A stretch of DNA of 64,000 bases, from positions 32,798,001 through 32,862,000 of the forward strand of contig OX638158.1 of assembly GCA_951804945.1 (NCBI GenBank). The letters are read 5' to 3'. The notes below the pieces were generated by a model, which saw nothing but the letters and a program-made list of their open reading frames with translations, searched no databases and was not told the origin of the DNA. The DNA comes from Podarcis cretensis. Taxonomy: Eukaryota. This document shows positions 1 through 64,000 of the stretch, one piece after another. The stretch's first letter is position 1. Each line of letters opens with the position of its first letter. The translations under genes and the position numbers were made by a program.

Positions 1-684
1 CACACACACACAATAGTCACATGTAAGTCTGTTCCAGGCTTCCTGTGGATTTCTCAGCCAAAAGGATAGAAGGATCTGCCCTGGAACATCATCCCAGTGT
101 ATATCTGGCATGGACTGGGAGGGCAAAGAAAACCCATCATTAGACTATCTGAGTCTGTGTCCCTCAGCTTGTTCTGATTGCTTTTGCTGAGCTCAGAAAG
201 ACAGCTCTCCTATATCTCTCTCTCTTGGCTTTTTCCAGAACACTGGAAGTATGTTATGCTTATGATGCTATGCAGAGCTAATCACTGCCTTTCCCTCTCG
301 GCACTTGTACCAGGCTGTCAGGCGGGCAACTGATCTTGACTTACTGGAGCTCAGAAAATGGGAATCTAAGTGAAATATGAGAGTTACCCATCAAATGATG
401 ATATATAAAACACCCAAGCTTTTGTGTTTACATAAATAGACAAACAGGTGATACATGGGAAGTCCATTAGGATACAGCAGAAAAGGGCTTCTCCCCAGTT
501 CTGCCCTTCATTGGTGAAGTGGCGAGCTTAGTATCAAAATACAAGTAAATAGGAGTCAAAGTTAAAATCTCTGCATAGCAATATCACCACCTATTTCTCC
601 CTTGGCCTGGAGAGAAAGTGGCATTCTTCCCTCAACTCACCTGTGCTTGCTTTTATTTTCATTCCCACGAACACACTTCCCCCC

Positions 685-768
685 TCACCCCCGCTCCGAC
701 TGCTCTGTGCTGAGGCTGCCTTTCACCATCTTGTTCTGCAAGGAGGGAAGAGAGCAAGGGAGGAGGGG
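685..768 (-). CDS. TCF20: TCF20 terminal coding segment PLLPCSLPSLQNKMVKGSLSTEQSERG*; exon 641-768 includes 44 nt of 3'UTR
   Basis: Acceptor acattag|CCC at 769, TGA at 687-685, donor CACAG|gtgagt at 640. Matches the recalled mammalian isoform-1 C-terminus ...GSLSTEQSERG. Confidence 0.92.
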   Translation of the reverse strand, partial: PLLPCSLPSLQNKMVKGSLSTEQSERG

Positions 769-1644
769 CTAATGTCCAGTATGCCAAGAAGAAGGTGAGG
801 GGGAAAGAGAAGATAAAAGGAGAGAGGCAGATGAGAAGAAAGATGGAACATGTGGAGAATGAAAGAGAGAAAGGAGCATCAGTACGAGAACCAAACACAG
901 ATCTTTCAGACAGGATTTCTGCACGACAGCATTTGGAACTTTGGGGAGGAAAGAAATAAGCAGTTTAGCAAGAAAGTTGAGCTGTGCTCCCTACATAATC
1001 ACAAAGCTTTCCAGCTGAGCAACAAGAAGGTTTTTACAGCTTCTTCCTTAAGTGTTCTGAAGGGACATTTTGTGAAAGATTTTTGCTCCCTGATGTCAGA
1101 TGTTTTTAACCATTGATCAGAAATGTCAAACTTAAGGTTTTTTCACCTTGTGGATGTTGAAACAGATTACATCTGGTTTTCATTATCTTAACTAAAAGAA
1201 TCAACTTACAACAGAAAAGAGGTGTTAATACTACAAAACAAGTAACATATCTAGAAGTACTCTCCTTTCCAATTTAAAAGCGTTACTTCTTGCTATATCT
1301 CAATTCTAAAACAACCACTTTTTAATACATGCGTCACTTCTTACAGAGCAGAAGTCTTTGTCTTCCATTGAAACACAACACAGTTTCTAAACAATGTTGC
1401 ACATATTCCAGAATCGCAGAAAAATAACAAAAATAGATATACTGTGTTCAGTACATTGAGAGTCACATACTTAATTTTATTTTTAGTAAAACATCTACTA
1501 GGCTTTATAGTTATGCAGATCAACTTGAACAGTATGTACACCCACAATGCCTGGTAGATTCTCCAGTGTTAGAAAGGGTCTACAGGAGATTGGGGGATGA
1601 GGTTTCAGGACCGTGAATAATTGGGTTCGTGCCCCATACTGGGC

Positions 1645-1715
1645 AAATGATTCCTGCACTGCAGGGGGTTGGACTAGATGACCCTTCTGGTCCCTTCCAA
1701 CTCTACAATTCTGCA
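1645..1715 (+). mobile_element. CR1 3' terminal fragment
   Basis: ggttggactagatgacc...ggtcccttccaactctacaattct. Confidence 0.75.
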
Positions 1716-3174
1716 ATTTTCTCAGTGCATAAAAATTATATACAGGTTGAAGAATTTAGTTTCTCATGGCACACTTTTGCTTTTTAAAAGTACAGAGCAT
1801 AGATAAACTTATCTGAAAAATTTAGAAATGAGGAAATAATATTTATTCATTCCAAAAATGTTCCTGGACCCATTTATCAGTACCATACAGACAAGGCAAA
1901 CATGGTTCACAGAAAGTTCAATGCAATTCCACAGCATATGCCCAACTTCTGATACACAAAAGAACATTTGGATCAGAGGAGTGACTGTCAGTGACATATT
2001 TATCAAGGGAAGAGCCATATCCTGTTGTTTATTTGTTATTGCTATTTTTTGGTATTGTGATACTGTATTGTTCTTAACCTGCATTGTGGTTCTTACCAGT
2101 TTTATAAGCTGCTCATGGATTCATGAATCAAAAGGCAGAGTATAAATATTAGAACAAATATATGCAACAACAACAACAAAAGGCTTTAATTACTAAAATC
2201 AACAATTTGGTGGCTGAATCCTCATTTCTCACATAAATTAGCAATGATGCCTCTATTTGTTTATGTTGGTAGTCTCTCCTGAACTCTGGTAATTTTTGCT
2301 CCTCAAAGACTAATATTGTTCTATAATAATCAATTTGGTACATTTAGTGAGCAAAAACATGGGGTTTTTTGGAAGCGGTCAACACTATCCAATATAACCT
2401 AAATAACTCTGAAGACATAATATGATGTGCAGTTTTTATTCAGTTATCTGTGGTTTGGATGTTTCCAGAAGTCTTAATCCAACATGACCTGTGAACTTGA
2501 AAATATCTGTATTTCTAATATAACTATTTAACAAAGCAGCCTTCTACTTTGGCAAATTAAGTTCACGCTAAAAGAATTTTATAGCTTTCTTTCACAGAGA
2601 TAGATGGCTGATCTTCAGATAGCTCCACATTCCTTGTTCTGTACTGTTTATGAATAGAGAAACAAGGGGGGGTATCCCAAATACACCTTTACTCATCATA
2701 AAGCATCATTCAACAAGCAGAAGCTCAACCATGTCTGCATGTTATAAATTATCATCCAACTTTATATCGCCTAGCTATATACAGAAAAGTGCATTATGGT
2801 TATTTTACAAATTGGTGCTTTAACAATATAACCAGAGGTTGAACGAGTAGACAAGAATTAGCTGGCCAATTGTGCCCAGCACAGCAAATAATGCCGACCT
2901 ATCTCCAACAGATCAATTGATGAAAGGAACTTTCCAATCAGCTTCCCATCCATTTCGAAACTTGTTTTTCTCAGACTATTTGCAGACAACCACTTTTAAC
3001 AGAACATTCTCTGCATAGCTACAGCCAAAGAAAAACACTCAGTACAAAAGCTATGCAATAAAGCTATCTTTCATAGAATGAACAGAATCCAGATTAAAAT
3101 AAACTAATTCTACAGAATAAAGAAAATATGAAGACTCATATTTTCTGACCATGCCATCCCACAGGAAATGGAAA

Positions 3175-3175
<1 letters not shown>

Positions 3176-3207
<32 letters not shown>
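3176..3207. repeat. (CA)n microsatellite
   Basis: Direct reading. Confidence 0.95.
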
Positions 3208-3210
<3 letters not shown>

Positions 3211-3319
3211 ATGCCAAAGAGTATATTTAGAAAGCATTGCCCAGACACAAAATGTCTAAAAATAAACTATGATGAAACCTATATAGCAAATGGCAGCAAA
3301 TTGTTAACAACTTTATTAC

Positions 3320-3369
3320 CTTGTGCTTGGGGCACCTCACTGAGAAATTCTCTTCGTTTAGTAAACAAT
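3320..3369 (-). CDS. TCF20: TCF20 50-nt coding exon ((D)CLLNEENFSVRCPKHK)
   Basis: Acceptor ttctcttttag|ATTG and donor CACAAG|gtaata. Phase 1 start matches the previous exon and completes the PHD CPKH motif. Absent from the ORF track. Confidence 0.95.
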
Positions 3370-3631
3370 CTAAAAGAGAAGAAAACAAAAGGTAAAGAAT
3401 ATTCTGAAAACAGCCACCAACTCCAAACCCAGCATGAAGTGATTTTAAACCACACTGCTAACAAAAGAGTTATGTCTGCTTCTTCATCTCCAATTGTAGA
3501 TATTTTTTTCGTAATATGAAAAAGGTGCTCACAGTGTAGTAACCACTAACGTCTGAAGGAGAGATGGGTGCCTGCAAGCACTCTGTAATCATGTACTCAA
3601 AAGCCTTAGCAAACTCACATTCCTAGGAATA

Positions 3632-3866
3632 CAGTTGGAACCTAGGGTTGTGAACGTGATCCGTGCAAGGAGGCACGTTTGCGACCCGCAGCGCCGCGTC
3701 TGCGCGGGTTGCGATTCAGCGCTTCTGCGCAAAGCGTTATTTAGTGCTTCTGCGCATGTGTGAGCAACAAAACCCAGAAGTAACCCATTCCAGTACTTCC
3801 AGGTTCGGCATGGTGCACAACCCGAAAATGCGTAACCTGAAGCGTCTGTAACCCGAGGTATCACTG
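3632..3866. mobile_element. Tigger-like MITE
   Basis: TA|cagt...actg|TA with imperfect TIRs. Confidence 0.75.
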
Positions 3867-4773
3867 TATGCCTACTTATCTCCCCTTGTAACATGAAGTT
3901 GTTCAGCTAAAGAACATGTTACAAACACTTTTTTCAAAATTCTTAAGTCAATACAGAGCATGATTCCATGCTCACCAATAAACTTTGATTAAAAAAACTC
4001 CTTGTTTAGGGGCATTCTTCCTCAGGGTATACTTTCAGTTCAAGCTTCAGACATGTGATTCTGCTGCACCTTACATTCTTTTAACTATTTTTTGGGGGGG
4101 AGGGTGTCAAATTTCAGCTGCTTCATCAAGATAGTATGTTTTCAGAAAACCATTAACGGATCCAGTCCCCACAATTCCTTACAACCTCCAAGTGACTCCC
4201 ATGGTGGTAAATAAAAGCATGCTAATTTGAAATAATCTTAAATATGTGCTATAACCATATCCTCCTCCTGCTGCAATCTGCTGGAAAAGTTTTAACAGTC
4301 AGCATGAGACTAACAAGGAAAAAACTGCTCTCTCTCTGATTTTGGCTCGGTTTCCTTTGCTGCAAGGGGTATGTCAGTGTTCCACATTGAAAGCTCAGAG
4401 CCGCATAAAAAGAAGCTTGAAGAAGGCTAAAACAATTCTGTGTAGTTCTCTAAGACAAGCATTTATCCCACCTGCCATTCAAAGCATATGGGCCACATTC
4501 ATACATAACATGAAAACACTGTTTATTGCAGCCTTCCAACTTGGTGCCCTCCAGATGTTTTAGACTCCCAATTCCCAATTCAGTTCCAAACAGCAGGCAA
4601 GGCTGGTTTACGATGGCATGTACAAACTGGTAAAATCCCAAGCAAGCCCTGGTCTCGTGTTCCCCCCACTCCTCTTCCTACACGGCATGAAGACATTTGC
4701 TTTTGCTTTCAATGAATCTTGGGCTGGTGGTATTCTCAGGAACAGGGACTGCTGTTTATAATATACTCTAGTG

Positions 4774-4970
4774 CAGAGCTTTCCAAAGTTTTCAAGTTGG
4801 TGACACACTTTTTGGAAATGCGTCATTCTACGACACAGTAATTCAGTTTAACCAAAGGTTAAACTAACCCCTTCCAGCCCCAGGAAGAGTGCAGGGAGCG
4901 TTTGTGCGACACACCTACACACTGTAGCCGACAAACTAACATGTCGCAACATACAGTTTGGAAAGCTCTG
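4774..4970. mobile_element. hAT MITE
   Basis: TIR cagagctttccaaa and tttggaaagctctg; an inverted homolog is at 22078. Confidence 0.8.
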
Positions 4971-6689
4971 CTCGTCAGTTTCAAAACATGCCAACTGAAA
5001 ACATGGGTTATGAAGTTGGCTTGTTACTGTATATTCCAGGGTAACGTTGTTTACGCTTCAGTCTGAAGAGAATTCTGCTGCTCTTCCTCATAGAGAGTTG
5101 GTTCCAAAAGTTATTTTTGTTGAGGGTGGAGGCAACCTAGCTGGTGAAAACAATGGTGAGAGGAGGTGCTGCTGCTTCTCTATCTCACAGGGCATATAAA
5201 ATGGATGACCACTGTTAAAGAGTGGGAGGCTAGGCCCAGCTTGGCTGGTGAGAGCAGAAGCATGTGGAACTGGCAGAACCTCACTCTTGGCTGCTGCTTC
5301 TCTTCCTACAGGGCAAGTAGACCTCAATATTCCAAACTCCATTAATATTCTAAACTCCAGACAACAGAGGAAAACCAAATAAATAAATGTGTCTTGTCAA
5401 GAAGCAAAGATCCCACACATTTTCTTCATACTTAGTTGGTACTGGCTAATTTTGACTCATTGTGACAGGAACCAAGCAAGTTTTAAAAACAAAAACAAAA
5501 CAAAACAACCTTCAGAGGGGTGGAGAAGAAAAACAGGAAGGAGAGGGGCTTGGTAAATTTTCCAGCCGTTAGTGGTGGGAGGGGTACAATTCTTACTTCC
5601 TTGCACAGAATTAATTTAGCTGCAAAATTTTGTTTTGTTTTCTTAAAGAACCAAGTACAGCATCTATACTGCAGGAAGACATACAAGTCTCAGTCTCATT
5701 CACAATGTTTCATCTCAGTTTTTAATCATCTAGATCCACAGCATCCTATGAAAGTTATATACTGTATGTTTGACCATACTAACTAGCAACTACTAATATC
5801 TGTACTCTTCTTTAATTTTCCCACTCTTATGTCAGAGGCAGTCGACAGTAGTAAGACTATTCCTGTCTATGTTACGGAAAGTTAAGAGAGGCCAAAAATA
5901 GAAGGCTGACTCAGCAGAATTCAATGTCTTTCTTAGAAGGTAGTTTTATTTAGTCATGTCAGGATTATAAGCAGAAGCAACTCCATGTTGTTGAAATACC
6001 AGTATGGGAAGCAGGCACCAGTCTCATATGCTCCACAAAATCCAAAGAAAAAGCTTCAACACATGCACATCCAAAACTATCTAGCATAAGAGCCGACTCA
6101 CATGAGAGGCACACTATACAAGGATATGCTAACACAAAAGATTCTTCAAGTAAGATTTTTATATGGCAGTAAAAAGAATGTAACAACACACAAGCATGTT
6201 GTTACAGCAAATGCTCTGAAGTGCTTTGCAGCTCAACAATAGCTATCCTCTCTGGTTCCAACTCCATTCACTGGTCTGCCATTTTAGTCTCTTGCCAATC
6301 TCTGGCACTCCAAATGTCTTATGATTACATCTAATTATACTAATAGAGGAAGCAGGTACTATAATTCAATTCACTCCTTCAAATGAGGAAAGGCAGAAAC
6401 CACACAGATCATGATCCTTTCTGTTCTACTTTTAGCATACTTTGGCAGAAGTCCTAATTATTTTCCAAGAGGAAACAGGTTTTAAACTCTGCATTAGTAA
6501 ATATTTGTCTTGTGGTTGACACTTGTAAACATAAAATCTGGTATTTGAAGCAAATTCTTTTTCCATAATGTGTTGTGATTTATTATATAATGGTGCCGCA
6601 TTCAGTTCTCACAGGTTACTTTTAAGTGGTTAGTGATTTTCACGATGCCTCTCTTATAAAGTCTTCTAGATCAAACCAGTGAACAGTCA

Positions 6690-6887
<198 letters not shown>

Positions 6888-7213
6888 CTACAAAAGGCTT
6901 CATTTGCTTAATTCTTTTGTCTAGGATTATTTAATAAAATTGACACCACACTTTTCCAACTACTGGTGTAAAATGAACAAGGGCAATATCAGAAACTGTG
7001 TCAACCTCACTCAGTTGTCCACAGCTCACAGCTTCTCCTATTCCCAAGCCCTATAGCCTAACGCCCTCTATGCCTAAAAGTTTTCAACTGGGCATTATTT
7101 AATAATAAGTATTTGTAAATACTGCAAACACATGGATGATTATTCATTCTGACACACTATCTTCTCACAATACTGTTTGTGTGCTTGTTTACCTAGCACT
7201 TTATTTGTTTCAT

Positions 7214-7550
7214 CCAGGGGCACTAACTTGCATAAAATATTGGGGGGTGGGTAGGTAAGGCCCCGCCCCGATCCTATGCACCTTAGGCTTTGCAGCCTCT
7301 CTAATCACAAGACACGGCACACACAGTCCATTTACCTCCTTTGGCATCAGTCCCTGCCCCCAAGCCTGGCAACAGAGTGGCGGTAGGCAGGAGAGCGAGT
7401 GTAGCTGGGGAGCGTGTGAGCCAGTGCCAGGCAGCAGCTGTGTTCCTCTGATGCACTTTTACAATGAAGGTTCAATGCCCATTAACTTGCCCCCTCAAAT
7501 GTTTTATTGGGGGAGCTAGAGTGACCTGGGCTCTTAGTATTTGGTGTCCT
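7214..7550. mobile_element. hAT-like MITE; related partial copy at 57277-57380
   Basis: Shared start cagggg...aacttg.ataaaatattggg. Confidence 0.45.
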
Positions 7551-7605
7551 TGTCCTCATCCCTTGCTCACATTATTGTAAGAACTACATCTCCACGTCCA
7601 TTAGC

Positions 7606-10078
7606 GGGTTTCCAGTTCCGATCTGCCTTAATGGAGGCAGCCCCCACAACATTACAGGGATTGAAGGCGGGGAAAAACAAGAGTGGTAGAGGGTAAATCA
7701 TTCTTGGAAATTCCTCCCCGGAAAGGGAGGAACGGGATTAACTTGCAGTCCGTCTGGGTACCTGGCTCTCACTCCAGCATGGAAAGCAGAGGGCAGGGAG
7801 GCACTGAGTGTAAAAGCAATTCGTCTGGTGAAAACACTCCCACGTCCCCATTAAGAAGCAGAGGTTCTTCTGCTAACTGGATTTTTAATTGGCTTTAAAG
7901 TCAGGCACGCTCTGAGAGAAGGTGTTGTCATCAGAACTGCGGAATTACCCAGCTGCATTGATCTGAGATTTGGAACTGAGAAAGAGATTTTATTTGGTGT
8001 GGGCGGTAGATAGCAGAGAGGGAAGCCTCCAGTTTCCTGTTTACTTTGAGTTTCCTTATTAATGATTCGGCAACCCTCTCCAGACATAAAATTTTAAAGA
8101 TACAAAATGAAGTTGAACTGCAGTATGAAATAAAACTAGTGATTAAAAGAACAGTTAGCTGTGTGTGGTTTAAAGAGATGGGGACAGCTCTAATACTGGA
8201 ATTGATTATCTTGGAAAATTAGAGTGGATACCATCTCTACCTCCCCCCCCCCTTAAAAACAACAGATAAGAGATACAACAAGTGGACTTTGGCCAAAATG
8301 CAGTTGTAAAGATGAAAGGAATTTGGAGCCATGGAGACTCTGATGGTCATTAACTGAAATGAAAGTACTCCAAGATCCCCTGCAGCGGAAGCTGGATCCC
8401 TCTTTTGGGCTGTAAAAATTTCTAGACGGCGATTGAGTAGTGAGAAAGAGTGGACTGTTGGATTATGTTATTGTCCAGAAACACCAAGCAAGATGAAAGC
8501 ACGATGGGAGGGAACTAATGAGATATTTTGAGAATTCCCCAGGAATAGCCCCACCCCAGCTATGCTGAGAGATCACAGCAATTGGAGGAATTTCAAGAAT
8601 GGGACAGCAGATAAAGGCTAAGGACTTTATAATTGGACATATTCAGACTGACACATGCAGAGAAAAGGAAAATAATAAGAGTACCTCATTTGAAATCCTA
8701 TAGAAAGTTAGATAAGGTAATAAGATGAATAGTAATCTCTAAAAATGCAGCTGTTATCTTAAGGATTAATATTCCAACTGAAATGTAATTAGATGTTAAT
8801 AAAAATATGAACTGCAGCAATACAAGAACTGGATAAAAAACGGCCTTATGAGGAGACAAAAAATTCATTCACCAGTTGGCTACAATACCAGCAGGTGAAT
8901 GATCTGTTAAAAGAAGATAAAAAAAATATAGGTTTCGAAGACAAAAAATCAAAATTTAACATAGAGGTTGTAGAAGGTAAGAACAAAACACTGTCTAGAA
9001 TTTATAACATATTATTAGAGTGGCATACAAAAGATGAGTAGGTGAAGGAGGCAATGATTAAATGGGCAACCGACTTTGGTTATAATATTGATTTTGAAAG
9101 GTGGTTGGAACTGTGGAACAGCAATATAAAGTTTACGGCGTGTATGGCATTGAGAGAGAATATCTGGAAGATGTTGTATAGATGGTATCACACGCTGGTG
9201 AAACTGGCCAAAATGTACAGATTAAGGAATAGGAAATGTTGGAAATGTGGCGAGGTGGAGGGTGATCTTTATCATATGTGGTGGCTATGCAATAAGGTGA
9301 AAGGCTTCTGGGAATCAATCTACAATGAACTTAAAAAAATATTTAAATATACTTTCCCGAAAAGACCTGAAGCCTTTTTGTTGGGAATGATCGGTAATGA
9401 AATCAAAAAAGAAGATAAGACGATATTCCTTTATGCCACCACGTCAGCAAGAAATCGGAAACCATACCCAATATAAATGATTGGCAATGTAAGATGGCAA
9501 ATTATGCCGAGCTGGATAGGCTAACAGGTCGAATACGAGACCAAGATGAACAGAAATTCCAGAAAAATTGGAGTAAATATTGGAATTATATTGGAATAAA
9601 TTGATAAAGTGAATTGGCGGGGCTAGAACAATTCTATCAGTAAATAAATTTAAGATGTAAGATCAAAAATCAAATACGTAATGGAGGAAGATATATGATA
9701 CTTACCAAAAGGGTGGAGGGGAGTCTAAGGCTCGGTAGAGCTCAAAATATCATGATTGTATCCTTTATATACTGTTATAATGTTCTTTTTCTTTGTTTTT
9801 TCTTTTTTTGTGTGTATTGGCCTTTTTTTGTTTTTTTTGTGTGTGTATTGTTCTTCTTTTGTTTCTGCATAACTTTAATAAAAATGTAATTGCAAAAAAA
9901 AAAAAAGAACTGGATAAAAAACACTGATCAAGGAGCGTGAGAAACCACTTTGATTAAATTGGATAAATTTGGAAATAATTGGAATTATCTTGATATTAAT
10001 TGAAATCTGTATAACTGGCAAAACTGTGGTAATATTGAGTAAATATTGGAAAATTAATAAAAATTCATTATAAAAAAA
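7606..10078 (+). mobile_element. Older, degenerate L1-like element hosting the 8842-9904 insertion
   Basis: 5' end resembles that of the 57531 element, followed by an A-rich body and an AATAAA/A-tail near 10056-10078. No clear TSD; boundaries approximate. Confidence 0.45.
8842..9904 (+). mobile_element. 5'-truncated L1-clade LINE (ORF2 C-terminal Cys-rich region, 3'UTR, poly-A)
   Basis: KMLYRWYHT...CWKCGEVEGDLYHMWWLC zinc-knuckle; AATAAA and poly-A; 18-bp TSD aagaactggataaaaaac (8824-8841 and 9905-9922). Confidence 0.9.
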
Positions 10079-11775
10079 TCGATTAGAACAGGAGTGGGAA
10101 AGCTTTTTCAGCCTAAGGGCCCTCCACTCTCAATACACAGTTATTTAAACTTTGCCTCTACTTCTCCCCCCCAAAAAAACAATTTCTGGTTTTGAAAAAA
10201 GATCCCGTTCATATGAATAGGAGCTTTTTTCTGAGCCTGTTTACCACAGAGGGTGTTTACAATTTTCAGGGGTGCTGACACTTGGGGAAGGCTAACCCTT
10301 CTCTCCCCAGCTGTCACTTCCAAAAATCACTCCCCCAGTGCAGCAATTAGCCTCAGGAATAAAAGTCCCATTTGCGTGATTACTAGGATTACCCTCAACC
10401 ACCTACAAAAATGTACTTTCTACTGAACTATAGCTCCACCGACTGTGCCCGGCAGAACTCATCTGCTACTGCTGCCAGCTTCCCTGCTGTCAAACAAGTC
10501 TCCAATCTGACAGATGCTACTGCTTTCCAGTCTACAAGCACCATAATGGCTCCAGCTTCTCCACCTCCTGGGACCTGAAGCCATCTGCTTCTTTCAAGAA
10601 TGAATAGGGCACAAAGCTCCACAATCTTGACAAAAAGAAAAGGAACATTTCCAGAAATGAAGCGACCTAACCCTTGCCTTATATCAGAGATTTTGACATT
10701 TAATTTCCAAGCACCACAACTTGAGAGTGACAACTATCTTCGACTTCCTCCCACCTGGTAGCTTGTGCATTGCACTAACCTCTTTCATCAATCCCAGCAG
10801 CCGGGATAGACTTTCTTTTTTAAGTATTTGCTTTCGTAACAAAAACGAAACAGTATGTAACAACATAAACAAATAACTAATGTATAGTAAAATGCACTGG
10901 TTGTATCTATGTTGTTCTCTAAAACACTTGTTCTTCCCTTATGACTGGAATTATCTCTTTTTTTGTTACAGTCATCCACCGTGTGTATGGCCAGTAGTTG
11001 CCAGTTACATTCTTTTTATCCCGTATTGGTCTCTACAGCCACAGCAGGGGCTGTAACCTTCCAACAGTTTGACTTCACCCCAAGGCACTCCTGAGACAGA
11101 TAGATGCCGACAACAACATGATGTATTAAAAATTCAGATATGTAAGCAAATCGCCAAATAGCACCTTTAACCTAGGTTACAGTCGCCGCAACAGAATGTC
11201 TAGGAGTCTTTTTTGTGGTAGAATTCATTATCATCACCATCATCGTAGTCATCATTATTCATTTCTATGCCGCTTTATGTTTTAAAGAAAAAAAATCTCA
11301 AAGTTGTTTACAACACATCAAAACATGAAATAAAACAACCCAGAATAAAACAAATTCAAGTTTCAAGGAAAGTATTTCAGATCCTTCTCTAAGTAACATT
11401 TTGCTTTCCCCATATTTATTTATCTGCTTAATTTGTATAGTTGGCCCCTGCATATGAAAACAGGTACATGACTGTCTGCATTCTCTCCAGCAGTGCAATG
11501 ATTTTTATTTTAAATCTTCTTTTGAAATTAAATGTGAGGAAACTGGATTTTTTTTAAAAAAAAATTGGAAACTACTAGACTAGGGGTGAGGAACCTTCCA
11601 GAAATTGTTGGTCTCAAACGCCTATTAATCCCAACCAGCATGGCCAATAGTCTAGGGGCCAAAGGTTTTGATCCCTATACAACAACTGTAGCAAACACTG
11701 TAGCCTACCAGCCCTATTCAAAGTTTTGCAAAGCAAGAAACATTGTGCCACAGTCATAATGTATGACAGCAACAG

Positions 11776-12521
11776 GTGAGCTACAGTTTCATGGTCCCTT
11801 ACCTTTCCCGCCCCGACCTGGCCACAGTGATCCATGTGACGGTCATCTCCAGGCTTGACTACTGTAATTCGCTCTACGCGGGGCTGCCCTTGAAGCTGTC
11901 CCAGAAACTCCAGCAGGTGCAGAATGCTGCAGCGAGACTCCTCACGGGGTCTCTGCCATGGGAGCATATTCACCCAGTGCTTTTCAAGCTGCACTGGCTC
12001 CCGGTGGAGTACAGGATCAGATTTAAGGTGCTGCTTTTGACCTTTAAAGCCCTTCACGGCCTAGGACCCTCGTACCTACGGGACCGCCTCTCCCGGTATG
12101 CCCCACGGAGAGCCTCAAGGTCCATAAATAGCCACACTCTTGTGGTCCCGGGCCCTAAGGAAGTTAGATTGGCTTCAACCAGAGCCAGGGCCTTTTCAAC
12201 TCTGACTCCGGTCTGGTGGAACGCTCTGCCTCATGAGACCAGGGCCCTGCAGGATCTGATTTCTTTCCGCAGGGCCTGTAAGACAGAGTTGTTCTGCCTG
12301 GCCTTTGGCTTGGAGCCAATTTGATTCCCTCCCTCTCTTTCTTTTTTCTTTTCCTTCTCCTTCTGCGATGAGGCTACATTTTAATATTTTAATGTTTCAA
12401 TATTTTAATGTTGTATTTTTAAATTTTGCTTTTAAGTTGTAATCATTTAACTTGTTTTTATTATTGCTTGTAAGCCGCTCTGAGCCCGGCCTTGGCTGGG
12501 GAGGGCGGGGTATAAATAAAA

Positions 12522-12558
<37 letters not shown>
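11776..12558 (+). mobile_element. L2-clade LINE 3' fragment with (TTA)n tail
   Basis: SRLDYCNSLYAGLP...QNAAARLL...LHWLPV, typical of the L2 ORF2 C-terminus, then a 3'UTR and a TTA microsatellite tail. Confidence 0.9.
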
Positions 12559-12559
<1 letters not shown>

Positions 12560-13129
12560 GGCTCTAAAATGTTCTGCTCTAAGTGAGCCATAATCAAACA
12601 GCATTATGTGGTACAAATTAAGAATCTCACAGCTGACTATGAACAGCAAGCACAACAGGTACCAACTTTCAATACATCCTGACAAGTACCTTGAGGAAAG
12701 TTCTTCCTCTTCAAACTACCTACATCTGATCCAAAAACCAAAATGTGGGGTAAGGGATCACAATGGGTCAATAGCAGATACCTAGATACCATCATATTAG
12801 GGAGCAGCGACAGAAACAAAAAATTAGGCAGATATCTATTTATTCATTCAATGTTTATCCCATCCTTCCTCCTGAAGAAACCCAGGACATTGTTGATCTA
12901 AACTAGTTAAATATATACTGTATGCATGTGTTGTATTTTATTTATTATATTTATCCATTGCTTTTTACATAGAGATAAGTATCATAAAGCAACACAGCAT
13001 AATAAACAATACTGTGTTTATAAAAGGGCAAATCTTAACCTTCCCCTAAAGATAAGCATAAAAAGTAAAACAACAACCCATAACTCACTAACCTCCCAAG
13101 TAAAAATCAAAGGTCTGAGTAAATAGATC

Positions 13130-13360
13130 TAGCTTGGCACCAACAAGCAAGCAATGATGGTGTCTGGCATGCTTCCCTGGGAAGAGCATTCTGCAAATGA
13201 GAAGCCACCACTGGGATGGCCTGTTCTCATGCTGCCACCCTCCACACATCCCTCAGAGAAAGCACACAGATCCAGGTCTGATTAGGTTCATATAGGAATA
13301 GGTACGGAGGTCCTGAGATACAAAATGCCTTACAGATCAAACCCAGCATTTTAAACTGAG
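13130..13360 (-). mobile_element. Old L2 fragment
   Basis: Degenerate similarity to the L2 3' region (gggaagagcattc...gccaccact...aggtcctgag). Confidence 0.45.
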
Positions 13361-13627
13361 CCCATAAGTCTAAAAGAATTGACAGGCTGAAAATGTAATT
13401 CTCCCTTCTACACGATGCCTGTCCTTTTGTTATACTAAGCAGTAAATTATGGGTTTTTTTAAAAAAAAATACAGCATATGTAGCAGAATTTTTAAAAATA
13501 TGCAAACAGGATGTATATAAACTATAAAGACCACAGAACCACCTTACACTAAATAAAAATATTGCCTTAGTATGCTCAACACTGGTTACTAAAGGATACT
13601 TCTAAATACTAATGTGGGTAAAGAAAG

Positions 13628-13772
13628 NNNNNNNNNNNNNNNNNNNNNNNNNNNNNNNNNNNNNNNNNNNNNNNNNNNNNNNNNNNNNNNNNNNNNNNNN
13701 NNNNNNNNNNNNNNNNNNNNNNNNNNNNNNNNNNNNNNNNNNNNNNNNNNNNNNNNNNNNNNNNNNNNNNNN
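13628..13772. other. Assembly gap (145 N)
   Basis: Run of n, adjacent to the L2 3' end. Confidence 1.
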
Positions 13773-27617: not shown

Positions 27618-27973
27618 CATGGGTGGCGTTGTGGTCTAAACCATAGAGCCTAGGGCTTGCCGATCGAAAGGTCGGCAGTTTAAATGCCCGCAATGGGGTG
27701 AGCTCCCATTGCTCGGTCCCTGCTCCTGCCCACCTAGCAGTTCAAAAGCACATCAAGTGCAAGTAGATAAATAGGTACCTCCCCAGCAGGAAGGTAAACG
27801 GTGTTTCCATGTGCTGCTCTGGTTCACCAGAAGCAGCTTTGTCATGCTGGCCACATGACCCAGAAGCTGTCTGCAGACAAACGCTGGCTCCCTCGGCCTA
27901 TAGAGCAAGATGAGCCCGCAACCCCAGAGTTGTCTGCGACTGGACCTAATGGTCAGAGGTACCTTTACCTTTT
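27618..27973 (+). mobile_element. Sauria SINE
   Basis: Same consensus as the other copies, with an ACCTTT tail. Confidence 0.9.
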
Positions 27974-29104
27974 ATGTGAATTTCTAACACTGCTCTTAGG
28001 CAGATAACTATCTAGAAAAGCTCAGAAAAAGATCCAACAACCTGCCCCATAATCTCCCACTCACCTTCCATGGTAATTGCATCTAAGAGAGTACCAAGGG
28101 TTCCTGCATGCTTCTCTCCACTATCCCATGCTGTTAGCCTGGAGAGCCCTCACTTGCACTAGTCCCATATCATATCATATCATAGTCATATCATGTCATA
28201 GTCCCATTCCCTCCTACACTCGTTAGCATATGGCTGAGCTCAGAACTAGAATGCAGTTACAACCTGAGCAATAATGTGCAGAAGAAGGCAAGCTAGTAAA
28301 ACAGTTTGTAGGCTACTGAATGTCTTACTTACATGTGAGACTATTTAGTCTGTGTTTAAAAATAAAGTAGCAGAACTTTCTGGTGATCAAAACAAAGCTG
28401 ATGTTGAATTCAAAGCAAGAACCAAATTATAAATGAATAGCACCCTAACAGTCTTAGAAACATTTGATTTCCTTTATGAGCCATCATATTCACTATCCTC
28501 AACTGCTTAAATTATTTATGTTTCTTTTTTTGTATAATCTGAAAATAATGAAGCCATGATACAAATAAAAGCCTATTATTGGAACAGGGGAGACAATTTT
28601 TTAAATATAGCACTAATACGTGTATGGGGCATCGAAAATTAATTTCAGCTTGTTTAAGCCAGAAGCTTAACCTCAGGTGGCAACACAAAATAGAAACTAG
28701 TTCAACTAAGTCTTTCTATTGCCTCAGGATGTCTTTTGGCAGGTGTACCTCTCATTCCATTCTCTGTATCAGATACTAGTCTTTCTTTACAAATATATAA
28801 CTGACGAGTTTCACTGTGATGGAAAGAAGAAAATACTAGGGTCCAAGAAGCATAAAGTTCTTAAAAGACAGAAATGGAATAGAATTGTGTTCTTGCAATT
28901 AATCATATTTTGGCAGCTAGCTATCCCTATCGGTTAAAAACCATAATTAGTACCTTGGCTCCCAACCCCCCCCCCCCCCCCGGCCACACAAAGTCACTAA
29001 TATTCCTAATAGGGACCAGAAGTCAATGCACAAGGCAATTCTGTAAATGCCAGTCTAAAATTATACTACAAGTAATGTTGAGAACAAATTCCAGCTTACA
29101 TATA

Positions 29105-29458
29105 TAAAGGTAAAGAGACCCCTGACCATTAAGTCCAGTCGCGGACGACTCTGGGTTTTGCGGCGCTCATCTCGCTTTACTGGCCGAGGGAGCTGGCGTT
29201 TGTCCACAGCTTCCTGGTCATGTGGCCAGCATGACTAAGCTGCTTCTGGCGAACCAGAGCAACAAACGAAACCGCCGTTTACCTTCTCACCAGAGCAGTA
29301 CCTATTTATCTACTTACACTTTGATGTGCTTTCGAACTGCTAGGTTGGCAGGAGCAGGGACCGAGTAACGGGAGCTTACCCCGTTGCGGAGATTTGAACC
29401 GCCGACCTTCTGATCGGTAAGCCCTAGGCTCAGTGGTTTAGACCACAGCGCCACCCGT
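29105..29458 (-). mobile_element. Sauria SINE, about 140 bp from the TCF20 large-exon donor
   Basis: Reverse complement of the SINE consensus with an aaaggtaaag tail. Confidence 0.9.
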
Positions 29459-29597
29459 GAGGCCATACCTAATCCACACCATTACAATGGCACCACCATT
29501 GCCAAGGCGTAAGTGAAGGAAATAAAACCAGGAACACAGGAAACACCAAGCTGCTTGAAAAAGAAACATTACAGCATTATTCATTTATGGTACTCAC

Positions 29598-30630
29598 CAT
29601 CTCTTTAGCTATTTCCACAGCTTCTTGCAGCCCATAAAGCCTGCCACAGACCAGGTAAATCCCATTGGCCCAGAGAATACAGCCCTCGTGGACCCAAAAT
29701 TCATTGCTGTCAAGAGGTAGTTCAGGAATTTGTAACTCCAACTCAGGACCACCTTCCGAAGTGGACATGGGGGGTTTAGAGTCCAAAGGAGCTTTTTCAC
29801 CAACATTGCTACCCTCAGTGGTTGCCTTTTTACAAGCAGCGCCTCTCGAAAGGGAACGAGAGGCCCCAGCACAGTCCTCTGAGCGATGCCGTCTCTTAAA
29901 GCGAGGGTGGGCAGTGAGGCTTCTCTGCTCCTTTTGTTGCTGCTGCTGCTCTTCCTCCTCCTCCGTATCTGTCTTGGAACCATTAGACGCACTTTTATGT
30001 CGTACTTTGACCTTATTCTGCATTTCTGTGGCCCTCTTGGGAGGGGGATTCTTGGGCAATGTGGCCGCATAATCCTGGGGATAGAAAGGTCCAAAGAGAT
30101 CACCCATGTTGCGATAGCTGGCCCACTTGCCACACAGGCAACAAACCAGGTGGCCCATGACAGAGGACTCTGTTACTACAGGGCCCTGTAGCATGAAAGA
30201 GGAAATAGGCAGTACTTTGCTCTCAACATTGCTGGGAGGTGGTGTTGATGACCTCTGCCCTTTTCGGCCCCTCACCAGCTTATTCTGCTCCTCTTCCTCT
30301 GCATTAATTATTGTGCATACAGCACCTATCTCACACTTGTTCACTACATGAATATAAGGGAAAAAAGACTTGTTCTTGTTATCAGTTTTATCAAGAGACT
30401 GTGTGGCATATTTCAGTTTGATCTCTGGTTCCTGGGGCTCCACAATTGGAGCAGCACGTCTTGGTTTCCGCTTCCGTGGCTGTGCTGTAGGTTTCCTCCT
30501 CTCCCTTCGCTGTCTCTTAGGTTTAGGTTCTCCACCTCCTGCCTCCTCTGATGGCTGCAGCGCTTCTGGTACTGATGGAAGTGGCGGAAGCAACAACTGT
30601 TGTTGAGGTGGAGGCGGTGGAGGTGGCTGA

Positions 30631-30661
<31 letters not shown>

Positions 30662-33600
30662 TCTTCTGTTTGTTAACACTACCAATAGGCCGCCCCTTCT
30701 TCTTACCAGAAGGAAAATAACCCTTTGGAGGAAATGGATCTGGCTTGGGTGTCACAATGACTGCATCACCACCCTTCTCTTCAGACTTTAGATTTGGTTC
30801 AGGAGTCAAGACTTTGGATGGAGAGACTGTTTTTAATTCGGAAAAGCTTATAGATCCTGCCCCAGTTAGTGAGCCATCTGTTCTTCCCTGACAAACAGAT
30901 TTTTGTGAAGGTGCTGGGATCACAGTAGGCACTGGGGCCTCCTTGACAACACTTGCAAGTTCAGGTGTCTCTTTTTTTACGACCTCATCTCTATCCGCAT
31001 GCCATTCTTCAGAAGATATTGTCAGAGAAATTTCACTAGTCAATTCTTGGCTCTCTTGATCCAGCACAATTTCTTCTTTTATATTTTCTGCTTCCATTCC
31101 ATGATTGGACACATTCCCACCCTCTGGTGGGCCACTCTTCAGTGACAGAATGTCATCAAGGGTCACTGCATCTGGGCCAGCTTCAGCACAATTTGAAGAA
31201 GCACTCCTCCGAACATTAGGGGATGTGATTTTTTGAACAATAGCTTCCAATTTTAACCCACGGCCCTTCCGTGGAGGCAGAATTTTTGTTTTAGCTGGGC
31301 TTGTGAGGGAAACAGCAGAGCAATTTCTATTGTCAGGACTTGGAAGATTCCTAGGAGATTCTCCTTTTGAGAGTGTCTTACTAACATCTTGGCTTTGGGA
31401 AGAATGGGCATAGGAGTTGAGTGTTTTATCAGCTCCATCCTTTGATGAAGTGAGCAGGCGTCCTTTGTCTTCAGTGCCACTATTCTTCATTTCCTGCAAC
31501 TGCCTCTTGCTGGGAATAGGAGAGATAAAAGAGCGGACTCTCCTTCTCATGATTAAAGGATTTTGAGAAGACTGCTCTTCTTGGCCAGGAATCCTTACCA
31601 TGGCATTGCCAGATTTAAGTACATCTCCAGCATCTTCACGCTTGTGTGTATCACTATCTTGAGATGCAAATCTCTTCTGACTAGTTGCTCCTAGAGAGCC
31701 ACTGTTTTTCCCAGTAGTCACCTGTCGGGAAAGATCCCAACCAGATTCTTGTTGCTGAATCTTTTGATTCAAATGTTTAATTTCAGCACACTTATTTTGA
31801 AGAGACCCATCACTCCCTAACAAGCAACGGCTTGTGTCTTGACTGACAGCATCATGGTAAGAACCAGAATGGAGATACATCATTCCATCCTTGTCATTTT
31901 TCAAAGGACTCCTTACTCTGTCCAAGAACTGCTGTTGCCTTGGGCTCTTTCTTGCTGTCTCCTGTCTATGTTGAGCAGCTGCAATCACTCCCTGGGCAGA
32001 GCTGCTACTCCAATCTTTGTATTCTTCCTGTTGTTGTTGGTACAGCTGCCTTTTGTAGTGGTACTGGGAATTCAACCCCTGGTTAGGATCACCAAAAGCA
32101 TGAGATCGAGCATTAGTGTGATAAACTGAAGCCAACGATGAGCTTTCAGAATTTGGAGGGAAAGGAGAGTGTAAGGAACCCCGGTTCACCCTGTCAGAAA
32201 GCACCATATGTGGATTCATGTGGTGAAGATCTGTGCCTGGACCTCTGCTTCTACCTGGTGACATCTTTAATTTGTCTGCCAGATCATGAAACTGAGAGGG
32301 AGATTTACCTCTCATTCCCTCTCGGCTGCTTCCCATTCTGCCGGGTCCTCGCCTGAGCTGTGATCGGCTATCTTGTTGCAAAAGGTACTCTGCTGCAGAA
32401 TCAAGAGCTGCAGCTCCTGGGCTAGCATTGCCTCGGTAAGACTCATGCTTAAAACTTGCAAGATGACAATGGTCTCCAGATTTTTTATTGTTGAGGTTGG
32501 CAGAGGTCTTAGACTGTTCAAAATCTTCTTCCTTGATTTGCCCACTGTGAGACTTTAGCTTTGGTTCCATGGTCACCAGACCACCAGGAAGGATGACTGA
32601 CTGACCAGGAGTTAGACGGTCACTCCTTCCACTCCTGCCATCAGGACCCATGTGTCCCACAGAGTGAGGCCCAGGTTCTCTAGCAATCTGCCTCAAGGGT
32701 GATATATCACAAATAACTGATCTCCTCTCAGAGAGTCCTCCACCTTCATGAGCAGAGGATTGGGACTCTATCTCAAACTTTCGAGGCATGGGATAGTCTG
32801 CTAGATTTATCTGTTTCATCTCAGAAGTTGTGCCACTAGACTTTCTATCCCAGTGGCTCCAGTGTGGATTTTCCAAGAGGGAGCCTATGCTTTTGTTTAA
32901 AAGACCTCTATTACTTAATTCATTGGCTTGATTGATCAGGACATTGGGTCTCATGGTACCCTCGAGAGTTCCAGTCATCCCATGATGATCTTGTGCATTT
33001 CTAGAATATCTTCTGTCAGGGTGATGGTGATAGCCTTGCAAAACTTCCTGCAACAGACTAGGAAATTTCTCATTCCTGCCTTTTCGCTCACTATGCCCTG
33101 GAAAATCCCCTTTATCCTGACCTGAAGGATACTGAGGGAAGTTGCCAGCATTTCTCTGCATACTAGCCCCAATATTGTCTTTGTAGCTATACCTCAAACT
33201 ACCAGGGGATTTTGAAGGCTCGGTTCTGCCCGGAAAACTGGAGCCAACAACAGCATGACCAAGCTGTCCATTCCCATCTCCGTTGTGGTTAGTGCTGCTG
33301 TCCCCACTTTTGCTCCCCTTACTCCCTCCTTGTGGCTCTTGCTGTGGTCCCAGAAGCCCAGTGTCTTTCATCACACTGGCAGAAGATGGTGCTTGAGCAC
33401 CTGTGGAAACATCATCTTGTTGCTGCTTATCCTGCCCACCTGACTTTTCCACTCTGCCCGTCATAGCTTCTCGGGAAACTATCACACCAACTGCCTTTTC
33501 ATTGACCTTCGGGGGTGTCTCCACAGCAACTAAGGCCTCCTTTTCATCAGGAGGAGAGGCCACTTCTTCCTCATCTGCAGGGCTGGTGCTGAGCTTTGGA

Positions 33601-35288
33601 GGCTCATTTTGAGATGCTTGTGTTGGTGATGGGTGGGATCTCTCTAAATTACCCCCCTTGTAGGTGGTATCAGAACTGGTACTCTGACCGCTCAGTTGTC
33701 TCACCCTCTCACCTTGGTCCTCCGAACTACTGGAGCAGCCACCATCAATTGATTCTGCCAGAGGAGACTTGAGCTGTTCCTCTGCTTGGGAAGAGCCTTC
33801 TGAGTTTGTGCAGCTATCAGCCTTTTTAGATAGTGAAGATCTTTTGGAGTTTTTCTTCTGAGGTGCCAAAGCATCTGAAAGTAGCATGTGCTGGACTGTA
33901 TTGGGAAGATTTGCCACTTGACTACTTAAAGCACTTAGGCTGCTTAGTCCTGGATCTGTAAGCCTCTTTTCCTGCAGTCCTTCAAGCCCAAATCCCTTGA
34001 ATCCTCCACCCTGAGCATTGGGACTTGGCATCATGGATGGTGTTGGACTAAGCTGAGGCATCATTTGTAAAATGCGGTTTCTAGAGGCTACAGGCATGTT
34101 GCTTTGTCCACACTGAAGGTTCTCACCACCTGCCATGAGAGGAGATGGAGTGGAGCTGCAGCTTGGGGACTGAACCACAGAGGCAGCTGGTGAGGGGTTA
34201 GATATAGGACTAAAATTCTGGTGGAACTGCATGGGTGATCTCACAGGAACCTCAGCCTGGTTGTACTGACCTACTTGACTCTGAAGAGACAGTTTGGTGG
34301 CAGTATTTGAGTACTGCATTATATGCTGTGAGGGAGGCTGCTGCTGCGGTTGCTGCTGCTGCTGTGACTGCTGTGCCTGTCCCTGTGCCTGCTGACTGCC
34401 TTGGGGTAACTTTGACTGTTCAAAGTTCTTCATTGGCTGTGCCTGAAAGGTGTAGTTTGACTGAGTTCCATAAGTTTGCGAACTCGACCCAACAGCATGT
34501 CCTTCATACTGTGAACCAGCATTCACACTGTAACTGCCATCATAGTTCTGCCCAGATTGGCTAAAACGCTGAGGAGAAGGAAAAGAAGAAGAGGAAGAAG
34601 CAGGAGGCTGATAGTGTTGGCTATACTGACCCACTCGCAACTGATAGCCAGAAGCAGAGGAAGGCAGAGTTGAAGGACGTTGCATTGGCTGCATATGAGA
34701 TGTGCTGGAGGCAGACTGGCTGGAGGCTTGTGGCAAAGGCTGATGAGACTGGTAGAGCTGTTGTCTCATCTGCTGAACCTGTTGCTGCTGCTGGCTCGAA
34801 CTTTGCTGCTGGTACTGAGCACTTCCAGGGGAGAAAGGACCAGTATAATCCTGTTGATAATGGGTCACACCACTAAGGGATGAGTGTTGCGTTTGAAACT
34901 GGCTCACATGACCTTCACTCCCATACTGACTCCCAAAGCTGCTCCCTTGGGGTGGTCCATAGCTCTGTACTGGCCCAGAAGGCCTGCGCTGAGGAAGCTG
35001 CTGCCCTCCGGCTGCCACAGGATCTTTACTTGAGGCCATATAGTAGAATTCTCCTGCTTCCTTTCTGAAACTTTGATAGCTCTGATGTCCAGAGCTCTCA
35101 CCAGCCATTGAGGCAGAACTGCCTGCTGTTCCACGGCGCCCACTGCTGCTGCCACCTCCTCCAAAGCTCTGGAACATCTGAGCCTGCTGGCGGGTGCTAA
35201 ATTCTTCTAGACGGGATGCACCATGCACTTCCTGTGGGTAGTTCTGCTGGTTTCCGTGGTAACTGCTTTGCTCTCGAAAGGACTGCAT
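29598..35288 (-). CDS. TCF20: TCF20 (SPBP) large first coding exon, 1897 codons; exon spans 29598-35324 with 36 nt of 5'UTR
   Basis: ORF begins [23 protein letters not shown], which I recognise as the TCF20 N-terminus. It has Q/S-rich tracts, an AT-hook-like KKKGRPIG, and the start of the ePHD (CCLCGK...[14 protein letters not shown]). Acceptor ctcttttctcttctag|GCGG at 35325; donor GAGATG|gtgagt at 29597 (phase 0). Confidence 0.97.
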
Positions 35289-36839
35289 GCTGTTCAGCTG
35301 CAGACTGACAGCTCAGCAACCCGCCTAGAAGAGAAAAGAGAAAAATAAATTAGCAAAATAATTCCTATTTCCCAGTAAAGTAAGTAGTTTTTAATGTATA
35401 TTTAAAATCACTTGTAGCAATTTCAAACTCAAAACGTCCTCTTGGTTTCTTGTCCTATTATCAGCAGTTTGGCCTGCTATCTAGGAAACTAGAGCAGAAT
35501 GTCAGCTTGATTGTATGTTACAAGGGTACTTAAGAAGATTTTACTAGCTAACTTTTCAACATCTTGTTTGGAGGAATTGTTATGAGAGATGATAGAAATA
35601 CCCTTTCCCAAACCAGCAATGCTGTACTGTTCACAACAGCATCCCACATCAAGAGGCTTGGACTGATGAAACTGCAGATATTTAAAATAGATTTCTTTTC
35701 CAACAGGCATATACAGATGAGCGTAAACACTTAGAGCAAGAAAAACAAAAGACACAAAGAACACACATGTAAATGTTAATTAAGATAATGAAGAGATCAG
35801 ACAGTACTAAAATTACAAGTGAGGGGACTGTTTTTAGAAGGCTATATTCCGAGAGGGCATAATTTTGCTAAAATTGGGGGGGGGGGAGGAATTGGGGGTT
35901 CTGGATTTCATAAAGGACTTCCTCTTCGATATTTTCCTCTCATAATTTGAGTAATGAGCTCAAGTAAACACATCACTCTTTGTCACAACAATGCACCTAT
36001 CAAAGTAAAAGGAGAAGATATGAATTCGTCTGTAATTAGGTGAATTTGCCAATTTAAATTACCAAATGCCATAACTGTAAGACAGGTGACTCCACCATGA
36101 TGTTTGTATGCAATGCATTTCAATTTGTTTCCTTGTGATTTGGTAAGTGTTTAATTTAGGTTCCAGATTATATCTGTGTACAAAGGTTATAAATGTGGTT
36201 TCATTTGTATAGTCATGGCACAGAAACAGTATTTGTTGCAAGCTGTCAGTAGATGAGGCAGATAAGTTGCAACTGTGTGGTGTTCCTTTAAGGGGAATGG
36301 TTTGGGGGTGACACAGGGAGAGGCCTAAAATTCCTCCCCCCAAATTCCTATTAAGTATTATGGAAAGTGAAATCAATTGGGCTTTCCTGCTTTTTTATTC
36401 CCTTTCTTTGCAGTTTAAGAAAGCAGGAGTTAAGTGTGTTATAAGAACAGTTCATTAGTTAGTAAAAGTAATCAGTATGTAAGTATCAGTATTAAAGAAG
36501 TCAATCCTCCAAGAACCATCATTTCTTAGTTGTTGCAATAAGGTATGGAACATTAAAAGAGTAAGGGCTGGCTGCTAATGAAACTAATTAATTCCAACTA
36601 GCAGTCAACATGCACAATTAAAGCAGACCAATTACTTTATCTGCTTAACAATTACATTCTTTGTGAGGTATCACAAGAATAACAGCACAGCATGCAGGTG
36701 TGAAAACATATCCATAGGCTAGAGAAGTTGAAGAGGTTGCTATGAAGCTGCACTGACATGGGATATGCAGGCAAACAAACAGGCTGGGTGAGGAGGATCA
36801 GAACACTCCAACTCTTTTGTGCCCAAAAAGTGGGTTGCC

Positions 36840-37015
36840 AGAGGATGGAAGGCCACTCCTCTGTACCCAACATAGAAATACATAGCATGACAAGGAGCCC
36901 CTGCTGAACACTCTTTGGGCCAGCTTCAAAATCCACCTAACAGACCATCTGGTAAAATGTCATTAAGACAAATATCATGAGAGACTTCGTCAAAAGCCTT
37001 GCAGGAATCAAGTCA
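36840..37015 (-). mobile_element. Old CR1 RT-domain fragment
   Basis: Minus strand reads LDSCKAFDEVSHD, resembling LDFSKAFDKVPH. Confidence 0.5.
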
Positions 37016-37419
37016 TACTTACTAGGTAGTAAGAATTGTGGAGCTGAATGTGACTTACTTTTTAGTAACTATGCTTTGTACTGCACCTCATCTCATGATA
37101 TGGGCAAGCCATTCACATAAAATAGCATGTTTATCATTTGCCTGTTGAAGGATTCCAACATTGTTATTCCTACTTCAAGGGACAAGGGCGGGTATATAAT
37201 TTATTGTTTAAAAAAGATGTGTTCATCATTAGGTGCATATTTCATGCATACTTCTATAGTATAATCACATTACTTCCTAAGTACCGATCAAATTAATTTG
37301 GGTTGGTGCAACAATCTTTTTCTCTCCCCTGGACCCTAAAGAATGTATATGTCACTCTTCAATGGTTTATTAATTTACTACTTTCAATCCTGTGTTTCTG
37401 TTAAGGTGTTTGCGTACAT

Positions 37420-37570
37420 AGTATCTCCCCTTCCATTTTATCCTCACACAACTCCCCTGTAATGTTGCAAAAGATGAAGGGTTAGTATTCCAATGAGCTT
37501 TATGGCCAAGTTTGAATTTGAACCTAGATCTTCTGGTCCCAGTCCAACTCTCTGACCACTACACTATAAA
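37420..37570 (-). mobile_element. Ancient MIR/CORE-like SINE remnant
   Basis: attttatcctcacacaac...tttgaacctagatct...ctctgaccactacact. Confidence 0.45.
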
Positions 37571-39285
37571 TGCTCAAAGATGTTCCATATCCTTAAAGAA
37601 TGAAAAGTATTGTGAAATGAATGAAAGGCATTGTGAGGAAAGCCTTACCCTTCCTTATTCAGAATTTGTGACAATATCCACACAATGCAGAAAAAGACAG
37701 CAAAGTGGTCTTGTTTACGTGAGTAGCTTTCCAGGACGGAAGTGCAGTAAATGGATTAGATCAACGGTTCATCAAATGTCACCTGAGGCCTACAGTTACA
37801 TGACCGCCTTGGGAAGCTGCATGTAGTAATGTCCCTATAGATGAAAAGGCAATATAACAATGGTCCAAGTGCATTACCATAAGTCCAGTTTCAATTCTTG
37901 CACATGACTACACACACATTCAAAAGATAATTTGCAGTATGGTAAGCAGGAGAATGGTTGTCTGAATGGTATATTGAGCCTCTTTATACCCATGGTGACA
38001 GAGATAATGTCAATCAGCCCTCTTAGTGTAAAAGCCAACTGAGACACTTTTGATGAAGCTAAAGAATCAGAAATAAGAAGGCAAAACACCAAGGCCCAGT
38101 TCAGATTATCTAAAGTGTTCTTTAGAATATGATAATCATGAACAAGATCCAGCAAGACTTAGTATTGTGTTCTCACCCTCTCCTCTTGTGGTCCTCTGCA
38201 TGCAAAAGAAGAGTAAATGCTTCTGCTTCCACCACTTTTGACTAAGCAAGAGCTTCCAGCTGCATATGAACTCAGAGCTGAGTTGCATATTACTTCTACT
38301 AAGAGCTGCATATTACCTCTACTTAGTTAACAAGGATATGAAACCTCTGTTTGACCCTGGTTTGCTTTAACTAATTAGTTAGAATAAATCAGAGTTGCTA
38401 GAGATCAGACATATCAAGAAATTGTGGTTTAGTCAAAACCGAAAGGTAAAGCTTTCACTTTTCACCACAGTTGTCATTTCACCACTTGCTGTTTTGTACA
38501 GCTGTCCACTGATATGAAAATATCTCAGGAGATTCATTTTTTAAAAAATTATTTTGTTGTATGTATATGCCACCTTTTTGCCAAAATACTCAAGATGGTT
38601 TACCATTTTGAAATACTAAAACAAATAAACATGATAAAAAGTAGTAACAATCCGCTTAGCCTTAGGCCAACTGGGAGCTGATGGCATAAGCTCCCCGGCC
38701 TGAGCCATAAACACCAGGAAGTGTTTATACTGTTCACGTTGTTGTGAGTAAATAGCCCAAACATCTTAAGAACATAAAACACTTTCCACTGTTGGCCATG
38801 TCCAGACAATCATACCTTGGCTTAATACACTAAACCATAAACAAGACTTTTGCTCCCCCACACAGCCCTTTGCAATACATGCATCACGCCAGGAAGTCTC
38901 CCATTAGCCATTATTTCATTTTTCATGCAAACTGGGCAACTATGGTTATCAGCTTTAGAACAAGCCAGGATATCAAACCAACTTCAAACTGCAGTTTTAT
39001 ATCCTGGCCTGTTCCAAAGCCAGTAACTACAGTGATTCTGTCCATGTGGACAAAATGGTTAATCATGGTTTATCAAAGGCTTCCTCATTTGATTACTAAT
39101 GCTACAAAAGGGCTTTATGTGTAGAAAAATGGCTTGTTTATGTATCTGCTTACTAAGCTGAAATATGATTGTCTGAAACAGGCCACTATTTGCATTACAC
39201 CTATCCCCAACATGATGCCTCCTGGCACATACAGCTAGCTTTTGTGAATTCTTAAAAAGCATACTTTTTGAAACATTTAGAATTA

Positions 39286-39534
39286 CGGTATTTTTTGCTC
39301 TATAAGACTCACTTTTTCCCTCCTAAAAAGGAAGGAAAAATGTGTGTGCGTCTTGTGGGGCGAATGCAGGCTGCGCAGCTATCCCAGAAGCTAGAACAGC
39401 GAGAGGGATCACTGTGCAGCGATCCTTGCTGTTCTGGCTTCTGGGATTCAGAATATATTTTTTTCCTTGTTTTCCTCCTCCAAAAACTAGGTGCGTCTTA
39501 TGGTCTGGTGCGTCTTATAGAACGAAAAATACGG
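39286..39534. mobile_element. Short Tc2-like MITE related to 20137-21454, opposite orientation
   Basis: Ends cggtattttttgctctataagac and gtcttatagaacgaaaaatacgg; TA flanks; subterminal sequence is the reverse complement of the left end of the 20137 element. Confidence 0.85.
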
Positions 39535-40713
39535 TAGTTCAAGAAGGGTGCGATGTGTCAAGAAAACATGTGACACATTTAGCACTAGCAGTATTTTAGC
39601 TGCTGTACATGACACAGACAAGCTACTTAACAGGATAATGAAGTAATAGAAATACAAAAAAGGCCTACAACAAAATCTTGCCGTATAGAGGGTTTCTGTT
39701 CAGGCTTCCAGCAGCATCCCATGTCCACTAAATACAAAGTCCTCATTGAGTTTTTTGAGTTTTTCTCCATTGAGTTTTTGTTCCTCCAAACTTGGTATGC
39801 ACATTTGTCCGAGCTCTATTAAATTCTTAATTTTGCCATTGATGGCTATAGACAATTCTCTCTTCTATCCCTTTGGCATGTTAAAAATAGATTATCAGTG
39901 TGGAAGTATGATATTTTCCTGGGATAGTTTTGGTTCATGCTCTTTGGTGGTGCTGTGAGGTTGGGAATGGGTTGTATTTGGACTGATTAAGTTGATATAA
40001 TTGATACTTTGCATGCATTAACAGAAAGACATTGCATATTAATAAGCAATTCATGAACATAACCACTTTGACTTCACTAGCTCTACATACTAACAAATTT
40101 CTATTGTTTATATCAACCTACTTTAATAATTTCAATATTGTTTCATTTTGCTATACTATCCACAATGACAATATAGTGAGTAGCAGACAACTACATTTAG
40201 ACACGCAATATGCGTAACTGGGATTCTGGTTAATGTGAATTTAACACAGCTGCCCTAGTGGGCCAGAAACTCAGGTTTAAAGAACTCTGTACAGTTTTTT
40301 ATCATTTGAGCAGTTTACATGCTGCATCTCTTCAAATGGACAACTATGTTAACTAGAATATAATCAGCAGTCAAAACTACTGATCACAATGTAGTATCCA
40401 GTTTATGTCAAAATTATTCCACACATTTCCTCCATTGCTAACTCTTTCAGACTAATATTGCAAGGAAAGAAGATCTTGCAGATTTACCATACAATCAGTA
40501 TATATTTTACTCGGGAGGAAATCTTGCTATGTTCAGTGGAGCTTATTCCTAGTTATGTGTGCACAGGATTACAGCCATAGCTGTAGTAGAACTCTACATG
40601 TGTTACACAGGGGACTATCAAGACACAGGCAATGATACTCCCTTGGAAAATAACAAAACCATATTAAACAGCATGTCTCAAAGTTTAAATGCATATTTCA
40701 GAAAAGCATAATA

Positions 40714-41067
40714 CAGTGGTGCCCCGCAAGACGAACGCATCGCAAGACGGAAAACCCGCTAGACGAAAGGGTTTTCCGTTTTGGAGGCGCTTCGCTAAAC
40801 AAATTTCTCTATGGGGTTGCTTCGCAAGACGAAAAAATCTTGCGAGTTCCCACGGGTTTTTTTCGCTCCCCCCCCCTTTCCTAAGCCGCTAAGCCGCTTA
40901 TCAGCTGTTCCGCTGATAAGCCGCTTAACAGCTGATCGCTAAAAGCCGCTAGACCGCTAATAGCGCTAATCCGCTAAGCTGTCAATGGGCTTGCTTCGCA
41001 AGACGAAAAAACCGCTAGACAAAGAGAATCGCGGAACAGATTCTTTTCGTCTTGCGAGGCACCACTG
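40714..41067. mobile_element. Tigger-like MITE (family A)
   Basis: Same TIRs and internal ccgctaag repeats as the 26545 copy. Confidence 0.9.
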
Positions 41068-41695
41068 TACAGCCTTCTTGGAACTGAACCAGTTCTAGAT
41101 GTCAGCAGGATCACAGGTCTGAATGTTCTCCATGACAAAAGAACCCCCAACAACCCATAAGGAGAAGATTAGAACACTTCTCTAACTAGTCTGATACAGT
41201 AGTGACCGGACAAAGTACAAATAAATGTGACTTCACCTCACCCTTTCATCAAGAAGCTCAGGATGTCAATGAACAGGATTATTCCATTTTTCCTCAACAG
41301 CCATTCTGCAGGCACAGTTCAGGCTGAAGGATGGTGACCAAGAACCAATTGCCACCATCAGTTTCACGGCAGAGCAGCATTTAAAGTCAGGTGTCCCCAA
41401 TCTATTTCAAAATTATATACTATGCTTGTTAAATATGCTCTGGATTCCTTTTTTGAACTACTTGCCACCTAATACAGAAGTCAGTGAACTAAGAGTTTGT
41501 TACTTTCTTTTTTAAAAAAAGTAGAATGTACTGAACAAAAAAGCATTGTTTTAATTACTGAGGACAAATACAAGCCTGCTGCCCAAACACTACCTTGTTG
41601 TCATTCACAATTATGATTGTACTGGATAGCATAGATATAGGGGACATATGAACATTTATACTTTTGTTTTTTAAAAAAACTAGTACATTAGGCAA

Positions 41696-42060
41696 GTAAG
41701 GTAAAGATAAAGGTACCCCTGCCCGTACGGGCCAGTCTTGACAGACTCTGGGGTTGTGCGCCCATCTCACTTAAGAGGCCAGGGGCCAGCGCTGTCCGGA
41801 GACACTTCCGGGTCACATGGCCAGCGTGACATCGCTGCTCTGGCGAGCCAGAGCCGCACACGGAAACGCCGTTTACCTTCCCGCTGGTAAGCGGTCCCTA
41901 TTTATCTACTTGCACCCGGAGGTGCTTTCGAACTGCTAGGTTGGCAGGCGCTGGGACCGAGCAGCGGGAGCGCACCCCGCTGCAGGGATTCGAACCGCCG
42001 ACCTTTCGATCGGCAAGCCCTAGGCGCTGAGGCTTTAACCCACAGCGCCACCTGCGTCCC
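41696..42060 (-). mobile_element. Young Sauria SINE (distinct subfamily)
   Basis: Full length and CpG-rich; TSD acattaggcaa at 41685-41695 and 42064-42074. Confidence 0.92.
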
Positions 42061-42899
42061 TACACATTAGGCAAAGGCAAGACTAATTAGAAGTATTTAA
42101 GTCTTCCTAACTTTAACACTGCTCACCATATATAGCATTGCTATCACTCTTCTAGGCAATAACTCATGACACTTACTTCCAATAAGTGGCTACAACACCA
42201 GTTAGGTTTTACCAGAAGTGACAGCATACCCTCTAACGACCTCAGTTGACTCTTATGAAGAAAAAAGGTGGGTGGTGTGTTAGTAGGGAAAAGAGAGCGT
42301 GAAGCAATTACTGCTACAGAGCCATTAATAAATATTTCATGCAATTCAATTTGGCTCATATTAATGCACAACATCAGGAAATATTATTCCCAACTCATTT
42401 AAGATATTTAATGTTTTGAGTCCCTACCTAGATCTTTACGTTTGTTCAGAGTGACATGAGGTGGTCAATTCCATCAGTTTGCCTAAGAGATGAACTGAAA
42501 GAAAGCAAGGGACCAGCTGAACCGGAAAGGAGCTTACATCCTAAAAAAACACCATGAAGGTCATTTTTATTTTTTTTATTCATTCATACTTCAATTTTTT
42601 GGAAGTCCTGCCTAGTCTACTCTTTTTTTAAAACAAACGCGCGTGCACGCACGCACACACTGTATAAGAGAGAAGCCACAGTGGGCCTAACTGAATCTCC
42701 TTCGGTTTGCTTCACACTGACTGAGGGAAGAAGCCAAGATGCCTTCTCTACGATTCCTTCGACTTGGAAAAAGCATCGTCCCACCAGGGGATTGAAATCC
42801 CAGCAGGTATTCAAAAGGGAGCCATTCCGCCTGCCCCGCTTTAACCACCTTCCCTCCCTCCACATTACACTTCCCCTCCGACACCCCTCTCCTTTTTTC

Positions 42900-43780
42900 A
42901 GATGCAATGTACGCAAGAAGGCAGGGAGGGAAGTGCGGGGCAGAAGGAGCAAAGGTAGATCGCAGGATTTCCTGAGGATCTCCCCAACTCCGACCCCCCC
43001 CGCGGGCATTCCTCCTCCAGGCATCCATGGCAAGAGCCCGGCTGGGGGAGGGGCGCGGATGCTGCGGCCCGCGGGCCGCCCGGGCACCCGTCTCCCCGTC
43101 TCCTTCTCCCGCCCCGCCTCAGCCGCGCGCCCCGCCCCTTCCACCGAGGCCCGCGACAGGGCTTCGCACGCACCGAAGCCGTTACCTCAGCGTCGCTGTC
43201 CTCCCCCGCCCCCCCTAAGGGGGGGGGGAGCGCGGAGCGGGCGGCGCTTCTCAGCGGCGCGTGGGGCGGCGGGGATCCGCGTCGAGCCGGGGGCGGCTCC
43301 GCGGTGGTGGTGCCGAGGTTTCTCTCTCCATTCTCCCCTCACACACACACACACAGGAAATAACACAGGATCAGCTGACAGGACCCGGCCAATGAGGCGG
43401 CGGCGGGGCAGCGCGCGCAAAAGGGAGGAGCGCGAGACGGCGGCGGCGCAGGGCGGGAGGGCGGCGCATTGCGCGTGCTCGAACCCGCCCTCCGAGGCGC
43501 AGAGGGGAGCTGGGCAAGCGCCTTCTTCAACCACGCGCTCGTTTAAAGAGGCAGCGCCCGGGCGGAACAGAACTCTGTGCCTCTCTCGCCTAGGGACGAA
43601 AGCGGGCACCGGCTTAAGCCAGTAGTAGCCTAATGCACACCTTGAACATTAACTTCCGTGTGTCTTCCAAGTAAACACAGTAGCCCAGCGCCTCCCTCCC
43701 CAAAAGGAGGGGGAATTACAGCAGCGCAGGCGACTCCTGCGTCTCCCCGATATTTAAGGCTGCCATCCCTCGCGCACACT
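42900..43780 (-). promoter_or_regulatory. CpG island, probable proximal TCF20 promoter with a non-coding first exon ending at 43186
   Basis: Very GC/CpG-rich, with GC-box-like motifs and CCAAT near 43389. Minus-strand donor GCTGAG|gtaacg at 43185, about 7.9 kb upstream of the coding exon. Confidence 0.75.
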
Positions 43781-43781
43781 T

Positions 43782-44145
43782 AAAGGTAAAGGTAAAGGTA
43801 CCCCTGCCCGTACGGGCCAGTCTTGACAGACTCTGGGGTTGTGCGCCCATCTCACTTAAGAGGCCAGGGGCCAGCGCTGTCCGGAGACACTTCCGGGTCA
43901 CGTGGCCAGCGTGACATCGCTGCTCTGGCGAGCCAGAGCCGCACACGGAAACGCCGTTTACCTTCCCGCTGGTAAGCGGTCCCTATTTATCTACTTGCAC
44001 CCAGAGGTGCTTTCGAACTGCTAGGTTGGCAGGCGCTGGGACCGAGCAGCGGGAGCGCACCCCGCCGCAGGGATTCGAACCACCGACCTTTCGATCGGCA
44101 AGCCCTAGGCGCTGAGGCTTTAACCTTTAGCGCCACCTGAGTCCC
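43782..44145 (-). mobile_element. Young Sauria SINE, near-identical to 41696-42060
   Basis: About 10 differences by eye over ~360 bp; (aaaggt)n tail. Confidence 0.92.
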
Positions 44146-46575
44146 TTACGCGGTGGCGCACTTACGCGGGAGCAAAACCCCGTGAACAAACTAGGGCTGA
44201 CTCCAGAGTAAATACGGAGAGGATCTGGCTGCAGTTGTGCAAGAAGCAGCAATTGGTAACATTTTCTATCTCGCGCTTCAGCCGGAAATGCTGCTACCAC
44301 AGTTTCCAGCCCCTATTGCTTCCCTTTCACGATATTCTCTCTCCTTCCCACCCCCCACTGGCCCGCCAAGGGATGCGGGGTTGTGAGCAGAATCATAACG
44401 GGTTCAGTCAGAGGCAACGGTTTGAGTTGTCCAGATCACGGCTGGCACCAAAGGGTGGCGAGGTCTGACCCGCCATCCCAACCCATTCATGGTTCTCCTA
44501 TAGGTGGCACTCAAGAAAATTAGAATTTGGAGGCAGCCCAAAAGAGTTCTTCCTGCCTTTTCCAGGTGAAGGGGGGCACTGCCTAGAACCCACTCTGTTT
44601 AAATTTATCGTCCCCTGTCTCTCACCAGCTGCTGCTGAAACACGAATGTTTACTCATTTTTTAAAAAAGCATTAAAATGCCTAAGCAAACAGAGGCCCTT
44701 ACCAATAATATCAGGTTCCTAGCTGCATAGCAGTGGCAAGATCCCAGGGCAATGTGTCTCCTATTAAAACAACACAGATAAGCAACACCCTGCTATGAAG
44801 CCATAAAAAAGGTAAGACAAATCCTCAATGCAGGCTCATTATTAATCCAGCTTTTCAACCTCCCCACTGGATACCACATACTTGATCTACTTAACCAAGT
44901 CCCTGCCATTCACTGATTCCCACCCCCACCCCCTTACTCCCAGGCAGTGAAGAAATTAATTCTGCAAGCAGATCGTTTTTCTGCTAGAAAAAGGGCTACT
45001 TTAAACCAAACTCTTCAGTCCTGCGCTACAGCAGAGTACTATAGCAAGTACTGTAATGGAAGCTCCTTGGACCATAAACCACCCATTTTTCTCCCACCCC
45101 ATGAATCTATTCAAAATTTGTCATTATGCTGCTTCCACAGTAGGCATATACCGCGGCATCACAAACCAACCACTTTTTTTTTTTTTTTTTTGCTTTCCTG
45201 TACACTTTTCTTTTTGCCAAAGCTCAGAAAATCCATGTTTTTAAACTCTATGAAATAGCTGTGTTATTGCCTACCACATTGCTATTGTGGCTGGTTATGG
45301 CCTGTATATAGTGCCCTAAAACAGGTTTTCAACCTTTTTGAGCCCACAGTTCCCTTGACCAACTACATTTTTTCTGTGCCACCCCTGTGGGGCTCAGGAG
45401 CCCAGTTATGGCACCCCTTGCCTGCAGAGCTGGCAGCCTCTCGCCCTTTTTTGAACACCCTCCCTTGTGGAGTGTTCCCTTAGCCTCCTCTCTGCTCCCC
45501 TCTCTTTGGGGGTCCTCTGGGCAGCCATAGCTGCCACCCTGGTCTCCAAAAGAGCCAATCCAGAGACATGACTTCAAGCTTACCTACTTTCAAGAATGCA
45601 TTTAGGGAGCTTTTTTTGAGGTGAGTAAACACACATCTTACAGTACTTCATACCATAGATAATACAATATATCTCATTATCCAGGCTCCTGTCCAGCTCA
45701 CAATGACAGAGGCTCTTACTTGAGACTAAGGTGGAATCTACACACATATAAAAACCGTTCCGAAAATGATTTTTTAATAAAACGTTTTTAAAAATACATG
45801 GAATTTTCCATAAGGCTCACTATCACCATCTTGTGTCACACTGTATATTGCACTTAAAAAGTTTTATTTGCAGTTGTATAGCTGAGTCCTAAGGAATAAA
45901 TCTCTAAGGCAGAAAAGAGATTCAGGCTCGGCAACAGGTAATGAGTCCTAGCAGCTGCTGCGCACAGACTAGATGACAGGAAAGGTGAAGCCAGCCAGCC
46001 TAGAAGCAGTGGTCCATGTTTAAGGAGTCCCAAGACCAAGGCAATGAGCTGAGAACCACATGGAAGAACTGGAGGCGCCCCCCCCCCATACTTTTAAAGA
46101 TGGGGCAAGGAGAGCTCATTCCACAGACTCTTGTGATCTGCAAGCCAGTGGGGGGCAGGAGAATAGTTTCATCACCAGGTCCTGGGAGACCAGGTTGTGC
46201 CTCCCTTTCAGCCTCCAGTTCTTCCCCGCACCCCAGCTGGCTCCTGCACTCCACCTTGGATTCAATTACTGCACTCTTTTCCTCAGGAAGAAAGAGGGGA
46301 GATGAGAGCCCTGCAAGGGCAGTCATATCCTGAGAGGTAGAAGTAGATGCTGCCTCCAGCCTCTGTTCCCCAGTCCCATGTCATTTTCCTGTTCACGCTC
46401 CTAGGTCTCTGCCGCCCACTCCACTGCTGAGCCCAACAATGCCTTGGGACTCACGGAACTCAAGATAAATTACTACATGAGCAATAGTAAATTCAACTTT
46501 AGGAAACTGCACAAATTCTCCTGGTAAGACAACACACTTTTGCAGTGATTAACACTTTCTAGTACAGTACTAGTA

Positions 46576-46793
46576 CAGTGGTACCTCGGGTCAGGTTACA
46601 TATACTTCAGGTTACAGACTCCGCTAAACCAGAAATAGTACCTTTGCTTCAGGATGAGAACAGAAATCGTGCTCCGGCGGCACGGCGGCAGCAGGAGGCC
46701 CCATTAGCTAAAGTAGTACCTCAGGTTAAGAACAGTTTCAGGTTAAGAACGGACCTCCAGAACAAATTAAGTACTTAACCCGAGGCACCACTG
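46576..46793. mobile_element. Tigger-like MITE (family B)
   Basis: TA|cagtggtacctcggg...cccgaggcaccactg|TA; homologous to 51320 and 63417. Confidence 0.88.
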
Positions 46794-49700
46794 TACATTT
46801 CTTCAAGTCTAACATGATTTCAATACAGCAGTTCAGGAGTCATATCCAGTTTGCGGAAGGCCCAACAGTGAAGCACAGCATATATAGATGGTTATCTATA
46901 GATGTTTTGCAGAGTCACTTGAACAGGTTCCACCCTCATGAGCTTACTAACCACTGGATTCACTTAGGCTGCCTATACCAACCTACTACCTGGGAGTAAG
47001 CACCATTGAACTCAGGAGTTACCTCAAAGTAAGTATGTGTAAGACTGCACTGTTAAAAGCAGTAACCAAAAAGTAATGATTCAACCTATTCTTTGAAACT
47101 AGTTTGCTCCCATATCCACTAACCACCTTGTCCAATCTACTTAATTCAACATCAGTATGAGAATTCTATGTTACACCTTTGTTGCATAGGGTTGCAATTC
47201 CTACAAGTTGCTACAACATTGCCAATACACCCAAAATACTTTGCCTACAAACATAGATTTCATTTCAGTATTCACTTCTACAAATTATTGTCCATCAACT
47301 AGTGGAAAAATCTTTTTACCTTTCATTTACCAATTCATTCCCCTTGTAATAGTTGCAGCCCAGTCTTCTGTAGATTTACTCATGCCAAATTCAATTGGAC
47401 TTACTCTCACCCTGCATAGCAGTACAACTCCAGACTCCTCAAACAATTATGTTTAAGTGGTAGAGATGTCACATAATGTCAGCTTGAACAAAAGGAAAAT
47501 ATGCAGGAGGAGTTGAATGGAGAAGCATTCTCTTCTTCCAACAGATGCAAGAACAGTGAGAATTTTTTCACCCAAAATTTATAGCTTGTTGGCAAGGACT
47601 GTCCCCAGCACGGCAGAAGAGGCCAGAAAGTCAATAAATCTCCATTATCTGAATCATTAGAAGCATCCCTGGTTGGTAATATACAAAAATGCAACTGAGG
47701 GTATCCCATTTTTTCACCTTGTCTTTTTTTATAAAACAAAAGTACACAGAACAAGTTTTACAGCTTGACTTATGCACACGTGTTATTTTGCACAATTTAA
47801 AACAATGTTAACTACCCAAAGTATAAGTGATAATGGTTATTCTGAATACTATTTTAGTTTTAGGGTATCTCCATTTGGGAGGGAGCAGGGAGAGAATATC
47901 ATTTTAGAGAAGAAAAAAAACTTTAAGCTACCTTTTACTGATTTTCTATTAGAGCACTGATATGCTTAAATAACTACCTAAAAGGAAATTAACAACAGAA
48001 CCTCTGTCATTATTCCTGGTAGGATGGATTCCAGAAGGCTAAGTTGCCTTCTGTAATTCATGTGACTGAATGCCTGGCTTATGACACGCAGTTTCATCAA
48101 ATCCTAGAACATCACCAAATCGCGGAATCCAGAGAATTTAAATTCACCTTGCAAATAACTTAGCCTTAATATATACAGTATTACTCCAATAAACCTTGCA
48201 CCCTACTTTTAGAACATGCTACATAATAAGCTTCTAAATTTCAGATTTATGCCATTTTTACAGAATGGTAACCCCTTCTTTTAAGAGCTATTCTTCTTTA
48301 GAGACTCATAGCAGCTGAGCAGTGAGTATCTTAGATCATGCCAGAACTGAACATCACAAATGCAATATCCAAATGACCCATATTTGAAGGACAAGATCAT
48401 CCTCAGCTATACTAAATAGTTTTGTACAAGCTATTTTGTACCCACAAAACACCTACAATAACTCGTTGAAGTTAACCTGATATTCATAATAAGGACAACC
48501 CTACTTAGAGTACTACTATATTCCCATGATAAATAAATGATAGATTATATTAATATAAAAGCTTATCACAGCTATGAAACAAAAGCAAAGTTAATATTTG
48601 TAAAAAAAAATGTTAGTAGAAGCTTAGCAAAAAAAGGAAAAAACCACAAATCCTGGTTTTAGACCAGAGACAGCCATGACAGTCCCAGCCCTTTAGATGC
48701 ACTGAAAGAACACTGGATGTTAGTCATTACTCCTTTTATAAGTAAGGAAGGTGGCTTGGTCCTGCAGCTCAAATGCTTTTATCTTCTTGATGAGGCATCA
48801 CACTCAGCTGGATCTCATATCATTCTTTCATTGCAATCTCTGTGAGTGAATGAAAACAGCTGGGGACCATCTTGGAGCAAGATTTAACTCTTTCATTTAA
48901 CCCAGAGTGCATACTGCGGGATAAAGATCAGCCTCATATAACCAGTAAGCTTAGCTCTAGTTGATGTGTGAAGGGGTTAAGACCATAGAGTAAGCTGTTC
49001 TGCCAGACCCAACTAGGCCATATCCCCTCACCTTGAGAGGAAGTGTTAACAAGGCCTTTGCTTACTTCCACCATGTGAATCCAATCAGAAAAAACATCTG
49101 GGCTGATTGTGCCAAGCCCAGAGCAAGCCAACCTTGTGTTTCTCTACAAATAATTTAGAAGCATGTACCAATTTTGAAATGAAGTATTGCTGCCTGTCGT
49201 TTCTTGCTACTTTATGGAAATGCACATGAATTTGATTTTTTAATGAGTTCATTAAGTAAACCATTTTTAACTTTGCAAGTGTGTGGCCTATTTCTATGCT
49301 AAAGGGGAAGTAAAGGGGAACTTTGGGAGAAACTTAGAAAAGGGTATTTCAAAGGTATAACAGCCTATATTTCCCTGCTTTACCTTACTGCACGTTTTGT
49401 GATTTTTAAATCTCTGCCGATGATGCTCTCTCACCAAGAGAGTATTTGCTCCAAACCTGGAACTCTGAACTCATATATTAGGGGTGGTTAACCCTTTTCA
49501 GCTCAAGGACTGAATGATCTCATGGGCAACCTTCTGGAGGCAGCAGGCTAGTGGTTGGTGGCGGCCAGAAGTAACAGCGGGTGGAGAAAGAGATGTGACT
49601 GTTCCCTTTGTACAGTTGGCGACATTCTAGCCAATCAAAAGTCCCGGGTTTCTGCACACTCACACACACACCATTCTCCACCAAGACAAGCAAGAGGCAT

Positions 49701-51319
49701 TACTGCAACCCTACCAAATAAAACAGCACTTGAAGCCTAGGGAGGAAGCATGTCCGGAGAGTCCCAAGAGCTGGACAGAGAAGTCACAGTTTGCTTCTAG
49801 GCCTCTGATTCCCCACCCCTGTCATATATCAAGGTATGTAGTTACATCAATTTGTCATCATGTCCACAGAATTTAAAACACTAAAATGGAAAATGGGTGG
49901 TGGGTAAAAAATGCCCTGAAGAAGGACATAATGCATCTTTCCAGAATCCTTGCAGAAGCTCTCCTTTAAGACTCTAGATACACTCATCCAGAATCTGAAC
50001 TCCACTGCTGTGACTGAGGCTATAAAAACAAGGCATCCCCCAGTGTCATGGGAGGGAGGGAATTTCCAAAAAAAACCCCACCCCATTACGAATGCTCAGA
50101 CACCCAAGGCCATGTGGTATCTCTTCCACATTAATCTGGAAAAAATAAACTGACCAAATAAACCTATTTTACTCCACAGGCGATAGGAGTGTCTCCCACA
50201 GACAAAACAGAATAAGGAATGTGGGTTGCACAAAGGGAGGATGCTGTTCATCACAACTCCCTAAAATGCAGATAAGCTCCCATGTTGCATTGCTGAAAGC
50301 AACAGAAAGCACAATCAGCTTTGCTGGCAAACACTATATACTGCACTCCAGTTATCAATACTGCCGCTAAACCCTCATGGCCCATTCTTCCAGACAAGTT
50401 TCGAGTAGAGATGAGCAGATTTCTCACTTCCCCTGTGTTATTGCTGTGCCAATCTGATATCCCTTGGGTTCTGCTTCGCTTGTCTTCCAGTAGGAATTCC
50501 AGATTTCGAAATGCCAGTAACAGATTATGCACATTCACCCTCTGCTATGATAAAGAAGGCTTCCTGTGGGAGTGCAATTGTAATTATGCAGAAAAGGAAA
50601 GTATTAAAATCCTATGTTTTTGAAACGGGATCCTGTAGGAATGCCATTTATTAATTTTAAAATGACCCTGGAATGGAAGCAGCAATTTCTTCCTGTGAGA
50701 TCGCCAACACTTGGGGGGGGGGGGTTTGACTGGTTTTCACATGTTTATCTCTTCATCCTATTGAACAATAGGAAGAACAAACTGTTGGCAGTTAAATGAA
50801 ATTAATAAATAAACAAAATGGCCCCATCATTCATCAGACACCTATCTGTTCCTGAGGCTCAAAATAATTCTGCTATATCAAACCAGAAAATCATCCAGAC
50901 CAGCTTTTGTTTCAATAGCAGCAAACCAGACACCTCTGGGAAGCCCGCAATCGAGACACGAGTGCAACAACACTCTCCTGTTCATGTTTCCCAGCAACGG
51001 GTATTCGGAGGCATAGCGTCTTGACATCGGAGGTAATACATAATAATTGGCAGAAGAAATGATGGTGGACAAGGCTGATGCCCTTTTAAAACCTTCCAGA
51101 TTCTTGTGGTAGTGAATTCCATAGCTCAACTATTCAAACAACTACTTTGGCTGTGTCCACACTGGGTCATTAAAGTGTGCATGGGCAGTGTTTCCACGAG
51201 CACTTCCAATGTTATGCTTTCAAAACCTTTATCAATGTCTTCCATCCACACTTGTGGGCAGCAGCTGATGGTACTTTTTGCCAGAAACATGAGAACAACT
51301 GTGGGCATATGCATGACTA

Positions 51320-51561
51320 CAGTGGTGCCTCGGGTTACATACGCTTCAGGTTACAGACGCTTCAGGTTACAGACTCCGCTAACCCAGAAATAGTACCTCA
51401 GGTTAAGAACTTTGCTTCAGGATGAGAAGAGAAATCATGCTTTGGTGGCGCGACGGCAGCGGGAGGCCCCATTAGCTAAAGTGGTGCTTCAGGTTAAGAA
51501 CAGTTTCAGGTTAAGAACAGACCTCCGGAATTAATTAAGTTCTTAACCCTAGGTACCACTG
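51320..51561. mobile_element. Tigger-like MITE (family B)
   Basis: TA|cagtggtgcctcgggtta...taaccctaggtaccactg|TA. Confidence 0.88.
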
Positions 51562-53581
51562 TATTTGTTTACCTGTGCACACTTCCCGTTTTAGTATTTT
51601 TAGTTTTGAAATACAATTTTTTGATCTACCAAATTTGCACAAAAGAGCAGTCAAGTTATTTACTTTTAGAAAATGTTTGTGTTGCTCCAAGCCAGGAAAC
51701 CTGAGGACCATTGTGGACATGCAGGCAGGTATTTGGTTACCTGTGCACACACATTTCTTTTTAAAAAAACACAAGTTTTTTGATCCACCAGATTTGCATA
51801 AAAGAACAGTTTTTAAAAAATTAAATATATATCTTGATGCCGGACAAGGATTTGGAATTGCTTGGATAAAATGTTGCCAATATAAAAACCCTGTTATTTT
51901 AATACAGCTGTTTTATTCAAGAGCAGTTCTGTGCAAAAGAGCTGCTTTAAAAATAAAAATACTGAGAACAATACTTTCAGCAACATTCACTGGAAAAAGG
52001 CAGGCAGCATCCCTTTCTTCAGGAAAAAAAGGAAGTAGAGGGGATGGCAATGGAAAGCACCCTGTGTAACATCACCAAATATGATTTTTTAATTATTATT
52101 TTTTTGAAAAATCAGCACCCACACACAGAATGCACTTCATTGTGTCTAGTCAGGTAACATGTAATTTTATTTTATATTTTCTTCCCTTATTGGATTAACC
52201 ACGGATCAGGAAAATCTGAGTTTAGCAGGGGGAAAGTGCGAGGTGCCACTTGGATGAGGATGTTGTGTGGTCACAAGCACCTTCAAATCCACATTAGACA
52301 AGTCCTTCCTTTTGTATATCCACCTGTAATACATCTTTCCTTACTCGCCTTTTTTTCTAAACTAAAAAGTGTTGTGACCTTTTCTGATAGGGGAGTTGCT
52401 CCAATCCAATTTTGGTTGCCCCTTTTCTGGCCTGTAGTTAGGAAGTTGGCTTTGTGGAGTGGCAGATCTGGGTTCTAATTCTGCTCCTCCTCCTTTGCAT
52501 CTAAAAACATTGTTACTGAAAGAACACCCAAAAGAAAACTTTGACTTGTATCTCCCTGTAGCTGGGCATGAACCAACACCACCTATGTGCTCTTTCCCAA
52601 TGAAAAAGTATTTTGTTCCTCTCATACAGACAAAAATACAACTGTGTTGAGAAGAGTGTTCCAGGGATAGCACATTATTCCCACAGCAGGGCTTGAGCAC
52701 TTCTCCTGGAAAACCCAAGAGGTCTTCGTGTATGCTTCCTCCAGACACTGGAACGTAGGAATCTATCTTCTACCAAATCAGACTATTGGTCTATCTAGCC
52801 AGTATTGTCTACACTGAAACATAGAGGGTCTGCAGGGTTTCAGAAATGGGACAGGAGTGCATGTCATTTTAAGGCATGAAACTTTCTTCAGTGAGGGTTG
52901 TTAAAAATGTTTTTTAATGTAAATAATTCAAATCTGCTATTATTTGTAACATTTAGCTTGGAAAATCTACATTTGATTAAAACACAAATAAACTGCCCTC
53001 GGAAAACCAAAGAAATTTAATTTTACCTTCTGAAAATGTCAGGTAATGCTTAATAATAATAATAATAATAATAAAATATAAATGCAAGTACTTGACAATC
53101 ATATTTAATGATTTCTATGCAATGTTACACATATTTTACTTACCTAGCAAAGCAAAATTATATTAATTAAATCAAAGTATGTTACAACTTTTTAGCACCC
53201 CTCATTTTTGGAATTTGAAAGTCCTCCTTGGAGATTGAACCTTGAAATTCCTGCATGCAAAGCAGACATTCTACCCAGTGCTATTTTTCTAGAAAAAGAG
53301 GTGCTGGAACTCACCACGAACACCTTCAGAATGGCAATGATTCCCACCTGAGAGGTACCAGAACTGATTTCCAGTGAGTTCTGGCTGAAAAAAGCCATGG
53401 TTCTACCCAAGCTATAGTCTTTCCACCAATGGGCTGAGTGTTGTAATTGTAAAAATAGTCTTGACTTCTTTCTCTAGCTCTGTTTACTTGGCAGAAAAGC
53501 ATTTCAGTCTCTGGTGTACTGAGGAATGTGCTATGAGCTTTTCCTGGGCACTTTTTTGTGTTGGGGCATGTGCATTACAAG

Positions 53582-54750
53582 TTCATAGAATCTTATGAGT
53601 TGGAAGAGACCCAAGCAAGGGTCATCTAGTCCAGCCCCCTGTAACGCAGGAATCTCAGCTAAAGCCTCCATGAGACGGCCATTCAACCTCTGCTTAAAAA
53701 CCTCTCCAAGGAAGGAGAGTCCACCACCTCTCATGGGAGTCTGTTCCACTGCTGACTGTCAGAAAGTTTTTCCGACTGTTTAGTCTAGGGTTACCAGACG
53801 TCCCCGTTTCCTGGGGACGGTCCCTGTATTTGCAAATAAGTCCCTGGATAAATTCCATCCCTGAAATGTCCCCAGATTTCCTCTAATGTCCCTGGGAAAC
53901 GCAGTAGCGACAGTCTCAGCAGCCCAGAGCAGTTGGCTCTGGCTGGCTTCAGGAGCTGCTCAGAAGTCCCCACATGATGGTGGTGAAGGGGCTCTAAGAT
54001 GCAGCTTCCGGGCTGCCTCCACCTTCCTTGACCCCAGCAACTAAGCTGTGAAGGGAGGCTTCACGCTGCCTATCAGAGTTTGTGCACGCAAGTAGGAATG
54101 GGATTGGGGCTGCTCCGATGGGAAGGGAGGCATTGTGCTGCCTGAGAGATCCCTGCCCCCTGCTGCTTGCACGCAAGTAGGAGTTGGGATGGGGCTGCTC
54201 CAAAGGCAGTGTGAAGCCTCCCTTCCCACCCTCCTGCTTGAATGCAAGTAGGAATGGGATTGGGGCTGCTCCAATGGGAAGGGAGGCATCACGCTGCCTG
54301 AGCCTCGCCATCGCCGCTCTCGGCCCTCCTTCTCTGCCTTCCATGCCTGACCCACCACTCACCGCTTCCCTACCACCACCACTGAAGAACCAGCAACTCA
54401 GGGGCTGCCCAGGCTCATAGAAAAAGAAGATAGAAGCCTTGGAGGAAGGGGAAACGTGGCGGCTGAGGTCAAGGCAGCGGCCCCTCTGCCACCGCCATCA
54501 CTGCAGCATCAACGTCACGAACATGTAGTATGTATGCATGTATGTATGTATGTATGTATGTATGTATTTATAGTGTCCCCGGATTCATTGAAAAAAAATT
54601 GGTAACCTTAATTTAGTTGGAATCTCCTTTCTTGTAACTTGAAGCCATTGCCTTGAGTCCTACCCTCAAGAGCAGGAGAAAAGCATGTTCCCTCTTCCAT
54701 GTGACAGCCCTTAAGATACTTGAAGATAGATATCATATCTCCTCTTCTCT
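53582..54750 (-). mobile_element. CR1 LINE 3' fragment split by the hAT element
   Basis: catagaatc...ttggaagagaccc...gtcatctagtcc terminus; CR1 sequence resumes after 54618. Confidence 0.75.
53786..54610. mobile_element. hAT (Blackjack-like TIR) non-autonomous element inserted in a CR1 fragment
   Basis: TIR tagggttacca and tggtaacctta; imperfect TSD gtttagtc/atttagtt; internal repeats. Confidence 0.7.
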
Positions 54751-54789
54751 AGACAGGTGATGACGTGAAGTCATTCAGTAGTAACTATA

Positions 54790-55020
54790 CAGTCGTACTT
54801 TGGAAGTCGAAAGGAATCTGTTCCGGAAGTCCATTTGACTTCCAAAACATTCAGAAATCAAAGCTGTGACTTTTGATTGGCTGCAGGAAGCTCCTGTAGC
54901 CAATCGGAAGCTGTGGGAGCCCCATCGGACATTCGGGTTCCAAAGAACATTCGCAAACTGGAACACACACTTCTGGGTTTGCGGCATTCAGGAGCCAAAA
55001 CGCCTGAGTACCAAGGTGTC
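54790..55020. mobile_element. Tigger-like MITE, right end degenerate
   Basis: TA|cagtcgtactttggaagtcgaa start; internal inverted ttgattggct...agccaatc. Confidence 0.6.
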
Positions 55021-55899
55021 TGGGATCGAAAGTATGAATGTACATTGATGCCTTTCCTGCATGGCAATTGTGACAGTGCCATCAGCCTGCCATCTCATGA
55101 TTGGCGAACAATAGAATCCATGGGGCATTGTAGAAGTGTCTGTTGGTGTTGTTATATCTGCAGCTATCTTCCGTAGTGCTTCTTTGTTCCTGCACATGCA
55201 GATGATCGCAACTACATGATTAGTATCCAAAGCTGTCCCCTTTAGTGATATAAGGCATCCTTGTCTCTAGTCCAAAATATGAGGACACATAGTGGGATGT
55301 AGGGTAGAGAGGGAAATCACGGAAAATCACCTCCCTTCCCTTTCCACTAATTGATGCCTTCAGTCAGCAGAGACAGCACTGAATATCATCTTGTGTCATT
55401 ATTAGCTCTGATATAGTTGCCACCAGTATTGTAGGAATATAGGCTCACCCTGTAATTCAGGCAACTTTTAGCTAACTGAAAATCAAACATCAAAGTGAAT
55501 TTGTGAGACTATAATCCCTGTGTCCTTTCAAGAAACATCAACTTGTTATTTTCACTTAAGTCACACAAGGAACGGTCCAAGCCACAGGTCCCTGCAGTTC
55601 ACCACAGAGTTTGAAGGGGTGTAGTAGGCAATCTTCTAGTCCAACTTTCTGCTCAGTGCAGGAAGTTCAGTGCTAGGACATTGCCAGCAGATGGTTGGTC
55701 AAGCTGCTGCTCTGTAAAAAGACCTCAAGCAATGGAGAGCCTAAGACCCCTCAAAGTAATAAATTCCACTGTCCAACTGATCTGTTTGCAAAGCAGGTTT
55801 CTTCTAGAGTGCAACCAATATCTGCCCTCTTGCAATTTATGCCCAATAAAATTGTTCACCCTTTATATATACCCAAAAAGTCACTGTGCTCTGCAAGAG

Positions 55900-56355
55900 A
55901 GGCCTGCTGCAGAAACCATCTTATCAGGAGGTCCATTCCATACAATATAGGCATCAGGACTTCAGCATGGTGGCAGCTACCCTTTGGAATCCTCTCCTGC
56001 TACATATCAGACAGGCACCATCTCTGTTGTCTTTTCAGCAACTACTGAAGACCTTCCTCTTCCAATAAGCCTTTTCAGTGGTGATCTTTAGCCTAGTCCG
56101 CATCTGTATTGGAACTATTTTTATCATAAAGAATTGTTTTTAAATATTTGTAACTTTTTATAATAGGAGGTGTTTTAAATATGGAACTGTTTTTAATTGT
56201 GTTTACACTATTCTTGTTTTGCGGTTGTAATTGTTTTATTTGTTTTATAATTGTGCATTTTTTGGTTGGGACCTGCCCTTGGACCATGCAGTGAAGAGTA
56301 GACAAGGAATCCAATAAACAAGCAAGCAAGCAAGCAAACAAACAAACAAACAAAC
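55900..56355 (+). mobile_element. Degenerate L2 3' end with tetranucleotide tail
   Basis: FSMVAATLWNPLLLHIRQAPSLLSFQQLLKTFLF, then a T-rich UTR and (CAAG)n(CAAA)n. Confidence 0.7.
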
Positions 56356-57530
56356 ATGTCAAGTTTAGAATTTTTAGGTTGTGGTATGTAGAAATGTAGT
56401 ACAGGCAGCGACCATATTTAGGCATTTCCAGTTGACGTGTGACCGCGCACATGCTCATCACCACTGATGTAGTAGTGGCCAGGAAATGGAGTGGAGGCAG
56501 AACAGGTTTAAGCATGCTCCGCTGATACCCATAGGGGCCAAAAACGCAATCCCCGCACAAACGGCAGGTTGCTTGTATATGTGAACAGTGAACTCTGCAA
56601 TCGTCACGGAAGAAGATTAATAAATTTGAAGAGGGAGCAGCGAAGAAGAGACAAAGAGGCATATTTACAACTTGTGTGCAAAAGGGAGGATTATTATACA
56701 ATGATTTGACAAAACTGCATTCACCCCCTTATATCACCAGGCAAGTGGACATTAAAGAGCTTGAGCTCTTCTCCCCTTCAGACACCTGATCTCAAATCTC
56801 AGCTTAACAACCACTGGAAATTCATTTTCAGTCAAGCTCAGGGTCACTAGGGATGAGTCCTGAGAATCTGTTCTGAATGGCAGGCCTCAGCCTGGAAATC
56901 TGTAATGCAAGAATAAAGTACATCTGATCAGATAGATAGGGCTTCCATTGGTTACATTTTTATGAGTCGTGACTGGTCCCATTAGGGCTAATGGGGCACA
57001 GTCTCATCAGCCGTCCTCAGGCAGCCCCCACGAACCTGGCTTCCTACTTACAATCAGTCCAGGAAATGGCCTGGCTGACAGCTTCCTCCTCCTTAGTCTC
57101 AGCTTGGCCCTGTACAACTCAGCAGGGAAGAGGACGGGGCAAAACTAGAATGGCTCTGGCACTACCTACTGTCAGCCTCCATGCCTCTGGCCTACCAGTC
57201 CAGAAGATCACTGCCCTCTGCTGCAGATACGTGTTCCAGCCTCACAATAACCTTGCAACAGGGGTTGCACTCAGACAGGGGTGCCAACTTGAATAAAATA
57301 TTGGGAGGGCCCAGGAAAGCCCCACCCTGCATAGTCCATCACAAGAGGCAGTGCACACACATCATTTGAATGCCAATGCCTAGCTTCTCAGCTGAGCCAG
57401 GATCTGAACTTGAGTAGCAATCACTTAACCATTACTCCACATACACCTGACAAAGCAGGCACCGGCCCATAAAAAAACCACAATGCATTTGTTAGCCTTG
57501 ACAGGTGCCCAAAATGTCTCTCTTCTTTTC

Positions 57531-59895
57531 GGACTTCTGGGTTGGCGCCTCCGGTAATGGCGGAATTCCTCTGATCAGGAGGAATTTGCTTCGTGGAAAT
57601 CCGGGTCTGGCTGCCACGGCAAAGGCGGAGACCCACTAAAAATCACAGGCGGGTGAAGCCTGTGAACGTGGGATTCGGCTGGCACCTTTTGCGCCTCCCC
57701 TACTCGCGGGGAAACCCGGTTTCGGGGATCCGGAGCGACGTGGGGTGAGTGGCGCGGTGCTTCAAATTGATTGCTTTTTCCACGGAGCGAAGCTGCATAG
57801 CTGTTGCCGGAGAGCGCTGACTTTTTCCTGTGGACAATTTGATCTTAAAGCAACTACCCATGAGTAGAGTGAATAATTGGATTTTTAAACGTCTTAATTT
57901 GGCACCGAAACGGGGAGGTTCAAAACAGGAAGTCCGCCTTCCCCTTTTGTAAATAGACTGAAGCAGAGGCTGCAAGCTAAAGTCTTGGAAAGTCTACTGT
58001 GAAGGACTAAATTTCCATCAGTAAAAAATATTAAATCCCCCTTGGAAGCAGGAGAAGAGGGGGGAAGTTTTGGATTGTATATGCTTGCAGGAGAGAGTGA
58101 AGGAAGTTAAAATACCACCGCTCCGAACCTGGAAACGGGCTGCTAGTAAGACTGACGTCTTTTGGAATGCTCATTGACCGTGACTAGAACGTGCACTGAC
58201 AGTTAGTTAAATAAGAGAAATACATTGTTTTCAATGTCTCCATCTGCGTTTAAAAAGGAGTAAAAGTAACTGAAAATTGAAACTAACTTTATTGTTTGAA
58301 CTGTGTCTAAAAGGACTAATACAAATAGAAACTGTTTCCCTCTAGAGCAGTGTTTCCCAACCTTGTGCCTCCAGCTGTTTTTGGACTACAATTCCCATCA
58401 TCCCTTGCCACTGGTCTTGCTAGTCAGGGATGATGGGAGTTGTAGTTCAAAAACAGCTGGAGGCACAAGGTTGGGAAACACTGCTCTAGAGGAAGCTTTT
58501 GAAACTGTTACAAGAGCTGATCTGGGGGAATTTCCAGCTGCGAGATAAAAAGCTGTGAGACTTTGGGACTGACCTTGAATCGGTTAAGAATGTTGATAGA
58601 AGAGGCCTTAGCGGTTGCATTAAGTAAGATAAGTAACTCACTGGAACAGCTTAACAAGAAGGTGGATGTGGTAACTACCAAAATTGATAATTTGGGACAA
58701 AAAGTGAACATCAATACAGAAACTATTCAGAAATTGATACAGGAATCTACTTTGACATGGCAAACTGTGGAGAAGGCTAGGGAGAAAGTTGTTGCAGTTG
58801 AACCTAAAGTAACACGGTGAGAGAGAGAGTCCCAGCCTTACAGTTGCAATTTGATGACCATAAGTCGATGCCTTCTACGACTGAATTTAAAGAAAATTAG
58901 ATTTTGAGGATTAGAGCCCTACTGGAGAAGGAGAGTTTGATGGATTTCACCACGCAGGAATTTGCTGATTTTTGGGACTTGGACTTGGGTCAAGAAGAGA
59001 TTAAAATTGTGAGGGCCTTCAGACTTGGAAGAGGAGGGAAAAAAGAGAAGAAGAAAAATAAGAGACTGTTGGAACTACCAGAAGAACCTAGAAGAACAAC
59101 AGTCAATAGTGGAAATTTTGAAAGACGTCCGGAAATATCTTTTGGATTTTGGGTTTAACTACGGAGATTTGGTTGCCCTGTTGAGAAGGAACAAAATCAT
59201 CTCTAGGTGGGAGTTTCCCCGAGATCTACTCTTCAGCCTCAAAGGAAGGAAAATAAAAATAAGATCAGTAGAAGACAAAGTAAAGTGCATGTATAAATAC
59301 AAAGAAGACTTGCAGAAGGGACTTGGAAAAGAGTTAAGAGCATCGGACAGAAGATCACCAGGTTGATGAACTATATGGAATTGGCGGAAATGACTGACAG
59401 AATCTGAGACCAGGGAGAAGAGACGGTGGAAGAAGATTGGAAAAAGTTTAAAGACTATTTATAGAAATATTGTAAAATTGATGAATGTTGGAAAAATGTT
59501 AGAATGAAGTTATATGGCTTTAGTAGAAATGTTATAAGGAATTAAGTATAGATAGATTATTAGAGTATTAGGGAAAAATAAGGTTAGAATATGTCAAGAT
59601 AAATATAGGACAGAAAACAGAGAAAGATGGAAAGGAATTGCTGAAACAATTAACAGAAGTGGAATACAAAAAGGGAGGTGTGAGGAGGTCGTTGAAACAA
59701 GTAAACGAAAGATATGACATTGAAATTGTATGATGTATGTTAAATTGTTTTTGTTTTGTTTTGTTTAGCTTATTGTGTTAGTGTTGTGTAATGTTTTTAT
59801 ATTGTATTGTATTGTCTTTTTTTGCCTTTTTTCTTTTTTCTTTCCTTTTTTGTAGTGTTTAAAAGTAATAAATATTATTTTAAAAAAACAAAAAC
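57531..59895 (+). mobile_element. L1-derived non-autonomous element: 5'UTR, degenerate ORF1, last ~40 codons of ORF2, 3'UTR, A-tail
   Basis: 20-bp TSD aaaatgtctctcttcttttc (57511-57530 and 59896-59915). CpG-rich 5' end. Coiled-coil (58563-58820) and ORF1-like pieces (RAFRLGR, RWEFP). The ORF2 tail is homologous to the L1 at about 9490. AATAAA and A-rich tail present. Confidence 0.85.
58348..58483. mobile_element. Palindromic hAT-Charlie-type MITE inserted in the L1-derived element
   Basis: Long inverted arms cagtgtttcccaaccttgtgcctccagctg; perfect 8-bp TSD ctctagag. Confidence 0.92.
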
Positions 59896-60199
59896 AAAAT
59901 GTCTCTCTTCTTTTCATTGCTCACTATGGTTCCTCCCAGCGTTTCCATGCTGGGCACAAAAGCCAAGCGCAGGCTTCGGAGGCTGCTTCCAGGCTGGTCT
60001 GGGAGCCGGCAAGGCACCAGATTTGGAACATTTCTATTTAGGCAAATAGGTTGCAGGATGAATGACACACATTTGCCCTCAGAAATCAGGCCAGTAATGG
60101 CAGGGGTGTCTTTCTGCATCAGACTCTGTTCAAGTAGACTGCAGAGGTTCTCCAGAATTAAAGCAGCTGGTGATCTGGACTGAGAAACGGGCATCCTGG

Positions 60200-61900
60200 A
60201 GGTTCTGCCATTTGTCCCGTAAAGATTCGTGCACCTCTCCCCACAGGCACCCCCGCCTCCCGCCCCCTCCATTGGGATTGGGGCGCAAGAATAAAAGGGG
60301 CAGAGTGAATGACTCCTGACCTACACATCAGGATAGGCAAAGCATCGTGGCAGATCTGTGTGAGGCAAGATAGCCGCCTGCCTCCAGCTCTTCATTTTAA
60401 AGACAGATCTCCCCCACCCTCTGCCGCCCGCAATCTTTTGTCAGAAAGCCTCTCGGCGGACGTGATTGAGAGCGCAAGGTCCTCTCCAAAAGGACCCCCT
60501 TTCTCTGCAGAGGGCCTTTGAAGTCCTCCCCCTCCCCTGGAGTGTGCATTTAACAAGCAGGGAGCGAGGACACAATGTCACACACATCCTTCCAGTGTCG
60601 TGCTCTCCTCCCCGCTCCCCCCCCCACCCCGATCCTTCCTCTGCCAGACGCACACGCGCTAACACAAAATGACGGCTTCCTCGGCAGCCGGAGCCAGCAA
60701 AGCATTCTCTCCCCCGAACTCGATGGGAGCGCAGGGCTCAGGGCAAGCCGCCCTGTGACCGATCCTATTTCCCTAAACCCCCCACCCCACCCAAAAATCC
60801 CCCCCCCCTTAAGACAAACGGCATAGAAAACGTCGCTAGAGAGACGAGGGAGGGAGGGGCGGCTCCAGCAAACCTCCCCCACCCCCACTCCCGATCGTGG
60901 GGCACTGCGTGGCGGCTGCATCCGCATTGCTATTGTGATGTCGTCAGTGGAAAAGATGGAGAGATTTCTTCTCGCCCACACGCACGCAGGCGCCTGGGCG
61001 AATGTGACCCCGAGGCCCGGCACCTCGCTCCCTTCCCGGGTGCCTGCGCCACATTTTGCCCCCGGGCTGCTTCGGATCAAAGGCCCCCGCGCCCGCCCCC
61101 GGGAAACTGCGAAAAAAGAGGGAGGAGGGGGCGCACGGTCGCCGCCGCCGCCGCCCCCTAAGAGACGCGCGAACCCAATAACCCATTTCTGTCACCTCTG
61201 CAACGCCGCAAGACAGACTGCTGCAGAGAGCAGCCAGGGCCTTTGCGAGCGGCCAAGCCGGAGGCTCGCGGCGGCCAGCCCACTAGGACGGCAGCTGCGC
61301 GCCTCTGAGAAATGGGCTGAAGCTGCTCGCCTGCCCCTCGCTTGCCATCGCTCCCCGCCTCCCTCCCCGCATGCACAGACCCAGACACCGCCGCCGCCGC
61401 CGAATGCACCGCACAGCCGAAGCGTCACTGGGTGGCTCGCACAGAACACACAGCCCCACGCCACACACACACACCCAGACACACACCCCCAGCCAGCCCA
61501 GCGCGTGTGGTCTGCAAGATCTGGCCTCTCCGGGCCAATGGGAACTTTCAAGAAGAAGAACGCAGACATGGAGCCAAAGCTACTGTACCTGCTTTCAGGC
61601 ATCATTCTCGGCTCTTTTTTTTCCTCCTGCTGCTTCTCCCCACCCCCTTCCGATTTATCTCAGCTACTGGTTTTATAACGGGGAGGGGGAGAGGGATGGG
61701 AAGAGGTGGGGGCTTTCATTCCCCCCCTCCCCTCTTCTTCAAGCCCCGTCTGCACCTTCTGTTTGAGCCTGCAAGTGAAGTCACAAGGCTGACTCTGTGA
61801 CATCACATGGAGTCTACAAACACTGGATTGTGACTTCACTGCAGGATGGAGCGCGGAGGATTAAAAAAAAATAAAAAGGGGGAGGGGAGGGGGGAAAAGG
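60200..61900. promoter_or_regulatory. Second CpG island, candidate distal or alternative TCF20 promoter
   Basis: Dense CpG with GCC runs. Possible minus-strand donor GCAG|gtacag at 61588; CRE-like motif cluster at 61774-61839. Confidence 0.55.
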
Positions 61901-61989
61901 CTCTTATTCAAACACATATCTGCAAGAGTAACAAAGGGATCACAGTGAGGACTACCAGAGGAAATACCATATACATATACTGTATATAC

Positions 61990-62056
61990 AAACACATACA
62001 TACATACATACATACACACACAAATAAATAAATAAATAAATAAATAAATACACACA
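61990..62056. repeat. Compound (TACA)n/(TAAA)n microsatellite
   Basis: Direct reading. Confidence 0.95.
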
Positions 62057-63416
62057 CTATTTTGTGTCTAATAAAATAATAATTCAAGATGGATTGAGAA
62101 AATAATGGGGAAGAAGCAGCCCCTCTCCCCTGCCATAAGTAAGTAAAATATTATTTTCTGCGCACAAGCACTTCCCCTTCAAAGAGTGTGGACACAACCA
62201 TCCCAAGATCAGTTTGGTGGTCAAGATCAAGTGTGCATTGTGGATAGGAAGAACTGAGGACAGGGAAGCTTGGGGCGGGTTGGAAGAAATAAAAACAACA
62301 GAACATGCTTAGCAGTTTAGAATCAGTTGCACTGGCAGAGCTCAGAAGAGGTAACCTGAATAGATTACATGAAGGTCAAAGGTGCAATAAAGTCAATCTG
62401 CTTATTTCACTTGAAGGACCCACAGACAGAAGTTCACAACCACACACTGGAACTCCTGCCTATCTCTCGCTGTGAGAGGGCCTAGGACTAGAAAGGCCAC
62501 GAGGGGCACTTGTCCTCATGTCTACCTAACTCAACAGGAGGCAGAGGGGCTGAGCCAAGGATAGAAAAGAGCAAGCAGCTTTAGTATACTACACTATTTA
62601 CTACTAAGTGACATTCTCGCTTTGGCCAGCAACCAAGTGGGCAATGATATTAGCAGGAAAACAGAGGCAGGAACATCTTCCAGGGATGTTTAATGATTCT
62701 GTACAGAAAAGGGTTATAACCACCCAGACTAGGGGGCAGGGTATGTTTAGGAAGAATAATTAGCATCTTTTGAATTTTTAGGACAAAAAAGAGGAGTGTT
62801 ACAGTTATCCTTTTCAAGGCAAGAGTCAGATCTGCAGACTCAGTGCTTGTTCAAGAGTAGTCTAAACTAGGTTCCTCCTCTCTCCTTTTCAGACATTAAA
62901 CCAGCATCAAAACCAAACTTCTAATAATTAAGAGGCCACCAGGGATACTTATTTATTTCATGAAAGAAGAATGTAGGGAGGAAAACAACAAGACTAACAA
63001 ATAAGGACAAGGAAGTGGCAAAGGGTGGGGGGGACAGAAAACAACAACACCCTAACAAAACAACTGTAACAAGTGTAAACAAGAAGCCCAAACAGGACAT
63101 TTTTCCTGCAGAGAAAAATATCAAACCGATCAGAGGCAGAACACATCTGGAGAGCCAATGATAGGATGGTTTCTCCTCCTTGCTTGCACACCACAAAAGC
63201 AGCCCCTTACCCCCACAGATATTTCCACACAGAAGGCAGTGAGTGGAGCTTGGATAGAGCCATGAGGCAGAGATGGATGCAGGCAGAAGAAAAAGACTGG
63301 GGTGGATCTGCAGCTTCTCCCTGCAACTGTCTCTGGAAGCAGCAGTGGGGTGGTGTCACTCTGTACTCTGCCCTCCTTGCCACAATCCCTGTGTGCCTGC
63401 CTATGTATATGCAGTA

Positions 63417-63651
63417 CAGTGGTACCTCGGGTTAAGTACTTATAATACGTTCCGGAGGTCCGTTCTTAACCTGAAACTGTTCTTACCCTGAAGCACCAAT
63501 TTAGCTAATGGGGCCTCCTGCTGCTTCCACGCCGCCGGAGCACGATTTCTGCTCTCATCCTGAAGCAAAGTTCTTAACCTGAGGTACTATTTCTGGGTTA
63601 GCGGAGTCTGTAACCTGAAGCGTATGTAACCTGAAGCGTATGTAACCGCTG
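63417..63651. mobile_element. Tigger-like MITE (family B), opposite orientation
   Basis: Reverse complement of the 51320 copy; right TIR partly deleted. Confidence 0.85.
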
Positions 63652-64000
63652 TAGTATAAGGTACATTTGGCAGCAAGGAATAACTAATGTCACAGTTACC
63701 AGACTGCTGGCTTTCACTCATAAAAAGAGAGGGGGGAGGAGTAAATTTCTGTCTTTAAAATAATATTAAGAAGTGGCCTATTAAAACAAAACAAAGCTGT
63801 TGGTTCAGTATTACAGCTGCTCAGAAACTACCTTTTATTCTTACCTCTATACCAAGAAATTCCCCGGGCCACAGATACATGCAGAGTGCCTGCTAACATC
63901 TCAAGATGTTGCATATATAAAAGCTTGGCTACTCCAAAAGACACTGGCTATATTAAACAGAAATCTATAAATAATATATATATTGGTCAATAACCAGTAG

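Follow-up and report, generated by a model that had tools for sequence, protein, structure and literature searches.

A shortened, ORF2-less family of L1 elements in a lizard genome and the fate of its ORF1 reading frame

RESULTS

Anatomy of the window copy

The window analysed here, a 64,000-nucleotide stretch of lizard DNA, contains a retroelement whose features are collected in Table 1. A first-pass annotation, made from the letters alone, had described it as a 2365-bp unit with a perfect 20-bp target-site duplication (TSD), a CpG-rich 5′ end and an A-tail. The TSD is present and extends to 21 bp at most, the CpG count at the 5′ end rises to 11 in 100 bases (57700–57799), and a short A tail is found together with a poly(A) signal. 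The span 57531–59895 does measure 2,365 bp, but 144 bp of it belong to a later MITE insertion with its 8-bp TSD, so that the element proper is ∼2.22 kb long. The MITE, which we take to be hAT-like, is absent from all 39 sister copies compared; pieces similar to it lie near several other copies of the family.

Directly before position 58590 the first ORF1 ATG of the parent element and about 50 further codons are deleted (an event of –156 nt). The shortened ORF1 that follows encodes 261 aa in intact sister copies and lacks 15 residues of the RRM. In the window copy it is dead, with a stop at 58818–58820 and private indels of –4, –6 and +1. The description of ORF1 as degenerate holds for this broken copy, but it misses that the source lineage, with its frame kept open, had already been stripped of RRM residues and conserved positions. 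The proposed jump into the C-terminus of ORF2 is confirmed: the frame LMNYMELAEMTDRI*DQGEETVEEDWKKFKDYL begins at 59363 and has 13 of 33 residues in common (hand count) with the C-terminus of an L1 at 9494. As also proposed, neither an endonuclease (EN) nor a reverse transcriptase (RT) is found in the unit, and both are present in related full-length L1s. The L1 at 9494 is not the parent and belongs to another, distant family; it is a 5′-truncated copy (∼8810–9910 of the window) with an ORF2 C-terminus, 3′UTR and A tail, apparently flanked by the repeat AGAACTGGATAAAAA.

Table 1. Coordinates of the shortened L1 copy in the window
Feature	Position	Strand	Remarks
5′ target-site duplication, 21 bp	57510..57530	+	exact match to 59895–59915
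L1 5′UTR with GGACTTCTGGGTTGGCGCC start, first 300 bases CpG-rich	57531..58589	+	82–84% identity to parent copies, as measured on sister copy L057
Later MITE insertion, long inverted arms, 8-bp TSD CTCTAGAG	58348..58483	.	palindromic
Shortened ORF1, starting at the parent's internal Met53 and ending with new stop TGA (59364–59366)	58590..59366	+	
Deletion junction CACCAG/GTTGATG	59356..59368	+	an ATG overlapping the stop of ORF1 (TGATG)
Remnant of the last 42 ORF2 codons	59362..59490	+	right end set by length from parent copy L138
L1 3′UTR with AATAAA at 59867, T run, short A tail	59491..59894	+	
3′ target-site duplication	59895..59915	+	exact match to 57510–57530

Copy number and mode of amplification

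Copies sharing the junction are numerous: a 23-base pattern with one mismatch allowed matches the genome 1,771 times, against 0 for the control, and the junction is spanned by all 40 scored hits (3,723 candidates). A 5′-end pattern gives 898 matches, parent copies included. When 40 further loci were drawn from the first 100 junction matches listed, 31 proved to have kept the 5′ end. Among 39 copies fetched, 32 were two-ended (ends called by script), and 29 of these carry a TSD of their own, 9–21 bp long and each different. At ∼2.2 kb per copy, the 1,771 copies would occupy roughly 3–4 Mb of the genome. The window element is one dead copy in a family of ∼1,800 shortened L1s, and the suspicion that it represents a non-autonomous squamate L1 family is borne out: the family is multi-copy and ORF2-less, and it arose within its own lizard L1 lineage.

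Contigs bridge the junction in three of four sequencing runs from two organisms, and the larger RRM deletion described below is likewise found in three of the four; these runs are only presumed to be RNA and constitute no evidence of transcription. Some copies are shorter still, two of them (L069 and L037; 1,027 and 1,780 bp) with both ends and TSDs. Locus L033, which looked like a longer form with 214 ORF2 codons, is actually an old short copy into whose junction a 5′-truncated L1 of a sister family has precisely inserted, with an 18-bp TSD (L070:2884–3984; G000 C2, ∼2,288,900–2,290,000).

The autonomous parent

Named relatives of the protein come from Podarcis, and one of them matches the genome at up to 91%, which makes a lacertid host likely. 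The same search led to the parent, full-length L1s with an ORF1 of 374–396 aa followed by ORF2. A pattern in the ORF1 tail of these elements, of the same length as the junction pattern, matches 82 times, so that there is about 1 parent copy per 20 short ones, a count that omits other L1 families. The 67 window-type copies used for subfamily analysis form one clade (support 1.0) nested among the parent copies. The first full-length relatives that we found (the L077 family, 72–80%) were rejected as the parent. EN and RT domains are recognized by Pfam in the autonomous sister family.

The parent begins with GACTTCCGG...ATGGCG and has a 5′UTR of ∼950 bases, a length of ∼6.2 kb and almost no spacer. 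In its 5′ motif, long 5′UTR, length (∼6.4 kb for the clade) and short spacer it resembles clade 1 of the lizard L1s described by Boissinot and Sookdeo (2016, PMC5381506); in the accessible text that paper covers autonomous families, and neither HAL1 nor nonautonomous appears as a word. In the genome searched (G000), many L1 hits of the full-length type fall ∼200 kb or less from a contig end, as if in duplicated subtelomeric segments. In Podarcis muralis, two TRIM39-like gene models (P0002, P0003) end in an L1 ORF1 RRM-CTD, which may be a gene-model artefact or an exonised L1.

The junction and the origin of the deletion

Relative to the parent, the short element lacks ∼3.75 kb (3,745–3,774 nt when measured against three uninterrupted parent copies), a stretch that opens at ORF1 codon 342 and leaves only the final 42 codons of ORF2. 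The 5′ break falls in the parent sequence TCACCAG/ATAGAGG and the 3′ break, 42 codons before the end of ORF2, in GAATGGCAGATGAA/GTTGATGG. In parent copies such as L138 the ORF1 tail holds a tandem repeat, RASDRRSP twice, and the deletion breaks directly after its first unit. In the short element CACCAG/GTTGA supplies the last ORF1 codons and the stop. A second, sister short form has six extra bases at the junction (CACCAG-GATGAAGTTG, 46 matches), and both forms close ORF1 as Ser/Leu-Pro-Gly-stop.

The first-pass annotation had noted that CACCAG/GTTG looks like an exon–exon junction and suggested that ORF2 had been spliced out, which would make the family descend from a spliced L1 RNA, as SpIREs do. 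The CAG/GT reading of the junction and the AG dinucleotides near the 3′ break speak for this, and the exact founder copy was not found. The parent sequence speaks against it. The removed piece begins with AT or AC after CACCAG in 33 of 33 parent-type copies, never with GT (20 of the copies came from a pattern that favours AT/AC and 13 from an unbiased protein search), and no placement of the cuts yields GT...AG, so a splice origin is not supported. Neither of the nearby AGs, taken as an acceptor, yields the GG seen in both junction forms. Moreover, the SpIREs reported so far are deletions of the 5′UTR or of 5′UTR and ORF1, and mostly dead ends (PMC5860796). We regard a spliced founder as very improbable.

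Judged by its sequence, the element owes the loss of its ORF1 end and of almost the whole of ORF2 to a deletion that did not involve splicing. The breaks are flanked by CAGAT and AG microhomologies, and both junction forms have one G more than a clean microhomology join predicts. The deletion could have come from a template jump during reverse transcription, or from a 5′-truncated L1 landing in ORF1, near the CAGAT/AG microhomology. A single origin of the two junction forms is rejected (26-row tree, p-AU 4e-5), and the tails of the window-type founders match an early-form copy best in 3 of 3 cases, by a small margin. The two forms may go back to two separate hits on one hotspot, or to a single event with later recombination. 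A search for an intermediate junction of the tested form returned none.

Subfamilies and stepwise loss of ORF1

Subfamilies were defined on 67 of 80 window-type loci, after 11 truncated or further deleted loci, one rearranged locus and one duplicate had been dropped; the early-form set comprised 24 of 30 loci. The window-type copies form a nested series, B1 to B4. B1 lacks the 15 residues of the RRM, and most of its copies have a stop at codon 10. B2, the subfamily of the window copy, and the later ones have lost the 156 nt that include the first ATG, so that ORF1 starts at Met53; B2 additionally lacks two heptads. In B3 and B4 the loss from the RRM amounts to 42 residues, and B4 misses another 14 in the CTD. 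One branch of the early form shows parallel losses of 7, 14 and 34 residues. B2 is a minority, found at 0 of 40 sampled loci.

The reading frame is kept open

Stops are rarer among ORF1 states shared between copies than among private ones (1 of 224 versus 16 of 251, P = 3e-4), although the test is not significant in subsets (P = 0.12 and 0.07) and one shared stop does exist, at codon 295 in four copies. The indels point in the same direction. The 18 shared ORF1 indel rows consist of 12 subfamily markers, 5 recurring slips and 1 alignment mirror of a deletion already counted. All 12 markers are in frame; of the slips, which occur at a GA run or at homopolymers, 1 of 5 is, which makes 13 of 17 with slips included. 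Private ORF1 indels are in frame in 18 of 70 cases, and 6 of the 42 shared indels outside ORF1, a few of which may be quirks of the reference copy, are multiples of three. The contrast between ORF1 and the regions outside it is significant at P = 5e-8, or 9e-6 with slips. An open frame of at least 205 aa is present in at least 22 of the 67 copies. The ORF2 remnant has a shared stop and shared frameshifts in subfamilies and is of variable length, and the ATG overlapping the ORF1 stop therefore marks no kept protein.

The encoded protein decays

The frame is identified as ORF1 by profile. Pfam gave no Transposase_22 or other L1 ORF1 match on the short or the parent-type ORF1 and one sub-threshold L1 ORF1 hit on 17 relatives; a single-sequence PDB search with ORF1 returned nothing, and a 7-row profile returned chance coiled-coil hits only. 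A profile built from the ORF1 region of 48 relatives does match human ORF1p (2YKO, E = 7.6e-13), and Atlas places it with Transposase_22 clusters at a score of 0.92, 32% of the members bearing the family. AF2 models of ORF1 are poor (mean pLDDT 46 and 54).

In an alignment with the human protein, the 15 deleted residues fall on IIVRFTKVEMKEKML in the RRM, and the Arg that aligns with human RR261–262 is Gly in 23 of 23 B2 copies. Of 12 near-invariant positions 3 are changed or deleted in B2 and 11 in B4; most parent copies keep all of them. Measured to the parent, the distances (codon positions 1+2/position 3) are 0.15/0.19 for B2, 0.28/0.28 for B3 and 0.44/0.45 for B4; the autonomous sister family gives 0.16 and 0.51. 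The ratio of nonsynonymous to synonymous changes (N/S), shared versus private, is 0.72 versus 1.89 in autonomous copies, 1.69 versus 2.92 in B1+B2 (P = 0.02) and 2.14 versus 2.15 in B3+B4. Some weak amino-acid constraint thus seems to be left in the earlier subfamilies, that of the window copy included, and in the later ones B3 and B4 none appears detectable. Testing ORF1 region by region gave no significant constraint anywhere; the first heptads show a non-significant trend (N/S 1.42 versus 2.55, P = 0.12), and the coiled-coil deletions of 21 nt preserve the heptad register. NG86 dN/dS was set aside as a test of selection, given that private changes also gave 0.3–0.6.

The substitution clock

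When a parent copy serves as outgroup, 54–58 unique changes are seen in B4 copies at third codon positions against 7–15 in B1, 92–104 against 18–28 in the 5′UTR and 26–30 against 1–4 in the 3′ part. When the outgroup is the distant one, B4 exceeds at third positions by only 1.4–3.6-fold, often without significance. Fixed ORF1 changes in B2 are strand-biased (C>T 0.21 versus G>A 0.03 per site, P = 2e-5), while singleton changes are nearly symmetric (C>T 0.010 versus G>A 0.007). The bias would fit a gain of fixed changes over repeated cycles of copying. If many new copies become sources in their turn, this could account for the 4- to 8-fold excess in rate that third codon positions and the 5′UTR show.

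DISCUSSION

Our preferred reading, to which we give a probability of roughly 0.6, is that of a shortened L1 family, founded by a non-spliced deletion, that likely borrows both L1 proteins and whose frame is likely kept open only for the translation of its RNA. By established L1 biology such an element needs ORF2p in trans. Since core residues of the RRM and a conserved Arg are lost, we infer helpers as the source of both proteins and translation of the RNA as the target of selection; that ORF1 is readable end to end though its RNA-binding core is partly lost suggests that being translated matters more than the protein. Pol II RNAs have been reported to require ORF1p as well (PMC2666806). The L1 promoter would drive a pol II RNA of the short element, ribosomes would have to reach the stop at the junction for this RNA to be spared nonsense-mediated decay, and translation up to that point may keep the RNA where the helper proteins are made. 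An L1 of the L077 family is inserted in an old short copy, so a possible helper was active until late. Against this reading, an ORF1-only RNA in HeLa cells depended on an ORF1p able to bind RNA, and mobilisation of an EGFP RNA was rare; the driver, as described in the passages cited, supplied ORF2p only, with no ORF1p in trans (10.1101/2024.05.03.592410). A staged version of the preferred reading, in which the lineage passed from a half-L1 to a SINE-like parasite, its junk ORF serving as a runway for ribosomes and an open frame being the sole coding demand, seems to us an even bet.

The shortened protein might instead still work through its coiled coil, the nascent chain co-assembling with helper ORF1p and so tethering its own mRNA to the helper particle; frame and heptad register would then matter, and RRM and CTD would not. 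The shared 21-nt deletions of the coiled coil remove whole heptads, the lowest shared N/S falls in residues 53–110, AF2 predicts one long helix at 3–70, and a truncated human ORF1p is reported to act in trans via its N-terminus and coiled coil (PMC5605252). However, the N/S trend does not reach significance, B4 has 27 of the 51 residues there changed, 12 of them radically, and a tether leaves unexplained why stops and frameshifts are absent from the RRM/CTD part downstream of the coil. This we consider unlikely, though the most credible of the alternatives. Less credible by a good measure is a classic HAL1, whose own ORF1p would still be an RNA chaperone needed in cis and merely evolve fast. 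Mammalian HAL1 is seen in this way in the literature (PMC3627910, PMC2241872, as far as the sections consulted go), the kept frame and the long open copies speak for it, and it may apply to the early form A1, in which the RRM is whole. Deletion of the RRM core and loss of the conserved Arg are hard to reconcile with it, as are the drop of K+R in RRM and CTD from 37 to 12 in B4 and the fact that conserved positions change as often as others. Finally, the copies might have multiplied as DNA, by segmental duplication or after one post-insertion deletion, with the frame open by chance. One duplicated pair, L033/L034, is indeed present among the loci, but multiplication as DNA is refuted by TSDs that differ, like the flanks, from copy to copy, and chance is opposed by the frame tests (P = 3e-4 to 5e-8); we assign this a near-negligible probability.

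Half-L1 (HAL1) elements are known in mammals, including rat RNHAL1 and guinea-pig HAL1 (PMC5753468, PMC5786205, PMC2241872, PMC3627910). The lizard element works like a HAL1 and is no SpIRE. Like HAL1, it descends from an autonomous L1, consists of 5′UTR and ORF1 without EN and RT, is multi-copy, was amplified by target-primed reverse transcription (TPRT), as TSDs and A tail indicate, and must borrow ORF2p; retention of coding capacity over time and repeated origin, in so far as the cited descriptions go, are further likenesses. It differs in that a whole ORF1p, RRM and CTD, under purifying selection is not found: the lizard ORF1 is cut at both ends, its RRM core was lost in the source lineage, and the later subfamilies show no amino-acid constraint, whereas mammalian HAL1 ORF1p is held, in the passages cited, to be needed in cis. 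It also differs in its squamate host and in keeping the parent's own ORF2 tail and 3′UTR. SpIREs (Larson et al. 2018, PMC5860796) are similar as internally deleted L1s with both ends and a TSD. Unlike them, going by the parts of that study cited here, the lizard element has no splice signals, has ORF2 removed and the promoter kept, and went on amplifying through the nested subfamilies B1 to B4 in place of a one-round dead end. HeT-A and Ag-Sponge (PMC5786205) are likewise ORF1-only derivatives of a LINE, bipartite and non-autonomous, but they belong to other LINE clades and their proteins are regarded as functional. The papers listed in the literature searches included no description of a squamate HAL1.

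With this family, ORF1-only L1 parasites are described from a lizard as well as from mammals, and a single genome holds the complete series leading from the parent to the derived forms. By what route pol II RNAs such as those of HAL1, SVA and processed pseudogenes gain access to ORF2p, and whether it must lead via the ribosome, is called open in the passages cited from a preprint (10.1101/2024.05.03.592410). The natural variants of the family separate an open frame from a working protein, which makes the question of ribosome passage directly testable. If the runway reading is true, the family would be natural evidence that a pol II RNA gains the L1 machinery through being translated and not through ORF1p in cis, and the fast, strand-biased clock of the family would be a record of successive retrotransposition cycles. 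With the promoter region kept in most copies, the family may also be a notable source of L1 promoters in the genome.
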